Origin: an uncultured Candidatus Rokubacteria bacterium
Lineage (GTDB): Bacteria > Methylomirabilota > Methylomirabilia > Rokubacteriales > CSP1-6
Direction of reading: 5' to 3'
Assembly (NCBI GenBank): GCA_963762145.1
Contig: CAVXJS010000021.1
Coordinates: 864,001-928,000, forward strand
Length of the DNA stretch: 64,000 nt
A program made the position numbers and the translations under genes. Under the pieces are notes generated by a model. The model did not search any database and was not told the DNA's origin. It saw nothing but the letters and a program-made list of their open reading frames with translations. Positions within the stretch are counted from its first letter, which is position 1, and each line of letters starts with the position of its first letter. Below, piece by piece: positions 1 through 64,000 of the stretch.

Positions 1-237
1 GGCGATCTTGGGCGGCCAGTTGCCCGCCTTCACCGCGTCCGCCCGGAGGCGGTTGCGCTCGCTCATGTTCTCGTACGGCCACACGTGGATGATCTCGTTC
101 AGCGGCCCGATCTCGGTGTGCCAGAAGGCGGCCAGCGGGGAGATCTTCTTGCGGTGCTCGTAGCCCTCGCCGAAGCGCTTCTCCACCTCGGGGAGGCTGC
201 CCACCTTCACGCGGTACGTGCGGATCTCGTAGATCAC
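1..237 (-). CDS. NIPSNAP family protein (partial, runs off the left edge)
   Basis: Hand translation from GTG at 237 (SD AAGGAG): MIYEIRTYRVKVGSLPEVEKRFGEGYEHRKKISPLAAFWHTEIGPLNEIIHVWPY; YEIRTY and GPLNEIIHVWPY are typical NIPSNAP motifs. Not in the ORF track. Confidence 0.85.
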   Translation of the reverse strand, partial: MIYEIRTYRVKVGSLPEVEKRFGEGYEHRKKISPLAAFWHTEIGPLNEIIHVWPYENMSERNRLRADAVKAGNWPPKIA

Positions 238-292
238 GACGCCACTCCTTCTCGACTGCGGGGGAACTGCGGGCGCTGCGGTTTCTCCGATG

Positions 293-1045
293 CTACTGGG
301 CCGTCCAGCCTCCGTCGATCACCAGCTCGCTCCCGGTCACGAAGGACGACTCGTCCGAAGCGAGATACAGAACCCCGTAGGCGACCTCGTCCGGCTCGCC
401 GTAACGGCCGAGCGGGATGCGCGAGACCATGTACTCGTAGTGCCCGGGGTCGCCGCGGCGCGCCTCGGTCATGGGGGTCACGATCGGCCCCGGGTGCACC
501 GAGTTGGCGCGGATGCGCTCGCGCGCGTACTGCACCGCGGTCAGCTTGGTCAGGGTCCGCACCGCGCCCTTGGAGGCCTGGTACTGCGGGCTGCTGCGCT
601 CGAGGCCCACCATTCCGAGCTGCGAGGAGATGTTGACGATCGAGCCCCCGCCCGCCCGGCGCATCGCGGGGATCGCGGCCTTGGTGCCCAGGAAGACGCC
701 CTTGGCGTTGACGTCCATGCCGTGATCCCACGCCTCCGCGGTCGTGTGCTCGAGCAGGCTGCCCCCGCCCACCCCCGCGTTGTTCACCAGCACGTCGAGG
801 CGCCCGAAGCGGGAGACCGCGGTGGCCACCGCGCGCTCCCAGTCCGGCTCGCTCGTCACGTCGAGGCGCACGTAGACCGCCTCCCCGCCCTTGCCGGTGA
901 TCTCGGCCTCGACCCGCTTGCCCTCCGCGTCGAGGATGTCGCCCAGGACCACGCGCGCGCCTTCCCGCGCGAACAGGATCGCCTCCGACGCGCCCATGCC
1001 GCGCGCGCCGCCGCTGATCAGGGCGACCTTGCCCGCGAGTCTCAC
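293..1045 (-). CDS. SDR family NAD(P)-dependent oxidoreductase
   Basis: GGARGMG Rossmann motif, NNAG, catalytic YQASK, C-terminal GSELVIDGG. Confidence 0.93.
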
Positions 1046-1672
1046 TTGGTGCCGAAGAGCCGGTCGCCCGCGTCGCCGAGGCCGGGGACGATGTAGCCGT
1101 GCTCGTTCAGGTGGCTGTCGATGGCCGCGGTGTAGACCGGCACGTCGGGGTGCTCCTGGTGGAAGTGCTCGAGGCCTTCCGGGCAGGTCAGGAGGCAGAC
1201 GAAGCGGATCGAGCGGGGGCCGGTGGCCTTCACGCGGTGGATCGCGGCGACCGCCGAGTTGCCGGTGGCGAGCATGGGATCGAGCACGACCGCGTCACGC
1301 TCTCCCATCTCGTGCGGCACCTTGAAGTAGTACTCGACCGCCTGGAGCGTCGTTCGGATCGCGGTAGAGGCCCACGTGGCCGACGCGCGCGCTCGGCAGG
1401 ATACGGAGCATGCCGTCGAGGAGGCCGTTGCCCGCGCGCAGGATCGAGATCAGCACGATCTTCTTGCCGTCCAGGAGCCGGATCGTGGCGGGCCCCACCG
1501 GGGTCTCGGCCGCGACCTCGTGGGTGGGCAGCTCACGGGTCACCTCGTAGGCCAGCAGCATGCTGATCTCCGCGAGCAGGCTGCGGAACTCGGACGTGCT
1601 CGTCTCGCGCCTCCGCATGAGGCCGAGCTTGTGCTGCACGAGCGGGTGGCCGATGACGACGACGTCGTCCAG
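1042..1672 (-). CDS. upp: Uracil phosphoribosyltransferase, split by a +1 frameshift near 1353 (pseudogene or sequencing error)
   Basis: ORF 1295..1741 has [13 protein letters not shown] and GLYRDP; ORF 1042..1320 has DPMLATGNS and [17 protein letters not shown]. Removing one base restores ...[14 protein letters not shown]. Start uncertain (CTG at 1672). Confidence 0.88.
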
Positions 1673-1681
1673 GGCTAGAGG

Positions 1682-1757
1682 GCTCGGAGGGGGCTGCGCC
1701 CCCTGCCGAACCTCCCCCCAAAGGCAGATCGCGCGGGCCAAGCCCGCGCTCGGAGCG
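1682..1757. repeat. GC-rich double-hairpin intergenic element
   Basis: GGGGGCTGCGCCCCC and GCGCGGGCCAAGCCCGCGC hairpins between the upp 5' end and the tauD-like 3' end; single copy in this window. Confidence 0.45.
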
Positions 1758-1803
1758 GACCCTCCAACCGGCTACGCGTCATGATGGGGTACCAGGACAG
1801 ACC

Positions 1804-2742
1804 CTAGACCAGTTCGAGCTGCGAGCGGCCCCAGGTCACGTCGACCTCGCGGGCCGGGCTGACCATCGCGGGTCCCTCGTCGGGGGCGGTCGGCCCCTCG
1901 CCGGCCACGGTGGTGCGGTGCATGACCCGCCGGTACTTCGACTCGTCCCACGGGCGCCCGCGGTGGAGCATGCACCGGTTGTCCCACATGACCAGGTCGC
2001 CGACCCGCCACTGGTGCGTGTAGACCAGCTCGGGCCGGGTGGCGGCCTCCCGCAGCTCGCGCAGGAGCGCGCGCGCCTCCGCGGTGGGCATGCCCACGAT
2101 CTCGCAGGCGTGCGAGCCCACGTAGAACGCCTTGCGTCCGTTCGCGGGATTGGCGCGGACCAGGGCCTGCCGCACCGGCGGCACCTGGGCCGCGTGCTCG
2201 GGTGGCATCAGCCCGTCGTCCACGAGCCCCCGCGAGTACACGAAACTGTGGACGGCCACCTTGCCCTCGAGGAAGCGCTGCATGTCCACCGGCAGGCGCT
2301 CGTAGGCCACCCGCATGCTCGCGAACTGGGTCTCGCCGCCCTCCGGCGGGATCTCGCGGGCGGAGAGCAGCGACGCGTGCGCGGGCACCTTCTTGAACGA
2401 GCTGTCGGTGTGCCACATCTGATTGCCCGCATTGAAGAGATTGCGCTTGTCGCCCGCCGGGATCAGGCGGCCCTCCCCGTCCACGTTGGACAGGTTCGAG
2501 ATCTGGGGCGGGGTGCTCGCCAGGGTGTTGATGCTCCGGATGGTCGTCTCGAGCGGCCCGAAGCGCCGGCTGAACGCGACCTGCTCCTCGTCGGTGAGGG
2601 ATTGCCCGCGGAAGAGCAGCACCGAGCGCTCGTTGAACGCGGCGACGAGCTCCTGAAACACGGGCTCCTCCACCGTCTTGACGTCGACGCCCACGATCTC
2701 GGCTCCGAACAGGGGGTGGAGCGTCCTCGTCGTCAGTGACAT
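1804..2742 (-). CDS. TauD/TfdA family Fe(II)/2-oxoglutarate dioxygenase
   Basis: WHTDSSF (HxD), GGETQFA, WDNRCMLHRG, RTTVAG. ATG at 2742 with GGAGG SD; the ORF-track N-terminal extension is spurious. Confidence 0.92.
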   Translation of the reverse strand: MSLTTRTLHPLFGAEIVGVDVKTVEEPVFQELVAAFNERSVLLFRGQSLTDEEQVAFSRRFGPLETTIRSINTLASTPPQISNLSNVDGEGRLIPAGDKRNLFNAGNQMWHTDSSFKKVPAHASLLSAREIPPEGGETQFASMRVAYERLPVDMQRFLEGKVAVHSFVYSRGLVDDGLMPPEHAAQVPPVRQALVRANPANGRKAFYVGSHACEIVGMPTAEARALLRELREAATRPELVYTHQWRVGDLVMWDNRCMLHRGRPWDESKYRRVMHRTTVAGEGPTAPDEGPAMVSPAREVDVTWGRSQLELV

Positions 2743-2848
2743 GGCGTGCCCTCCTCCGGGGTCCCGATCATAAGCGAGCGGGTCGGGGGCCCGCAACCGC
2801 TTGCGCCCCCGGGCCCGGCGGGTATGCTCTCTGCCGGGAGGCCCCACC

Positions 2849-3320
2849 ATGTCCACCGTCTCGTCCCCGATCAGCATCGTCATCGACCGCCTGGCTGGAG
2901 GTCCCACCGCGCCCGGGGCCGGCGGCGCGACCCCGCTGCGCACCCGTGTCGCCGAGGTCGTCGCGCAGATGGGCCCGGCCCCTTGGTCGCGGCGCATCAT
3001 CGCCGACGAGCGCAACCTGGTGACCCTCATCGCCTCTCCGCCGGGCGGCGGCAACCGGCCGCACTGGCATCGCGAGTTCGACGAGTGGTGGGTGGTGCTC
3101 GCGGGGCGCCTGCAGTGGGAGCTGACCGGCGGCGTGGTGGTGGACGCGGCCAAGGACGACATCGTGTGGGTGCCGCGCGGCGCGCGTGCACCACATCCGG
3201 AACGTCGGGACCGACCTGTCGCTGCGCCTGGCGGTGGCGATGCCGCCCGCCTGGCACTTCTACCACCCGTGCGAGCAGTGCGGCTTCAGCGACGATGGCC
3301 CGGAGTCGTGGTGTGCTTGA
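2849..3320 (+). CDS. Cupin domain protein with +1 frameshift near 3185
   Basis: PHWHREFDEWWVVLAG (cupin motif 1). Motif 2 (VPRGA/VHHIRNVG) continues in the shifted frame to ...HPCEQCGFSDDGPESWCA-TGA at 3318-3320. Confidence 0.8.
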
Positions 3321-3422
3321 TCGGAGGGGGCCTCAGGGACGCTTGCGGAGGGTGACGCGCCTGCTTATGCTTTGGCCCACTACGCAGCATCGGATAGCGG
3401 AGCACCGGAAAGGGGAGCGTCC

Positions 3423-4484
3423 ATGACGACGTCAGCGGGTCCCTCTCACGTCTACGTTGGAGCAGCGAAGTGGACCGGCGGGAGCAAGAGCGGGGTGTTC
3501 CGGCGCGGCGAGGACGACACGCGCTGGGAGCTCTGCAACAAGGGCCTGCCCGACGACGTGCACGTGCAGGCGATCACGGTGCACCCGACGAATCCGGACG
3601 TGGTCTACGTGGGCACCCAGGACGGCCCCTACCGGAGCGTGGACCGCGGCGAGCGCTGGGACCGCCTGCCCTTCCCGGAGGACGGCGGCCAGGTCTGGTC
3701 GATCACGGTGCATCCGAAGAACCCGCGCACGCTCCTCATCGGCACCTCGCCGGTCGGCATCTATCGCAGCGACGACGAGGGCGCCTCGTGGCGGAAGCTG
3801 CCGAACGCGGTGCAGCCCGAGCGCGTGAAGATGCCGTTCGCGTGCCGGGTGATGCGCATCGACATCGATCCCGCCCAGCCCGACCACATCTACGCCGCGC
3901 TCGAGGTGGGCGGCGCCATGCGGAGCCTCGACGGCGGCGTGACCTGGAACGATTGCAGCGCCGACCTCGTGAAGCTCTCCGATCTGCCGCATCTCAAGAG
4001 CCGCATCGTGAGCGACAGTGAGATGGAAGGCATGCTCGACGGCCACGCGCTCTGCGTGAGCCCGGCCGCCTCCGGCACCGTGATCCTGGCCCTGCGCATG
4101 GGCCTCTTCCGCAGCACCGATAACGCAGCGCACTGGAAGGACATGGAGGTCGGCCGGTTCTCCCCGCTGACCTACAGCCGCGACATCCGCGTGTCGCCGC
4201 AGGACCCGCGTGTGCTCTACGCCTGCCTGAGCCCGGCCGCGCGCAGCGAGGACGGCTCGGTCTACCGGAGCGCCGACCTGGGCGAGACCTGGACGCGCTT
4301 CGACCGCGGCGTCAAGGCGGAGAGCACGATGATGGCGGTGGCGCTCCACCCACGCGACGCGGCCCGCGTCTACTGCGTGAGCCGTACTGGCCAGGTGTTC
4401 GGCACCCAGGACGCCGGGCGCACGTGGAGCGAGAACCGGCTGCCCGAGGGCGTCGGGGACGTCTACGCGATCGCCTGCGGGTGA
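3423..4484 (+). CDS. BNR/Asp-box repeat beta-propeller (VPS10/YCF48-like)
   Basis: Repeated SxDxGxxW boxes (RSVDRGERW, RSDDEGASW, RSLDGGVTW, RSADLGETW); ATG at 3423 with GGAG SD. Confidence 0.88.
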   Translation: MTTSAGPSHVYVGAAKWTGGSKSGVFRRGEDDTRWELCNKGLPDDVHVQAITVHPTNPDVVYVGTQDGPYRSVDRGERWDRLPFPEDGGQVWSITVHPKNPRTLLIGTSPVGIYRSDDEGASWRKLPNAVQPERVKMPFACRVMRIDIDPAQPDHIYAALEVGGAMRSLDGGVTWNDCSADLVKLSDLPHLKSRIVSDSEMEGMLDGHALCVSPAASGTVILALRMGLFRSTDNAAHWKDMEVGRFSPLTYSRDIRVSPQDPRVLYACLSPAARSEDGSVYRSADLGETWTRFDRGVKAESTMMAVALHPRDAARVYCVSRTGQVFGTQDAGRTWSENRLPEGVGDVYAIACG

Positions 4485-5137
4485 AGCTCCTCCTCGGCCC
4501 CCTCGGCACCAGGCCCCTCACCCTGCCCTCTCCCCAGTGGGGAGAGGGTAGAGGGAGTGAGGTCGCGGACGAAACAGCGCACGTCGCCCAGGTGCTCGTA
4601 GTGCTCGGTGTGGGCTGGCAGGCCGGCCTTCGCCGCGTCGAGCCCGAGTGATCTCAAAACCGGCTCGGTGAGGAGCGCGTAGCCGCCCTTCCGTTCGAGA
4701 CCGTTCTTCAGCAGCCGGTGCACCAGGATGACCGCGGTGCCGGTCACGCGGTTCCGCCCGCCGACCATGTGGCGCAGGAACGGGCCGTGGTGAACCACCA
4801 TCTTGAGATCGAGCGACCCGCTCTGCTGACACGCGCCGCACGGGCAGGTCTCGATTTCCTGCATCGCCCGCTGCCGCGCTTTGAAGGCGGCGAAGGCATC
4901 TTCCAGGACCTCGAGGAGCCGCTCCTTGGGCAATGGAGACCCCTCCCCACCGAGGGCGAACACCGCGTCGCCCTCGATCTCCTGGATCTCGAGCGGCGGC
5001 GACAGGTGCCCGACCACCTCGTCGAGCAGGGCCGCGATGATGTCGGAGCCGTGCTCGAGCTCCGTGGTGGTCACGAAGCGGGTGAAGCCGGACACATCGG
5101 CCAGGATCAGGAATCCGTGATCGGTTCGGTTGTTCAT
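4463..5137 (-). CDS. DUF2652-like protein (class III nucleotide cyclase fold)
   Basis: LADVSGFTRF, EIEGDAVF, CPCGAC, LKMVVHHG, HRLLKN; the C-terminus reads through a palindromic repeat. Confidence 0.8.
   Translation of the reverse strand: MNNRTDHGFLILADVSGFTRFVTTTELEHGSDIIAALLDEVVGHLSPPLEIQEIEGDAVFALGGEGSPLPKERLLEVLEDAFAAFKARQRAMQEIETCPCGACQQSGSLDLKMVVHHGPFLRHMVGGRNRVTGTAVILVHRLLKNGLERKGGYALLTEPVLRSLGLDAAKAGLPAHTEHYEHLGDVRCFVRDLTPSTLSPLGRGQGEGPGAEGAEEELHPQAIA
4514..4548 (+). repeat. REP-like palindrome, copy 1
   Basis: CCCTCACCCTGCCCTCTCCCC-n-GGGGAGAGGG; four copies in the window. Confidence 0.85.
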
Positions 5138-5481
5138 GCGTTACCTCCGGTCCGGCCGGTGGCCGAGACGATATCGAGGACCTGGACTGAGCGGGGCAGC
5201 TCGATGAGGAACTCGGCATCCCCTTCCAGGTGGTGGATGCGCCGCGGGTCCGGGCCGGCGAAGCGCGACATCGCCTCGATGCTCTCCCAGTAGGAGATCG
5301 TCACGAACTCGGTCTCGGTCGCGCGATCCTCGCGGAGCATGTGGACGCCCAGGGCCTTCGCCTCGAGGGGCCGGATGCCGTGCTCGTAGAGATACTGCGC
5401 GTACTCGTCGGCCCGGGCGGCCGTCGTGCGCCCGCGCCAGATACGCGCGATCGTGGGGCGGGAAGTCGGTGACTGGCTCAT
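5134..5481 (-). CDS. Antibiotic biosynthesis monooxygenase-like protein
   Basis: IARIWRG, EFVTISYWESIEAMSRFAG; overlaps the next gene by ATGA. Confidence 0.8.
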   Translation of the reverse strand: MSQSPTSRPTIARIWRGRTTAARADEYAQYLYEHGIRPLEAKALGVHMLREDRATETEFVTISYWESIEAMSRFAGPDPRRIHHLEGDAEFLIELPRSVQVLDIVSATGRTGGNA

Positions 5482-5530
5482 GCCCCTGAGACACCGGCCG
5501 AGGGCGGATGTGAAACAGGCCGGGTAGGGG

Positions 5531-6661
5531 CTAAGTCCGCTCCAGGATGTGCAAACCTCGGCCCCGGTCGATCAGGTAGAAGAGACCACGACCGTCCACC
5601 TCGACGTCGTTGCTGGAGACGCGGGCGTGACCGGCGGGGGGCTCCGGCAGGAAGTGGGCGACCTCGCGCGGGGCGTGAGGATTGGCGACGTCCACGACGC
5701 GGAGCCCGTAGGCGAACCAGGCCACCGGGATCTCGGTCCCGGTCACCCGCTCGCAGGGCTGATGGCAGCCGGTGAACTCGGGCTGAGGGTCGCCGTTCAC
5801 TCCCGGCACCTGGAAGGTCGAGATCGGCACCGGGTGGCGCTCGTCGGTGATGTCCACCAGCCAGAGGAACGACGGCGGCCCCGGGGCGGTCTTGGCCACG
5901 TCCTCGTCGGCGGCCAGCATGATCCGGCGACCGTGGAGCGGGAACGGCAGCGGCAGCGCGGTATGGGTCGGCGTGATGTAAGGCGGGCTCCAGTCGAGGC
6001 CGGAGACGAAACGGGGCTTGCTCATGTCCTCGATGTCGAGGATCACGAAGCCGCCGTGCCAGTAGCTCACGTAGAGCCGGTTGCCCGCGCGGATCGGGTG
6101 GTGGCAGCGATGATGGCGCCCCGACCACGCCGGCTTCTCGCCACCCGCGGTCCACTGCCCCGGCATCCACCAGCGCCCCACTTCCTTCGGGTTCGCGGGG
6201 TCCTGCAGATCGAGGATCATCACGATGTTGCCGACGTAGCCGTCCATCTCGGGCGAGATGTAAGCGTAGCGCCCGTCGAAGGTGAAGCGGTGCACGCCCG
6301 CGCCGCCGCACTTCCAGAACGTGATCTCGCGCGGCTTGCTCGGGGTGGACACGTCGTAGATCACGAGGCCGCCGCCGACGCCGGCCGGGGGCTGGTGGGC
6401 GGGCTGGGCCTCGCGGTTCACCAGCATGAGCCCGTTGGCCACGCGCACCTTGTGCGAGTGGGTCTGGGGCGGCACCTCGACGGTGGCGAGGATGCGGGGC
6501 CGGGCCGGGTCGCTCACGTCCACGATGCTGGTGCCGTGGGGCGCCTTCATGTGGGCGATGTAGGCGGTGGTCCCGTCGACGGAGACCTGGCCCCCGCCCG
6601 GGCAGTCGAGCCAGGACACCTGCCTGATGCCCTGCACGCTCGGCGCGATCGCGGTCGTCAT
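5531..6661 (-). CDS. LVIVD repeat beta-propeller protein
   Basis: Repeated IVDVSDP, IYDVSTP, ILDLQDP and VVDVANP motifs. Confidence 0.88.
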   Translation of the reverse strand: MTTAIAPSVQGIRQVSWLDCPGGGQVSVDGTTAYIAHMKAPHGTSIVDVSDPARPRILATVEVPPQTHSHKVRVANGLMLVNREAQPAHQPPAGVGGGLVIYDVSTPSKPREITFWKCGGAGVHRFTFDGRYAYISPEMDGYVGNIVMILDLQDPANPKEVGRWWMPGQWTAGGEKPAWSGRHHRCHHPIRAGNRLYVSYWHGGFVILDIEDMSKPRFVSGLDWSPPYITPTHTALPLPFPLHGRRIMLAADEDVAKTAPGPPSFLWLVDITDERHPVPISTFQVPGVNGDPQPEFTGCHQPCERVTGTEIPVAWFAYGLRVVDVANPHAPREVAHFLPEPPAGHARVSSNDVEVDGRGLFYLIDRGRGLHILERT

Positions 6662-6769
6662 GACGGCCGGAGCCTAGCAGACCGGGGGCCCGTCGCCAAG
6701 CCCGGGGGCCATTTGACAGCCCCCGCCGGGGCGTGACACATTCTCCGCAACTCGCAAAGGAGCGTCGCC

Positions 6770-8344
6770 ATGGCCACCTCCGTCGACCGGTCCCTGCGCC
6801 CCGAGATCAGCACTGCCTATGCGCGCCTCGAGGAGAAGATCCTGGAGCGGGACCAGAAGGGGGCCAGCGACATCTTCTATGACCTGGTGCGGGCCCAGGT
6901 CCCCCTCGCGGAGCTGGCCGGCCAGATCGTCCGCATCCACGCGCCCTACACGCACGTGCCGTACCATCAGCGCCTCGACGACGGCGTGCCGCGGTTCGTC
7001 AACAACGACCACTGCCTGCTCAGCTCCCGCGCCAGCCTCGACCTGATGCCGCTGATGCCGCCCGAGCTGGCCTACCTGCCCTACGCCCAGACCATCTGGT
7101 ACATGCCGACGGGCCTGGATCCCTGGAACCAGCTCCTCGGCAAGATGCCCGGGCACTACGTGCGCCTCTACGAGATCAAGTTCGAGGGCAAGCCGCCCCT
7201 GCCCGAGGTGCACTGGCCGGACCAGGCCCCGCTGCCGATCGAGGGGACGTGGCCCGAGCGGCTCAACACGTGGCTCACGCTCGTGCAGCGCGGCGAGGTC
7301 ATCAACTCCTATCGCGTCTTCCTCGGGCTCTGGGACGAGGCGGTGGGCGACGAGGCGAAGCGCACCACGCTGCTCGCCCAGCTCGTCTTCGCCGGACTCA
7401 TCGACGTGCAGGACCGCGTGCTGCACAATCGCTCCTACACCACCGGCCACAAGTCCTACCGTGCCCGCGCCACCGTGGAGGTCGCGCGCGCGGTGGGCTG
7501 GAAGCACGCGCACTCCATCCTGTACGCGGGCGTGCCCGACATCGCGGTGGGGCCGCGCTGGTACTCGACCTACGAGATGGGCTGCCTCGTGATCCAGAAC
7601 CTGCTCGACGGCCGGGACCGCGAGCTGCTCGAGAACGACCTGCCGCTGACGCCGGTCGAGTCGCTCGCGCTCCAGCAGGCGATCCTGAGCGGCCAGGAGC
7701 CGGCCTTCATCGACCTGATCGTGGCGCTGCTCAAGTCCGGCCGCGGCCACCGCCAGATCATCGACACGATCCAGCTCGCCTCGGCCCAGCTCATCATCGA
7801 GACCGGCGACGTCAACGCCTACTCGATGCCGCAGCACAGCTACGAGTACTGCAACACGGTGCGCTGGTTCTTCGACACCTTCCAGCACCCGCACCGCCTC
7901 AAGCTGCTCTTCGTGGCCGCCGCCTTCGTCACCCGCGCCGCGCACCACCAGAGGCACACCCCGGACAACAACCCGGTGAAGATCGCGCCCCCCAAGGGCT
8001 CCGACGCGCTCACCTCGTCGGAGGTGCTCAAGCGCCTGGACGGCGCGCTCGACGGCCTGCGCGCCTTCGAGGCGATGGACTGGGTCGCCGCCTACCTGCG
8101 AGACGGCGCGGACCGCGGCCCGCTGCTGCAGACGCTCGCGGTGGGTGCGGCGAAGGCGGGCAACGATCCGCACAACCAGGAGCTGGGGATCTGCCTGCTC
8201 GACGACTACCGCCACTCGACCGCGGAGGAGCGCGACCGTCTGCTCTACGCCTCGGCCAAGCACACCGCGGGGCATCGCAAGTACGGCAGCCACCTGGACG
8301 CGTGGCGGCGGTACGCGGACGCCTTCGGCCTCGCCCGCTCCTGA
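6770..8344 (+). CDS. Hypothetical helical protein with four His-bearing pseudo-repeats
   Basis: 524 aa, AAGGAG SD, strong coding codon bias; segments NDHC, TGHK, PQHS and DPHN. Confidence 0.8.
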   Translation: MATSVDRSLRPEISTAYARLEEKILERDQKGASDIFYDLVRAQVPLAELAGQIVRIHAPYTHVPYHQRLDDGVPRFVNNDHCLLSSRASLDLMPLMPPELAYLPYAQTIWYMPTGLDPWNQLLGKMPGHYVRLYEIKFEGKPPLPEVHWPDQAPLPIEGTWPERLNTWLTLVQRGEVINSYRVFLGLWDEAVGDEAKRTTLLAQLVFAGLIDVQDRVLHNRSYTTGHKSYRARATVEVARAVGWKHAHSILYAGVPDIAVGPRWYSTYEMGCLVIQNLLDGRDRELLENDLPLTPVESLALQQAILSGQEPAFIDLIVALLKSGRGHRQIIDTIQLASAQLIIETGDVNAYSMPQHSYEYCNTVRWFFDTFQHPHRLKLLFVAAAFVTRAAHHQRHTPDNNPVKIAPPKGSDALTSSEVLKRLDGALDGLRAFEAMDWVAAYLRDGADRGPLLQTLAVGAAKAGNDPHNQELGICLLDDYRHSTAEERDRLLYASAKHTAGHRKYGSHLDAWRRYADAFGLARS

Positions 8345-8496
8345 GGTTCCAACTCGACTCCCGAACCATAGAAGACTTACCTGCCCAGGTCTGGAACTTC
8401 TTACTTGGCTTGATCGGGTTTCGCCGATCGGGGGCCGCTAAGTATTCACTGCGGTACAAAGACCGCTTTGGCTCGCCTCTTGCCCCGTGAGGGCTC

Positions 8497-8751
8497 ATGG
8501 GGTCTCAGAAGCCCCGCGCGGCCGGCGATGATTCAGCAGGCAACGACGCCACCGGGGTGACGGCATTGCTCGCGGAGCTCAGTCCGAGTACCGACTTGCC
8601 GTCGCTGGTCGAACGAGTGTCTCGGAGCGATCTCTCCCGGATCGTGATCCCGGCTGCAACCCTTGCCGCCTGGAAACGACGGGACCCCTCAGGCTTGGCC
8701 AAGGTCCTTACCTGGCTCGAAGCCAAGGGGGTCACGATCGCGGCTACTTGA
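8497..8751 (+). CDS. Small hypothetical protein
   Basis: 84-aa ATG ORF with GAGG SD and an amphipathic C-terminal half. Confidence 0.45.
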   Translation: MGSQKPRAAGDDSAGNDATGVTALLAELSPSTDLPSLVERVSRSDLSRIVIPAATLAAWKRRDPSGLAKVLTWLEAKGVTIAAT

Positions 8752-8783
8752 CGGTATCGGCGAACAGGCGCTAGATAAGTCCT

Positions 8784-9527
8784 GTGACTGCCCGCGTCTA
8801 CTACCGCCAGGGCTGAAGCTCCTGCGCCAAGACGAAAGAGTTGCTTTCGTCATGGGGAGTGGCCTTCGAGGGCTTCGACGTCGAGGCCCAGCCGGAGCGC
8901 CGGGCTGACCTCGAAGCGTTTGGCGTGATGCGCGTGCCCGCCACCATCGTGGGGGAGCGCATCGTGCACGGCTGGAACCCGCAGGCGCTGGCCGAGCTGG
9001 TCGGCGTGCGCTATCGCGCGCCGAAGAAGCTGACCCCGGCCCAGCTCGCCGAGCGGATGGACCTCGTCCTGGCCGCGACCCAGCGGGCGATCCGGCAGGT
9101 GCCGCGCGAGCACCTCGGCATGAAGTACCCGGGGCGCGATCGGACGGTGCACCAGCTCGGCTTTCACGTGTTCCGGGTGGCCGCCTCGTACGCGGACACC
9201 CGGGAGCAGGGCAATCTCGACGGCGCCTGGTTCGAGGAGAACGCGCCGCCCGAGATGGCCGACGGCGACGCGGTGGCGCGCTACGGGGAGACGGTCCGCG
9301 CGCGCCTACGGGCGTTCTTCGCGCGGCCCGGGTGGTGCGATGGCGAGGTGAGCACCTACTACGGCCCGCAGTCGGCGCCCGAGTTCATGGAGCGCACGAC
9401 GTGGCACTCGGCCCAGCACCTGCGACAGATTTACTGGTTCCTGGACGAGCTCCACGTGAACAAGGACGCGCCGCTCACCGACGCGGACCTCGAGGGGCTG
9501 CCGTTCCCGCGCGAGGTTTGGTCTTAG
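8784..9527 (+). CDS. Glutaredoxin-like (UxxC) / DinB-like fusion, putative selenoprotein
   Basis: GTG at 8784 is in frame with ORF 8841..9527 through TGA 8814-8816: MTARVYYRQG-U-SSCAKTKELL. Trx-fold VPA cis-Pro motif; DinB-like HQLGFH and WHSAQHLRQI. Confidence 0.8.
8817..8859 (+). promoter_or_regulatory. Putative bacterial SECIS hairpin
   Basis: Perfect 8-bp stem GACGAAAG (8831-8838) / CTTTCGTC (8844-8851), loop AGTTG starting 22 nt after the TGA, lower stem CTCC/GGAG. Confidence 0.65.
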
Positions 9528-9888
9528 CCCCCTCACCCTGCCCTCTCCCCCTCCGGGGGAGAGGGTTCTTGTTCGCGATGAAGGTGTGGGCCTCGCACAC
9601 CACCTGCTCGACCCGCTTCCAGCTCGGGCGCCCGTCGAGGCGCACCCCCACCCAGCCGCGCACCCCGACGTAGGGCGGCACGAAGAACCGCTCCGAATCC
9701 TCTCGGACGAGCAGCGCCTGGGCGCCGAGCGGCATCGCGAGCCAGACGCCCACGTGCGGGGCGCCGTGGTGATGGTTGTCGAACGTGGCGAACATCCGGC
9801 CACTCACCCAGAACGTGGGCTCACCGTGGGAGATCTTCTCCGCGGTCCCCGGCAGCGCGAGGCAGATGCGCCGCAGACGCGCCAGCAG
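9475..9888 (-). CDS. MmcQ/YjbR family protein
   Basis: LRRICLALP, SHGEPTFWV, RFFVPPYVGVRGWVGVRLD at the 3' end of ORF 9475..10812. No canonical start (CTG at 9888); the C-terminus reads through a palindrome. Confidence 0.75.
   Translation of the reverse strand: MLARLRRICLALPGTAEKISHGEPTFWVSGRMFATFDNHHHGAPHVGVWLAMPLGAQALLVREDSERFFVPPYVGVRGWVGVRLDGRPSWKRVEQVVCEAHTFIANKNPLPRRGRGQGEGAKTKPRAGTAAPRGPRR
9528..9565 (+). repeat. REP-like palindrome, copy 2
   Basis: CCCTCACCCTGCCCTCTCCCCCTCCGGGGGAGAGGG at a convergent gene junction. Confidence 0.85.
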
Positions 9889-9890
9889 CG

Positions 9891-10841
9891 TTACGGCGTC
9901 ACGTGCTTGATGAACCGCTCCGGCGGATCCTCGCCCCACTGGCTCACCAGCCCCTCTTCCGCGGACAGGAGGTTCGAGCCGCTGCGCGCGTTCAGCCGGT
10001 CGGTGTCGGCCCACCGCTCGTGCACGCGGCCCCACGGGTCGCTCCAGTAGTCGTAGACCTGGCTGCCCAGGAGATGCCGGCCCACGCCCCACATGTGGTC
10101 GTACTTGCCGAGCCCGGCCAGGTACTCGTGATCCTTGAACACCGCGTCCACGTCCGGCACCTCGAACGAGACGTGGTTCATGCCCGCGCGTTCGTTCATC
10201 ACGCAGAAGAGCGTGTGATGGTCCACGTACTCGTCGCCCCGGTCGCAGCGGTTGAACGAGCCGATGATGTGATCCTTCGCGCCCGCGTAGATGTCGTCGG
10301 AGCCGATGAAGCCGAGCGTGTCGCGGAACCACTGCGCGGTCTCCCGCACCCGCGGCGTGCCCATGACGCCGTGGCCGATCCGCTTGATCGGAGTCGGCGA
10401 CTTGCGCAGGCGCATCAGCGTCCCCGCGCGACGCAGGGGCTCGGCGCCGGTGTTCATCGGGGTGTAGTCCACCGGGATCGCGGGCAGGGTCTCGAGCCCC
10501 CACACCACCTCGACCTGGTAGCCGTTCGGCTCGCGCAGGCGCACCCGCCGGCCGCCGCCCGGCTCGTCGATCGCCTCCACCGGGGAGGCGCCGGGCTCCG
10601 TCGCCACGCGCGCCAGGTCGGCCTCGCCCGCCGCGTGGTAGGCGAAGCCCACGAAGCCGGCGTCGTCGGCCTTCTCGGTGACGTGAATGTGGTGCATGGG
10701 GTCGGTCCCGCGCATGTAGAGCGCCTCCGGCGTCCGCGCAGCGCGCGTGAGGCCGAAGTGGGTGAGGAACTCCTCCTGCGCGTCCAGATCCGGGGCGCGC
10801 AGCCGAACCCACGCCAGGTCTCGCACTTTGATCGTTGCCAT
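9891..10841 (-). CDS. VOC family extradiol ring-cleavage dioxygenase-like protein
   Basis: Two VOC domains; RIGHG, DHHT, NHVSFEV, WGVGRHLLGSQVYDYWSDPWG..HE. Confidence 0.88.
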   Translation of the reverse strand: MATIKVRDLAWVRLRAPDLDAQEEFLTHFGLTRAARTPEALYMRGTDPMHHIHVTEKADDAGFVGFAYHAAGEADLARVATEPGASPVEAIDEPGGGRRVRLREPNGYQVEVVWGLETLPAIPVDYTPMNTGAEPLRRAGTLMRLRKSPTPIKRIGHGVMGTPRVRETAQWFRDTLGFIGSDDIYAGAKDHIIGSFNRCDRGDEYVDHHTLFCVMNERAGMNHVSFEVPDVDAVFKDHEYLAGLGKYDHMWGVGRHLLGSQVYDYWSDPWGRVHERWADTDRLNARSGSNLLSAEEGLVSQWGEDPPERFIKHVTP

Positions 10842-10847
10842 CGCTAT

Positions 10848-10883
10848 CCCCCTCACCCTGCCCTCTCCCCTGAGGGGAGAGGG
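10848..10883 (+). repeat. REP-like palindrome, copy 3
   Basis: CCCTCACCCTGCCCTCTCCCCTGAGGGGAGAGGG. Confidence 0.85.
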
Positions 10884-10891
10884 AGACTAGA

Positions 10892-12049
10892 TTAGCCCGC
10901 GAAAGTGAAACGTGGGTCGGCGGCCGGGATCTCGACCTCCGGCAGCTTCAGCTCGCGGCGCACGATGTTCGCCCCCAGATTGATCGCCACGCTCTTGTAG
11001 AACGCGATGCGCCGGGCCAGCCCCTCCCGGCCGAATCCGCAGTCGGTGCTGAGGATGAGCCGCTCCGGCGGCACGTATTCGAGCGCCTTGCGGATCAGGC
11101 TCGCCACCACCTCGGGCGGCTCCACCGCCGCGGTCGAGTGGTTCACCACCCCGATGGCGATCTTCTTGTCGGTGCGGTGCTTCCCGAGGAGCGGCAGGTC
11201 GCGCCCGCTGGTGGAGGCGCACTCGAGCGTGAGCACGTCGGCGTTGGTGGCCAGCAGGTACGGCAGCGACCGCTCGTAGGACGGCCGCTCCCAGTGCAGC
11301 GGCTGCTGGTTCGGATTGCCCCAGCACGTGTGCAGCCAGATCTCGGTGTCGACCCCCGCGATCTCCCGGTTCACCGACTCGGTGTAGAACTCGAGGTCCT
11401 TGTCGGAGGCGCCGATGGCGCCCGCGATGTGGTGCTGCGGCTCCTCCACCTGGATGACCCGGCACCCCGCAGCCGCGACCTCCCGGAGCTCCGCGTTGAA
11501 GATATCGGCGAGGGCCAGGATCACGTCGCGGTCCCCGCCGTAGTGACGGTCCACCAGCATCTTGGCGAGCGACTGGGCGGTGATCGCGCCGAACTTGACC
11601 GGCTTGTTGGCGAGCCGCTGCGCGGTCTTGAAGAGGGCCGCGTACTGGAGCGGGCCGCCCTCGAGCTTGGCGCCCACCACCGCGGGCTGGTAGGCCTCCA
11701 TCACCTCGTAGAGGATATGGCCGGGCCGGAGCGATTTCCAGCCGCCGCCGGTCGAGCGGTCCTGGGCCCCGGTGATGCCGCGGAGGCGCTCGATCACGTA
11801 ATAGAACCAGGACTTGCCGCCCACCGTGAGGTCGAAGCGGGAGTCGCCGTCGGTCACGAAGTCGAGCCCGGCCATCTCCTGCTCGCGGACGAGGCAGGCC
11901 ACCGCGTCGAGGTACTGCTCGCGGAACCGGGAATCGCCCAGCGCGTCCTTGAAGCCGCGCCCGCGCAGCTCCTCGGTGAACCAGTGGGGGCGCGGATAGG
12001 AGCCGGTGATGGTGGTGGGCAGGACGAGGTCGCGGGTGGCGTTGAGCAT
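10892..12049 (-). CDS. Cobalamin-independent methionine synthase II-like protein (MetE C-terminal domain)
   Basis: TTITGSYPRP, TDGD, Zn ligands HTCWGN, E and TDCGF. Confidence 0.88.
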   Translation of the reverse strand: MLNATRDLVLPTTITGSYPRPHWFTEELRGRGFKDALGDSRFREQYLDAVACLVREQEMAGLDFVTDGDSRFDLTVGGKSWFYYVIERLRGITGAQDRSTGGGWKSLRPGHILYEVMEAYQPAVVGAKLEGGPLQYAALFKTAQRLANKPVKFGAITAQSLAKMLVDRHYGGDRDVILALADIFNAELREVAAAGCRVIQVEEPQHHIAGAIGASDKDLEFYTESVNREIAGVDTEIWLHTCWGNPNQQPLHWERPSYERSLPYLLATNADVLTLECASTSGRDLPLLGKHRTDKKIAIGVVNHSTAAVEPPEVVASLIRKALEYVPPERLILSTDCGFGREGLARRIAFYKSVAINLGANIVRRELKLPEVEIPAADPRFTFAG

Positions 12050-12056
12050 GGGCCCG

Positions 12057-12084
12057 ACTCTAGCGCGCCCGGGAACGCTGTCAA
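12057..12084 (-). promoter_or_regulatory. sigma70-type promoter, probably leaderless, for the MetE-like gene
   Basis: TTGACA-16-TAGAGT ending 7 nt before ATG 12049; no SD. Confidence 0.6.
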
Positions 12085-12095
12085 GCCCGCCAAGG

Positions 12096-12124
12096 TTGAC
12101 AAATCAGAGGCCCGTCCCTAGTGT
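12096..12124 (+). promoter_or_regulatory. sigma70-type promoter for the binding-protein cluster
   Basis: TTGACA-17-TAGTGT. Confidence 0.65.
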
Positions 12125-12168
12125 AGCGGCGCGAGCACCCGTTCCCTCACCGACGAGGAGGCATCCCC

Positions 12169-13410
12169 ATGCAGAGGCGACAGTTCCTGGTAGCGATGAG
12201 CAGCGTCGCGGCCGCCGCGGCGGTCCGGCCTTCCCGGGCCCGTGGCGCGGAGCCGATCAAGATCGGCTACTTCGGTCCGCTGACCGGCAACTTCTCCCAG
12301 ACCGGCAAGGACATGACCGACGGCTTCAACCTCTTCTGGGAAGAGGTGGGCATGAAGGTCGCGGGCCGCGAGGTGAAGGTGATCGTCGAGGACTCCGACC
12401 CCGAGCCCACCGGCGCGCTCACCAAGGTGCGCCGCCTCGTCGAGCAGGAGAAGGTGCACACGATCGCGGGCGGGCTCCTGGCCGCCACCGGATACGCGAT
12501 CGTGCCCTACATCGAGCAGAACAAGATCCCGACGGTGTACCCGATCACCGCGCCCGACGACATCACCCAGCGCAAGCCCGTGCGCTGGATCGTGCGCACC
12601 TCGGCCTCGGGCAGCCAGATGACCCATCCGCTCGGGGACTACGCCTACAAGCAGCTCAAGCTTCGGCGGATGGCGACGATCAGCATGGACTACGCGTTCG
12701 GCTGGGAGACCAATGCGGGCTTCCAGCGCGTGTTCGAGGATCAGGGCGGCAAGGTGGTGCAGCGGATCTGGACGCCGCTCAACATCCAGGACTACGCGCC
12801 GTTCCTCGCCTCGCTCAAGAAAGACATCGACGGCGTCTTCGCCTGCCACACTGGGGGCCTGTCGCCCCGTTTCATAAAGACCTGGAGCGACGTCGGGCTC
12901 AAGGACAAGATCACGCTCGTCGGGGTCGGCACCCTCACCGACGAGAACGTGCTCAAGGCCATGGGCGACGAGGCGATCGGAGTGATCACCTCGCTCCACT
13001 ACAGCGCTGCGCTCGACACCCCCGCCAACAAGAAGTTCTCCGCCGCCTACGAGAAGCGCTTCGGCCGCAGCACCTCGCTCTACTCCGCCCAGGGTTACAC
13101 CGGGGCGCGGTTCTACTACGAGGCGCTCAAGGCCATCAATGGGGAGGCCGAGAACAAGGAGAAGTTCGTCGCCGCCCTCCGGCAGGTGGCGGTCAGCGAC
13201 GATCCGCGCGGCCCCATGAAGATGGACGATCTGAACAACCCCGTGCAGAACGTCTACATCCGCAAGGTAGAGCGCACCGGCGGCAAGCTGCAGAACACCG
13301 TGATCCAGACCTACCCGAACGTCTCGCAGTTCTGGACCTACAAGCAGGAGGAGTACCTGAAGACCCCCGTCTACGACCGCAACAATCCCGCGTGCAAATT
13401 CTGTGAATAA
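12169..13410 (+). CDS. ABC transporter substrate-binding protein (branched-chain/aromatic acid type), Tat signal
   Basis: MQRRQFL twin-arginine signal, IKIGYFGPLTG, DYAFGWE. Confidence 0.9.
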   Translation: MQRRQFLVAMSSVAAAAAVRPSRARGAEPIKIGYFGPLTGNFSQTGKDMTDGFNLFWEEVGMKVAGREVKVIVEDSDPEPTGALTKVRRLVEQEKVHTIAGGLLAATGYAIVPYIEQNKIPTVYPITAPDDITQRKPVRWIVRTSASGSQMTHPLGDYAYKQLKLRRMATISMDYAFGWETNAGFQRVFEDQGGKVVQRIWTPLNIQDYAPFLASLKKDIDGVFACHTGGLSPRFIKTWSDVGLKDKITLVGVGTLTDENVLKAMGDEAIGVITSLHYSAALDTPANKKFSAAYEKRFGRSTSLYSAQGYTGARFYYEALKAINGEAENKEKFVAALRQVAVSDDPRGPMKMDDLNNPVQNVYIRKVERTGGKLQNTVIQTYPNVSQFWTYKQEEYLKTPVYDRNNPACKFCE

Positions 13411-13426
13411 CGCCCCGAGGAGACCC

Positions 13427-14452
13427 ATGACGAAATCCCTGGCCTGGAGCACGCTGGCCGTGGTCCTGCTCGCGCTCACCGCCGCCGGCGCCTCCACGCC
13501 CGCCCCGGTGGCCGCGCAGGCGAAGCCGATCGTGTGGAACCTGCCCCACATCTCGGCCCCGACCTACTACCACACGATCAACTACACCGCGTTCGGCAAC
13601 AAGGTGAAGGAGAAGTCGGGCGGCCGCATGGAGATCCGCTTCCACGCGGCCTCCTCCCTCTACCCCGGGCCCGAGCTGCTCCCCGCGGTGCTCGACGGCC
13701 GCGCCGAGATCGGGCCGGTGCTGGCCTCGTATCTCACCGACGTGCTGCTCGAGATGGGCCCGCTCGAGCTGCCGTTCATGACCAGCAGCATGGAGGAGCA
13801 CAAGAAGGCCGCCTTCGCGTTGCGGGGGTTCTACACCGAGATGCTGGCCAAGAAGGGCCTCAAGATGCTCGCGATGAGCACGTGGCCCTCGCAGCAGATC
13901 TTCTCCACCGCGCCGATCCGCACCGTGGCCGACTGGAAGGGTAAGAAGATCCGCGTCTACGGCGCCGACTCCGCCAACATCACCCGGATCCTGGGCGGCG
14001 CGCCGGTCAACATCGCCTTCGGCGAGGTCTACTCCGCGCTCGAGAAGAAGACGGTGGACGGGGCCATGACCTCCGCCACCAACGCGGAGCCGATGAAGTT
14101 CTTCGAGGTCGCGAAGTACGTGGACTACTGGTACCTGGCCGGCGCCGCGCAGGAGTGGATCGTGGCCAACCAGAAGGCGTGGGACTCTCTCCCCAAGGAT
14201 CTCCAGCAGATCGTGCTCGATGCGATCAAGGAGACCAACCTCGAGGAGAAGGAGTGGGGCGACGCCATCGCGTTCGACGAGCGGGTGCGCAAGCGCCTGC
14301 CCGAGCTCGGCATCACGATCGTGGATCCGCCCAAGGAGGAGCTGGCCAAGGCGCGCCAGGCCGCCAAGGCCGCCTGGGACACCTGGCTCACCCGCACCGG
14401 GGCCGACGGCAAGCGCGGCCTCGAGATGGCGCTGAAGGCCCTCGGTCGCTGA
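13427..14452 (+). CDS. dctP: TRAP transporter substrate-binding protein
   Basis: Signal peptide, KGKKIRV, FGEVYSALEKKTVDG. Confidence 0.88.
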   Translation: MTKSLAWSTLAVVLLALTAAGASTPAPVAAQAKPIVWNLPHISAPTYYHTINYTAFGNKVKEKSGGRMEIRFHAASSLYPGPELLPAVLDGRAEIGPVLASYLTDVLLEMGPLELPFMTSSMEEHKKAAFALRGFYTEMLAKKGLKMLAMSTWPSQQIFSTAPIRTVADWKGKKIRVYGADSANITRILGGAPVNIAFGEVYSALEKKTVDGAMTSATNAEPMKFFEVAKYVDYWYLAGAAQEWIVANQKAWDSLPKDLQQIVLDAIKETNLEEKEWGDAIAFDERVRKRLPELGITIVDPPKEELAKARQAAKAAWDTWLTRTGADGKRGLEMALKALGR

Positions 14453-14467
14453 TCCCCTCCTTCCCCA

Positions 14468-14507
14468 CCCTCTCCCCCGCCGAGGGGGAGAGGGCAGGGT
14501 GAGGGGG
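14468..14507 (-). repeat. REP-like palindrome, copy 4 (inverted)
   Basis: CCCTCTCCCCCGCCGAGGGGGAGAGGGCAGGGTGAGGGG. Confidence 0.85.
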
Positions 14508-14544
14508 TAGCGCAGTACGTCCCCGCCTCAAGGGAGCCACATTC

Positions 14545-15780
14545 ATGAGACCACTCCGCGTCGGCCTGACCGCAGCGCTCTTCCTCGCCCTCGCCGCGTT
14601 CCCGACGCGTCCGGCCGCCGCCGCGGAGACCATCCGCATCGGCTTCATGGGCCCGCTCACCGGGATCTTCGCCCAGGCCGGCAAGGACATGCTGGACGGC
14701 CTCAAGATGGCGCTCGAGCAGGTCAACTACCAGGCGGGTGGGCGCAAGATCGAGCTGATCGAGGAGGACACCGAGGGCAACTCGGCCACCGCCCTCGCGA
14801 AGTACCGCAAGCTGGTGGATCACGACAAGATCCACGTGATGACCGGCATCCTCCTGGTCAACGTGGGCAACAGCCTGGTCCCGCTGATCGAGCGCGACCG
14901 GCTCCCGACCCTGTTTCTCACCACGCCCGACGACCTTACCAAGCGCAAGGTCGCCAAGTGGATCCTCCGCTCCAACTTCTCGGCCAGCCAGATCATGCAC
15001 CCGCTGGGCGACTACGCGGCGCGCACGCTCAAGTACCGCCGCGTGGCCACCATCGCGATGGACAACGGCTTCGGCCACGAGGAGGTCGGCGGCTTCCAGC
15101 GGGTCTTCGAGGATGCCGGCGGCAAGGTGGTCCAGAAGATCTGGGTGCCGCTCAATGCGCTCGACTTCGCGCCCTATCTCTCGCAGATGGCCCGGGACGT
15201 GGACGCGGTCTGCGCGGTCTTCGTGGCCGGCCAGGCGGTGCGCTTCGTGAAGCAGTACGGCGAGTCCGCGCTCAAGGGCAAGACCCCGCTCATCGGCACC
15301 GGAGTCATGATCGACGAGAGCGCGCTACGGGGCATGGGCGACGAGGCGGTCGGCGTCGTGGGGTCTCTGCTCTGGAGCCCGACGCTCCAGAGCCCGGCCA
15401 ACCAGACCTTCATGAAGATGGCCGAGGCCAAGCTCGGACGGACGCCGGCCTACTTCCACGCGATCATGTACAGCTCGGGGCGCTGGATCACGGAGGCCGC
15501 CAATGCCCTCAGCGGGCAGGTGGAGGATCGCGAGAAGCTCGTGGCCGCCATCCGACGGGCCATCGAGACCACGCCGGATCCGCGCGGGCCCATCAAGCTG
15601 GACGACTGGGGCAATCCCACCGAGAACGTCTACATCCTCCGCGTGGACAAGGTCGGAGGCAAGCTCGTCACCACCGTGATCCACACCTACCCGGCGGTGT
15701 CGCAGTTCTGGACCTACAAGCCGGAGGAGTTCCTCAAGACCCCGCCCTACTCGCGCGACTATCCGCCCGCCAAGCCCTGA
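14545..15780 (+). CDS. ABC transporter substrate-binding protein, paralog of 12169..13410
   Basis: Shared motifs GPLTG, HPLGDYA, GFQRVFED.GGKVVQ, VSQFWTYK; Sec-type signal. Confidence 0.9.
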   Translation: MRPLRVGLTAALFLALAAFPTRPAAAAETIRIGFMGPLTGIFAQAGKDMLDGLKMALEQVNYQAGGRKIELIEEDTEGNSATALAKYRKLVDHDKIHVMTGILLVNVGNSLVPLIERDRLPTLFLTTPDDLTKRKVAKWILRSNFSASQIMHPLGDYAARTLKYRRVATIAMDNGFGHEEVGGFQRVFEDAGGKVVQKIWVPLNALDFAPYLSQMARDVDAVCAVFVAGQAVRFVKQYGESALKGKTPLIGTGVMIDESALRGMGDEAVGVVGSLLWSPTLQSPANQTFMKMAEAKLGRTPAYFHAIMYSSGRWITEAANALSGQVEDREKLVAAIRRAIETTPDPRGPIKLDDWGNPTENVYILRVDKVGGKLVTTVIHTYPAVSQFWTYKPEEFLKTPPYSRDYPPAKP

Positions 15781-15792
15781 GCGGCGGGCGCG

Positions 15793-16791
15793 ATGCGCTT
15801 CGGCTTCTTCTTCTGGCCGTACACGCCCGAGTACACCGCGCGCATGGCGCGGCGGGGCGAGGAGCTGGGCTTCGATCTGGTCGGCATCGCCGACACCCCC
15901 GGCAACGCACTCGACCCGTGGGTGGCCATGACGCTCGCGGCCGCCGCGACGTCGCGGGTGACGCTGGCCACTTGTGTCACCAACCTCGTCACGCGCCACC
16001 CGTCGATCACCGCGTCGGCCGCCGCGTCGGCGGACGCGGCGGCCGGCGGGCGGACGATCCTGGGCATCGGCGCGGGGCACAGCGGCGTCGCCAACGTGGG
16101 CGGGACGCCGAGCCGCCCCGCGGATCTCCGCGAGGGGCTCACGTTCCTGAAGGCGGCGCTGAGCGGGGCGCCCGCATCCTGGCGCGGCGCCTCCACGCAC
16201 CTCTCTTGGATCAAGCGTACAATCCCCGTCTACGCGGCCGCCTCGGGACCCGCGGCCCTGCGCGCGGTGGGCGCGGCGGCCGACGGCGCCTTCGTCAACT
16301 ACGGCCTCGGCGCGCCGCACGTCAGCCGGGTGCGCGAGCTGATCGCGGAGGGCGCGGCCGGCGCGCCCCGCCCCTCGAGCGCGATCGATGTGTGGTCCAT
16401 CGCCTGCCTCGACGTGGCCGACCGGCGTGACGACGCCTTCGAGAAGCTCGGGAACATCCTGGGCTTCGTCGCGGCGTACATCCTCGGGCCGGACCCGGCC
16501 GGGCGCGGCGTGCCGGCCGATCTCGTGCCCGCCGTCCGCGAGCTGCGCGCCACCTACACCACCCGACGGCGCGACATGGATCCCGCACTCACCAAGCGGC
16601 TCGGCCTCTTCGACTACCTGCGCGGCCGCCTCGCCATCGCGGGGACGCCGGAGGACTGCATCGCCCAGGTGCGCGCCGCCGAGGCCGCCGGGGTCACCCA
16701 GCTCATGTTCACGGTGAGCCTCGCCGCCGATCCCGAGCAAACCGTGGAGCTGTTCGGCCGCACGGTGTTGCCCCGTTTCGCCCGCGGCTGA
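15793..16791 (+). CDS. LLM class flavin/F420-dependent oxidoreductase (Mer-like)
   Basis: EELGFD, TCVTNLVTRHP, IPVYAAASGP, IAGTPEDC. Confidence 0.88.
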   Translation: MRFGFFFWPYTPEYTARMARRGEELGFDLVGIADTPGNALDPWVAMTLAAAATSRVTLATCVTNLVTRHPSITASAAASADAAAGGRTILGIGAGHSGVANVGGTPSRPADLREGLTFLKAALSGAPASWRGASTHLSWIKRTIPVYAAASGPAALRAVGAAADGAFVNYGLGAPHVSRVRELIAEGAAGAPRPSSAIDVWSIACLDVADRRDDAFEKLGNILGFVAAYILGPDPAGRGVPADLVPAVRELRATYTTRRRDMDPALTKRLGLFDYLRGRLAIAGTPEDCIAQVRAAEAAGVTQLMFTVSLAADPEQTVELFGRTVLPRFARG

Positions 16792-16809
16792 TCCAGTACA
16801 ATACGCGGC

Positions 16810-17643
16810 ATGCGCGTCGGCATCTCGATCGACCCTCCGCTCGCCGCCATTCCCGCGCTGCTCCGGGACGAAGGCGTGGACGTCTACCAGACCGTGCTCC
16901 GCGACCCCGGCCGCTTCGGCAACTACGGCGTCCCCGAGCCGGCCGACCGCGCCGCGCTGGTCGAGGGGCTCCGCGATCGCCCCGTCTGGGGCGTGGCCCA
17001 CGGCTCGCTGCTCGTCAACCTGGCGAGTCCGGAGGGCCGCATCCGCAATTCCTCGGTCTCGAGCCTGCTCGCCGATCTCAAGGTCGCGGCCGAGGTCGGG
17101 CTCGACGCGGTGTGCTTTCACGTGGGCTACGCGAAGGGGCATCCGAGCGCGGACGCCGCGCTGATCCTGGCCACCCGCAAGCTCGGCGAGCTCATCGCGA
17201 AGATGCCGGCGGGCCCGCGGCTCCTGATCGAGAATTCCTGCGAGGGCAGCGAGCTCGGCCAGACCATCGCCGAGCTGGCCCGGCTGGTCCGCGACGTGGG
17301 GGCGCCGCCCGAGCAGCTCGGCCTGCTCATCGACACCTGCCATCTCCACGCCGCCGGCTTCGACCTCGCCGGCGCGGACTCGGGCCAGCGCCTGGCCGAC
17401 GCGCTCTCCGCCGAGGGCGTGCTCGAGCGGGTCGTCGCCTTTCACCTGAACGATTCCCAGCTCGCGTGCGGCGCGCACCGGGATCGCCACGCGATCCCCG
17501 GCGCGGGCACCATCGGCGAGGGCGTGGCCTCGGTAGCGAGCCATCCGGCCTTCGCGGCGCTGCCCGGCGTGATCGAGCTCTCGGTGGAGGACGCGCGCCA
17601 GGGGCTCGCGTTCCTGCGCGAGCGGGGGGCGGCCGGCGGCTGA
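16810..17643 (+). CDS. nfo: Endonuclease IV / AP endonuclease family 2 TIM barrel
   Basis: HGSLLVNLAS, FHVG, LIENS, IDTCHLHAAG, HLNDS, RDRH. Confidence 0.8.
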   Translation: MRVGISIDPPLAAIPALLRDEGVDVYQTVLRDPGRFGNYGVPEPADRAALVEGLRDRPVWGVAHGSLLVNLASPEGRIRNSSVSSLLADLKVAAEVGLDAVCFHVGYAKGHPSADAALILATRKLGELIAKMPAGPRLLIENSCEGSELGQTIAELARLVRDVGAPPEQLGLLIDTCHLHAAGFDLAGADSGQRLADALSAEGVLERVVAFHLNDSQLACGAHRDRHAIPGAGTIGEGVASVASHPAFAALPGVIELSVEDARQGLAFLRERGAAGG

Positions 17644-17785
17644 GCCGGCGGAAGGATTTGCGTATTCTCGCGTTGGCCAGCCGGTAGAGGCCGACGACCT
17701 ACTCTGGGTAGCCGCGTTCCCAACAAGAATTGCACGTCCCGGCCCGGTGACCGCTAACCCGCCGATTTGCCGTCGTTCCTCCGCC

Positions 17786-17800
17786 TGGCCCGGGCCTTGC
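17786..17800 (+). promoter_or_regulatory. sigma54-type -24/-12 motif
   Basis: TGGCCCGGGCCTTGC (GG-N10-GC) just upstream of the PilZ gene. Confidence 0.45.
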
Positions 17801-17814
17801 CTCTATGAGGCGCC

Positions 17815-18150
17815 ATGGACACCTTGATTGCGCCAGCCCCCATGAAGGCCATCCCATCAGTTGGCGGCCAGCATCAGCGGACTCGCCGCATCAATCGCCG
17901 GGCCAATGTCACGTGGACGGTCTTTGCCCGCGTCCGGGGACAGCGGCTCCGCTTCCACACCGTGGACGTCAGCGCGCGGGGCGCGAAGCTCCGGCCCAGG
18001 GGCGATCTGCAGGCCGGCACCTCGCTGACCCTGCAGTTCGTCAAGCCGAACGGGAAACCGGTTCGCGTGGCCGCGATGGTGTGGCGCGTGGACTCGGACG
18101 GTCTCGGCGTGCTCTTCCTGGGCAGCGAGTCGGAAGGCCTGATGGCCTGA
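17815..18150 (+). CDS. Stand-alone PilZ domain protein
   Basis: QRTRRINR (RxxxR) and DVSARG (DxSxxG) c-di-GMP-binding motifs. Confidence 0.85.
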   Translation: MDTLIAPAPMKAIPSVGGQHQRTRRINRRANVTWTVFARVRGQRLRFHTVDVSARGAKLRPRGDLQAGTSLTLQFVKPNGKPVRVAAMVWRVDSDGLGVLFLGSESEGLMA

Positions 18151-18205
18151 AACTCGCTGAGGTAAGATTGCGGGGCCGCCGCGCCGGCATGCGCGCGCGG
18201 CCCCC

Positions 18206-18655
18206 ATGACGACCACCGGCCACTCGTTTCTCGCCGCGCGCACGCGCTCGGCGACCCAGGGATTCGGCCGGCCGATCCCGCGCAAGGAGGACGCGCGCCT
18301 CGTCACCGGGCGCGGCCGCTTCAGCGACGACTTCACCCTGCCGGGGCAGGTCCACGCGCATCTCGTCCGCTCCCTGCACGCCCACGCGCGGGTGCTGTCG
18401 ATCGAGGCCGCCGCCGCGCTCGCGGTCGCGGGCGTGCTCGCGGTCCTCACCGGGCGCGACCCGGTGGCCGACGGGATCGGCTCGATCCCCCACAACCCGG
18501 TGCCGACCAACCCGAACGAGTTCCCGCTGGGCGGCCGCGAGGCCGGACGAGTGCTCGTCACCCCGCACCCGCCACTGGCCGTCGACATCGCGCGCTTCTC
18601 GGGCGAGGCGGTGGCGGTGGTGATCACCGAGACCGCCGCCGTCGCGGCGGACGCT
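18206..18655 (+). pseudogene. 5' fragment of a xanthine dehydrogenase/CoxL-like molybdopterin subunit
   Basis: GFGRPIPRKEDARLVTGRGRFSDD to VAVVITETAAVAADA, then homology stops; the rest of ORF 18206..21262 is antisense to the full copy. Confidence 0.85.
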
Positions 18656-18730
18656 CGGGCGGGCGGTTCATGTCCAAGTCGGGCGAGGTCCACTACGACC
18701 CGAGGTATAGCTGATGGACGCGTCCTATTT

Positions 18731-21112
18731 CTACGCGCTCGATCCGGGTGGGCGCCGCGCAGCCTGGATCGCTTGCCAGACGCGTTCGGGCGTCGCCGGC
18801 ACCTCGATGTGCTCGACGCCCAGTTCGGCCAACGCGTCGCAGATCGCGTTCACCACCGCGCCGAGCGCGGGCGTGGTGCCGCCCTCGCCGCCGCCGCGCA
18901 GGCCGAGGGGGTTCGAGGTCGACTCGACCTCGCTGATCTCGGTGGCGAACGACGGGAGCAGGTCGGCGCGCGGCATCGCGTAGTCCATGAAGGTGGCGGA
19001 GCGGAGCTGGCCAGACTCCGGGTCGTAGTCGGAGAGCTCCCAGAGCGCCTGGCCGACTCCCTGCGCGATGCCGCCGTGGGTCTGGCCGTGCACAATCAAC
19101 GGGTTGATGGCGCGCCCCACGTCGTCCACGCTGCTGTAGCGCACGATCTCGACCACGCCGGTCTCCGGATCGACCTCGACCTCGCACACCGCGGAGCCGT
19201 AGGGGAAGGACGGCGTGCTCACCGTCTCGTCGCACTCGCCCTCGAGGGGGCCGCGCAGGTCGGCCGGCGCGTCGTCCCGCTGCGCGGCAGCCGCGACCGC
19301 GAAGAGGTCGACCGCGCGGTCGGTCCCGCGGACGCCGAAGCGCCGCTCGGCGAACTCCACGTCCTCCACCGCGGATTCCAGGAGCCACGCCGCGAGCCGG
19401 GCCCCACGCTCCACGAGCCGGTCGGAGGCCTTGGCCATCACCACGCCGCCCAGGCGCATGGAGCGGCCAGAGTGCGAGCCGCCGCCCACCGCCACCCGGT
19501 CGGTGTCGCCCGCGATCAGGCGCACCCGATCGGGCTCTACGCCGAGCCACTCCGCGATGAGCTGTGCGAAGGCGGTCTCGTGCCCCTGCCCGGCCGAGAG
19601 CGTGCCGATCACCACTTCGACGACGCCGTCCGGGCGCGCGGTCACCTGCGCCCGCTCGCGGGGCGCGCCGGTGGCGATCTCGATGTAGTTGGCGAGGCCG
19701 ATGCCTCGGTAGCGCCCGCGGCGCCGGGCTTCCGCGCGGCGCGCCTCGAAACCGGACCAGTCGGCGATCGTGAGCACGCGGTCCTGCGTGCCCGGGTAGT
19801 CGCCGCTGTCGTAGACGATACCGAAGGGGTTCGTGTAGGGCATCGCCCCCGGCGGGACCAGGTTGCGCCGACGCAGGTTCACCCGGTCGAAGCCGTGGCG
19901 GCGGGCGGCCAGGTCGATCAGCCGCTCCATCACGAACATGACCTGGGGCCGGCCCGCGCTGCGGTAGGCGGAGAGCGGCGAGGTGTTGCTGTGCACCGCG
20001 CGGCCGCGGACGGCGGCGACCGGCAGGCGATAGACGGTCGTGGACAGCTCGCGGCCCTTGTTGAGCGGCACGAAGGTCACCGCGTGGGCGCCGACATTGC
20101 TCGTGTTGGTGCCGCGCAGTCCGAGGAAGCTCCCGTCCGCGTCGAGGGCCAGCTCCATGGTCGAGACCAGATCGCGGGCCTGGTAGTCGGAAAAAAACAT
20201 CTCGCGCCGGTCGCCGGTCCACTTGACCGGCCGACCGAGGCGCCGGGCCGCCCAGACCACCAGCGAGTACTCGGGGTAGGAGCTGTTGCGGGTGCCGTAG
20301 TTGCCGCCCACATCCTGGGCGATCACCCGCACGCTGGCCTCGGGCACGCGCAGCACCTCGGCGAGATCGCTCTTGAGGCGCACCGACCCGCCCGAACCCG
20401 CGTAGAGGGTAACGCGACCGGTGGCCACGTCGTGAACGCCGAGGGCGACGCGCGGCTCCATCGGCACGCCGGTGATGCGCGGCACCCAGGTGTCGAGCCG
20501 CACCACGTGGGCGGCCGCCGCGAAGGCGGCGTCGGCGGCGCGTGTGTCGCCCGCCACCGAGTCGACGCACAGGTTGCCGGCGAGAGAATCCCAGAGCTGA
20601 GGCGCGCCGCGGCCGACCGCGTCGCGGGTGGCGGTCACCGCCGGAAGCGGCTCCCAGTCGATACGCACCCGCTCGGCCGCGTCGGCGGCGACGGCCGCGG
20701 TCTCAGCGACCACCATCGCCACCGCCTCGCCCGCGAAGCGCGCCCGGTCGGTGGGCAGCGGCGGGTACGGCGCGACGAAGATCGGCGCGTTCTCGGGGCC
20801 GGCGAGCGGGTACTCGTTCGGGTTGGTCGGCACCGGGCGATGAGGGATGTCCGCGAGGCCGTCGGCCGCCGCGTCCCGCCCGGTCAGCACCGCGAGCACG
20901 CCCGGCATGGCGAGCACGGCAGCGGGGTCGATACGTCCGAGGCGCGCGTGCGCATGCGGAGAGCGCACGAAGCACGCGTAGGCCTGGCCGGGCAGATTGA
21001 CATCATCGCTGTAGCAACCCGCACCGACGAGCAGGCGCGCGTCCTCCTTGCGCAGGACCGGCTTGCCGAATCCTTCGCGGGCCGAGCGGGCTCGCGATTG
21101 AAGGAAGGACAC
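18731..21112 (-). CDS. Xanthine dehydrogenase family molybdopterin-binding subunit (form II CoxL-like)
   Basis: RKEDARLL, DVGGNYG, AYRSAGRP, GQGHET, GGGSHSGR, GQTHGGIAQG, GGGEGG. Confidence 0.92.
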   Translation of the reverse strand: MSFLQSRARSAREGFGKPVLRKEDARLLVGAGCYSDDVNLPGQAYACFVRSPHAHARLGRIDPAAVLAMPGVLAVLTGRDAAADGLADIPHRPVPTNPNEYPLAGPENAPIFVAPYPPLPTDRARFAGEAVAMVVAETAAVAADAAERVRIDWEPLPAVTATRDAVGRGAPQLWDSLAGNLCVDSVAGDTRAADAAFAAAAHVVRLDTWVPRITGVPMEPRVALGVHDVATGRVTLYAGSGGSVRLKSDLAEVLRVPEASVRVIAQDVGGNYGTRNSSYPEYSLVVWAARRLGRPVKWTGDRREMFFSDYQARDLVSTMELALDADGSFLGLRGTNTSNVGAHAVTFVPLNKGRELSTTVYRLPVAAVRGRAVHSNTSPLSAYRSAGRPQVMFVMERLIDLAARRHGFDRVNLRRRNLVPPGAMPYTNPFGIVYDSGDYPGTQDRVLTIADWSGFEARRAEARRRGRYRGIGLANYIEIATGAPRERAQVTARPDGVVEVVIGTLSAGQGHETAFAQLIAEWLGVEPDRVRLIAGDTDRVAVGGGSHSGRSMRLGGVVMAKASDRLVERGARLAAWLLESAVEDVEFAERRFGVRGTDRAVDLFAVAAAAQRDDAPADLRGPLEGECDETVSTPSFPYGSAVCEVEVDPETGVVEIVRYSSVDDVGRAINPLIVHGQTHGGIAQGVGQALWELSDYDPESGQLRSATFMDYAMPRADLLPSFATEISEVESTSNPLGLRGGGEGGTTPALGAVVNAICDALAELGVEHIEVPATPERVWQAIQAARRPPGSSA

Positions 21113-21124
21113 GCGAGTGACGGC

Positions 21125-21562
21125 TCAGGATGGCAAATGGAACCGGATGCCGTGCATGACCACCTCGCGGGACAAGGCCGCGCCCTCAGGCGCTCTCCAC
21201 TCCGCCGCCGTCAGGAAGAACACGTCGGAAAGCCGGCGAAGGGCATTGTCTCCCGCCAGTGACCCGAAGGCAGCCCTCTCGCAGCCGGCTCGCCGAGTGA
21301 CAACCGTGGTGATCACGTGTCGCAGGTCGGCGGGCGCGCGCTCTCGGTCAAGAACGGCGACACCGGGCGAACTCGATGACTTGTTCGGCATATCCTTTTT
21401 CGGTGAAGCGAGTATACGCGGCTCGACTGCATCGATCTCCCCCTCGATGCTCTCACTCTGCCCCACTATGCTCAGCTCACCGACGCCGCCCCGGGCGAGC
21501 CCGCCGGCATCATCCGCGCGCGTGCTGGGGCTCGGACGCTTCTCGGGCTCGGGAACCAGCAC
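21125..21562 (-). pseudogene. Possible degenerate nucleotidyltransferase (MNT-like) remnant
   Basis: Only the C-terminal DVFFLTAAEW...LSREVVMHGIRF resembles MNT-family ends; no GS..DxD motif. Confidence 0.2.
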
Positions 21563-21653
21563 TTGGAACCAGCCCGCAAATCCTCGTAAGCACGAGCGAT
21601 CTTAGCGGGGTAGTGATAATTAAACAGTTGCGAAGCTGCTGAGAAAAGATAGG

Positions 21654-21675
21654 GCTCCGACCGAGCTACCCCGGC
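21654..21675 (-). pseudogene. Degenerate tRNA 5' fragment (acceptor strand plus D-arm), copy 1
   Basis: GCCGGGG-TA-GCTC-GGTCG-GAGC downstream of a TGGTAGAGT extended -10. Confidence 0.5.
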
Positions 21676-22184
21676 GTTCGTCCGTAAACTCTACCACTTC
21701 CTGCGCGTTCGTCCCGCTGCCCCCCCTCTGGCACCCGTCACAGACGGTGGGTGCCGGCGGCTGGAACGTGAGACGATCGAGCAGGTGCTCAGGGTGCCGG
21801 AGATCCGCTCAATCAGTGCCGTAACTTTTATCACCCGCAACATGGGGCGAGCGGTCCGGTTCCTACGAGGCACTCGGCTTCTCAATGGCCTACGGAGGCG
21901 AAACAGAGGCCTTCCAGGGTCGGGACGGAATCCCTGAATCTTGCGAGGGCCGATGATCCGTCGCCTTCGACGAATACAATGCGCGTCATTTTCCACGTCG
22001 ACGACGTTGACGCCATGTATGCGCACGTCCTGGCCCCGGGGTTCACGCCGGATACGCCGCCCAGCGACGCGGCATGGGGCGAGCGCTACTTTCACCTGAC
22101 CGACCCCGATGGCCACGCCCTTTCATTTGCCCGGCCCTTTCGGGGTGCGGACGGATGATCAGGCGCTTCCGTATCTGGTAACAT
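21663..22184 (+). repeat. ~525-bp direct repeat, copy 1
   Basis: Near-identical to 31804..32333 with scattered substitutions and small indels. Confidence 0.95.
21785..22158 (+). pseudogene. VOC/glyoxalase pseudogene
   Basis: Copy of 31927..32307 with an extra C near 21863 and a short deletion near 21915. Confidence 0.88.
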
Positions 22185-22312
22185 CAATGATCCGCCCGCG
22201 CAGGAGCGACTGGGGTATCGTCAGACCGAGCGCCTTGGCGGTCATGGCAATGGCGATCCGTGCAGTCGCGCCATCCTAGTGCGTAAAGGCTTCCTGCAGC
22301 ACTGGCACTTCG

Positions 22313-22498
22313 CTACCTCCATCCGGGAGACTGGTACTCGCAGTAACCGTCGAGTATGTTCGGGCGCCACCACCCGCCTTGTCGCTCGCAAGTGGCCTTG
22401 AGCTCTTCCGGCGTATACAGCGGCGGGCGCGGGGTGCCGCCGCAGCCGACCAGGACGGCCACGACCAAGCCGACAAGGAACGCCCGGCTCCACGCCAT
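22313..22498 (-). CDS. Small lipoprotein
   Basis: MAWSRAFLVGLVVAVLVG-C lipobox; mature part has a Cys pair (TCERQGGWW...YCE). Confidence 0.65.
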   Translation of the reverse strand: MAWSRAFLVGLVVAVLVGCGGTPRPPLYTPEELKATCERQGGWWRPNILDGYCEYQSPGWR

Positions 22499-22740
22499 CG
22501 GGGGCATCACGCGAACTAACTGACGGTCCACATTTCTAATCTGCCGGTGGGGATCAACCGCGTCCACTTCAGCGCCGAAGACTCCGGAACCCGCCGGGAA
22601 TCCGGTCTCGGCTGCCGGAACTTTGGGGGCGGAATGGCGCCCGGCAGAACGACCACGCTACCGGCAACAGGCGCGGCTGGTGTCACGGAGATCGCGGTAG
22701 TGCAGGCAAGGTTACGACGAGATCTCCGGCGCCGGGTCCG

Positions 22741-23490
22741 TTAAGTGCCCGGGGGGATTCCTGCGGCTAGCGCCCGGTGGTCCGCCAGGCGCGCCAGGCG
22801 CAGCAGCATGAGCACCCGGATCACGACCCACGAGGGATCGAACTCGAAGCGGCCCATGCTGAACTTGGGGCTCGAGGGATACGCGTGGTGGTTGTTGTGC
22901 AGGCTCTCGCCGCCGGTGAGCCAGGCGAGCACGCGCAGGTTCGTGGCCGAGTTGTTGCCGAAGTTCCGCCGGCCCCACCAGTGGCCGAGGCCGTTGATGG
23001 ACGGGGCCAGCACGAAGACGTAGAGCACGAAGTGGCTCACCGCCAGGAGCAGCCCCCAGGCGGGGCCGAGGACCAGCATGGCCGCGGCGATGCCGAGCAC
23101 CCCGCCGAGCGTGCCCTTGTTGAAGAGCACGCGATCCCACACGTCGTCCCGGATGTCCTTGGCCCAGCGGGCGAGGGTCTCGGGGTTGCGGGCCTCGCGC
23201 ACGTAGTAATAGACGTTCCAGAGCTGGATCTTCCAGAAGCCGTGGACGAGGGGGCTGTGGGGATCCCGCTCGGTGTCGGTGAAGGCGTGATGCTTGCGGT
23301 GCACCGCCACCCACTCGCGGCGGTTCTGGCCGGTCGTGAACCAGAGCACGAAGCGGAAGACCCAGTCCGCGAAGGGATGCAGATTGAGCGCGCGGTGCGC
23401 GAGCCCGCGGTGCAAGTACACCGACGTTGCGATGACGGCGGCTTGCGTCACCAGAAGCGTGCCGATCACGTACAAGAGCGGTCGAAGCAT
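22741..23490 (-). CDS. Membrane fatty acid (acyl-CoA delta-9 type) desaturase
   Basis: His boxes HRGLAH, HRKHH and HNNHH; DPHSP. Confidence 0.92.
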   Translation of the reverse strand: MLRPLLYVIGTLLVTQAAVIATSVYLHRGLAHRALNLHPFADWVFRFVLWFTTGQNRREWVAVHRKHHAFTDTERDPHSPLVHGFWKIQLWNVYYYVREARNPETLARWAKDIRDDVWDRVLFNKGTLGGVLGIAAAMLVLGPAWGLLLAVSHFVLYVFVLAPSINGLGHWWGRRNFGNNSATNLRVLAWLTGGESLHNNHHAYPSSPKFSMGRFEFDPSWVVIRVLMLLRLARLADHRALAAGIPPGT

Positions 23491-23505
23491 GGCGGGGACT
23501 TGACC

Positions 23506-23763
23506 CTAAGCCCGGCGCGGCCCGCGCGCGATCATCCGATACGCGACCAACAATACAATCGCTCCCAGCACGGCCATGATGAACCCTACCGGATCATTCG
23601 GGCCATACCAGCCGAACACGCGGCCAACAAGACCGCCAACGAGGGCGCCCGCGACGCCAAGAAGAGTTGTGACGATGAAACCGCCCGGATCCCGTCCGGG
23701 AGTGAGGAACTTGGCGGCGATTCCGACGATGAGGCCGAAGACAATCCAGCCAATGACTCCCAT
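23506..23763 (-). CDS. GlsB/YeaQ/YmgE family stress membrane protein
   Basis: MGVIGWIVFGLIVGIAAKFLTPGRDPGG...AVLGAIVLL; ATG at 23763 with GAGG SD. Confidence 0.92.
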   Translation of the reverse strand: MGVIGWIVFGLIVGIAAKFLTPGRDPGGFIVTTLLGVAGALVGGLVGRVFGWYGPNDPVGFIMAVLGAIVLLVAYRMIARGPRRA

Positions 23764-23815
23764 GTTGTGTTCTCCTCTGTTCATCTGATGAGCGTGTGTG
23801 GTCTTTAGAATGGCT

Positions 23816-24220
23816 TCATGGTCCTCGGCGTGAACAGCGACTTTCGGCATCGAAGCCAGGCAGGATCGCCTTGGACCTGCGCAACACCGTGATCGTCCAG
23901 AACCAGCATCCCGATCCCCCGGTCGCGATAGCTCGGGGTCGTGGTCTTGTTGATGAGCCCGAAATTGCTCTCGACGATGTCGAACCGATCGACCCGGAGC
24001 TGCAGACCTGGGCCCTGGGGCTGATCGGCCGCTTTAGCGTTTCGCGGGTCGCCTCTTTTGCCGCGCCCGCCTTAGCAGGAGTCTGAATGTAGTCCACGCG
24101 GATGCCGTCCAGGCTCGCGTTCATCTTGTCTTCGGTATAGAGGCGCAGCGGTTCGTCGATGAAGAAGAGCGCGATCACGGAGGCCACGAGCAGGAGCACG
24201 ACGAGCGCGCGAGGAGCCAG
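23816..24220 (-). pseudogene. Internally deleted, frameshifted DUF748-like remnant
   Basis: TM segment plus FFIDEPLR...MNASLDG joined to IRVDYIQT; LQLRVDRFDIVESNFGLINK follows in another frame. Confidence 0.5.
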
Positions 24221-24294
24221 CGGCGCGGGTCACGGTCGTGGCAGGCTGTTCCACCCGCTTCACACCCGGGGCCACGAGTTCCTCGGGGCTATCC

Positions 24295-24741
24295 TCATCG
24301 AGCATGCTGACCGGGGCGTATCAGGCGTTCCAGCGCGGCCTTGATGAAGACAGCGGCAGCGGCCGAGCCCGCCGCTCCGATGATGCGCCGGGTCGCGGTC
24401 GGCTCAACCGCGACTCGCTCAGGCCGATCGATCATCCGGCTGAACGCCTCGCGTAGGCGCCCGCTGCGGGCCGTCAGCGTGTTGCGGCGGCGTGCCCGCC
24501 ATACCTTCAGAGCGATCCAGCCCCCTATGATTGCTCCCGCCGCAAGCACGGTGGATGTGGCACCCAGCGCATGTCGCCGAACCTGGAGCCCGACGTTCGT
24601 GAACTCGTGACTACGCCGGGTCAACTCACCCATGAGCCTGGTGAGTTCTGCCCGGCGCCGCACGATGTCCGCCTCGATGGGTTGCGGATCGCGCGGCGCC
24701 TCCGCGTCGGCCTCGGTCACCCGACCTGTTGCTTCAGCCAC
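24295..24741 (-). CDS. Hypothetical membrane-anchored protein (DUF3618-like)
   Basis: DPQPIEADIVRRRAELTRLMGEL coiled segment plus TM helix; follows the holin-like gene as in known stress clusters. Confidence 0.65.
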   Translation of the reverse strand: MAEATGRVTEADAEAPRDPQPIEADIVRRRAELTRLMGELTRRSHEFTNVGLQVRRHALGATSTVLAAGAIIGGWIALKVWRARRRNTLTARSGRLREAFSRMIDRPERVAVEPTATRRIIGAAGSAAAAVFIKAALERLIRPGQHAR

Positions 24742-25121
24742 TCCCAGTCCTCCTTGAGCGATTTCCGCGTGAGGGCCAGCGGTGAACTCGGACGCTGCTG
24801 CCAGCCTATGTAGCCGGCCCCGGCACCCACCCCGAGCACGATCCCCGCCACCACGAGTGCGGCCAGCCAGCCCGGCACCAGCATGGCCAGCCCCAGGACC
24901 GCCGAGACTAGGAGCAGCGTGACACCGACGAGCGCCGCCACCGTCGCCACGCCGAGCCCCACCAGGGCCCGACGTGCCGACCGCACACTGCTCGCCAGCT
25001 CGGCACGCGCCAGCTCCACCTCGGCCTGGGCGAGTTGCACGAGCTGGCTGCCGATCTCGCCGACCAGCTCCCGAGTGCCTGGTCCGCCGTTATGCCCGCG
25101 CACTTGATGGTACGAGGCCAC
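24717..25121 (-). CDS. Holin-like two-TM membrane protein (DUF1469/YhjD-like)
   Basis: LAQAEVELARAEL, two TM helices, TRKSLKEDWEWLK. Confidence 0.8.
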   Translation of the reverse strand: MASYHQVRGHNGGPGTRELVGEIGSQLVQLAQAEVELARAELASSVRSARRALVGLGVATVAALVGVTLLLVSAVLGLAMLVPGWLAALVVAGIVLGVGAGAGYIGWQQRPSSPLALTRKSLKEDWEWLKQQVG

Positions 25122-25960
25122 TACGAGGAGCGCTTCCCTGACGCGCCGGGCCGGGAGCGGCTGATCTTCTTTCCGCCGGACGCGCTTCGGCGCGAGCCTT
25201 CCTCCAGGTCTTCTCCCGCGACCCCTTCGCCCTCCACCTCCGGGCGGCCTTGCCCAGCCGCCAGCCAGCTTCGCACCTTTTCCAGGTGCTCCTGTTCCGT
25301 GAGCAACGCTTCTTCACACCGCTGGGCCACTTCCTCGTGCCCCGCTAGACGCGCCAACCCCGTGAGTGTCTCCCAACACTCGTTGTCGGCCAGCTCCGCC
25401 ATCAGGATAGCTTCGAGCGACTGGAGGAGGGTTGTCCGGGGGTCCACGAGCACCTGACCGACGCCGTGCGATGCCGTCAGCTGCACGTTGGCCGCCGGCG
25501 TGAGCTCGGTCGGATCCGCCCCCAGGGATTTCACCAGTTCGACAAGCAAGCGGAAGTGCTGCAGCTCCTCGCTCAGGATTAGGGTAATGTCGTCCCGCGA
25601 GGGCCCCCCCTCAAACGAGCCATAGGCGTCATGCTTCGATAGCAGGGCTTCGTAGAGCCGGGTCCCAGTTCGTTCGAAGGCGAGCCGCTCTCCAAGCTTG
25701 TCCAGCAACAGGGACGTCTCCTCGATCAGACGGAGTCGGTCGGGCTCCTCGTCGGCACCCTCCCGCGCATACTGAACGCGTACAGCGGCAACGGCCAGCG
25801 CATTGCCCTCTGACGTGGGGGGAAACTCCTCGACCGCAGTGATCATCTGGGCGGCGCGATCTGGGGCCGCGGCGACCCCCGTTCGGTTCGCCGGGCTCGT
25901 CCGATTAGCGGGCATCTTTGGCTCCTTTGCGGCCGGCATGAGCGCCGGCGGGCTGTCCAT
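25121..25960 (-). CDS. Ferritin-like di-iron protein
   Basis: LDKLGERLAFERTGTRLYEA, EELQH, ELADN, EQEH. The start may be the internal MPANRT. Confidence 0.85.
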   Translation of the reverse strand: MDSPPALMPAAKEPKMPANRTSPANRTGVAAAPDRAAQMITAVEEFPPTSEGNALAVAAVRVQYAREGADEEPDRLRLIEETSLLLDKLGERLAFERTGTRLYEALLSKHDAYGSFEGGPSRDDITLILSEELQHFRLLVELVKSLGADPTELTPAANVQLTASHGVGQVLVDPRTTLLQSLEAILMAELADNECWETLTGLARLAGHEEVAQRCEEALLTEQEHLEKVRSWLAAGQGRPEVEGEGVAGEDLEEGSRRSASGGKKISRSRPGASGKRSS

Positions 25961-27122
25961 CGTCCGTCATAGTGGCGAGTTCGGTTCCTGGCATCCAGAC
26001 ATAGCCCCCCGCGACCGTGTCGGACGGGGACCCCTTCGCGTTCAGTTGGTCTCGATAGGCGCGGGTGGCGGAGCTCTCCTTGCTTCTCTCTACGTAGTCG
26101 GACCCCACTGCGCTGAGGTTGACCTCGGCTCGCAGTACGTCGCGGACAAATTCTCGGTGGCTCTCGTATCGGATGGGCTCGGGAAGCGATGCCGGCAGGA
26201 TCTCGGCGGCGTCACGTCCCTCGTGTTCTTGAAAGAGATCCGCCACGAACCGAAGCTGACCGAGTTCGTAGTCAAGGAACCGTTCCCAAATCCTCTTGAT
26301 CCGGGGATTGGTCTCGAACTCGACGCAGCTCCAGTAGTTATAGACTTCGCCCGCTTCGTGTAGCAGCCACTTTTCGAGCCACGTTTCATTTGGATCGATG
26401 ATGCTTTCGTACTGAGTGACATGCTGTTCCTCGATCGAGGCAATCTCCGCATAGAGCTGGCGGGCGATCGGGTCGGCGAACATCGGGCCGATGGTCATGT
26501 AGTAGTCGTGGGTCTGATGCTCGCCGGCCATGATGGTGAGCGCGTTGAGCTTGGTGATCGCCTCCGCGCTCTGACGGTTGTACGGGCGCCGGAGGTCATC
26601 CAGCGGGTGTCGATGCTCCCGCTCGGTCGGCCGCCCGGGGACGATATCGGAGTAGCTCTGGACCAGCGCGTTAGCGTCCTTGCCTTCGATGCGATCCATC
26701 AGAGCCGAGTACCGGTAGAGGTGGTCGAAATCCTCGAGTAGGCCGAAGCGATACGTCTGCGCCAGATACGGATCCGGCTCGGCCTGGGCCACGCTGGCCG
26801 TGACCTCAATGGCGACCTGCTCGAAGCCAATCGTGGTTTCGAGAGGCGTCTGGTCGGGCGGATTGAGCCAGTTCACCAGGGTTTGCTGGTGCTGCTCGAT
26901 GCGTCGGATCTGGGCCAACGGCGCCTGAAGGGCTGCGTTCATTCGGGCGCAGGCATGCGAGAATCGGACGGCTTCCGACTCGATCCCGTTCATCAGGATG
27001 ACTCGCACCCGGGTGAACGCGTCGTCAGTCACTTTGCAGTAGGGCGCTTGAACCAGGTCCTTCCAGGTGAACACCTGCTTGTCCACCGGAACTCCTTTAT
27101 CCTTGAGAAGTTTCAAAGCCAT
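25905..27122 (-). CDS. Tandem ferritin-like domain hypothetical protein
   Basis: MNGIE, EQHQQ, FEQVA, EDFDHLYRY, GEHQTH, EEQHV, ELGQL; GGAGG SD. Confidence 0.85.
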   Translation of the reverse strand: MALKLLKDKGVPVDKQVFTWKDLVQAPYCKVTDDAFTRVRVILMNGIESEAVRFSHACARMNAALQAPLAQIRRIEQHQQTLVNWLNPPDQTPLETTIGFEQVAIEVTASVAQAEPDPYLAQTYRFGLLEDFDHLYRYSALMDRIEGKDANALVQSYSDIVPGRPTEREHRHPLDDLRRPYNRQSAEAITKLNALTIMAGEHQTHDYYMTIGPMFADPIARQLYAEIASIEEQHVTQYESIIDPNETWLEKWLLHEAGEVYNYWSCVEFETNPRIKRIWERFLDYELGQLRFVADLFQEHEGRDAAEILPASLPEPIRYESHREFVRDVLRAEVNLSAVGSDYVERSKESSATRAYRDQLNAKGSPSDTVAGGYVWMPGTELATMTDDGQPAGAHAGRKGAKDAR

Positions 27123-27197
27123 ACGAGTCCTCCGAAGTCGCTCAAAGCGACTAACGTTTCTGGTTAGGTCGGATCAGGGATGCTGCCTACGACCCCT

Positions 27198-27347
27198 TCA
27201 AGTCGGGCGGCTACGATTCCTCATGGCCCTTAACGACTCTCGCAGGCGCCGGCGGCGGTCCGCGATGCTCGGTCGGCCCAACCCGCGCACGATGAACCAT
27301 CCGGCGAAGAAGCCAGCTAGGATCCAGAGAAAAGTCAGGTCGAGCAT
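27198..27347 (-). CDS. Small single-TM protein
   Basis: AAGGGGAG SD; MLDLTFLWILAGFFAGWFIV followed by a basic tail. Confidence 0.55.
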   Translation of the reverse strand: MLDLTFLWILAGFFAGWFIVRGLGRPSIADRRRRLRESLRAMRNRSRPT

Positions 27348-27403
27348 TACTCCCCTTCCGCGCAGCACCGCCAGGAGATCCGGCGATGTTACCCACCTGC
27401 AAA

Positions 27404-27418
27404 GCAAACGGTGTGCCG
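27404..27418 (-). promoter_or_regulatory. sigma54-type -24/-12 motif
   Basis: CGGCACACCGTTTGC heading the leftward ferritin/holin/GlsB run. Confidence 0.6.
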
Positions 27419-27798
27419 GGAGAAACGGGGTGGCCGCCGCTGCTTCGGTTGGGCTGGAGGAAGAGCGGCTATCGAGAGGTAACGGCGCCAGAGACGTGCT
27501 TGTAGCGACCGGAGAGACGAACGGCACAAAAGCCGCGGTAATACTCGCCAACCAATGCGGGCAACCTATCGCAACAAGAACGCCGAGCCCGCCGCATAGA
27601 GACGACAGCAACAGCGAGCCTCGGCGCGCGCACTCTACCGTCGTCGGGTGAGCTCTAGGCAACATACAGTACGTGTGACAGTAAGTGTGACTCAGCAAAT
27701 CCTTGCACTAGCGAATCTCCTACCGGCGCCGGTGGCGGCGCGGGCCAGTGCCCGGCGCCGCTTCGGGCTTCCTTTACAGCTTCCAAGGGGTTAGCTCT

Positions 27799-28107
27799 TC
27801 ACTTCCCCGACGTCAACCGACCCAGCGCGCGACAATGACGTGTCCCCGTCGGACCTGTTCGGCCGGTCGGTCGCGAGCGCCCCGACCCGCTCGAGCGGAC
27901 CTTTTCCCGTGCGCTTCCGAGCCGCGAAGAGAGTTGCTCCTTCGCTTGGTCGAGCAGGACCTCGGACGTGCTTTGGACCGTCCGGAGCAGCCCCTCGACC
28001 TTCTCTCTGGCTGGTTCGGAGTTGCCTTTCGCGTACTCACGGAGTGAATCCCGATATTTCCACACCACGAGCCCGGCAATTGCCGCTACCAAGAGTCGTC
28101 CCAGCAT
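27799..28107 (-). CDS. Small membrane-anchored helical protein (YtxH/ElaB-like architecture)
   Basis: AGGAG SD, N-terminal TM, charged helical tail. Confidence 0.65.
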   Translation of the reverse strand: MLGRLLVAAIAGLVVWKYRDSLREYAKGNSEPAREKVEGLLRTVQSTSEVLLDQAKEQLSSRLGSAREKVRSSGSGRSRPTGRTGPTGTRHCRALGRLTSGK

Positions 28108-28182
28108 GTCTGTTCTCCTAAAGTTATGAGGTTCACTCCTCCCACCGCATTCGTGCGTGCCTAAGCAGAAGGGGACGCCGGA

Positions 28183-28416
28183 CTACTTCGTCCCCTTAGC
28201 GGTGGGTGGCTCGCACGGATGGCCGGCGGCATTCAAACCGCCCGGACCGCCCGGGCACGGCTCGGTCCGTCCAGGGACAGCGGGATGGACCGGGGGCGTA
28301 GCCGTGGCTGGTGACTCGGTTCGCGGTGCCCGCTCCCCAGCAGTGTCCGACCGCTCGCAACCCAAGGCGACCAGAGACAAGCTAGCCAACCCGACCACAA
28401 GGCCTACTCGTATCAT
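28183..28416 (-). CDS. Small lipoprotein
   Basis: MIRVGLVVGLASLSLVALG-C lipobox; GGGGAG SD. Confidence 0.6.
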   Translation of the reverse strand: MIRVGLVVGLASLSLVALGCERSDTAGERAPRTESPATATPPVHPAVPGRTEPCPGGPGGLNAAGHPCEPPTAKGTK

Positions 28417-28455
28417 CAACTGTCTCCCCTCTAGCTTTATAGGTCGCAATAGGGA

Positions 28456-28470
28456 GCATACGGCGTGCCG
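28456..28470 (-). promoter_or_regulatory. sigma54-type -24/-12 motif
   Basis: CGGCACGCCGTATGC, 40 nt upstream of the lipoprotein ATG. Confidence 0.55.
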
Positions 28471-28758
28471 TACCGCGCTACGTGCCCCCGTGTCTCAGTA
28501 AGATCGAACTGACGCCAAAGACGCGTAGAATGTCCGAACATCAGCCGGCCTGTGGAGTCAGCGGGGCCAACTGCGGATAGATGGCTTACGCGTTTGCAGA
28601 GTGATCCTTACCGGCTCGGGCGATTCGGATCCCCCGCAAAGGGACTAGCCGCGGGTGATTCGATCAGGCACGCTAGGGTGGCATACGCGAGCGGTTGGCG
28701 ACGGCCTAAGGGCACGATTCAGCTCCCAGCTTGATCCAGCTCCAGCTTAAGGACATTG

Positions 28759-29826
28759 ATGAAAGCGCCAAGAAGCGCGGCCCACCTTCAGCAGCAACTC
28801 TCGGAGCTCACAGCCTCGGGTGTCCTGACTGAAAGCGGCTTGGACGGGCGTTTGAGCTGTACGGCCTGCGCGCATCGGTGCGCGCTCCCGGATGGAGGCG
28901 CGGGCTTGTGTCGAGTTCGTCGGCGTGAGGGGTCCGAGCTACGAGTGCCGTTTGGTTATGTCGCGGCCTGGCGTGTCATGCCCGTGGAGCGCAACACCAT
29001 CTACCACTTGAAACCAGGCAGCCTCGGCCTGACCTTCGGGATGTTCGGGTGCGACCTGCGCTGTCCGTGGTGCAGTAACGCTGACATTTCCCAAGCGTTG
29101 CGGTCCGATGATCTCGTTCCGCCTCGCGTCGAGCGAATATCCGCGCCGGAGCTGGTCAGCCGGGCGCGGGCCGCAGGGTGCCGGATAGTCGTCAGTGCCT
29201 TCAACGAGCCCATGATCACCGCGGAATGGGCGTATGCCGTATTCTCCGAAGCTCGGCATCACGGGCTGGCGACCGCGGTGGTCTCGGACGGAAATACCAC
29301 TCCCGAGGCGCTGGCCTTCCTCCGCCCGGTCACCGATGTCTTCCGTCTCGACATTAAGGCGACGGAGGCGGCCCATTACCGCCTGGTTGGCGCAGTCCCC
29401 GACGCTCCATTGGCGGCCCTGCGCGAGGCGCGTCGGCTAGGATATTGGGTCGAGGCCGTTACCATGGTTGTACCGGGCGTGAATGACGGCCTCGAAGGTC
29501 TCGCGAAGCTGGCGGCCGACCTGGCTGCCATCGACCGAGATCTCCCGTGGCATTTGAACGGCTTCGTTCCCCGCTACCAGATGAAGGACCGGCCAGCTCT
29601 CTCAACGCGGGTCCTCGTAGCCGCCGCCCACCTCGCCTATGCGACCGGCCTCAGGTATGTCTACGTCGGAAACGTTGCGGATCGGCTCGTTGAGTTGTCT
29701 CACACGCGGTGTCCGGAGTGCCATCTGGAAGTCGTGCAGCGGGCGAACTACGCGACGAGAAGGATGACGCTTCGCAAAGGCCGATGCCCCCGCTGCGCCA
29801 CCGTGATACCCGGCCGGTGGGCGTGA
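28759..29826 (+). CDS. AmmeMemoRadiSam-type radical SAM enzyme (PflA-like)
   Basis: N-terminal CxxCxHxC..GLCRVR, radical SAM CDLRCPWC, NEP, YVYVGN, C-terminal CPEC...CPRC..IPGRW. Confidence 0.88.
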   Translation: MKAPRSAAHLQQQLSELTASGVLTESGLDGRLSCTACAHRCALPDGGAGLCRVRRREGSELRVPFGYVAAWRVMPVERNTIYHLKPGSLGLTFGMFGCDLRCPWCSNADISQALRSDDLVPPRVERISAPELVSRARAAGCRIVVSAFNEPMITAEWAYAVFSEARHHGLATAVVSDGNTTPEALAFLRPVTDVFRLDIKATEAAHYRLVGAVPDAPLAALREARRLGYWVEAVTMVVPGVNDGLEGLAKLAADLAAIDRDLPWHLNGFVPRYQMKDRPALSTRVLVAAAHLAYATGLRYVYVGNVADRLVELSHTRCPECHLEVVQRANYATRRMTLRKGRCPRCATVIPGRWA

Positions 29827-30148
29827 GCTTTGCTAGGCCAGCCAGATCACAGCCGCCGGAGAAAGCCCAACACGTCCGCCTAGTCGCGCGCGCCGAGCGC
29901 GGTCAGCTCGAGGGCGATGCGCCGGACGGCGCGGCCGGGCCCGCCCGCGGTGAGGCCGGCAAAGAGCAGGAACGAGCGCCGGTTGACGTCGTAGACCTGC
30001 CCCACGTCGAAGGCGGGCGTTTCCGAGCGCTCAACAGCAAGGGCTGTGAGTGGTATGCGCTGCTGCTAACCGGAGAGGTCACCCGGCTCGGGGCACGTGG
30101 CGGAGATGGGCCCTGCCGCAGGGGTCGGTAGCGCCCCACTCCGTACAC

Positions 30149-30163
30149 CGGCACGCTCTTTGC
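30149..30163 (+). promoter_or_regulatory. sigma54-type -24/-12 motif
   Basis: CGGCACGCTCTTTGC, 32 nt upstream of ATG 30195. Confidence 0.65.
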
Positions 30164-30194
30164 GATTTTGCGGGATGCAAGGAGGTTAGGCGCT

Positions 30195-30569
30195 ATGGCG
30201 GCGGATTCACGGGGGCGCAGAAATACCGGACTGAGGAGGTTCTGGCAGAACTACAACCTGAGCATCATCCTTTCCGCGCTCTTTTTCATTTCATGGGTTC
30301 TTCAGACCTGGGCGGGGTGGGTGAAATTCTCCGCCAACCAGGAGGAGCATCAGCAGGTCGCAGAGCTCTTCGGTCGCTCCGGCTATATCTTCGAGTGGCT
30401 GGCGGCCACCATGGAAAATTGGCAATCCGAGTTCCTCCAGCTCCTGACGTTTGTCGTGCTGACGGCCTCGTTCATCCATAAGGGCAGCCACGAGTCCAAG
30501 GACAGTGATGAAGAGCTGAAGGCGATGATCCGGCGCATCGAAGAACGGCTGGCCAAGATCAAATCATGA
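30195..30569 (+). CDS. DUF6766-like membrane protein
   Basis: ENWQSEFLQL...KGSHESK motif; AAGGAGG SD. Confidence 0.82.
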   Translation: MAADSRGRRNTGLRRFWQNYNLSIILSALFFISWVLQTWAGWVKFSANQEEHQQVAELFGRSGYIFEWLAATMENWQSEFLQLLTFVVLTASFIHKGSHESKDSDEELKAMIRRIEERLAKIKS

Positions 30570-30612
30570 ATCACGGCGGGAATTACCGGGTTGCGGTTAC
30601 CGGGAGGAAAGC

Positions 30613-31290
30613 GTGCGGTCTACCGTAACGCTGGATCCTGGGCCGGCGCTTGGCCGGCTACCGTATATCCCGGACCGGCCGGCGCCTGTCCGGCTGCCGG
30701 TAATGTTCCAGAACTGGTACCGTATATCGTTTCTGCACTGGCCCTGCGATCCCTCGCTGCTTCAGACGCGCCTGCCGGTCGGCTTGGCGATTGATACTCC
30801 AGCAGACGGCCTGGGTTGGCCTCACGCCGTTCCATCTTATGGGCCTGCGGCCGCCCTTCCTGCCGGCAATCTCGTGTGTGTCAGATCTTCCTAAGATGAA
30901 CCTCCGGATCCATGTGCGGGGGCCGTCCGGCCCCGGCATCTGGTTTTTTTCCCTCGATGCCGCGGCCGTGACGGCGGTGCTGGGGGCGCGCTTGACCTAT
31001 GGCCTGCCGTACTACCTGACCTATGGCCTGCCGTACCACTGGTCGCGCATGACGGTCCGCGCCACCGGAAGACGCCGGATACATCACACGAGTGCCAGGA
31101 CTGGAGCGGCGGCGAACATCACGGTTGACGCGGCGAAGCCCTCGCCGAGCCGGACGATCTCACGGTGTTCCTGACCGAGCGCTACCGGCTCTATACCAGC
31201 TTCCGGGGCCGGCTTGCGACGGCGCCAGTCGAGTATGAGCCGGGGCCCTTGCACCGTGCCGCCGTCGTCCGCTTCGAGTCAGCATTCACT
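30613..31290 (+). pseudogene. DUF2071/YqjF family pseudogene
   Basis: MFQNW..SFLHWP, AWVGLTPF, GIWFFSLDA and FLTERYRLY lie in three segments separated by frameshifts; internal 24-bp tandem duplication; 3' truncated. Confidence 0.82.
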
Positions 31291-31371
31291 GCCCTTACTG
31301 TGTGGTCAGGGCTCGCCATCATTTGAGGGCTGACGGCCAGATCTCCCAAAGTGCGGTGGGTGTCACTAACA

Positions 31372-31535
31372 TTCTCGATCTCGCCTGACCGGACGACGAA
31401 GAACTTGAAGTCGCGCTCTCCGACCCGGATGAGGGTCTGCCCGGCCCCGTATTGCTTGAGGGACGCCCCGGCGCAATGCCCCAGCGCGGCCATCTGGGCC
31501 TCGTCGAGCTTCGCGGCCGCAAACATCGAGTCCAT
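31372..31535 (-). pseudogene. cNMP-binding domain 5' fragment
   Basis: LDEAQMAAL...YGAGQTLIRVGERDFKFFVVRSGEIE, then homology is lost. Confidence 0.7.
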
Positions 31536-31562
31536 CGTGTCGTCCCTATGGGTAGGCGGATT

Positions 31563-31577
31563 GCATTCCGAATGCCA
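31563..31577 (-). promoter_or_regulatory. sigma54-type -24/-12 motif
   Basis: TGGCATTCGGAATGC upstream of ATG 31535. Confidence 0.5.
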
Positions 31578-31786
31578 AGATCATCAGAACCTCGGGTCCT
31601 CGGGTCAGCGACCCCGGCGCGAAACCACCAGCGTCACCTCAGATCGAGGGTCGCTCCTTTTGGTTCCATTCCGTTTCCAACACACGTCGACCGAGGAGGC
31701 TACAGGATGACGCGGGTCACGGCTGTTTGGTCTGATTGCCGGGGGTTACGTCGTGCTGCGTACTGTCGGGGGGCGCCTGATGTTGC

Positions 31787-31815
31787 TCAGTTGCTCTGCC
31801 ACTGAGCTACCCGGC
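31787..31815 (-). pseudogene. tRNA 5' half (tRNA-Thr-like), broken at the anticodon loop, copy 2
   Basis: GCCGGG-TA-GCTC-AGTGGCA-GAGC-A-ACTGA: canonical D-arm and anticodon 5' stem, no T-arm or 3' acceptor; extended -10 TGGTAGAGT upstream. Confidence 0.65.
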
Positions 31816-32333
31816 GTTCGTCCGTAGACTCTACCACTTCCTGCGCGTCCTGTCCTCGCTGTCCCACCTCTGGCACCCGTCACAGACGGTGGGTGCCGGC
31901 GGCTGGAACGTGAGACGATCGAACAGGTGCTCAGGGTGCCGGAAATCCGCTCAATCAGTGCCGTAACTTTTGCCACCCGCAACATGGGGCGAGCGGTCCG
32001 GTTCTACGAGGCACTCGGCTTCTCAATGGCCTACGGAGGCGAAACAGAGGCCTTCACATCGTTCAGGGTCGGGACGGAATCCCTGAATCTTGCGAGGGCC
32101 GATGATCCGTCGCCTTCGACGAATACAGTGCGCGTCATTTTCCACGTCGACGACGTTGACGCCATGTATGCGCACGTCCTGGCCCGGGGGTTCACGCCGG
32201 ATACGCCGCCCAGCGACGCGGCATGGGGCGAGCGCTACTTTCACCTGACCGACCCCGATGGCCACGCCCTTTCATTTGCCCGGCCGTTTCGGGGTGCTGA
32301 CGGATGATCAGGCGCTTCCGTATTTGGTAACAT
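31804..32333 (+). repeat. ~525-bp direct repeat, copy 2
   Basis: Near-identical to 21663..22184. Confidence 0.95.
31927..32307 (+). CDS. VOC/glyoxalase family protein
   Basis: RAVRFYEALGF, IFHVDDVDA, WGERYFHLTDPDGH. Confidence 0.9.
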   Translation: MLRVPEIRSISAVTFATRNMGRAVRFYEALGFSMAYGGETEAFTSFRVGTESLNLARADDPSPSTNTVRVIFHVDDVDAMYAHVLARGFTPDTPPSDAAWGERYFHLTDPDGHALSFARPFRGADG

Positions 32334-32502
32334 GCACACGGCGTAGCTCTTCAGCGTGCGTTGACCAGGGTAAGGCCCGCGTGCCGGATTCGCCTTCAGG
32401 CTCGCCACAAGGAATTCCTGGTGAGGATCGCGAAGCTGCTGCGTCGCCGCACAGGGAAGCCAGCTCGCGGAAGTGATGGCGAGTTGCTCCTTTGCAAGCG
32501 GT

Positions 32503-32748
32503 TCAGAGCCCGAGCTTGCTCATCCGCTCCAAGGTCAGTGTGACATTCGGGATCTCATGTTCCGTGTCGTGACGAAGCGCGGCGACCGCCTCTTCAATGC
32601 GTTCCGCCGGGATCGAAGCACCCCAGAGAAAGGCCCGGAGACCGTCCTCGGTCTTAATGCGAAACTCGCCATTGCCGGTCGGGACGAACATGACGTCATA
32701 CGTCTGGGCCGTTCGTCGAATCCAGATGCGGCCGATTCGGTGCGTCAC
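32503..32748 (-). CDS. Small hypothetical protein, paralog of 33446..33727
   Basis: GTG start; GLRAFL...IEEAVAAL...HEIPNVTLT...MSKLGL aligns with the paralog. Confidence 0.65.
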   Translation of the reverse strand: MTHRIGRIWIRRTAQTYDVMFVPTGNGEFRIKTEDGLRAFLWGASIPAERIEEAVAALRHDTEHEIPNVTLTLERMSKLGL

Positions 32749-32968
32749 CGCCCCAGTCCGCTCGCTACCCTGCTCGCCGGGCAAGGGGGCACGGGTCAAC
32801 GGGAATTCCGCGGACGCCGCGCGCGAGCGGCCTGCACAACCCACCCCAGAATAAGGCCGACGAGCACGAGGACGGCTCCGCTCAGAACGAGCGTGAGCGG
32901 GTTGGTCCACTCGTCAGCGATCATGGGGCCTTCGAGTCAGGCAGACGATGGGGCACTCGCGATCTGAG

Positions 32969-33109
32969 TTATCGCCACGCAATGCCCGTGCTCTGGCCCA
33001 TGGAATCGTGCAGGCGGGCCCGCTCGTCTGCGGTGGGGTGCGCGAGGATCACCCATATGAAGAGGACCGTCGCCGCCAGCAACAGCGCCAAGGTCTCAAC
33101 GAGTCGCAT
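32969..33109 (-). CDS. Small single-TM protein
   Basis: GAGG SD; MRLVETLALLLAATVLFIWVILAHP. Confidence 0.45.
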   Translation of the reverse strand: MRLVETLALLLAATVLFIWVILAHPTADERARLHDSMGQSTGIAWR

Positions 33110-33445
33110 GAGCGGCCCTCGCCATACCGCGCCGCGGGGGCGGCATCGCTGACCTTCGCACTCGCACACGCTCGGGGCGCTTGGTCCGAGGGCGTGTCCG
33201 GTCGTACCTGCCGTAGCGGTCGTAGCGCATCGTCCGGGTCCTCCAACGAGCCCAGGCCACTTACGAGCAAGGCGCGTTCCAGTGGGCGGCCGTGTGATTT
33301 ATCGCAGGTTTGCGTGACCGCGCGGCGTGGGGCGCGGGAGGTAACTACCGAGGTGCGGCAAGGGCGTCGTTAGGTCGGCTACCAGGCGCCTCTGAAAACG
33401 TTGCACGTGTTCAAGATCTGACGCGAAGGGGACGCGCAGTCCTGG

Positions 33446-33727
33446 CTAGAGCCCGAGCGCCTCCATCTGGGCGGGCGTGAGCCCTACGCGGGCGATGGAG
33501 TGGACTCGCCTCGTCGCGAGAGCTCGCCACGCGCGCTCGATCTCCGGAGTCGGGACACGCGCCCGGCGGAGGAATCCCGTGAGACGGTCCAGTCCATGGA
33601 CGGTCGCGTGCCGACTCCCAAGCCGGCCACCCACCGGCGCGAACGCGATGCGGTACTCGGCGATAACGGGATCGATGGGGCCGTCAACCCGGACAATGTG
33701 CAGGAATCCGGTGACCTCGCCGACCAT
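33446..33727 (-). CDS. Small hypothetical protein, paralog of 32503..32748
   Basis: RLTGFL...IERAWRAL...HSIARVGLT...MEALGL. Confidence 0.7.
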   Translation of the reverse strand: MVGEVTGFLHIVRVDGPIDPVIAEYRIAFAPVGGRLGSRHATVHGLDRLTGFLRRARVPTPEIERAWRALATRRVHSIARVGLTPAQMEALGL

Positions 33728-33802
33728 CGTGCCGATAATAGGAGACCCGGTGCTTCTGGCCAGCATGCAAGATGCTGAGCGCCAGGCAGGGGCGGCGAGG
33801 CA

Positions 33803-33860
33803 CCCGGCCATCGCCCGGAGCGGATGAGCCGCCCTCCAGAGGCTGCCCCTTCGGGCTCTA
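33803..33860 (-). repeat. Hairpin family element, copy 1
   Basis: GCCCGAAGGGGCAGCCTCTGGAGGGCGGCTCATCCGCTCCGGGCGATGGCCGGG. Confidence 0.6.
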
Positions 33861-34144
33861 CCACTCTGCGCGCACCACGCCGGACGCCTCCCTGATCCCC
33901 TCGCGTTCCGTGTAGCTCACCAGTAGCGCCGTACCGATGGCGTGATCGCAGTGTGTACCATACCGCCCGCGGTGGGAGCACACAAAGGCCCTCTGCCTTC
34001 TCCTCAGGGGGCGTAGCGCGCCGCGAGTATAGGCGGGTTGGGCGGGAGGCACAAGGTGGGCTGTCGTGGTGCCCGCCAGAGAGGAGCACCCGGTGTTACG
34101 TCGCCTTCCACTTCACCTTGGATCAGCGGGCGCGCGCCAAGCCG

Positions 34145-34199
34145 CCCGGCCAGCGCCCGAAGGAGCCGCCCTCTTGAGGCTGCCCCCTTCGGGTTCCTA
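34145..34199 (-). repeat. Hairpin family element, copy 2
   Basis: ACCCGAAGGGGGCAGCCTCAAGAGGGCGGCTCCTTCGGGCGCTGGCCGGG. Confidence 0.6.
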
Positions 34200-34555
34200 A
34201 CCTTGCATTCCGATTCTCTAACTTGACGTCTCGAAGCCTGCTAAGCCAGTTTGCGGGTGAAAAAGTCCTTCCTCTTGACGACACTTCCCGCGCGGGCATA
34301 AAGGGACCGTCCAGGAGGGCGCTCGCATCAGTCCAGGACGAAAGCGATAGAGCAGAAGATCCGTGAATTCGCCTCAAAGGCTCCCACGCTTCGCTTCTTG
34401 GATCTACCCGGGGGGAATGGGGACGTGCTCTCCGGGTAGGTTTGGTTCCGGATAGCTGACCCGCCAAGCGCAAAGACGCTCTCGCGTCCGAAACCATCGC
34501 GCATCCGTGAGCCTGCGGGCGGGAACGTGATTCGGGGAGGCGAGCGAGAGCGCCG

Positions 34556-34741
34556 CTACGTCAACGGGAACTGCTGCTCGTCTCCGAATCCCTCGGGCGG
34601 GTCAACGCGGGCGTCGTGCTTCACGTCCAAGGGGCCTAGCTGCGGATGGAGCCTGGCGGCTGACTTCGCGGCCCACTCGGACGAGCATTCCCACTCCCAA
34701 CCGCATGAACACGTCACGCGCCAAGAAGGTTTGGGCGGCAT
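34556..34741 (-). CDS. Small CxCGW...H putative metal-binding protein
   Basis: GGAGG SD; MPPKPSWRVTCSCGWEWECSSEWAAKSAARLH.....KH. Confidence 0.65.
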   Translation of the reverse strand: MPPKPSWRVTCSCGWEWECSSEWAAKSAARLHPQLGPLDVKHDARVDPPEGFGDEQQFPLT

Positions 34742-35107
34742 AGGTCCCTCCGTGGCCGCATCGTCTAGGCGTGACGCGATGGGACGACTCAACCTACACC
34801 CACGGGTGGTCCGGTCAAGGACGTTCTGCCAAGGTGGTTACTCGGCCCCCGAAGACGAATCGGTTCGCCCGCTACGCGCAAGATCACGCCGGTGAGGGCC
34901 GGTCAGTAGCTCGTCCGGTCTCGCTGCGCTGGCATCCTCTGCGAAGTCCACCGCGACTGCATCACCCTCGCCGTCCCGGCGGCAGTGACGTCTGAAGTCT
35001 CGCGCCCCGCTTGACCGTCAGGGTGACCGCGAGTCGAGCGAGCACCTAGCATCTTCGGGTATGCTCCCGGCCAGGACGCGCAATGCGAAGGAGGAACACA
35101 CCTAGCC

Positions 35108-35443
35108 ATGGGCGATGCCTTCGGCGTTCTGGGATTGATGGCGTTCCTCGTGCTTTCATTCGTTGCGGTGTGGGTGATCAGTGGAGCCGCAGAGCGTTAC
35201 CTAGGAGCCGCAGAGCGCTACCTAAGGCGCAAGTCCGATGCAGCACTGCCAGCGGCGTCGGGGAGCATCTGGGACGATCTCAAGGGCGCGGTGGGTGCGG
35301 TTGGCTCAACCGTCGGAGGGCTAGTCACTGGTCTCGTAGGATGCCTCGGCAGCTTAATCGGTTGCCTCGTTGCTCTCGTCCTCAGCCTCGTCGGACTGTT
35401 CTTCATGGTGTGGCTCGTGAAGCGGATGTTGGAAGCGGCGTGA
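35108..35443 (+). CDS. Hypothetical membrane protein
   Basis: GGAGG SD, hydrophobic segments, in-frame 21-bp tandem duplication at 35183-35224. Confidence 0.55.
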   Translation: MGDAFGVLGLMAFLVLSFVAVWVISGAAERYLGAAERYLRRKSDAALPAASGSIWDDLKGAVGAVGSTVGGLVTGLVGCLGSLIGCLVALVLSLVGLFFMVWLVKRMLEAA

Positions 35444-35537
35444 ACATTGGACGACCTTGGAGGAGAAGCGACGAGATGGAGATTAAGACCTCGTTGGGAT
35501 CGGCGGGGTTTGGATGAAGGAGGGCTTCGGCGGGGTG

Positions 35538-35663
35538 ATGACGCTCTTGAGTCCGTTCAACTTCGCCAGCTGGTTCGTGACCGCGTTGACGGTTGCACCA
35601 GGAATCGCCGCGCTGGTCTGGGCAGACAAGCTCGCTGTGCGTGGAAGAGGGAGGACGCGATGA
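35538..35663 (+). CDS. Small single-TM protein
   Basis: Hand translation MTLLSPFNFASWFVTALTVAPGIAALVWADKLAVRGRGRTR; the stop overlaps the next ATG. Confidence 0.35.
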   Translation: MTLLSPFNFASWFVTALTVAPGIAALVWADKLAVRGRGRTR

Positions 35664-35726
35664 TGAGACTGCCGAGGGTCGTGGCCGCGCTCACCCTCTG
35701 CGGCCTGCTCACTTCGCTTCCACCTA

Positions 35727-36386
35727 TCATCTCGGCTGACCGCCCGCCGGCTCCAGCGTGAAGGGGGTCGGCCAGGGACCGGTCACGTCCGGGACCCGGC
35801 GAATCGGGATGCGCTGGCGCGCGTCCTCCTGCCAGGCCGCGAAGGCCTTCGCGATCATCTCGGCGCGCAGGCGGTCGCGCGTGCTCGCCCGCGTGGCCGC
35901 GTCGTGCTGCCCCGGGCCGAGCGCTTCGTCCACGTCGAAGTCGGTGACGAAGGCGAAGGACCGGAAGCGGAGCTCCACGAAGCGGTCGACGCGGAGGTCC
36001 TCCTCGAAAAGACGCCGGGCCCACGCGGGGGCGATGCCGACCCGGGCCAGCCGGGCCGCGAAGGCCGCGCCGCCGGCCTGCTCCCACGCCCGGTCGACGT
36101 CGGCGGCCGGCACCTCGATGGCGAGCTGGGTGGCCTCGCGCAACGCGAGCTGGGCGTCCAGGTACTTCGCCAGCTCCGCGTCGGTGATCGGCGCGGTCGA
36201 CGGCTCGAGGCCCAGCACGCCCAGCGTCCGCGCGAGCGCCACGTCGCTCAGCGTGATCGCGCGCCCGGCGACTTCCGCGACCACCGTGTCCAGCAGCGTA
36301 CCCGCGTCTGGCCGGCGAGCGTCGACCGCCTCGCCGTCGGTGACCAGCGCGAGCAGGAGCACCACCGTCGCCCACCCGACGCGCAT
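35727..36386 (-). CDS. SurA N-terminal-like periplasmic chaperone
   Basis: Signal peptide; LLDTVVAEVAGRAITLSDV; no PPIase domain. Confidence 0.72.
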   Translation of the reverse strand: MRVGWATVVLLLALVTDGEAVDARRPDAGTLLDTVVAEVAGRAITLSDVALARTLGVLGLEPSTAPITDAELAKYLDAQLALREATQLAIEVPAADVDRAWEQAGGAAFAARLARVGIAPAWARRLFEEDLRVDRFVELRFRSFAFVTDFDVDEALGPGQHDAATRASTRDRLRAEMIAKAFAAWQEDARQRIPIRRVPDVTGPWPTPFTLEPAGGQPR

Positions 36387-39130
36387 CAGAACGGGTTCCC
36401 GAAGGTGACGTAGAACTGTATCCGCGAGTCGTTACCGAGACGGTCCAGCGCGTAGCCCACGTCAAAGCGGATTGGGCCGACCGGGGTCTTGAGGCGGAGC
36501 CCTCCGCCGACGCCGGTGCGAAGCGCGCCGAAGTCGAGGTCCGAGATCTTGGGCGTCACGGCACCGCTGTCGACGAACACCGCCCCGCCCAGCCACCGAT
36601 AGAGCGGGAAGCGCCACTCCAGGTTCAGGACCGCCGTGGCGTTGCCGCCGACCGGGTTGCCGCGGGCATCGAGTGGTCCGAGACGGTCCTCCCGGTAGCC
36701 GCGGACGGTGGTGGCCCCGCCGGCGTAGAACCGGTCCTGGATCACCAGCACGTCGGTGCCGCCGTAGGGCGAGGCCAGCCCGAGGCGTCCGGCCACCGCG
36801 ATGACCGTCTTGGGTACCCAGTCGAAGTACCACCGGGTCTCGAACTGTCCCTTGACGAACTGGACGTCGCTGCCGAGCACCCGCGCGCCGGTCTCCACCG
36901 CGACCTGATGGAAGCTGCCGCGTGTCGGGTCCAGCGGCTCGTCGCGCCGATCCAGGGTGAGCATCGGCGTCACGCTGATGATGAGCTGGGTACCGGGCTC
37001 CACGTCCTCGGCCGTGAGGCTCGGATCGACGTCCGAATAGCGAGCCTGCACTATCCGGTACCGCAGGTCCCCGCGCAGCCCGCGGATCCGGTCGGGGAAG
37101 AGCTCGCGATGGGCGTCCAGCCAAATGCCGTACTGGCTGAGGTCGTAGCCGAGCTGGCGGCTGGACGCCTGGAAGATGTCGACGTCCAGCCACCACGGCG
37201 TGCCGAGCAGGAAGGGCACCCGGCCGAGGACGTCGGTGCGCTGCGCAAAGCTCGTGACGTCGCCGCCCCCGCTCAGACGCTGGCGTATGCTGAGGCTGGC
37301 TCCGGTGCCGAAGACATCGTCGTGGCCGAGCTCGACGAAGCCGCGGCCCCCCTCTGCGGTGGCGTAGCCGAGCCCGAAGTCGAAGTGCCAGGGCTTCCGC
37401 TCCCGGAGCGTGACCTCCACATCGGCAAACGGGTTCGGCGGTGGACGGAGCGGATCGATCGACACCGAGTCGAAGGCGGCCATGTCCCCGAGCCGCCGCT
37501 GCCCGGTGATGAGCTTGTCCGGGAGCAGCACATCGCCCGGCTGGAAGGGCAGGGTCCGCCGCACCATGCTCTCGCGCGCGAGCAGGAGTCCGCGCACCAG
37601 GACGCGCCCGATGCGTGTCTGCTCGCCCTCCACGATGTCGTAGCGGACGTCCACCGTCGAGTCTCGGCGGGTGGTCTGGACGCGCACCATCGCGCCGTGG
37701 TAGCCACGGTCGGCGTAGAGCCGCTCGATCGCGCGCTGGCCGTCCTCTGGCTGCCGGGACTCCCAGGGGGCGCCGACCTTGAACGGCAGGGCGGCGTCGA
37801 TCTGAGCCCGGGTGACGAGGTGTGCACCCTCGATGGCGATGGCGCCGGTGGTGATCCGCGGCCCGTCACGCACTGGGATCACCACCTGGGCCCGGGTGTG
37901 GTCGTCGGAGAAGTGGACCTGGGGCGGGCCGACGGTGGCCTCCGCGTAGCCGAGCGAGCGGAGATAGGCCAGTACCACGCCGACGTCGCGCTCCAGCGTG
38001 TCGTGGCGGAAGAGCCCGCGGCGGAATAGGCCGGGCGGCTTCGTCTCGATGCGCTTGGCGAGCTCCTCGGCGGGCTCCGAATGCTCGCCCGTGAAGGTCA
38101 CCGACTCAATGATCACCCGGGGCCCTTCATCGATGGCGAAGTGGATCACGTGGACGTCGCCGTCGCGCGTCTCGTGCGCTTTCACGGTGACGAAGTGGTA
38201 TCCATGCTCCCGGTAGGCCGCCTCCAGCTGATGCGCGCTCGCCTCCTGCTCGAAGGCATCGGCCGATCCGGTCTCCGGGAAGGTCAGCCGCGACTTGAGC
38301 GTCGATTCGGACAGCGCGGAGCGCCCCGCGAGCTCGACCCGGTAGCGCGGGCCGGCGGTGACCCCGACCTCCAGATCCACCCGGTTCCGGTCCTGGTGCC
38401 ATTCGGGGCGGGCGGCGACGCGCGCGCCGTAATAGCCCTCCTGCCGGAGGCGCTCCTCGGCGGCGCGCACCCCGTCACGCATGCGCGACTCGCGGTAGCG
38501 CTCGCCTTCCCTGAGCTTGAGCACCTTCTCGATCTGCGCGGCCGGCAATCCGGTGTCGCCCACGAGGCGCACCGTGCCGATCTTCGTCGGCCCACCCGCG
38601 TCCAGGAACACGGTCACATCCCGCTCGCTGGTGCCCGGCACCGCCTGGGTCTGGAACCGAACGCGCGCGCCGAGATAGCCTTCTTCCCGGTAGCGTGCGA
38701 GCAGATCGCGCTCGGCTCGGGCCAGGCGCTCCGGGGACGCTTCCTCGCCGATAGCGAGGCCGGCCGCGGCCACCGCCGCGGCCAGATCGATGCCCGGCTC
38801 GCCCTCCCACGCGATGTGCCGGATGGGGACGCGGAGGGTCAACTCGTAGCGCAGCGTCAGCCCGCCGGCCACCGTGATCTCCTGGACGCGGATCGTCGAG
38901 AAGCGCTGCAGTGCCCACAGACGATCGACAGAGGCGCGCACCGCATCGCGGGAGAGGGGCTTGCCGGCCAGATCGCCGATCGTGGCCCGCACCTGCGCCT
39001 CTTCGCGCAGCGGAGCATCCGCGGAGATCTCCACCGATGTCACCACCGGCGGCTCGGCTGCGGCGGAGCCCCCGAGGGCCGTCAGCAGGATGACCCCCGC
39101 GAGAACGCGCCGTGCGCGACGACCGATCAC
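36386..39130 (-). CDS. Omp85 family outer membrane protein (BamA/TamA-like, multiple POTRA domains)
   Basis: Repeated YxxxGY POTRA motifs, FYAGGATTVRGY, TPVGPIRFDVG, C-terminal FGNPF; GTG start at 39130. Confidence 0.92.
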   Translation of the reverse strand: MIGRRARRVLAGVILLTALGGSAAAEPPVVTSVEISADAPLREEAQVRATIGDLAGKPLSRDAVRASVDRLWALQRFSTIRVQEITVAGGLTLRYELTLRVPIRHIAWEGEPGIDLAAAVAAAGLAIGEEASPERLARAERDLLARYREEGYLGARVRFQTQAVPGTSERDVTVFLDAGGPTKIGTVRLVGDTGLPAAQIEKVLKLREGERYRESRMRDGVRAAEERLRQEGYYGARVAARPEWHQDRNRVDLEVGVTAGPRYRVELAGRSALSESTLKSRLTFPETGSADAFEQEASAHQLEAAYREHGYHFVTVKAHETRDGDVHVIHFAIDEGPRVIIESVTFTGEHSEPAEELAKRIETKPPGLFRRGLFRHDTLERDVGVVLAYLRSLGYAEATVGPPQVHFSDDHTRAQVVIPVRDGPRITTGAIAIEGAHLVTRAQIDAALPFKVGAPWESRQPEDGQRAIERLYADRGYHGAMVRVQTTRRDSTVDVRYDIVEGEQTRIGRVLVRGLLLARESMVRRTLPFQPGDVLLPDKLITGQRRLGDMAAFDSVSIDPLRPPPNPFADVEVTLRERKPWHFDFGLGYATAEGGRGFVELGHDDVFGTGASLSIRQRLSGGGDVTSFAQRTDVLGRVPFLLGTPWWLDVDIFQASSRQLGYDLSQYGIWLDAHRELFPDRIRGLRGDLRYRIVQARYSDVDPSLTAEDVEPGTQLIISVTPMLTLDRRDEPLDPTRGSFHQVAVETGARVLGSDVQFVKGQFETRWYFDWVPKTVIAVAGRLGLASPYGGTDVLVIQDRFYAGGATTVRGYREDRLGPLDARGNPVGGNATAVLNLEWRFPLYRWLGGAVFVDSGAVTPKISDLDFGALRTGVGGGLRLKTPVGPIRFDVGYALDRLGNDSRIQFYVTFGNPF

Positions 39131-39140
39131 GGCGACCGGC

Positions 39141-42100
39141 TCACCGGAAGCGAAAGCGAAACACGACGTCGGCCCCGTAGCCGTACTCACGATCGTACTC
39201 ACCGGACAGGTACACCGGCGCCCAGAGCTGGTACTCGACGTGCACGGTGTCCTTGCGGGCGCCCGGGGTGTTGCGCGACCGGTTGTACGCGTTCCGCTCC
39301 TCGCCCCGAAACCCGTGGATCTCGCTCGCGTTCTCGCTGGCGGCCGACGAGCCGGTGCTAATCCGCAGGCCGCTAACACCGGGATCGACGCCGAACACGT
39401 CCTGGGCCAGCATCTTGCCCGCTTCGCTCAGGAGCACGGTGGCGGGCGACTCGCGGAGGACGGCGCCGGTGGCACCGAAGGCCACCAGAGACAACAGGTC
39501 GTTCTGGGACAGACGGGGCGTCGAGCTGAAGCGCACCGTGATGTTCGATAGCGGCCCGGTGACCTGCATGGTCACGTCGTACTCGGCGATGCGCGAGGTG
39601 GCGAGCACGTCCAGGAACGGGTCGAGGCGGCGCGGGTCGGCGAAGCGCACCGTGATGCCGGTCACGCTCCAGTCGCGTCCGCGGAAATTGATGCGGCCGT
39701 CCCGGCTCTCCACCAAGCCGAAGACGACCGGCCGGGCGGTGGTGCCCTCGATGGTCAGGACGCCGCCCCCGCGCAGGTCCGCGGTGCGGCTACGCACCAC
39801 CAGATTGTCGTCGAGGTCCACCCGGATTCGCAGGCGGAGCGGGGTGCCCGGATCGACGGCGGCGGCCTGCGCCGGCGACAGCACGAGGGATAGGACGGAC
39901 AGGTCGCGCCGATAGGCGCCACGCACGAGGCGCGCCCGGCCGATGAGCTGCGCCTCGCGGGTGATCCCGCTCAGCTCGAGGTCGGCGTCCCAGGCGCTGG
40001 AGAAGCCCTCGATCTGCCCCACCGAGACGTCCTTCGCCCGCAGCTTGAAGCGGTAGGCGCCGGGCTGCCAGCCCTGCAGCGCGATGTCGCCCTGGGCCTG
40101 CAGCCGACCGCCGCCCATCGCCGCGGTGGCGTCCCGCACCTGCACTCCCTGGGTCGAGAAGACGAGGCGTGCCTCGATGTCGTGTAGCGTCTGCGGGCGG
40201 TCGCGCAGGAGCAGGTTGCCGCGGTGGATGGCGCCGTCGCCTATGAAGGCCGGCGCGGCCAGCGTGCCGGAGGCCCGCAGCGCGAGATCGAGCGTGCCCT
40301 CGATCTCGCGGATCTCGGGCCGCATCGCGCCGAGCATGGCGAGCGGCAGCTGGGCCGTCGCGCGCCCGTCCAGCTTGCCGTCCGCGCCCACGGTGCCCGC
40401 CCCCGCGAGGAAGCCCCCCGGCTTGGCGGTGAGCCGGAAGTCGGCGATGGAGAAGCCGCCCTGCGCCCAGCGGATCTGGATCGGGCTCGCGCTCTCCCAC
40501 GTGTCGTTTGCGACCGTCAGGCGCAGGGGACCGATCGAGACGACCCCGGTGCCTCGCTGTGGCTCCGCGAGCGGCACCCGGGCGGTGGCGCGGGCCGAGA
40601 TCGTGCCGCCGATGGCGGCGAGCCCTGGCCCGAGCGTGCGGGTGAGGCGCGCCAGGTCGACGTCCGGAATCGTGCCCTGGGCCTCGAGCGTGCCAGCCGC
40701 ATCCACGCGGCCGCGCGCGCTCGCCTGCAGGCGCGGCTCGGGGAAGGAGAGTTCGGCGCGGTACTCCCGGTCCCGCGCCGACAGATCGATCTGACCGCGA
40801 CCGAGCGACACGCCGGCGACCGCGACGTCCTCGAGCACCGCGCGCGCGGTGCCGGTGACGTCCGTGATCGAGGACATGCTCGCGTCGATCGTGGCGCGCC
40901 CGGTGCCCTGGAGGCCGGGACCGGGGGGAACGAGGGTGACGCCGGCCAGCGGCACCGGGCCGAGCGTGGCCTTCGCGCTGCCCCCGCCCGCCCACGCCCA
41001 CGTGGCGGTGCCGCGGGTGGGTACGCCGAACGCGTCGACGGACAGCTCGGTCACGTCGAGGCGCGTGTCGTCCAGGGCGAAGACGGCCCGCAGCTGCCGG
41101 AGCGGACCCGGCCCCATCTCCAGCCGTGGCGAGGTGAGCGTGCCCGTGGCGCGCCACGCCCGAGGCGTGCCCTCCGCGCGCGCGGTCAGGGCCAGCTCGC
41201 CAACCCCCTGGGCGGCCGGGGGTAGGAGCGGCGAGACGTCTTCCAGGCGCGCCGACGGTGCGCGGAGCTCGGCCCGGATCTGGGTCAGGCGGGCCAGCGT
41301 GTCCGCCGTCAGCGCGCCATCCAGCGGCCAGGTCGCGCTCGCGTCCGCCGAGAGCCGGCTCGTGCCGAGCCGCGCCTGGCCCTTCTCGAGGCGCAAGCTC
41401 GACCGAGTCAATCGCAGCGGCAGGTCTACGTCGCTCACCGTCGCGCCGCGCAGCTGGATCCGCGGCGCGCGCAGCGCGCCGGTGGCCTCGAGGGCGTCGG
41501 TGCGGCCGTGCGCGTCGGCGGTGAGGGTGGCGCGCCCGCCGACCCCAGGCGCGCCCAGTGCGGGCGCGAGTCGGGCCAGCTCGGCCTCCACCCGCGCGGT
41601 CATCGCGATGGCGCCGTCGTCGCGAACCTGGCCCGAGGCGGCGGCCACCAGGCCGGGCCACTGCGCGTCGAGCCGGCTCAGCTCGACGGCGCCATCGCCC
41701 AGGCGGATCTCGGCGCGGGCCTGGCCACGGCCGATCTCGGCCAGGGCACCCGGCAACCGCGCGTGGTCGAGCGCGAGCGCGAGCGCCCGATGCTCGGCAC
41801 CGACCAGCACGCCGGTGGCGGTCAGCCGCCCGGACAGGCCGTCGAGCTGGAAACGCTCCAGGGCGACGCGCGACCCTTCCCATCGCAGCACGATCGGGCC
41901 CTGGCTGGCCCACGACTCGCCCAGGAGACGCAGACCGTCTGGGGTCATCCGGAGCACGCCGCGCCCGCTCGCCGGCTCGCCGAGCGCGATCGACGCCTCG
42001 CCGCGGGCCGACACGCGTCCCTCGACGTGTTCGGCCGCGCCCGAGCCGAGCTCGCGGAGGAGAGGCTGCAGCGCCAGGTCATCCAGTTCGACCGTGCTGC

Positions 42101-43943
42101 TGAGCGCACTGCTGGTCTCGACCCGGCCACTCACCTTTGCTCGCAGGCGACGGGTCGGGAACGACAGGTCGCCGTCGAGCGCCGCCCCGCGCACGCGCAT
42201 CTCGGCTTGCCCGGCGCCCAGCGAGACGCCAGCCGCGGTGACCTGGTCGAGCGTGGCGCGCGCGGTCGCGGTGATCACGCCAGGGTTGATCGAGGCGTCC
42301 AGGGTGGCCCGGCCAGTGCCGCCCAGGCGCAGCGCGGGCGGAACGCCGGTGATCGCGCCGAGCGAGACCGGGCCGAGCTCAGCGTGGCTGCGGCCCGACC
42401 CGGCCCATTCCCAGACCCCGGTCGCCTCGACGGGCACCGCCGCGGCCCGCGCGCGGGCGCGGGTGATCTGGAGCCGCTTGCCGTCGACCGCGAGCGCGGC
42501 GGTGATCTGCTCGATCGCGAGCTGATCCGACCGGATGCGCGGCGACTCGATCGTGCCCTCCCATTGCGAGTCCGGGCCCGGCGACGCCGCGAGGCGGAAC
42601 GACGCCTCGATCGGCTCGACGGCGTGGCCCTGCACGACGAGCGCCGTGACCTCGGCCCGGCCCTCGACCGCCGGCGTCTGGCCGCGGCCGCTCAGGGCTG
42701 CCGAGACGGTGGCGTGCCCACTCAGGGCGCCGAGGCTCAGAGCCCGGGCGATCTCCTTCAGATCGGCGGTGAGCGTGCCGCGCACCGCCAGCGGCCGGCC
42801 TGCCGCGAGGCGGCCGCCGAGCGTGATCGCGAGGCCGCGCCAGGTCGCCTGGGCGGGCGTGAGATCGACGCCGCCGTCGCGCACGCGGCCCTCGGCGCTG
42901 GCCGTCCCGGCGCCGAGGGCGGCCAGGGATCCGGGGAGCACGACCTCGCGTAGATCGAGAGCGAGCCGGGTGCCGCCGGCGGCGTGGGGCGCCACCTCGA
43001 ACCGTCCCCGCAGTCGCCCGGTGCCGAAGCGGGCCTCGACATCGTCCAGGCGGAGCCGCTGCCCGGTCCACTCGCCATAGACGGCGATCTGGATCTTGCC
43101 CTCGATCTGCTGATCGGAGCCGGCGAGCCGCGCGAGCGCCGAGAGCTCGAGATCGCCGTCGAGGCGGAGCGCGGCCTCCGGCTCGGCCGTCCACGGATGG
43201 CGCACCTCCCCGACGAGCCGCAGCGCCTCGCCTTGCCACCGCCAGGCGAGTTGCCGGACCGTGATGACATCGGCGGAGAGCCGGCCCTGCAGCGCGACCT
43301 GGGTGAGCTGCTCCCGGCGACCGAGCGCGGCGACGCGGAGCGTCTCGATCCGACCCGAGACGTCGAGATCACCCGCGGCGGGCCGCGCGGTAACAACCGG
43401 CCCCGAGAGCTCGAGGGTCATGTCGCCGTCCGCGGTGCGGATCACGATGTCGCCGCCCTTCACGCCGACCCGCCCGATGCCGATGCGGAGCGGACCGGCC
43501 TCGAACGAGTCCGGCAGGGGGAAGAGATCGGGTCCATCGCCGATCGTGGCCGGGACCGTGGCGTCGAGCTGGACATCGGTGGCCAGGGCCGACACCGTGA
43601 GCTGCCGGCGCCAGAGGCTCGCGATGTCGATGCTCAGGTCGATCCCCGCCGCGCGGAGCCAGGGGGCGCCGGCCGCGGCCGGGCGTGTGCCCACCTCGAG
43701 ATCCTGCAGCGACACCCGCCCGCGCCAGGGGCTCAGGTGCACGGCGCCCACGCGCGCGGGCTGCCCCAGCGCTTCCGAGAGCAGCGCCTCGACGCGCTCG
43801 CGCGTGAGCACCGGACCGTACACTCGCAGGACCACCCAGGAGGCGGCCAGGAAGAGACTCATCACGACCAGGGTGGCGAGCAACGCGGTGTGCCACCAGC
43901 GCAGCGATCTGATCCACGTCATGATGGGGCCGAGTATATCCAT
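39141..43943 (-). CDS. tamB: TamB/AsmA-like translocation and assembly module protein
   Basis: N-terminal TM anchor, long beta-rich body, DUF490-like C-terminus (FSSTPRLSQNDLLSL...YGADVVFRFRF), adjacent to the Omp85 gene. Confidence 0.88.
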   Translation of the reverse strand: MDILGPIMTWIRSLRWWHTALLATLVVMSLFLAASWVVLRVYGPVLTRERVEALLSEALGQPARVGAVHLSPWRGRVSLQDLEVGTRPAAAGAPWLRAAGIDLSIDIASLWRRQLTVSALATDVQLDATVPATIGDGPDLFPLPDSFEAGPLRIGIGRVGVKGGDIVIRTADGDMTLELSGPVVTARPAAGDLDVSGRIETLRVAALGRREQLTQVALQGRLSADVITVRQLAWRWQGEALRLVGEVRHPWTAEPEAALRLDGDLELSALARLAGSDQQIEGKIQIAVYGEWTGQRLRLDDVEARFGTGRLRGRFEVAPHAAGGTRLALDLREVVLPGSLAALGAGTASAEGRVRDGGVDLTPAQATWRGLAITLGGRLAAGRPLAVRGTLTADLKEIARALSLGALSGHATVSAALSGRGQTPAVEGRAEVTALVVQGHAVEPIEASFRLAASPGPDSQWEGTIESPRIRSDQLAIEQITAALAVDGKRLQITRARARAAAVPVEATGVWEWAGSGRSHAELGPVSLGAITGVPPALRLGGTGRATLDASINPGVITATARATLDQVTAAGVSLGAGQAEMRVRGAALDGDLSFPTRRLRAKVSGRVETSSALSSTVELDDLALQPLLRELGSGAAEHVEGRVSARGEASIALGEPASGRGVLRMTPDGLRLLGESWASQGPIVLRWEGSRVALERFQLDGLSGRLTATGVLVGAEHRALALALDHARLPGALAEIGRGQARAEIRLGDGAVELSRLDAQWPGLVAAASGQVRDDGAIAMTARVEAELARLAPALGAPGVGGRATLTADAHGRTDALEATGALRAPRIQLRGATVSDVDLPLRLTRSSLRLEKGQARLGTSRLSADASATWPLDGALTADTLARLTQIRAELRAPSARLEDVSPLLPPAAQGVGELALTARAEGTPRAWRATGTLTSPRLEMGPGPLRQLRAVFALDDTRLDVTELSVDAFGVPTRGTATWAWAGGGSAKATLGPVPLAGVTLVPPGPGLQGTGRATIDASMSSITDVTGTARAVLEDVAVAGVSLGRGQIDLSARDREYRAELSFPEPRLQASARGRVDAAGTLEAQGTIPDVDLARLTRTLGPGLAAIGGTISARATARVPLAEPQRGTGVVSIGPLRLTVANDTWESASPIQIRWAQGGFSIADFRLTAKPGGFLAGAGTVGADGKLDGRATAQLPLAMLGAMRPEIREIEGTLDLALRASGTLAAPAFIGDGAIHRGNLLLRDRPQTLHDIEARLVFSTQGVQVRDATAAMGGGRLQAQGDIALQGWQPGAYRFKLRAKDVSVGQIEGFSSAWDADLELSGITREAQLIGRARLVRGAYRRDLSVLSLVLSPAQAAAVDPGTPLRLRIRVDLDDNLVVRSRTADLRGGGVLTIEGTTARPVVFGLVESRDGRINFRGRDWSVTGITVRFADPRRLDPFLDVLATSRIAEYDVTMQVTGPLSNITVRFSSTPRLSQNDLLSLVAFGATGAVLRESPATVLLSEAGKMLAQDVFGVDPGVSGLRISTGSSAASENASEIHGFRGEERNAYNRSRNTPGARKDTVHVEYQLWAPVYLSGEYDREYGYGADVVFRFRFR

Positions 43944-44562
43944 GTCCTGGCATCGGACGCGCGCGGACCCGCTCGCTCCGGGAGCATTCGGCCCTCGTGA
44001 TCGGCAAGGCGTGCTGCCCGACTGCGGGGGAGGCGGGCGAAGGAAGGGGCAGCCGTGGAGCTTGGCGTCGGAACTAGAAGCCGACTGAGATTCGACTCTC
44101 GGGGGCCGCAGTCTTGGTACCCGATTCTCCCCTGTGACGGAGCGTGGAACGTTAGGCCAGCGCGCGCCTCACACCTAACGCTCGCCCACAATGAAGTGCA
44201 GGCCTTGCCAGCTTGCAAGCGCTGGCCCTCGCGCAACCCGATGTCTCAGCGGACACCTCGACTAAGACGTGGCCGATCCACGGGCGGGTTAGGTGCGCGT
44301 GTTACTTGGTCCCCGCTCGCTGACCGCTTCAGCAGAAGCTCGCTCCGCGGCGCCTCCGCTTGCATGACCTCCCGCCACATAAGCAGAGACCGAGCGCGTT
44401 GGTCGTCGTGTTCGCCTGTTTCCGAGTCGTTTCGCTTATACATTCGCCTGCGCTCCTGTTTTGTCCGTGTCCAAGCAGATTTACACGGTAGTTCCTTCCG
44501 CTCCCATGAGGGAAACGCGAGCACTTTGGCAAACTCGCGCTCTTGCGTCGTAATCGCCCGCA

Positions 44563-44577
44563 TGGCATGGGCTATGC
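44563..44577 (+). promoter_or_regulatory. sigma54-type -24/-12 motif (quasi-palindromic)
   Basis: TGGCATGGGCTATGC; the reverse strand also reads TGGCATAGCCCATGC. Confidence 0.45.
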
Positions 44578-44647
44578 CAGCTCTCTCGGATCAAGTGCGT
44601 CGTGTCCCATGAGCGGCAGTGTTTCAGACTGAGGGAGGGCATGAGTC

Positions 44648-44836
44648 ATGAAGGCACGGATGATCGTGTTCGTGATCGGCATCGCCCCCGCGGTCCTCGG
44701 ATGCGCGAGCAATGAGGTACGGGACGACCAGTTCTCGCGCGCCGGTGGGGCAAGTTACAACTCACCTGCGAGTGCCCCGATTTCAGGCTGGTACGGCGCG
44801 ATCACCGTGAGCCCTGGGCAGGTATTCGAGAACTAA
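44648..44836 (+). CDS. Small lipoprotein
   Basis: GGAGG SD; MKARMIVFVIGIAPAVLG-C lipobox. Confidence 0.55.
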   Translation: MKARMIVFVIGIAPAVLGCASNEVRDDQFSRAGGASYNSPASAPISGWYGAITVSPGQVFEN

Positions 44837-44858
44837 GTAGGAGGGCGGTGTACCACTC

Positions 44859-44904
44859 GCCCCGAAAGACGGTGGGCCGCCCTCAGAGGGTGCCCTTCGA
44901 GCTC
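44859..44904 (-). repeat. Hairpin family element, copy 3
   Basis: GAGCTCGAAGGGCACCCTCTGAGGGCGGCCCACCGTCTTTCGGGGC. Confidence 0.5.
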
Positions 44905-45478
44905 TGGTGTTCACGATAATGCGGTGCCTTCGCGCAGCAGCACGTTGACCATGTTGCGAAGGACATCTAGGTTGACGGCTTCTCAAGCATCGGCTCAGTG
45001 GTTCCTTGCCGAAGAGCGGCGTGCTCGCCGGTTCCCTTTAGGCGATTGCCGGTCCATGTCCCACCCAGGGCTCCCGGCCCTTCACGGGCGCCTGCGTGAG
45101 GCTACAGACTACGGCTTCACGTCCGGGTATCTCGGCCTCAGTGCCTCAACCGTCTCCGTGTATAGCTGATTGGCCTTGATCTGATCGAGTTCTTTCTGCC
45201 AGGTCTTGGACTCTCCGGTGGGGACCAGTCAGCCGAACCTATATCACCCACGTCGCCATTGTCATGGTCCTCCTAGAATCACCGTAGTGACCAATAACTT
45301 GAATTTGTCTAGGCCGGCTCGCGATCTGGTGTTACGTCAAACTACTGCTCCTGCTTAGGATGACTTCGATCGGCCTCATCGAGGCGGTGATCGTGCTCCT
45401 TGGGTTTGCTTTGCACGTCGTGGCCCCATGATCCCGACGGGGTGGTCATCAGTCTCGCCGAGGTGATCGCATGACGGT

Positions 45479-47074
45479 CTACCTGGAATCGATAGCGGTC
45501 GTGACTCTCTCGACGGCGTCCTCGGCCTCGCCGCTCGTGTCGAGGCGGATCACCCCCGGCTCGTGGGCTGGCGACTCGTAGCGGGCCCGGTGTTCCGCCA
45601 GCAGCTCGCCCCGACCGTCGGAGACCTCGTGCCGGTCCTCGCCCCGGCGTCGAAGCCGTTCTACGAGGACCTCGTTGGGAGCGTCGCACCAGAGCACGGC
45701 AAACGGCAAGCCGTGGCGCTCGGCCACCGCGCGGGCCTGCGCCCGCTCCGCGACATGCGAGAAGCTGCCGTCGACGATGACGGGCCAGCCGGCCTGGAGC
45801 AGCTCATCGGCTAGCCGCGCCGCCTCAACATACGTCCGCCGTCCCATCTCGGAAGCGTAGAGCCCTTCCCCGAAGGCCGGCGCTACCCGTTCGCGCAGCG
45901 GCACGCCGGCGAGCCGCTTCCGAACCCCGTCGGTCCGCACCACGATGGCGCCGAGCCGGGACGCGACGAGGCGCGCGGCGGTGCTCTTGCCAGTGCCCAT
46001 GACGCCGGTGGTGATCACCAGGCGCGGGCGCCGGCGGGGCGCGGCGAAGCGCCCGGCCAGCTCGAACAGGGCCCGGGCCTCGTCCGCGCGGTCCGCCTCG
46101 TGATCGGACGATCCGGTCACCTGGAAGGCCGTCACCTTGCCCCGCACCCACGCCCGGTAGGTACAGTAGAAGTCGAGAAGCGGCACGGCCTCGTAGTCTC
46201 CGGTCTCCTCGAGATAGGCGTTCAGGAAGCGGATCGCCAGGTCCGGGCGGCCCAGCCGCTCCAGATCCATCGTGAGAAAGGCGATCTCCCCGGCCACGTC
46301 GCCGAAGCGGAACCGGTGGTTGAACTCGATGCAGTCGAAGATCTGCACGGGTTCCGCGCAGCAGACGTGCTGAGCCTGCAGGTCGCCGTGGCAGTCGCGG
46401 CTGCGTCCCGCGGCGACCCGGGCCGCGAACCGCCCCTCCTCGCGCTCGAGGAATGTCTCCACGTATTCGCGCACGCGGCGGCGCGTCTCGTCCGCCAGGA
46501 GCTCCGGACCCACCGCGGCGGTCTGGGCGAAGTTCTCCTCCCAGTTCCGCCGGATCGTCTCGATGCCGCCGAGCTCGTCGATCTCGCCGCCGGTATCGGC
46601 GGCGGCATGGAAGCGCGCCACCGTGGACCCGATCTCGTCGAGCAGCGCCGGCGGGGCGGCGTGCGCACGCACGAGGCGATCGAGCATGCGCTCGGCGGGC
46701 AGTCGCCGCATCAGCACCGCAACCTCGATCGCACGGCCCCGCCCCTCGAAGCGCGGCGCCCGCGCGCTCCCCCTGATCTCCACGACGCCCAGGTACATGT
46801 CGGAGGTGAGGCGCCGGTTGAGCCGCACCTCATCGTGGCAGAACCGCCGCCGCCGGGCGAGCGTGGTGAAGTCGAGGAACCCGAGGCTCACCGGCTTCTT
46901 GATCTTGTACACCCGGTCCCCGGCGAGCAGGACCCACGAGATGTGTGTCTCGACGAGCTCCACGCGATGCACCGGATGCGGGTAGACGGCCGGATCAAGA
47001 AGCCGCTCGACGAGGCGGGGCCGCCGGCTCCTCTGATCAAGCCCGGAAGGCCGAGCGCCCGCCGTCACGCGCAA
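45479..47074 (-). CDS. Bifunctional aminoglycoside phosphotransferase-like / AAA_33 kinase
   Basis: VETHISWVLL, YKIKKPV, CHGDL, FDCIEFN; P-loop GVMGTGKST. Confidence 0.9.
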   Translation of the reverse strand: MRVTAGARPSGLDQRSRRPRLVERLLDPAVYPHPVHRVELVETHISWVLLAGDRVYKIKKPVSLGFLDFTTLARRRRFCHDEVRLNRRLTSDMYLGVVEIRGSARAPRFEGRGRAIEVAVLMRRLPAERMLDRLVRAHAAPPALLDEIGSTVARFHAAADTGGEIDELGGIETIRRNWEENFAQTAAVGPELLADETRRRVREYVETFLEREEGRFAARVAAGRSRDCHGDLQAQHVCCAEPVQIFDCIEFNHRFRFGDVAGEIAFLTMDLERLGRPDLAIRFLNAYLEETGDYEAVPLLDFYCTYRAWVRGKVTAFQVTGSSDHEADRADEARALFELAGRFAAPRRRPRLVITTGVMGTGKSTAARLVASRLGAIVVRTDGVRKRLAGVPLRERVAPAFGEGLYASEMGRRTYVEAARLADELLQAGWPVIVDGSFSHVAERAQARAVAERHGLPFAVLWCDAPNEVLVERLRRRGEDRHEVSDGRGELLAEHRARYESPAHEPGVIRLDTSGEAEDAVERVTTAIDSR

Positions 47075-47096
47075 GGACGACCACCTCGCCCTCGCC

Positions 47097-47537
47097 CTAA
47101 GAGGGCTCGCGGACGGTGAGCACCGGGCAGTGGGCGAGCCTGACCACGCGATCGGCGACGCTGCCGAGCAGCACGCGGCTAATCCCGCCGCGGCCGTGGG
47201 TGCCGATCACGACCAGATCGGCCTGCTCGCCCTTGGCCAGCGTCACGATCTCCTCATGGACGACGCCGGTCCGCAACACGGCACGGGCATCGAGCCCCTC
47301 CCCGCGGGCCTTGTCCACCCAGTCCGCCAGGGCTCCCTCGGCCCACGTCCTGGCCGACTCCCGAACACTGCGTGCCGTCTCGATGCTCACCGTACCTTCC
47401 CCGTAGGTCGGTACGTCGGTGAGCACGTGGGTGAGGACCAGCTCGCTCCCTGGCGCCGCCACGGCGCGCTTGGCCACCGCCCAGGCCTCCTGCGAGCATT
47501 CCGAGAAGTCCGTCGGAACCACGATGCGCTGAAACAT
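47097..47537 (-). CDS. Universal stress protein
   Basis: MFQRIVVPTDFS, DLVVIGTHGRGG, LLGSVADRVVR. Confidence 0.93.
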   Translation of the reverse strand: MFQRIVVPTDFSECSQEAWAVAKRAVAAPGSELVLTHVLTDVPTYGEGTVSIETARSVRESARTWAEGALADWVDKARGEGLDARAVLRTGVVHEEIVTLAKGEQADLVVIGTHGRGGISRVLLGSVADRVVRLAHCPVLTVREPS

Positions 47538-47738
47538 GGCAGACGCTCCTCTCCTGATGGTTGCCTTGCAAATTGCGGGCACGTGCAACGAGGGCGCCGC
47601 CTGGATCGAAGCGTTGCAGGCCCGCATATAGTCTCAGGGTACACCTTGTTCCCGCCCGGTAATCGCCACTCGGCACTCTCTTCCGGTTTCGCGCCGCCGC
47701 GAACACCGATCTCCCGGCATTAGGCCTGATCCATAGAT

Positions 47739-47753
47739 GGGCATAAGCCTTGC
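47739..47753 (+). promoter_or_regulatory. sigma54-type -24/-12 motif
   Basis: GGGCATAAGCCTTGC upstream of the CBS gene. Confidence 0.5.
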
Positions 47754-47854
47754 TGCCCACCGTGCAGCGGGGCGAGACGTTGGCTGAATGCGTCAATGTA
47801 CACCGCGCCCGTCGTGGCCCGACACTCATGCGCGACCCATGAAAGGAGACTCCC

Positions 47855-48277
47855 ATGGCCGATCGCATTCGCGACGTGATGACCCCGAATCCGCAGACGC
47901 TCTCCGCGAGCGCCACCGTCCACGAGGCGGCGGAGACGATGCGCACGCACAATATCGGCGACGTAATCGCAAGCGACGATAAGGGCGGCATCGCCGGCCT
48001 CGTGACCGACCGCGACATCGTGGTGCGCGTCGTAGCTGAGGGACGCGATCCCCGCGTGACACTCATCGAGGAAATCGTCAGCCGCGACCTGACGGCAGTT
48101 TCGCCAGACGATCCAGTGGAGCGGGCGGTCGAACTCATGCGAGAGCGGGCGGTCCGTCGCCTGCCGGTGGTCAAGCGCGGCAAGGTTGTCGGCATCGTCA
48201 GCATCGGCGACCTGGCGGTCGAGCGTGACCCGCGATCGGCGCTTGCCGACATCTCCGCAGCCCCACCTAACACCTAG
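47855..48277 (+). CDS. CBS domain pair protein
   Basis: IRDVMT, GLVTDRDIV, RRLPVV, GIVSIGDL. Confidence 0.92.
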   Translation: MADRIRDVMTPNPQTLSASATVHEAAETMRTHNIGDVIASDDKGGIAGLVTDRDIVVRVVAEGRDPRVTLIEEIVSRDLTAVSPDDPVERAVELMRERAVRRLPVVKRGKVVGIVSIGDLAVERDPRSALADISAAPPNT

Positions 48278-48347
48278 GAAGGGTGAACGCGCAGTCTCGC
48301 TCATCCAGTCTGGTAGATGTTGGGGCGAGGAGTAGACATCTGCCGCG

Positions 48348-48400
48348 TCCGCCCGAAGGGGGGTTAAGGAGGGCTCTCGTCCCCTTCGGGCGGATGGCCT
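48348..48400 (+). repeat. Hairpin family element, copy 4
   Basis: Perfect 14-bp stem TCCGCCCGAAGGGG/CCCCTTCGGGCGGA enclosing TTAAGGAGGG, followed by TGGCC. Confidence 0.6.
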
Positions 48401-48559
48401 GACCGGTGTGCGGTCCTGAGACTCACATCTCGTCGAACGACGCCACGTGCCGATCAAGAGCGTCAGGAAAACCCAATAGTTCCCGTGCCATGATGGCTAG
48501 TGCATGGTGACGCGGGGTGGCCGCAACAACCATCCGCCTTTTGGTCCTCGCAGCCGCCC

Positions 48560-48752
48560 CTGGATGGCCGCAGCGGTCGCGCTGAATCCGAAGCCGGCAG
48601 ACTGGACGTCCGTGCGAGTACAGAAGGAGTCGGACGGCGAGATCTTCTGGAAGATCACGACTGGACGAGGTCCCATGCCATCGTGGCGGCACCTGTCTGA
48701 CAACGACCGTTGGGCCGTCGTCCGCTACATTCGCACTCTCGGGGGGAAGTAA
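48560..48752 (+). pseudogene. c-type cytochrome C-terminal remnant
   Basis: LNPKPADWT..SDGEIFWKITTGRGPMPSW..RWAVVRYIR; no in-frame CxxCH or signal peptide. Confidence 0.65.
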
Positions 48753-48911
48753 CCTTGAGGTCTTCACCATGACTGGTGTCCGCTCCCGCCGCCGATCCGC
48801 CCAGCATCCGCGCCGGGCCTTTCGAGCTCCGCACGTCGCCCGCCTGATGCTACGCTCGGGACTGGGCGGCGTGAGCTCGAAGCCACCTTTGAGCCGATCG
48901 TCGATCGATCA

Positions 48912-49912
48912 CTATCCGCTCGTGCCGGCAATGGCCTTCGCCTCTCGCACCAGCTGTGCGGCATACCCCCATTCGTTGTCGTACCAACTCATCACCTTGA
49001 CCAGATCACCGTCGACGACTTGGGTAAGGGTGCAATCGATGATAGACGCGCGCGGGTCACGGATGATGTCGGTCGAGACGAGCGCCTCGTCGGAGGTACC
49101 GACGATGTCACGATAACGGTCGCTCCGCGCCTCCTCTCGGAAGATGCGGTTGACTTCATCAGCGCTGGTCGGCCGCGCGACCAAAGACACGATGTCGGCG
49201 ATGGATCCGACTGCTACTGGAGCACGGACCGCCAGGCCATCGAACCTACCCTGGTATTCGGGGAGCGCGCGGGTCGTGGCCTTCGCAGCCCCGGTCGTCG
49301 ACGGCACCAGGTTGGTGGCCGCCGCGCGTCCTCGCCGGCGGTCCTCGTCGGGTCGGTCGACGAGCGCCTGGCTTGCCGTATACGCGTGAACCGTTGTCAT
49401 GGTCGCTTTCAGAACACCGAGCCGGCGGCCGAGGATCTCGATCACGGGGGTTATACAGTTGGTCGTGCAACTGGCGCAGGAAATGATGGTCGCCCTCTCG
49501 TTGGCGCGGTTCACACCGTGGACGATGGTGGGGACATCGCCTCCTTCGATCGGCGCGGAGAGGATAACGTGCTTGGCGCCGGCCTCGACGTGACGTTCGA
49601 GTTCCGCTTGCCTGGTGAACACGCCCGTGCATTCCAGGACGATTCCCACCGCCAGGCCGCTCCATGGCAAGTTGCTCACGTTCTTCTCGTTCAGCGCGAC
49701 GCAGGACTGCCCACCGACGACGAGGCGCCCGTTCTCTGCCCGCACGTCACGCTCATACCGGCCGTACACCGAGTCGTGCTTGAGTAGGTAGGCGAGCTCT
49801 TCCGCCGAGGCGAGGTCGTTGACCGCCACCAGCTCAAACGCTCCGTCCTCGACAGCTGCTTGAACACAGCACGTCCGATCCGGCCGAGCCCATTGATCGC
49901 AATCTTGATCAT
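48912..49912 (-). CDS. gap: Type I glyceraldehyde-3-phosphate dehydrogenase with a 1-bp frameshift near 49853
   Basis: MIKIAINGLGRIGR in one frame; FELVAVND, ASCTTNC and WYDNEWGY in the next. Confidence 0.9.
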
Positions 49913-50000
49913 GACTCTTCCTCCGATGGCCAGAACGGCCTCGTTACGGGGACTCCGAACTCGTCCAGGAAAGGACACCCACACACTACAATGGCGCGGC

Positions 50001-51815
50001 TCAGGCCGAGTGGCCAGCGACCGAGAGCCGGCGGTCGAGGTCGTACGCAGCACTGATGAGCGCTAGGTGAGTGAACGCCTGCGGGAAGTTGCCGAGGTGC
50101 TCGCCCCGGCGGCCGAGCTCCTCGCTGTAGAGTCCGAGGTGGTTCGCGTAGCCGAGCATCTTCTCGAAGACGAAGCGCGCCTGCTGGAGATCGCCCAGCC
50201 GAGACAGGCACTCGACGTACCAGAACGAGCACATGTTGAAGGTGCCCTCGTCGCCCTCGAGCCCGTCGGAGAAGTGATCTCCAATTCGGTAGCGGGAGAC
50301 GAGGGAGTCGCTCACCAGGTCGCGCTCGATCGCGCGCAGGGTGGACACCCAGCGCGGGTCGGCCGGGGCAATGAACTTGACGAGCGGCAGGAGAAGGGAG
50401 GACGCGTCGAGCGCCGTCAAGCCCTTGGCCTGCACGAATGCCTTCCCGCCCGCGTCCCAGAAGTGCGTGAAGATGTCCTGATAGATCGCGTCCCTCTCCT
50501 CGTGCCAGCGCGCGAGCGGAGCCGGGAAGGAGCGCTTGCGGGCGAGGCGGATGGCCCGGTCGATCGCCGCCCAGCAGAGCACGCGAGAGTAGAGGAACTC
50601 CTGGCGGTCCCCCCGCACCTCCCAGATGCTCTCGTCCGGCTCCCGCCAGTGCCGGCCGACCCAGTCGATGAAGCGGACGACGTTGGTCCACAGGTCGTGG
50701 GAGATCGGCGCGCCGTACTTGTCGTAGAGGTAGATCGAGTCCATCAGCTCGCCGTAGATGTCGAGCTGGAGATGGGTGTGGGCCAGGTTGCCGATGCGGA
50801 CCGGCCGGGAACCCTTGTAGCCCTCCAGGTGCGGGAGGCTCTCCTCGGTCAGGATCTTGCTGCCGTCGATGCTGTACATGATCTGGAGCGACCCGTCGGG
50901 CTCCAGCCCCGCGCACCGGTCCTCCACCCAGCGCATGAAGGCCCCCGCCTCGTCGGTGAAGCCGAGCCGCATGAGGCCATAGAGCGTGAACGACGCGTCC
51001 CGAATCCAGGTGTGACGGTAGTCCCAGTTCCGCCCGCCTCCGACCCACTCGGGCAGGCCAAAGGTGGGGGCGGCGACGATCGACCCGAAGGGTCGAGAGG
51101 TGAGGAGCTTCAGCGTCAGGGCGGAGCGATTCACCATCTCCCGCCACCGGCCACGGTAGGTTGAGCGGCCCACCCAGCCGCGCCAGAAGTTGACCGTTTC
51201 CTTGAACGCCCGCGCGACGTAGTCGGGGGCGCCGGACGGCGACTCCCCACCCGGCTCCACCTGCTCGAAGACGAAGGACGCCGACTCGTCGGCGCGAAGG
51301 GTGAACTCCGCCACCGCCGCCCCGTCCACGATGCGCACCGGGACGGAGGCGCGAAGGAGGAACGCGATGGCGGGCCCGCTCCCGGCGACGAAGCGCACCG
51401 CGTCGGCGGTCCGCTCGGCGGTATGCGGCGCCCGCGCGTAGTCGAAGCACGGCTGGCACACCATGCGGAAGCGGACCTCGCCGCGGACCGTCTTTGCGCG
51501 CCGGACGACATCGTGCGCGTGCCGGCCGTCGCCGATCGGCATGAAGTCCGATACCTCGGCCACACCATCGTTGGAGAGAAAGCGCGTCAGGAGAACACAG
51601 GTGTCGGGCAGGTAGAGCTGTTTCTGCCGCGCGCCCTCGAGGAGGGGGGCGAGCTGGAAGCGCCCGCCCCGCTCATCGTCCAGCAGGGCGGCGAAGACGG
51701 ACGCCGAGTCGAAGCGGGGTGCGCACATGAAGTCGATCGATCCGTCCATCCCGACAAGCGCCACCGTGTGGAGGTCCCCGATGACCCCGTAGTTCTCGAT
51801 CGGTTGATAGCTCAT
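50001..51815 (-). CDS. Glycoside hydrolase family 15 (trehalase/glucoamylase-like)
   Basis: RNWDYR.TWIRD, QLDIYGE, SIWEVRG, GNFPQAFTH. Confidence 0.93.
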   Translation of the reverse strand: MSYQPIENYGVIGDLHTVALVGMDGSIDFMCAPRFDSASVFAALLDDERGGRFQLAPLLEGARQKQLYLPDTCVLLTRFLSNDGVAEVSDFMPIGDGRHAHDVVRRAKTVRGEVRFRMVCQPCFDYARAPHTAERTADAVRFVAGSGPAIAFLLRASVPVRIVDGAAVAEFTLRADESASFVFEQVEPGGESPSGAPDYVARAFKETVNFWRGWVGRSTYRGRWREMVNRSALTLKLLTSRPFGSIVAAPTFGLPEWVGGGRNWDYRHTWIRDASFTLYGLMRLGFTDEAGAFMRWVEDRCAGLEPDGSLQIMYSIDGSKILTEESLPHLEGYKGSRPVRIGNLAHTHLQLDIYGELMDSIYLYDKYGAPISHDLWTNVVRFIDWVGRHWREPDESIWEVRGDRQEFLYSRVLCWAAIDRAIRLARKRSFPAPLARWHEERDAIYQDIFTHFWDAGGKAFVQAKGLTALDASSLLLPLVKFIAPADPRWVSTLRAIERDLVSDSLVSRYRIGDHFSDGLEGDEGTFNMCSFWYVECLSRLGDLQQARFVFEKMLGYANHLGLYSEELGRRGEHLGNFPQAFTHLALISAAYDLDRRLSVAGHSA

Positions 51816-52138
51816 GCCGTCCCTACCACGCCAGGCTCCACGGTCCGTCGAATCGGCACGTCACGCAGGAACGCACTCACGGTGGGGCTCGCGTAGGTGC
51901 CGAAGGCGTCCACCAACGACCCCCGGGTCCCGTCCGCGCTCTCGATTGCGTACACGATCGCCATGTCGTCGGGGTCCGACACGCCTTCGAACCGCTGGAA
52001 CTCCCGAATGATCAGCTCGTGTGCCCCGAATGTCTTCCCGCTGTCGAACGCTCGGAGCCGATCGCCCACCACGCCGAAGTTCGCCGTGAAGCCTCGGCCG
52101 ACAAGTCCCTCGATGGCGTTCGAGAGGGTCCTCATCAC
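51812..52138 (-). CDS. Conserved small hypothetical protein (RFEGxSDPDD family)
   Basis: RFEGVSDPDDMAIVYAIES..GTRGSLVDAFG; translationally coupled on both sides. Confidence 0.8.
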   Translation of the reverse strand: MMRTLSNAIEGLVGRGFTANFGVVGDRLRAFDSGKTFGAHELIIREFQRFEGVSDPDDMAIVYAIESADGTRGSLVDAFGTYASPTVSAFLRDVPIRRTVEPGVVGTA

Positions 52139-52482
52139 CGGCCGCCTTCGAGGATTCTTTTCAGGACCAACGCCTCGTTGTGCTGTTCATCCCGCGCGGC
52201 GTAGACGAGGGTCACGGTATGCGCATTGCTCTTCCGCTTCAGCAGCTCGACGGCATCCTTCTTCCCGCGGAGCTCCTTCCGGTAACGCGCCTGGAACTGC
52301 TTCCATCTGGCCGGGGCGTGGCCGAACCACTTGCGCAACTCCGTGCTGGGGGCCACGTCCTTCAGCCACAGCGTCACCGCCGCCCGCTCCTTGGTCAAAC
52401 CGCGCGGCCACAGGCGATCGACCAGGATTCGTGCGCCATCCATTCGGGACGGCCTCTCATAAACTCGCTTCAGTCGGATCAT
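52135..52482 (-). CDS. DUF488/YeaO family protein
   Basis: KRVYE, RILVDRLWPRG, APSTELRKWFGH. Confidence 0.92.
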   Translation of the reverse strand: MIRLKRVYERPSRMDGARILVDRLWPRGLTKERAAVTLWLKDVAPSTELRKWFGHAPARWKQFQARYRKELRGKKDAVELLKRKSNAHTVTLVYAARDEQHNEALVLKRILEGGR

Positions 52483-52484
52483 GG

Positions 52485-52757
52485 TCAGGAGCCTTTGCCG
52501 CGCCGGCGGCCCCGGCTCCGCGACTTCGTTCGCGCCCCGGCGCGACCCTGTAGTCTGCGGAGCGCCGACCCCTTGTGCATGGCCAGATGGCCGGTCTTGT
52601 CGCTCTCGATCAGGTACTGGGGCTCCTCCCTCGAGGCGCGAACGGTGTACCCCTTGAACTCGACCGGCGCGCTGACCTTCCGTCGGATGAACCCGCTCAC
52701 GCGCCCGGCCTCGGAGTTCCAGCTCACGTGGTCACCGATCTTGAACGCGCGCGGCAT
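52485..52757 (-). CDS. DUF2945/HVA1 family protein
   Basis: FKIGDHVSWNSEAG, EPQYLIESDKTGHLAMHK. Confidence 0.88.
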   Translation of the reverse strand: MPRAFKIGDHVSWNSEAGRVSGFIRRKVSAPVEFKGYTVRASREEPQYLIESDKTGHLAMHKGSALRRLQGRAGARTKSRSRGRRRGKGS

Positions 52758-52774
52758 GGCCGTCCCTCCCTATC

Positions 52775-53152
52775 CTAGGCGGCTCCGGCAAGGGTGAGCA
52801 AGCAGGCGCTCTCCTCGAGAGCCTTCACCTCGTGCGCGATGGCAGACTCCAGCACGATGAGCTCGCCGGGCCCGAGCGCTTGCGCACGGTCGCCGGCCCG
52901 AAAGGTCACCGAGCCACTCAGGACGTGGAAGGTCAGAGGGCCGGCGGCCTGATGCTCGGAGATCCTGGTTCCTTTGCCGAGCAGCATCAGTACCACGCGA
53001 AGCGCGGGCTCCTTGGCCAAGGTGATCGCGTTGCGTCCGCTCGTACGCCACGTGGGCTCCTGCCTGAGCCGCTCCAGTTGCTCGCTGAGATGCAGATGAA
53101 GGAGCGGCACCTCGGCCGGTCGGTCAGGTCTCGCCTTCCACTCGTCAATCAT
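52775..53152 (-). CDS. Cupin domain protein
   Basis: EHQAAGPLTFHVLSG, HEVKALEES; ATG at 53152 with GAGG SD. Confidence 0.82.
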   Translation of the reverse strand: MIDEWKARPDRPAEVPLLHLHLSEQLERLRQEPTWRTSGRNAITLAKEPALRVVLMLLGKGTRISEHQAAGPLTFHVLSGSVTFRAGDRAQALGPGELIVLESAIAHEVKALEESACLLTLAGAA

Positions 53153-54692
53153 GAACCTCTCCAGTCTCGCGCTCCATGGCCAGCTCGGCCTCGAGGCTCT
53201 CCCGGTCGCGAAAGATGCTTGCCACCGCCAGGACCCGACCACCCGCCCGATAGCGCACGCTCCCGTCGTGCTGCTCGAGGCTGCCGTCGATCTCGATCGC
53301 ATCCCAGCGCTCGGCATGGCCCACGTAGTTGATGGAGATGTCGTAGTGCTGGCTCCAGAAGAAGGGCACGTCGGTGAAGGGCGCGCGCTCGCCGACGATG
53401 GTGCGGGCGACGGCCTGGCCCTGCCGCTGGGCCAGTACCCAGTGCTCGATGCGCACGAGGCCGCCGCCGCGCGGGTTCGGCCAGCGCGCGGCGTCGCCGA
53501 CCGCGAAGACCCCCTTGGTGGTCGTCTCCAGGTAGGCGTCCACGACAATCCCCTTCTCGACCAGCAGTCCCGCCTTCTCGGCGAGCGCGGTCGCCGGACT
53601 GACGCCGATGCCCGCGACGATGAAGTCCGCGTCGAGTCGCTCGCCTCCCTCTAGCACCACGCCCCCGCGCGTGAGGCCGCTCGCCTTCTTACCGAGGTGG
53701 AAGACAACCCCGTGCTGCTCGTGGAGGCCGCGGATGAAGTCGCCGAGTTCCGGGCCCAGCACGCGCTCGAGCGGGCGCCGACCGGGCGCGACCACGTGTA
53801 CCTCGATCTTCCGCGCGCGGAGCGACGCGGCGACTTCGAGCCCGATGAAGCTCGCGCCCAGAACGACCGCGCGGCGTGCCCCCTCCGCCGACTTGATGAT
53901 CGCGCGACTGTCGGCCAGGGTGCGCAGGTAGTGAACGGGCGGGCCGGGCTCGCCGGACATCGCGAGCCGAACCGGATCGGCGCCGGTGGCGAGAACGATC
54001 GCGCCGAACTCCCGTGCCGTACCGTCATCGAAGGTGAGGCGCCTCCGGTCGAGATCGAGCGCGGTCACCTGCCGGCCACGCGCAAGCTCCACCCTACGCT
54101 CCTCGTAATAGGCGCTCAGGTGGAGCGGAAGCTGCTCCTCCTGGACGCTTCCGGCCAGGTAGTCCTTGGACAGGTTCGGTCGGTCATAGGGCGCCTCCTG
54201 GTCGCGATCGATGAGCGTGATGTCTCCATCGAACCCGAGGTGACGCAATTCGTCCGCCGCGCTGTTCCCCGCGGCCCCCGCGCCCACGATCGCGACCGAC
54301 CGCGGCGTCGGTGTCCCCGGCCGCGCGACCCGCCGCACGCTGCCCGGCTTCGCCCGTTTCCCGGTGACGAACACCTGCCCGGCGCGCTGTACGATCTCGT
54401 AGCCTGCGACCGGGCTCAAGGCCGGCGCGCCCAGCGCCTCCCCGGTCCGGAGGCTGAAGCAGGCGTGGTGCCAGGGGCAGCGGACGGTGTCGTCCACGAC
54501 CAGCCCGTCGGCGAGTGGGCCCCCGTAGTGGCTGCAGGTGGCGCCAATCGCGAAGACCTCCGCGCCCCGCCGCACCAGGATAACCGGCTCATCCTGGACT
54601 CGACCGAGCAACGGAACGCCCTCGGCGAGCGAATTCGCCGGGATGCCGGCGGTAAGGTCAGGGCCGTTCCGAGTCTGCAGTTGATCGCTCAT
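53145..54692 (-). CDS. Rieske [2Fe-2S] / FAD-NAD(P) oxidoreductase fusion (AIF-like)
   Basis: CSHYG...CPWHH, GAGAAG, YDRPNLSKDY, GASFIGLE, PFFWS. Confidence 0.93.
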   Translation of the reverse strand: MSDQLQTRNGPDLTAGIPANSLAEGVPLLGRVQDEPVILVRRGAEVFAIGATCSHYGGPLADGLVVDDTVRCPWHHACFSLRTGEALGAPALSPVAGYEIVQRAGQVFVTGKRAKPGSVRRVARPGTPTPRSVAIVGAGAAGNSAADELRHLGFDGDITLIDRDQEAPYDRPNLSKDYLAGSVQEEQLPLHLSAYYEERRVELARGRQVTALDLDRRRLTFDDGTAREFGAIVLATGADPVRLAMSGEPGPPVHYLRTLADSRAIIKSAEGARRAVVLGASFIGLEVAASLRARKIEVHVVAPGRRPLERVLGPELGDFIRGLHEQHGVVFHLGKKASGLTRGGVVLEGGERLDADFIVAGIGVSPATALAEKAGLLVEKGIVVDAYLETTTKGVFAVGDAARWPNPRGGGLVRIEHWVLAQRQGQAVARTIVGERAPFTDVPFFWSQHYDISINYVGHAERWDAIEIDGSLEQHDGSVRYRAGGRVLAVASIFRDRESLEAELAMERETGEVHD

Positions 54693-54704
54693 GTGCTTTC
54701 TCCC

Positions 54705-55355
54705 CTAGATCTTGGCGTTGGATTTGTTCCAATCGTCAAGGAACTTCTTCAGCCCGATGTCCGTCAATGGATGCTTCATCAGCATCTCCAGAACCGAGAA
54801 CGGCATCGTCGCCACGTGCGCCCCGGCCTTCGCGGCGTCCAGCACATGGAGCGGGCTCCGGATCGAGGCCGCCAACACCTGCGTCTTGAACCCGTAGTTC
54901 CGATAGATCTGGCAGATGTCGCGGACCAGGTCCATGCCCACCGCGCCGATATCGTCCAGGCGCCCGAGGAACGGGCTGATGTAGACGGCCCCCGCCTTAG
55001 CCGATAGCAGCGCCTGCGGCGCCGAGAAGCAGAGCGTCTGGTTGACCCGGATCCCCTCACCGGTGAGGTGCTTGACCGCCTTGAGCCCATCCCGGGTCAG
55101 CGGGCACTTGACCACCACGTTCGGCGCGACCTGCGCGAGCTCCTTGCCCTCCTTCATCATGCCTTCGAAATCGGCCGCAACCACCTCGAGGCTCACGTCG
55201 CCCGACACGATGGAGCAGATCTCCTCGAGCAGCGGGCGGACGGAGCGCTTCTCCTTCGCGATCAGCGATGGATTGGTCGTGCAGCCGTCCACCAGGCCCA
55301 TGGCCACGCCTTCGCGCAGCTCGGTGACGTTGGCGGTATCGAGAAAGATCTTCAT
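54705..55355 (-). CDS. fsa: Transaldolase / fructose-6-phosphate aldolase (TalC type)
   Basis: [32 protein letters not shown]. Confidence 0.93.
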
Positions 55356-55363
55356 GGCATCCT

Positions 55364-56020
55364 CTAGCTGAACTGCTTCGGGAACTGCTTCGCGATCGCT
55401 GCGGCGAGCGCATCCGCGATCACGTACATGTGGTTCTTCATCGCCTCCCAGGTCTGCGCTTCCGGCGCGTATTGCTTGCTCTGCACCTGCTGGATCTGCT
55501 GGACATGATGACCGCCGTGGGCGAGGAGCAGGCCGTTCAGCGTGTCGAACGGCAAATTCGGGTTCGCCCCGCCCAAAAATCTGGCGATTTCGGTTGCGTT
55601 GCCACTCAGGCTCTTGAACGCCGCATCCTGCTTAGCCTTGTTGCCCGCAACCGTCGCTTCGAGGTACTGCTTGACTGCACCGTAGTGGCCGGCGAGCAGC
55701 CCGAACAGCTTCTCGGATGCGTCCTTGCCGTAGTACGGCTCGATCGCGGCGGCGATCTGCTTGGCGTTGGCAACCACTTCCTGCTCCGCTGCCGCGGCGG
55801 CAGGCTGATTCCCCGCGAACGTGGATACGACCACGTTGCGGACCCAGAAGACGTGGCCTACCCAGAGATCGCGCAGCGCCGCACCGGTCTCGTTGACCTT
55901 CGCCGGCGTGGACGCCTGAGCGATGGAGTGGGTCCCGTGCTGGGCAAGCGCGGGTCCCATCGGCGCGAAGAAGGTGGCCAGAACCGAGATGACGCCGAGG
56001 CATTGTTTAACCGTATTCAT
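55364..56020 (-). CDS. Exported His-containing helical-bundle hypothetical protein
   Basis: AAGGAG SD, signal peptide; [28 protein letters not shown]. Confidence 0.8.
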
Positions 56021-56040
56021 CGTGTTCTCCTTTGAAGGGG

Positions 56041-57012
56041 TTAGACCGAGGCCGTGTACGTCGCCAGCCAAGGGGTCGAGATGCCGAGCCTCGTCAGCAT
56101 CGTGACGACTCGCTCGGGACTGCCGAGATCACACCAGGTCAGCCCGGGCAGCTTCGACACCGCGAGCATCTGCGGGCATGCCTCGAGAACGGTCCGAGAA
56201 AAATCCACGGTGGGGGCCAGGGCGTAGGCTTGGCGAACCGCCCACCGCTCGTGCTCACCACCTGCGACCGCCCGCAGGGGCGCGAGCCGGTCGTAGAGAG
56301 CGGGCGCGCACTCACGCCCGGCCGAGAGCAACACCGCCGCCCGCGCGGCAAACACGAAGGTGTTCCAGAGACTTCCCCCGAGCAACAGGGCTTCCGCCGC
56401 CTCCTGCGACGGCTTCTCCCGGAACCGCCTGATCGCGTGGACTGGGCCCTGGCCGGTCCACCCGATCGGCTCTCCCGGCACGATCCAGCCGTACTCGGTC
56501 TCCGGCTGACTCGGCGGTGCCCCAAGGAGCACGATCCGCCCAGGCTCTCGCGCGACGAGTGAGGCCAGCTCTACCACGTGCTCCATGAAGGCCGCCTCTT
56601 CCAGGACGAGATGATCCGACGGAAAGCACACGAGCGTCGCGCCCGGATCCCGCGTCTCGATCCACTGCGCGGCCAGGAGTATGCCGGCGGCCGTCCCGCG
56701 GCTCTCCGGCTGGCTCAGCACGTGCGGGCGGGGCGTCGTGCCGAGCTCGCGCTCAAGATAGCGCGCGTGCGCCTGCAGGGTGACGACCACGGTCCGCTCC
56801 GGAGGAATCAACCGCCGGACTCGGTCGAGGGTCTGGCCCAGGAGCGTTCGGGCGCCGAGCAAGGGAGAAAATTGCTTGGGTCGCTCGTCGCCACACAGGT
56901 GTCGGACGAGCGGACGTAGCCTGATCCCTTCGCCTCCCGCGAGCACCACGGCCCAGAGCGATCCCCGCTCGGCCGACTCGATCCCTTCTCCCCGCTTCCG
57001 CTCCGAGACCAT
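56041..57012 (-). CDS. Sugar-phosphate nucleotidyltransferase (mannose-1-phosphate guanylyltransferase-like)
   Basis: VLAGGEGIRL, PKQF, PSDH, EYGWI, FREKP, WCDLGS. Confidence 0.9.
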   Translation of the reverse strand: MVSERKRGEGIESAERGSLWAVVLAGGEGIRLRPLVRHLCGDERPKQFSPLLGARTLLGQTLDRVRRLIPPERTVVVTLQAHARYLERELGTTPRPHVLSQPESRGTAAGILLAAQWIETRDPGATLVCFPSDHLVLEEAAFMEHVVELASLVAREPGRIVLLGAPPSQPETEYGWIVPGEPIGWTGQGPVHAIRRFREKPSQEAAEALLLGGSLWNTFVFAARAAVLLSAGRECAPALYDRLAPLRAVAGGEHERWAVRQAYALAPTVDFSRTVLEACPQMLAVSKLPGLTWCDLGSPERVVTMLTRLGISTPWLATYTASV

Positions 57013-57035
57013 GATCGCGTTCCTCCCGCTCCCTC

Positions 57036-57101
57036 TTGTACCCGCAGACTCTCACTTCGACTATTAGAAACGTTCCGCCTCATGCTTAGCTTTGCTGTAA
57101 G
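57036..57101 (-). promoter_or_regulatory. Shared promoter/operator, copy A (candidate NhaR-like site)
   Basis: Minus strand CTT-N5-AAAGCTA-N16-TTTCTAAT-N5-AAGTG-N11-GTACAA; ungapped match to 61368..61433. Confidence 0.7.
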
Positions 57102-57112
57102 ATCGGCGCGCG

Positions 57113-58063
57113 ATGGAGTGGCTCAACTATCATCACCTGCTCTACTTCTGGATGGTCGTGCGGACCGGCAGCGTGGCGGCCGCCAGCACCGAGCTGAAGC
57201 TTGCCTCGCCGACCATCAGCGTCCAGATCCGGCGGCTCGAGGAGCAGCTCGGCGAGAAGCTGCTCCGACGCTCGGGGCGTCACGTCATCCCCACCGAGAT
57301 GGGTCAGGTCGTCTATCGCTACGCCGACGAGATCTTCGCCCTCGGGCGGGAGCTCCTCGACACCGCCCGCGGCCGGCCGACCGGTCGGCCGATGCACGTG
57401 GTGATCGGCGTACACGACGTCATCCCGAAGGCCATCGCGCGGAGGCTCATCGAGCCCGCCCTCAAGCTCCCGGACCCGGTCAGGATCACCTGTCGCGAGG
57501 GCAGTTCGGAACAGCTCCTCGCGGACCTTTCCGTCCAACGCGTCGACGTCGTGCTGGCTGACGCCCCGATCAGCCCTACCGTGAAGGTCCGCGCCTACAA
57601 TCATTTGCTCGGCGAAACGGGGCAGTCGTTCCTGGGTGTCCCGCGGTTGGTGCGGAAGTACCGGCCGGGGTTCCCGAAATCGCTGCACGACGCACCGATG
57701 CTACTGCCCACTCCGAACACCGCAGTGCGGCACGCCCTGGACCAGTGGTTCGACGCTGTCGACATCCGGCCCCGCGTCGTCGGTGAGTTCGACGATTCGG
57801 AGCTACGCTGGGAGTTCGGCGCGACCGGAATCGGAGTCTTCTCGGCTCCACTCGTGCTCGAGACGCATCTCAGCCGGCTCCACAACGTGCAGCGGATCGG
57901 CTTGATGCCGACCGTACTCTCGACCTTCTACGCGATCTCGGTAGAGCGGAAGCTCAAACATCCGGCCGCGGTCGCGATTTGCGAGGCGGCACGGCATACG
58001 CTGTTCGCCAAGAAGGCGCCAACCCCGTCTCGGCGGGCGCGCGCGCGCCCGGCGCGGAGCTGA
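57113..58063 (+). CDS. nhaR: LysR family transcriptional activator, NhaR-like
   Basis: MEWLNYHHLLYFW N-terminus, HTH, GEFDDS, YAISVERKLKHPA. Confidence 0.9.
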   Translation: MEWLNYHHLLYFWMVVRTGSVAAASTELKLASPTISVQIRRLEEQLGEKLLRRSGRHVIPTEMGQVVYRYADEIFALGRELLDTARGRPTGRPMHVVIGVHDVIPKAIARRLIEPALKLPDPVRITCREGSSEQLLADLSVQRVDVVLADAPISPTVKVRAYNHLLGETGQSFLGVPRLVRKYRPGFPKSLHDAPMLLPTPNTAVRHALDQWFDAVDIRPRVVGEFDDSELRWEFGATGIGVFSAPLVLETHLSRLHNVQRIGLMPTVLSTFYAISVERKLKHPAAVAICEAARHTLFAKKAPTPSRRARARPARS

Positions 58064-58088
58064 TCCAGAGCCACTCGCGGGGGCAACC

Positions 58089-59357
58089 TCACGGGTAGAG
58101 ACCGCGGACCCGGTGCGCATCGGCCACGCGGCCGATCCCCTCCATCAGGGCCGCCGATCTCAGCGTTACTTTTTCGCGCTCGGCAGTCGCCCAGACCCGG
58201 TCGACCGCGCGCGTCATGATCTCCTGAAGGCGAGAAGTGACCTCGGTCTCTCGCCAGAAGTGGTGCTGAAGCCCCTGAACCCACTCGAAGTACGACACCA
58301 CAACCCCGCCGGCGTTGGCCAGAACGTCTGGAATCACCCGGACGCCCCGCTCGTGGAGGATTGCATCCGCCTCCGCAGTGGTGGGACCATTGGCCGCCTC
58401 GATGATGACGGCGGCCTTCACCCGATCGGCATTACCCTCGTGGATCTGTGATCCGACCGCGGCCGGCACAAGGACCCCGCACGCCTGTTCGATCAGGTCC
58501 GCGTTCGAGATCGGATCGGCGCCTGGCAAGCCGACCACGCTGCCGCTCTCCTTTACATGATCCTGGAGCTTAATCACATCGAGACCCTGCTCATTCCAGA
58601 TCCCTCCGTTGATGTCGCCGACGCCGACGATCATGCAGCCGTCGTTCCAGAGAAGACGCGCCACAACACTTCCAACGTTCCCGAACCCCTGGATTACCAC
58701 CCGCTTACCTCGAAGCTCGTGGCCCAGATGGTGAGCGGCCTGATGAAGGACTGAGACGATCCCTCGGCCGGTTGCCTCCCGTCGCCCGTACGATCCTCCG
58801 ATGATGAGCGGCTTTCCGGTTACCATTCCCGGCACGCTCCGTCCCTGCGTCATCGAGTACGTGTCCATCATCCACGCCATGGTCTGCTCGTCAGTCCCGA
58901 GATCCGGAGCGGGAATGTCCAGGTCAGGTCCAATGAGCGGCATGATCTCCACGGTATAGCGACGGGTGACGCCTTCGCGCTCCCGTACCGACAACCGTTG
59001 GGGCGCGCAGCGAACTCCCCCTTTCGCACCGCCATACGGCAAGCCCATGAGCGCGCACTTCCAGGTCATCAGCATCGCCAGGGCGGTCACCTCGCCCAGA
59101 TCCACGCACGGATCGTACCGGAGCCCGCCCTTGCTCGGCCCAAGAGCGGTATCGTGATGAACCCGGTACCCGATGAAGACTTCAGTTCGTCCATCGTCCA
59201 TGAGCACGGGGATGGACACGGTCAGCGCACGTCGCGGATACCGGAGCCGCTCGTGGATACCCGAATCGAGATTCAAGCGTTCCGCGATTGCGTCGAGCTG
59301 GGCAAGTGCTGTTCGATGAAGAGGCGACTCGAACTCTGAGGCCGGTGTCATGAACAT
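58089..59357 (-). CDS. gdhA: Glu/Leu/Phe/Val dehydrogenase (glutamate dehydrogenase)
   Basis: KGGLRY, GGAKGG, DIPAPD, QGFGNVG, EAANGPTT, SYFEWVQ. Confidence 0.93.
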   Translation of the reverse strand: MFMTPASEFESPLHRTALAQLDAIAERLNLDSGIHERLRYPRRALTVSIPVLMDDGRTEVFIGYRVHHDTALGPSKGGLRYDPCVDLGEVTALAMLMTWKCALMGLPYGGAKGGVRCAPQRLSVREREGVTRRYTVEIMPLIGPDLDIPAPDLGTDEQTMAWMMDTYSMTQGRSVPGMVTGKPLIIGGSYGRREATGRGIVSVLHQAAHHLGHELRGKRVVIQGFGNVGSVVARLLWNDGCMIVGVGDINGGIWNEQGLDVIKLQDHVKESGSVVGLPGADPISNADLIEQACGVLVPAAVGSQIHEGNADRVKAAVIIEAANGPTTAEADAILHERGVRVIPDVLANAGGVVVSYFEWVQGLQHHFWRETEVTSRLQEIMTRAVDRVWATAEREKVTLRSAALMEGIGRVADAHRVRGLYP

Positions 59358-60901
59358 TCGCTCTCTCCCTCAGGCCGGCCACCCGCGATCATGCGCGTGA
59401 TCTCCGCCTCGTAGAGCTCATAAGTTGGTTTGCAAATGATCGACGCCGCCCCGGCTGTGCGCCGCTCCGTCGCCTCCACTCGCAACAGGCCGTCGGCATC
59501 GATCCACAATGTGACCTTGATCTCGGGCATGCCAGCGGGCATCGGTGGGATCCCGCGCAGCTCGAATCGGGCCAGCGACCGACACTCTTTCGCCAGCTCC
59601 CGCTCGCCCTGCACCACGTGGAGGGCGACGGTTGTCTGTCCATCGACCGACGTCGTGAACGTCTCGTCCGCCCGCGTGGGAATCGTGGTGTTCCGCGGAA
59701 TGACCACACTGACGCTGCCGCCGAGGGTTTCGATTCCGAGAGACAGCGGCATCACATCCAAGAGGAGCATGTTCCCGTGCCCACCCTCCAGGATGCTCGC
59801 CTGGACGGCCGCCCCCATCGCCACCACCTGGTCCGGATCGAGACGGCTGTGCGTCGGGCGATCGAACAGACTCTCCACGCGCCGTCGTACCAGGGGCACC
59901 CGCGTCGACCCACCAACCAGCACGACCTCGTCGACGTCGGCCGGCGTCAGCCCAGCGTCTAGAAGCGCCATCTGGCACCGGATCAAGGTCCCTTTCACCA
60001 ACGGGTCAATTAGGTCCTCGAACTCGACGCGCGTGATCTCCCGGTAGTATGCGAGGTTCTCGAAAGAAAGCCGCACGGTGGTCCGGGGCTGACCGGAGAG
60101 CTCGACCTTTGCGGCCTCCGCGGCCAGCCGGAGCTGCTGCATCGCCACTCGGTCTCCTGCCAGTTCGCTGCCATGGCGCCCACGGATATCCTCTAGCAGG
60201 AACTCCACTAGCGCCCGGTCAAAGTCGTCACCCCCAAGCCGGGTGTGCCCGTTCGTCGCGAGCACCTCGAAGACTCCGTCCGTGACTCGGAGGAGAGAGA
60301 TGTCGAAGGTGCCGCCACCGAGGTCGTAGATCGCGATGACACCATTCTGCAGCCGCTGGAGTCCGTAGGCGAGGGCCGCGGCAGTCGGCTCGTTGAGCAG
60401 ACGCACCACTTCGAGCCCGGCGATCCGTCCCGCGTCGCGCGTCGCTTGTCGCTGGCTCTCGTCGAAGTAGGCCGGCACCGTGACCACTGCCCGCCGGACC
60501 GGCTCGCCGAAATGAGCACCCGCCTGCTCCTTGAGGGCCTTGAGCACGATCGCCGAAACCTCCGTCGGGGTGATCTCACGATCGCCGACGAGAAACCGAG
60601 TCGTGAGTTCCCCGGGAAGTACCGTGAAGGGGAGGTAAGCGATCTCGGACGCCGCGTCGTCGTAACTCCGTCCGAGCAGCCGCTTCGCGGAGAAGACGGT
60701 GGATCCCGGCTCCTGCGCGAGCATACGTTTGGCCTCATCGCCGACCAAAGGCTTCTCCGATTTGAACGACACGACCGATGGCACACGAACCTCTCCTCGA
60801 CGGTCTGGTATGACCCTCGGCAGTCCTGTCCGGTAGTCGACGTACGCGATGAGACTGTTGGTCGTCCCGAGATCGATCCCGATGATCGGGGGCATGGTCA
60901 T
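59348..60901 (-). CDS. Hsp70 family chaperone (HscA-like), lacking the C-terminal lid
   Basis: GIDLGTTNS, TVPAYF, NEPTAAA, DLGGGTFD, VGGSTR, PLSLGIET, IDADGLL; ends at 517 aa. Confidence 0.9.
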   Translation of the reverse strand: MTMPPIIGIDLGTTNSLIAYVDYRTGLPRVIPDRRGEVRVPSVVSFKSEKPLVGDEAKRMLAQEPGSTVFSAKRLLGRSYDDAASEIAYLPFTVLPGELTTRFLVGDREITPTEVSAIVLKALKEQAGAHFGEPVRRAVVTVPAYFDESQRQATRDAGRIAGLEVVRLLNEPTAAALAYGLQRLQNGVIAIYDLGGGTFDISLLRVTDGVFEVLATNGHTRLGGDDFDRALVEFLLEDIRGRHGSELAGDRVAMQQLRLAAEAAKVELSGQPRTTVRLSFENLAYYREITRVEFEDLIDPLVKGTLIRCQMALLDAGLTPADVDEVVLVGGSTRVPLVRRRVESLFDRPTHSRLDPDQVVAMGAAVQASILEGGHGNMLLLDVMPLSLGIETLGGSVSVVIPRNTTIPTRADETFTTSVDGQTTVALHVVQGERELAKECRSLARFELRGIPPMPAGMPEIKVTLWIDADGLLRVEATERRTAGAASIICKPTYELYEAEITRMIAGGRPEGESECS

Positions 60902-61338
60902 CCTCCCTCGGTCTCCTGAATCGGGTACCAGCGAAGCCTCAACTGATCCTCGAAAGAGGAGAGCTTGACTGTCTCAAGCTCGACAGCAGCCGCGGGCCCC
61001 CGCCATGTGCGCTTCGTCTTCCCCCCGACGGGATTGCCGTAACAAGCGGTCAGGAGATCACTCATCCGCGCGATCCGCTCTGCCTCCACATCGGCAGCAC
61101 GGAACAGGACTTGACACAGCTCACCGGTGGCGTGCGAGAACTGCGGAACCACCTCGAACGGGTGGCCCTCGATCGTCACCGATCCCCTGATCGGAGCGTA
61201 CGAGTTCGCAAACTTCGCGACCGGCGTGATCGGACTCACGCGACCCGCGAGGGCCTCCCGTACCTCCTCCTCGGTCATGCCCCACTCGATTGCCGGCCAT
61301 CCAGCGACATCACGGACGTCTTCAGCCAAACTGATCAC
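60898..61338 (-). CDS. Hypothetical protein
   Basis: AAGGAGG SD, GTG start, WGMTEEEV motif; ATGA-coupled to the Hsp70 gene. Confidence 0.7.
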   Translation of the reverse strand: MISLAEDVRDVAGWPAIEWGMTEEEVREALAGRVSPITPVAKFANSYAPIRGSVTIEGHPFEVVPQFSHATGELCQVLFRAADVEAERIARMSDLLTACYGNPVGGKTKRTWRGPAAAVELETVKLSSFEDQLRLRWYPIQETEGG

Positions 61339-61367
61339 GGTAGACCTCCTTGTTCGTCATGTCTCTG

Positions 61368-61433
61368 TTGTACGTGGCGACCAACACTTAGGCCATTAGA
61401 AAGTCTGCGCGTGTTCCGTAGCTTTTCACGAAG
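61368..61433 (-). promoter_or_regulatory. Shared promoter/operator, copy B (candidate NhaR-like site)
   Basis: Same blocks at identical offsets as 57036..57101; contains T-N11-A TCGTGAAAAGCTA. Confidence 0.7.
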
Positions 61434-61479
61434 TATCGATCCACTAGACCGACGATCGAATGACAGGTAGAAAGTACGT

Positions 61480-61938
61480 ATGGCGACAAGCGAGGCGAGA
61501 AGCAGTGGGCTGTTTCGCCAGATCGTGGAGGAGATGCCGGAGGCAGTGATTTTCGCCGATCAGCAGGGCGTGGTCCGCCTGTGGAACCGGGCGGCGGAGA
61601 CCCTGTTCGGATACTCCGCCGACGAGGCCCTGGGACAGAGCCTTGATCTGATCGTACCGGAGCGTTTTCGCGCTCGACACTGGGAAGGCTACCGTCACGT
61701 CATGGCTACCGGGGTGACCAGCTATGGACAGCGGCTGCTAGCGGTGCCCGCGATGCGCAAGGACGGTCAGCGCATCTCCATCGAGTTCTCGATCGCTCTC
61801 TTGAAGGACGAACACGGAGAGGTAACTGGTGCCGCCGCGGTCATCCGTGACGTGACGACCCGATGGCAAGCAGAGCGTGAGATGAAAAGGCGCTTGGCGG
61901 CACTGGAGGAATCCGGCGGCCGCGCCGCGGCTACCTAA
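61480..61938 (+). CDS. Stand-alone PAS domain protein
   Basis: WNRAAETLFGYSADEALGQSLDLIVPE, RKDG, IRDVT. Confidence 0.9.
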   Translation: MATSEARSSGLFRQIVEEMPEAVIFADQQGVVRLWNRAAETLFGYSADEALGQSLDLIVPERFRARHWEGYRHVMATGVTSYGQRLLAVPAMRKDGQRISIEFSIALLKDEHGEVTGAAAVIRDVTTRWQAEREMKRRLAALEESGGRAAAT

Positions 61939-63256
61939 GGCGTGGACGGCGGCGCGGGCCGGGGTTCCTTGCTCAGGGCCACGAGGATGATGCTGAGTCC
62001 CACGGAACCCAGGCACAACCAGAACACCGCCTGATAGGCCGCGACCGGTGTGTGTCCGTCCGGCTGGGGAAACGCCGACACGATCAGTCCGCTGACTTGC
62101 TGATAGACGGCGCCACCGAGCCAGAAAAAGAGGTTGAGGATTCCCATGGCCGTGGCGACAACCTGGGGTGGGACCGAGTCCTTGAGCTGCGCATACGATG
62201 GAATCCAGGTGGAGGCGAAGAACCCGCCCCAGAACATCGCCACCCACAGCACGCCGTCCGACAGTCCGACCGGGCGGATAGCGAGAAGCACCCAGAGGAG
62301 GGCATACACGACAGCGCCCGCAAGCACCACGCGCTTGCGGGAGCCCACGATCTCGTCGGCCAGGTAGCCCCAGAGCGTGCAACCGACGATGAGCCCGATG
62401 GCCCAGAGGGTCAGCGCGTTGGCGGCTTGCTGCTGCGTCTGCCCATAGGCATCCATGAGATAGGGCACGGCCCACAACCCTTGCATCATCGTCATCGTGC
62501 CGAATAGCAGGAAGGCATAGCTCCCAGCAGCCAGGTATTCGGCTCGCGAAGGACCACGAGAAGGCCCTGGCCCAGCGACATGGACCGGCTGGCTCCCGGA
62601 GGCTCGGGCAGATCATCTATCTCGGCGAGCGAGGGGAGCCCGCGCTCGGAGGGGTTGTCACGGACGAAGACATATATAAGGAGCGCCGTCACCAGCATGA
62701 CCACTCCAACCCCGCCCAGGCTGAGCCGCCAACCCGTCAACGTGATCAATGCCATGAGGGGCGCGGCCGCGCTCAGCCCACCCAGGTTGGCGACCGACGT
62801 CCAGGCCCCGGTGAGGGTTCCGAACTCTCGGCTGCGGAACCACTGCGCCATGATCTTGGCGGCGCCCACATAGAGGATCGAGGCTCCAAGGCCGGTCAGG
62901 GCTCGCCCGATGAGCGCCACCACAAAGTTGGGGGCGGAGGCGAACAACACCTGCCCAACCCCGGCGACGACCAGGAAGGCGGTGACCGTTCGACGTGAGC
63001 CGAAGCGGTCGGTCAGGACACCCGCCACCGGCTGCATCAGGGCAAAGGGCCACAGGTACAGTGAGGTGAGGAGCCCGAGCTCGGCCGCGTTCAGGACGAA
63101 TGCCGCCTGTAAATCGGGGATGGCCACGGCCGGGGCCAGGCGGGTGAAGAAGGCCAGCAGCCCGCTGACGAAGAGCAGCCCGAGGCACACCCAGCGGTAC
63201 GTCAGCGTCCGTCGGATCAGAGCGGGCGTGAGGAGCTGCGGATCGGCCGGCGTCAC
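61935..63256 (-). CDS. MFS transporter split by a 1-bp frameshift near 62521
   Basis: N-half has GVLTDRFGSR; C-half has GYLADEIVGSRK; the bridge YAFLLFGTMTMMQG lies in the shifted frame. Confidence 0.87.
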
Positions 63257-64000
63257 CGATTAATCCGGCTGGTGGCGCCTCTCGCCGCCTGAGCTCGGCG
63301 GGGCGCCGCCACCCACGCGGCCACGGCGGAGGCCGCGATAGCGAGCGCGGCGACGGCGAACGCGATCTGATAGCTGCCGGTGACGTCGAAGAGCCAGCCT
63401 CCGAGGAACGGTCCGATGAAGCCTCCGAGTCCGCCCCCACCCTGGGCGGCCCCGAGAATGACTCCCAGATGCCGTCCCGCGAAGAGATCGGTCGGGATGG
63501 CCGCCAGCAGGGAGATGCGCATACCGAAGCCCACCCCGGCGACCACGTAGCCGAGCAGGAGCAGGAAGTCTTCGGGTCCGTCGAGGCAACCGAGACAACC
63601 GATCCCGGCGACCCCGATGGCCGAGCCGAGCGCAAAGACCCACCCCCTACCCCACCGGTCTGAGAGGGAACCGCCGATCACGTTCCCCGCGACCGTACAC
63701 GCGCCACCCAGTCCAAACACCCACCCAAGCGTGGCGCCGCTGAAGCCGCGCTCCAGCGCGTGCGCGACCTGGTGCGTCGTGACAATCTGATATCCGATCA
63801 CCCCGAACCCCCACATCGCGAACACCGCCCAGAACGGGACGCTGCGGAGCGCCATGCCCAGCGTCCAGTCGCCGGCGGCTTCCGGCATCCGATCGACGGG
63901 CACCTCGCGCCGACCCTCGACGTTCTCGGGTGGGTCACGATAGAGGAAGGCGGCGAGCGGGATGGTCACGACGGCCACGAGGAGGCCGAAGATCGCCAGC
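63253..64000 (-). CDS. MFS transporter (partial, start beyond the right edge)
   Basis: GSLSDRWGR, GPFLGGWLFDVTGSY, multiple TM helices. Confidence 0.88.
   Translation of the reverse strand, partial: LAIFGLLVAVVTIPLAAFLYRDPPENVEGRREVPVDRMPEAAGDWTLGMALRSVPFWAVFAMWGFGVIGYQIVTTHQVAHALERGFSGATLGWVFGLGGACTVAGNVIGGSLSDRWGRGWVFALGSAIGVAGIGCLGCLDGPEDFLLLLGYVVAGVGFGMRISLLAAIPTDLFAGRHLGVILGAAQGGGGLGGFIGPFLGGWLFDVTGSYQIAFAVAALAIAASAVAAWVAAPRRAQAARGATSRINR

Follow-up and report, generated by a model that had tools for sequence, protein, structure and literature searches.

The frame at 8784-9527 of the window (the whole 64,000-nucleotide stretch of DNA that was analysed) is very probably a true selenoprotein gene whose in-frame UGA is read through. 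We consider it a selenoprotein truncated by annotation because the genome carries the Sec machinery, relatives keep the TGA, more distant homologues have Cys in its place, the stretch upstream of the TGA appears to be coding and a SECIS hairpin follows it. Comparison of the sequences shows that selection maintains the UGA as a sense codon and that the hairpin is constrained at the RNA level, and we infer that selenocysteine is inserted at UGA 8814-8816. Since the hairpin taken alone is weak evidence, the weight of the case rests on comparative data, namely that the TGA is conserved, that distant homologues have Cys in its column, that the stem shows compensatory changes and that Cys-form genes fold more weakly there. 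The gene is real, common in soil Methylomirabilota and missing from the selenoprotein catalogues consulted. Its features are summarized in the table below.

Features of the predicted selenoprotein gene and its 3' flank, in positions of the window
Feature	Position	Strand	Description and basis
Complete selenoprotein CDS (predicted)	8784..9527	+	247 codons + stop: GTG start, one Sec-UGA, TAG stop
GTG start codon	8784..8786	+	lone in-frame ATG/GTG/TTG between TAG 8772-8774 and TGA
UGA, predicted to be read as selenocysteine, residue 11	8814..8816	+	first position of U-S-S-C redox motif; aligns with Cys11 of Cys forms
TGC, Cys14	8823..8825	+	second (resolving) residue of UxxC; column C14 invariant in alignment of Cys forms
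SECIS hairpin (candidate)	8827..8855	+	starts 11 nt after UGA; upper stem 8 bp, apical loop AGUUG, lower stem CCA/UGG
Glutaredoxin/NrdH-like thioredoxin-fold domain	8784..9017	+	~residues 1-78; Pfam PF00462, PDB profile, Foldseek
DinB-fold helical bundle	9036..9449	+	~residues 85-222; Pfam DinB_2 below cut-off, Foldseek
Conserved His128, His208, His212	9165-9167, 9405-9407, 9417-9419	+	alignment of homologues
Terminator-like GC-rich palindrome, then TTCTTGTT	9540..9566	+	12-pair stem, just 3' of stop codon

Reading frame and domain architecture

An earlier note on this DNA had claimed that the open reading frame called from 8841 extends in frame to GTG 8784 across a single TGA, and translation bore this out. 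The frame closes with TAG 9525-9527, TGA 8814-8816 is its sole interruption after GTG 8784, and its N-terminus reads VTARVYYRQG-U-SSC-AKTKELL. Because of the in-frame TAG at 8772-8774, GTG 8784 is the sole possible ATG, GTG or TTG start upstream of the TGA. No AGGAGG-like or otherwise clear Shine-Dalgarno site was seen before it in the window, in agreement with the note. One relative (L043) has an ATG start at the equivalent place (MTDARVYYRQG-U), while three others (L028, L029 and L045) have ATG starts farther upstream that are preceded by GAGGAG. The table-11 ORF list contains only 8841-9527 (228 aa, TTG start). Likewise, the closest database proteins, all 120 among the matches listed, are 215-228 aa long and begin just 3' of the TGA, so that standard annotation does truncate the gene, as had been suspected. 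Since these entries are truncated alike, the catalogues carry a headless DinB protein instead of a redox enzyme for an abundant soil phylum. Full-length matches interrupted by exactly one TGA occur throughout Methylomirabilota, in at least 116 of the 201 genomes sampled.

The N-terminal domain matched Pfam PF00462 (Glutaredoxin) over residues 5-60 with an E-value of 2e-10 and 41.2 bits, above the gathering cut-off of 22.9, and a PDB profile search returned glutaredoxin 7c10 at 5.6e-17 as well as NrdH 1h75. The AlphaFold2 model of the full protein (pLDDT 94.6, pTM 0.89) places beta1 at 3-7 and a helix at 12-23, and Foldseek matched its redoxin domain to NrdH and BC3987 (1h75, TMt 0.84; 3zit, TMt 0.87). 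A conserved proline before strand 3, P52, is invariant in the alignment of Cys-form representatives, and we take it to be the cis-proline of the thioredoxin fold. Measured against NCBIfam, the redoxin is nearer the NrdH/YruB type than classical glutaredoxins and passes no model: the best, YruB-family (TIGR02196), reached 50.9 of 88.55 bits, NrdH (TIGR02194) 35.9 of 85.75 bits and Uxx-star (NF041212) 30.3 of 66 bits. The protein runs 236 residues past Sec; in the Uxx-star family Sec presumably lies three residues from the C-terminus.

For the C-terminal half, Pfam PF12867 (DinB_2) covered residues 93-216, nearly the whole model, with an E-value of 4e-4 and 21.3 bits, short of the cut-off of 24.8. 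Foldseek matched this domain to YjoA (3dka, TMt 0.77), DR0053 (6iz2, TMt 0.79) and YfiT (1rxq, TMt 0.68), and the PDB profile search gave 6iz2 at 6.7e-4; a PDB search with the DinB half alone returned 0 matches. H208 and H212 do not vary, and at least 90% of sequences have H128. Judged by the predicted structure, the C-terminal half adopts the four-helix bundle of the DinB fold, and its His triad is conserved. In YfiT-type structures the three His bind metal, and the triad is a candidate metal site here too. The fusion of glutaredoxin and DinB proposed in the earlier note thus held for its first half, which passes the Pfam cut-off, and for the fold of its second, although the DinB match falls just under the Pfam cut-off.

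The overall plan, with a thioredoxin fold at the N-terminus and a wholly helical domain after it, is analogous to that of canonical GSTs, and GSTs gave the top whole-chain Foldseek matches (4hz2, E 1.5e-4). We rejected identity with a canonical glutathione S-transferase, since the whole-chain fold fails (TM 0.31-0.36, rmsd 11-16 Å) and a DinB bundle stands in the place of the GST C-domain. As far as the model goes, the resemblance is an analogy of architecture, not whole-protein homology.

Conservation of the TGA and the Sec machinery

The earlier note had placed the TGA exactly at the first Cys of a thioredoxin-fold CxxC and had proposed a search for homologues with Cys or TGA at this column; both forms were found, and the TGA coincides with the invariant Cys11 of the Cys forms. 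Cys occupies both column 11 and column 14 in 44 of 44 aligned full-length representatives (PGC-S-S-C), and four additional partial representatives also have C..C. Both Cys are lost in P0157, and P0236 carries Arg at the Sec column in a broken 121-aa product. TGA was present at 49 of the 50 genome loci inspected and TGC at one, a Cys paralogue (L072) that lies beside the Sec copy in genome G179. Among metagenome loci, the column was TGA in 74/80 and Cys in 0/80, while the N-terminus was not found in 6/80; this set comprises the best 80 loci, all of the Sec clade, an earlier alignment having been too diverse. The distant TGA copies L070 and L071 share 35% and 29% protein identity, respectively. 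In a quick tree of 48 sequences, with forks below 80% support left open, one reversion suffices. This tree was built without the truncated representatives that start MKEFLS; these probably represent additional Sec forms from other lineages.

Upstream of the TGA, the motif R-V/L-Y/F-Y-R-Q/P-G is conserved as protein down to 29% identity, and the synonymous difference at the codons before the TGA ranges from 0.17 to 0.70 (gene mean 0.40). The conservation upstream of the TGA that had been proposed as a check is therefore present as protein, with the codons varying, and by this comparison of sequences the stretch 5' of the TGA varies synonymously in the manner of coding sequence. The stretch 8804-8837 is also spanned by contigs of two further DNA studies and two RNA-library studies, with no listed difference at 8814-8816. 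The crossing of the TGA by RNA-library contigs is a weak hint of transcription; because all of these sequencing runs are contigs, expression level and transcript ends are not readable from them.

Cys forms with the same two-domain architecture and a length of 257-265 aa occur in Pseudomonadota (for example WP_162571355.1 of Variovorax and WP_207446294.1 of Roseomonas), where they are annotated as 'glutaredoxin domain-containing protein' or 'DinB family protein' and are uncharacterised. They are 28-40% identical and share the PGCSSC motif together with conserved His, Arg and Gln residues. In contrast to the gene studied here, they have Cys for Sec, the equivalent mRNA window folds much more weakly, and the catabolic gene clusters around them vary. 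PF12867 is assigned to 28-66% of the members in Atlas clusters of Cys forms. The Sec form probably arose from such Cys (CSSC) forms, which are widespread in Pseudomonadota, and then became fixed across Rokubacteria-type lineages of Methylomirabilota.

The genome contains selA (577 bits), selB (363 bits) and tRNA-Sec (69 bits; anticodon tca by ARAGORN), clustered on contig 9, as well as two copies of selD, one of which has its own in-frame TGA. All four of the genes named in the earlier note as a check (selA, selB, selC and selD) are therefore present. The FdhA gene of this genome likewise has one TGA. Within the phylum, selA was found in 173 of 201 genomes. Fifteen of the 116 TGA-form genomes had no selA at E<=1e-60; five of these are 93-100% complete by estimate, and 2/5 have selB at a contig start. 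For the other three (G010, G017 and G073) neither selA nor selB was seen, the selB search giving no match at E<=1e-40. In genome G000, by contrast, two non-SelB loci scored ~1e-55, and the lack of any match at 1e-40 in the three genomes therefore points to missing assembly, which is likely but not proven.

The hairpin downstream of the TGA

The perfect 8-bp hairpin described in the earlier note, with its G-containing loop beginning 22 nt after the TGA, is present exactly as claimed: GACGAAAG (8831-8838) pairs with CTTTCGTC (8844-8851) around the loop AGTTG (8839-8843), and a lower extension CCA/TGG (8827-8829 / 8853-8855) follows across one A-A mismatch. In the part of PMC13188914 consulted, the bacterial SECIS model is set out as an apical loop of 3-9 nt, an upper stem of 4-16 bp, a G in the first two loop positions, a UGA-to-loop distance of 16-37 nt and an MFE of -7.5 kcal/mol or lower. 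With a 5-nt loop, an 8-bp stem, a spacing of 22 nt and a folding energy of -16.6 kcal/mol for the 36-nt hairpin piece, our hairpin falls within these limits, and it has G then U at loop positions 2-3. Its geometry also resembles that of two hairpins of the same genome: the one in SelD has 8 bp, a GAUC loop and a spacing of 21, and the one in FdhA has 6 bp, an AGCUCUG loop and a spacing of 17. The fold z-score of the hairpin is only -2.2, and an Rfam scan of 8650-9000 returned no relevant family, its sole row being a chance viral stem-loop at E 4.3. As for chance, 48 of the 1472 TGA trinucleotides in the window (3.3%) are followed by a stem of at least 8 bp that fits loose SECIS rules, and with a 4-bp minimum stem these rules fit 1054/1472.

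Across 44 distinct sequences, 87.7% of cells are paired, compared to 38-52.5% for slid partners, and the stem shows double changes from AU to CG and from AU to GC. Thus, the SECIS and covariation tests suggested in the earlier note yielded a fit to the published model and compensatory changes. Cells changed on both sides numbered 17 versus 6.7 in shuffles, with 0/500 shuffles as high, counts that overstate the signal because the sequences are related. A slide +1 control gave 19 such cells, and its covariation score was 0.118 versus 0.125 for the true partners. Moreover, protein and RNA constraints are confounded, since the stem codes for the conserved residues T-K/R-E-L-L-S/A-S. Codons 13-15, 17 and 20 (Ala13, Lys14, Thr15, Glu17 and Ser20) vary hardly or not at all, with a synonymous difference of 0-0.06. 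In the larger subclade at 44-52% identity (L073-L089), mismatches are frequent towards the apex of the stem, and among the 44 sequences the stem is broken at pair 29-39 in 13 and at pair 23-45 in 26. A second hairpin, GGGUCG-AGUU-CGACCC, which members of the 44-52% subclade have ~45 nt past the UGA, was considered as a SECIS and rejected because it is outside the 16-37 nt range and occurs in the Cys paralogue as well.

The 36 nt equivalent to the hairpin fold at -2.3 to -10.2 kcal/mol in four proteobacterial Cys-form genes, which belong to other phyla and have another base composition, compared to a mean of -17.2 kcal/mol (range -23.5 to -10.5) for 49 Sec forms. A SECIS-like stem of at least 6 bp is absent from three of these four genes, and the fourth has a 7-bp stem. 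The Cys paralogue in G179 retains much of the hairpin (-13.7 kcal/mol). Because the best 80 metagenome loci all belong to the Sec clade, the Cys control consists of the four plasmid genes and this paralogue.

Alternative readings, probable function and known relatives

If the UGA were an ordinary stop, the product would comprise 222-228 residues from TTG 8841 or GTG 8859, and the 10 codons upstream would be a leader or tiny ORF. Table 11 yields just such an ORF, the 120 closest entries among the matches listed are all annotated in this way, and GTG 8784 is without a Shine-Dalgarno site. However, such a product would, by the structural model, begin inside helix 1 of the thioredoxin fold, without strand 1 and the active site, and the Pfam match already begins at residue 5. 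The codons 5' of the TGA, protein-conserved and synonymously variable down to 29% identity, argue against it as well, as do the in-frame ATG starts that relatives have behind GAGGAG upstream of the TGA and the Cys that distant homologues have at the column, and we regard termination at this codon as very improbable. Hardly any more probable is that the UGA is decoded, but not (only) as Sec, through near-cognate insertion of Trp, Cys or Arg or through a Cys-loaded tRNA-Sec, giving a Cys-type redoxin at low selenium. Soil selenium is often limiting, the identity of the inserted residue is predicted here from sequence, and the Cys form works in other bacteria and exists as a paralogue in G179. 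Against this stand the complete Sec machinery of the genome, the retention of TGA over TGC or TGT across the clade, with one reversion needed among the 48 sequences of the quick tree, and a hairpin that fits the SECIS model, covaries and is synonymously constrained, which plain read-through would not need. That the gene is a pseudogene, or its TGA an assembly or sequencing error, might be suggested by the estimated completeness (88%) and contamination (5.4%) of the MAG and by the visibly broken product of a related representative (P0236). Yet the TGA is found in 49/50 loci of other genomes, in 74/80 metagenome loci and in contigs of independent runs, and the frame is intact over 247 codons except for the TGA; for practical purposes the independent assemblies refute this explanation, to which we assign next to no probability.

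A less remote alternative, though still an unlikely one, accepts a true selenoprotein and holds that it is already catalogued, as Grx or 'Grx-like' in large surveys of selenoproteomes or among the 63 selenoproteins predicted for a Methylomirabilota MAG, only the DinB fusion having gone unremarked. In the part consulted, the 2026 review PMC13188914 counts Grx (PF00462, UxxC) among the verified selenoprotein families and cites Deng et al. 2026 for 63 selenoprotein genes predicted in one Methylomirabilota MAG. However, Table 1 of this review, which sorts 119 families by domain architecture, has no DinB entry and does not contain the family, and the text available has 0 occurrences of 'DinB'. In addition, no NCBIfam model reaches its cut-off, the 120 closest proteins among the matches listed are all truncated, and a full-text literature search found no paper that pairs 'selenoprotein families' with 'DinB' or 'selenocysteine' with 'DinB-like'. 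Neither that search nor the available text of PMC13188914 yielded a DinB/YfiT transferase as a known selenoprotein. As far as these sources allow a check, they agree with the statement in the earlier note that this is not a described selenoprotein family. The verified clostridial Grx selenoprotein of the same table has the same thioredoxin fold, with Sec as the first residue of a UxxC motif that opens helix 1; its SECIS likewise lies inside the coding region just downstream of the Sec codon. Unlike in that protein, the redoxin here makes up the first ~78 of 247 residues and is fused to DinB, and its host belongs to Methylomirabilota, not to clostridia.

Returning to the selenoprotein reading, we infer only that the product is probably a selenol/thiol redox centre that works with a His-triad DinB domain, as a thiol-dependent transferase or reductase. 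According to the part of PMC5790435 consulted, DinB/YfiT-type enzymes are thiol transferases in which a thiol attacks electrophiles, in line with the statement in the earlier note that DinB-like domains with His ligands include thiol S-transferases. This superfamily comprises YfiT (B. subtilis), BstA (S. aureus), mycothiol S-transferase and mycothiol-dependent maleylpyruvate isomerase. The C-terminal domain here matches YfiT, YjoA and DR0053 in fold (TMt 0.68-0.79) and keeps three conserved His, two of them spaced HxxxH. In contrast, those transferases work with a free low-molecular-weight thiol and lack a fused redoxin. In the mechanism we propose, translation would start at GTG 8784, the hairpin at 8827-8855 would recruit the SelB-GTP-Sec-tRNA(Sec) complex at the UGA, and the ribosome, having inserted selenocysteine, would continue to the TAG at 9527. 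The active site would be U11-S-S-C14 in an NrdH/glutaredoxin-like fold fused to a DinB four-helix bundle. As in DinB/YfiT thiol transferases, a divalent metal held by the His128/His208/His212 triad of this bundle would bind or activate a small-molecule substrate, either electrophilic or oxidised. The U11 selenolate would attack the substrate, Cys14 would resolve the adduct into a selenenylsulfide, and a thioredoxin-reductase-type or thiol system would re-reduce the latter, so that the fused redoxin domain would serve as the built-in thiol cofactor of the protein. We hold this mechanism class (metal on a His triad, attack by the U11 selenolate and resolution by Cys14) to be possible, at a little under an even chance.

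More tentative still is the broader proposal of an unrecognised selenoprotein family, the first with a DinB-superfamily domain, that is fixed across Rokubacteria-type Methylomirabilota and in which an NrdH-like U-x-x-C redoxin replaces the free low-molecular-weight thiol to give a GST-like 'selenol S-transferase/reductase'. If this is true, few unannotated selenoproteins of soil bacteria would be as widespread. The family joins the DinB thiol-transferase fold with a built-in selenol/thiol centre, and a model for it would correct hundreds of records. Its natural Sec/Cys pair, which includes a Cys paralogue beside the Sec copy in one genome, allows one to ask what selenium buys. It also adds to the picture of selenoprotein-rich Methylomirabilota drawn in the available part of PMC13188914. 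Since the insertion of Sec would be of the standard bacterial type and new selenoprotein families are found regularly, it is an addition to a known kind and not a new principle.

The gene is flanked by genes for a 524-aa protein without family, YjbR, a VOC dioxygenase and a MetE-like protein. Of 45 related loci, 12-18 share these neighbours, all of them in close relatives, so that the context is conserved within the genus only, and the neighbours of the Cys form on four plasmids differ among themselves; for these reasons we draw no functional conclusion from context. The palindrome that follows the stop codon is a copy of a repeat dispersed in the genome, as 9528-9580 gave 207 blastn rows there, itself included.

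Reading frame and the TGA column

As the earlier note had claimed, the frame runs from a GTG through a single TGA and then remains open until TAG 9525-9527; with the TGA read as U, its translation begins VTARVYYRQG-U-SSC-AKTKELLSSWGVAFEGFDVEAQ... Following the in-frame TAG at 8772-8774, that GTG is the sole ATG, GTG or TTG start 5' of the TGA, and it has no evident ribosome-binding site ahead of it, likewise in agreement with the note. The mechanical ORF list holds only a shorter frame.

Features in and around the gene, in window coordinates
Feature	Position	Strand	Detail
LVIVD-repeat beta-propeller	5531-6661	-	
Upstream protein	6770-8344	+	524 aa
Intervening stretch	8345-8783		439 bp
ORF within that stretch	8497-8751		84 aa
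Glutaredoxin-DinB gene	8784-9527	+	GTG start, 247 residues
In-frame TGA	8814-8816	+	residue U11
Hairpin	8831-8851	+	GACGAAAG / AGTTG / CTTTCGTC
Prolonged hairpin	8827-8855	+	CCA...TGG over one A-A mismatch
Mechanically listed ORF	8841-9527	+	TTG start, 228 aa
Dispersed repeat	9528-9580		
Terminator-like stem	9540-9566		then TTCTTGTT

Upstream of the TGA, residues are kept and codons vary synonymously, which is the conservation on which the note had staked its reading. The seven codons ahead of the TGA encode R-V/L-Y/F-Y/H-R-Q/P-G at every locus read, and among sequence pairs sharing the residue, 17-70% differ in codon, compared to a gene mean of 40%. Several relatives carry an in-frame upstream ATG preceded by a GAGGAG site, and one locus (L043) starts MTDARVYYRQG-U, at the same position as the GTG of the window. 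Judged from these sequences, the region 5' of the UGA is translated. The absence of a Shine-Dalgarno sequence before the GTG may be because the 439-bp stretch replaces the usual start region. This stretch is unique in the genome and missing from close relatives, two of which (L025 and L043) have the 524-aa gene directly adjoining that of the selenoprotein; the 84-aa ORF inside it has no Pfam match and no tblastn match among 45 related loci.

The best 120 proteins of a 5.8-billion-protein collection are all 215-228 aa long (query coverage 87-92%) and all start just past the TGA column. A six-frame search of 201 Methylomirabilota genomes gave a match in 175, and at least 116 genomes, counted over the matches listed and including the unpublished G101 and G058, hold one with exactly one TGA inside; within the window's own family, 124 of the 125 sampled genomes that matched at all have such a match, as do all 16 of a second family. 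As anticipated, homologues carry TGA or Cys at this column. When 50 genome loci were read as DNA, 49 had TGA and one TGC, and TGA is kept even in deeply diverged copies (L070 and L071, 35% and 29% identity). The best 80 metagenome loci gave TGA in 74 and Cys in none, the N-terminus not being found in six, and a species collection, its records titled for the most part as Methylomirabilota or Rokubacteria MAGs, yielded 16 loci, with TGA in all 13 that have an N-terminus. Contigs from two further DNA studies and two RNA-library studies span 8804-8837 with no listed difference at the TGA, and one RNA-library contig covers 8787 to 8966; being contigs, these data show that the sequence is present in those samples rather than that it is expressed.

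Among 150 listed representatives of 50%-identity protein clusters, 50 start no later than query residue 6; the alignment took in 44 of these, and six partial ones were set aside. C11 and C14 are invariant in 44/44 (motif PGCSSC), as are H208, H212, R204, R214 and Q215, with H128 nearly so. Four of the partial representatives have C..C, in another (P0236, 121 aa) the column holds Arg and the product diverges beyond residue 75, and P0157 has lost both Cys. By their Atlas clusters, which go by the name 'DinB superfamily/Glutaredoxin domain-containing protein', the Cys forms belong mostly to Pseudomonadota; megaplasmids of Variovorax, Caballeronia, Roseomonas and Rhizobium carry them under the annotation 'glutaredoxin domain-containing protein' or 'DinB family protein'. 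In a quick maximum-likelihood tree (midpoint root only, truncated representatives omitted), 47 Sec forms and L072 fall into one group (SH-aLRT 96) amid Cys forms, and this placement therefore needs two changes, one Sec gain and one reversion. L072 (G179:C139) is the TGC paralogue in a genome that also carries a Sec copy (L055, G179:C34); since it nests inside the Sec subclade with support of 100, it is apparently a Sec-to-Cys reversion that followed duplication. Taken together, these comparisons indicate that selection has kept the UGA as a sense codon, at a column shared with Cys in distant homologues.

Many representatives of 30-37% identity (P0145, P0187, P0208, P0221, P0224, P0239, P0246 and P0266) begin MKEFLS, four residues past the CxxC column, and look like more truncated Sec forms from other lineages. 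A 4561-aa predicted protein with ~50-residue tandem repeats, matched by the redoxin region in 28 stretches (P0149), is probably a translated repeat array rather than a relative.

The hairpin and the Sec machinery

The perfect 8-bp hairpin with a G-containing loop lies where it had been reported. Its fold z-score is -2.2, and 48 of the 1472 TGA trinucleotides in the window (3.3%) have a stem of at least 8 bp under loose SECIS rules; taken alone, the hairpin is weak evidence. Its dimensions fall within the bacterial SECIS consensus model, and its geometry is like that at SelD (8 bp, loop GAUC, spacing 21) and FdhA (6 bp, loop AGCUCUG, spacing 17), the genome's two undisputed selenoprotein genes, which served as comparison.

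The hairpin and the bacterial SECIS consensus model of a 2026 selenoprotein review (PMC13188914, section 5 and Fig. 2 legend)
Property	Required	Found
Apical loop	3-9 nt	5 nt (AGUUG)
Upper stem	4-16 bp	8 bp
Loop G	in first two positions	G then U, positions 2-3
UGA-to-loop distance	16-37 nt	22 nt
MFE	<= -7.5 kcal/mol	-16.6 kcal/mol

Across 44 distinct Sec-form sequences, 87.7% of the cells of the 12-pair stem are paired, compared to 38-52.5% with slid partners. Compensatory double changes convert pair 28-40 from AU to CG in four sequences and pair 29-39 from AU to GC in 10, running via coupled amino-acid changes (Lys to Arg together with Ser to Ala); the stem codes for conserved residues, the sequences are related, and a +1 slide control gave equally many double changes. 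Synonymous variation is almost nil (0-0.06) at Ala13, Lys14, Thr15, Glu17 and Ser20, and its 9-codon window minimum, 0.18 against 0.40 overall, falls at the hairpin. In a 36-nt window, 49 Sec forms fold at a mean of -17.2 kcal/mol and four proteobacterial Cys-form genes with a like peptide (TKEFL), which differ in base composition, at -2.3 to -10.2 kcal/mol, three of the four having no qualifying stem of at least 6 bp. For the Cys paralogue L072 the folding energy is still -13.7 kcal/mol. In a large subclade of 44-52% identity the apical stem is often mismatched and the lower stem CCAAGACG/CGUCUUGG perfect. No Rfam family matches the hairpin region. These comparisons indicate that the hairpin behaves as a SECIS, constrained and rightly placed.

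A second perfect hairpin, GGGUCG-AGUU-CGACCC (coding for G-V-E-F-D-P), lies ~43-60 nt past the TGA in loci L073-L089, beyond the usual SECIS distance, and is kept across the 44-52% identity subclade and in the Cys paralogue.

The genome of the window (G000) holds the Sec machinery without which the reading was to fall. Contig 9 carries selA (577 bits), selB (363 bits) and tRNA-Sec (Rfam 69 bits; ARAGORN call tRNA-SeC, anticodon tca) in a cluster, and selD is present twice, on contigs 11 (L010) and 14 (L011), one copy having no in-frame TGA and the other having one in the context CAG-U-ASK ahead of its hairpin. The genome further encodes a formate dehydrogenase alpha subunit whose gene contains one TGA.

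In the phylum, selA is present in 173 of the 201 sampled genomes, and 15 of the 116 genomes carrying the TGA form have none at E<=1e-60. Five of these, with estimated completeness of 93-100%, were examined further. In G022 and the unpublished G058, selB begins 32-252 nt from the contig start, so an assembly break probably accounts for the absence of selA. G010, G017 and G073 show neither selA nor selB, and at E<=1e-40 the search returned nothing from any of the three. In G000, two non-SelB loci, probably EF-Tu (frames of ~405 aa aligned with the first ~270 positions of the model), reached about 1e-55, and the lack of any match in those three genomes makes missing assembly likely.

Domain architecture and possible function

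The N-terminal domain matches Pfam Glutaredoxin (residues 5-60, E 2e-10, 41.2 bits against a cut-off of 22.9) across the UGA position, and the C-terminal domain matches DinB_2 (residues 93-216, E 4e-4) at 21.3 bits, slightly below the cut-off of 24.8. No NCBIfam model reached its cut-off; the best were the glutaredoxin-like YruB-type (50.9 bits) and NrdH-type (35.9 bits) families, and the selenoprotein-specific Uxx-star and ArsC-related models scored well under theirs. An AlphaFold2 model built from 44 homologues was confident (pLDDT 94.6, pTM 0.89). In this predicted model the N-domain resembles NrdH (1h75, TMt 0.84) and thioredoxin-like BC3987 (3zit, 0.87), and the C-domain resembles the DinB proteins YjoA (3dka, 0.77), DR0053 (6iz2, 0.79) and YfiT (1rxq, 0.68), in keeping with the glutaredoxin-DinB fusion described in the earlier note. 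Glutathione S-transferases match over the whole chain at TM 0.31-0.36, a likeness of architecture alone. Translation from 8841 or 8859 would give a product without strand 1 or the thioredoxin-fold active site. U11 occupies the leading position of a redox CxxC on a thioredoxin fold, which is joined to a DinB fold bearing three conserved His.

We consider it highly probable that this is a true selenoprotein gene. Bacterial thioredoxin-fold UxxC selenoproteins with an in-frame SECIS are a well-known kind, and the mechanism is ordinary. Table 1 of PMC13188914 (119 families and subfamilies) enters Grx (PF00462) and no DinB; neither the text of that review nor the main text of the deep-Sep paper contains 'DinB', and among the papers searched none linked selenoprotein families or selenocysteine with DinB or DinB-like proteins, while those that name selenoproteins, DinB and glutaredoxin together have another subject, one of them E. 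coli and mercury; all of this agrees with the earlier note, to which no such described selenoprotein family was known. The same review cites Deng et al. 2026 for a Methylomirabilota MAG with a predicted 63 selenoprotein genes, and the gene may already stand in a supplementary list, perhaps as 'Grx'. What is noteworthy is its prevalence across a major soil phylum, its systematic mis-annotation, and the bringing of the DinB fold into selenium biochemistry.

PMC5790435 describes DinB/YfiT proteins as thiol transferases acting on electrophiles with bacillithiol, mycothiol or glutathione; among them is a mycothiol-dependent isomerase. In the present gene, SelB probably inserts Sec at the UGA via the hairpin. 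We tentatively propose, at somewhat less than an even chance, a mechanism class that pairs a U11 selenolate and C14 with a predicted DinB metal site. The U11 selenolate would be the attacking nucleophile with C14 as resolving residue, and the DinB domain would bind metal through H128/H208/H212 and present the substrate; the fused redoxin could stand in for a free thiol, or recycle the enzyme. Gene context gives no help on function; it is conserved only within the genus and among Cys forms varies from TauD/SDR/CoA-transferase clusters to an isochorismatase-AtzG-amidase operon.

The 524-aa protein directly upstream has no Pfam family; of 45 related loci, 12 keep it, at 82-95% conservation. Farther upstream, the beta-propeller matches the SBP56 selenium-binding protein family weakly and below threshold (E 0.0067). 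The terminator-like palindrome directly follows the stop codon, and the dispersed repeat there gives 207 blastn rows in the genome, itself counted, with many contig ends of soil runs piling up on it.
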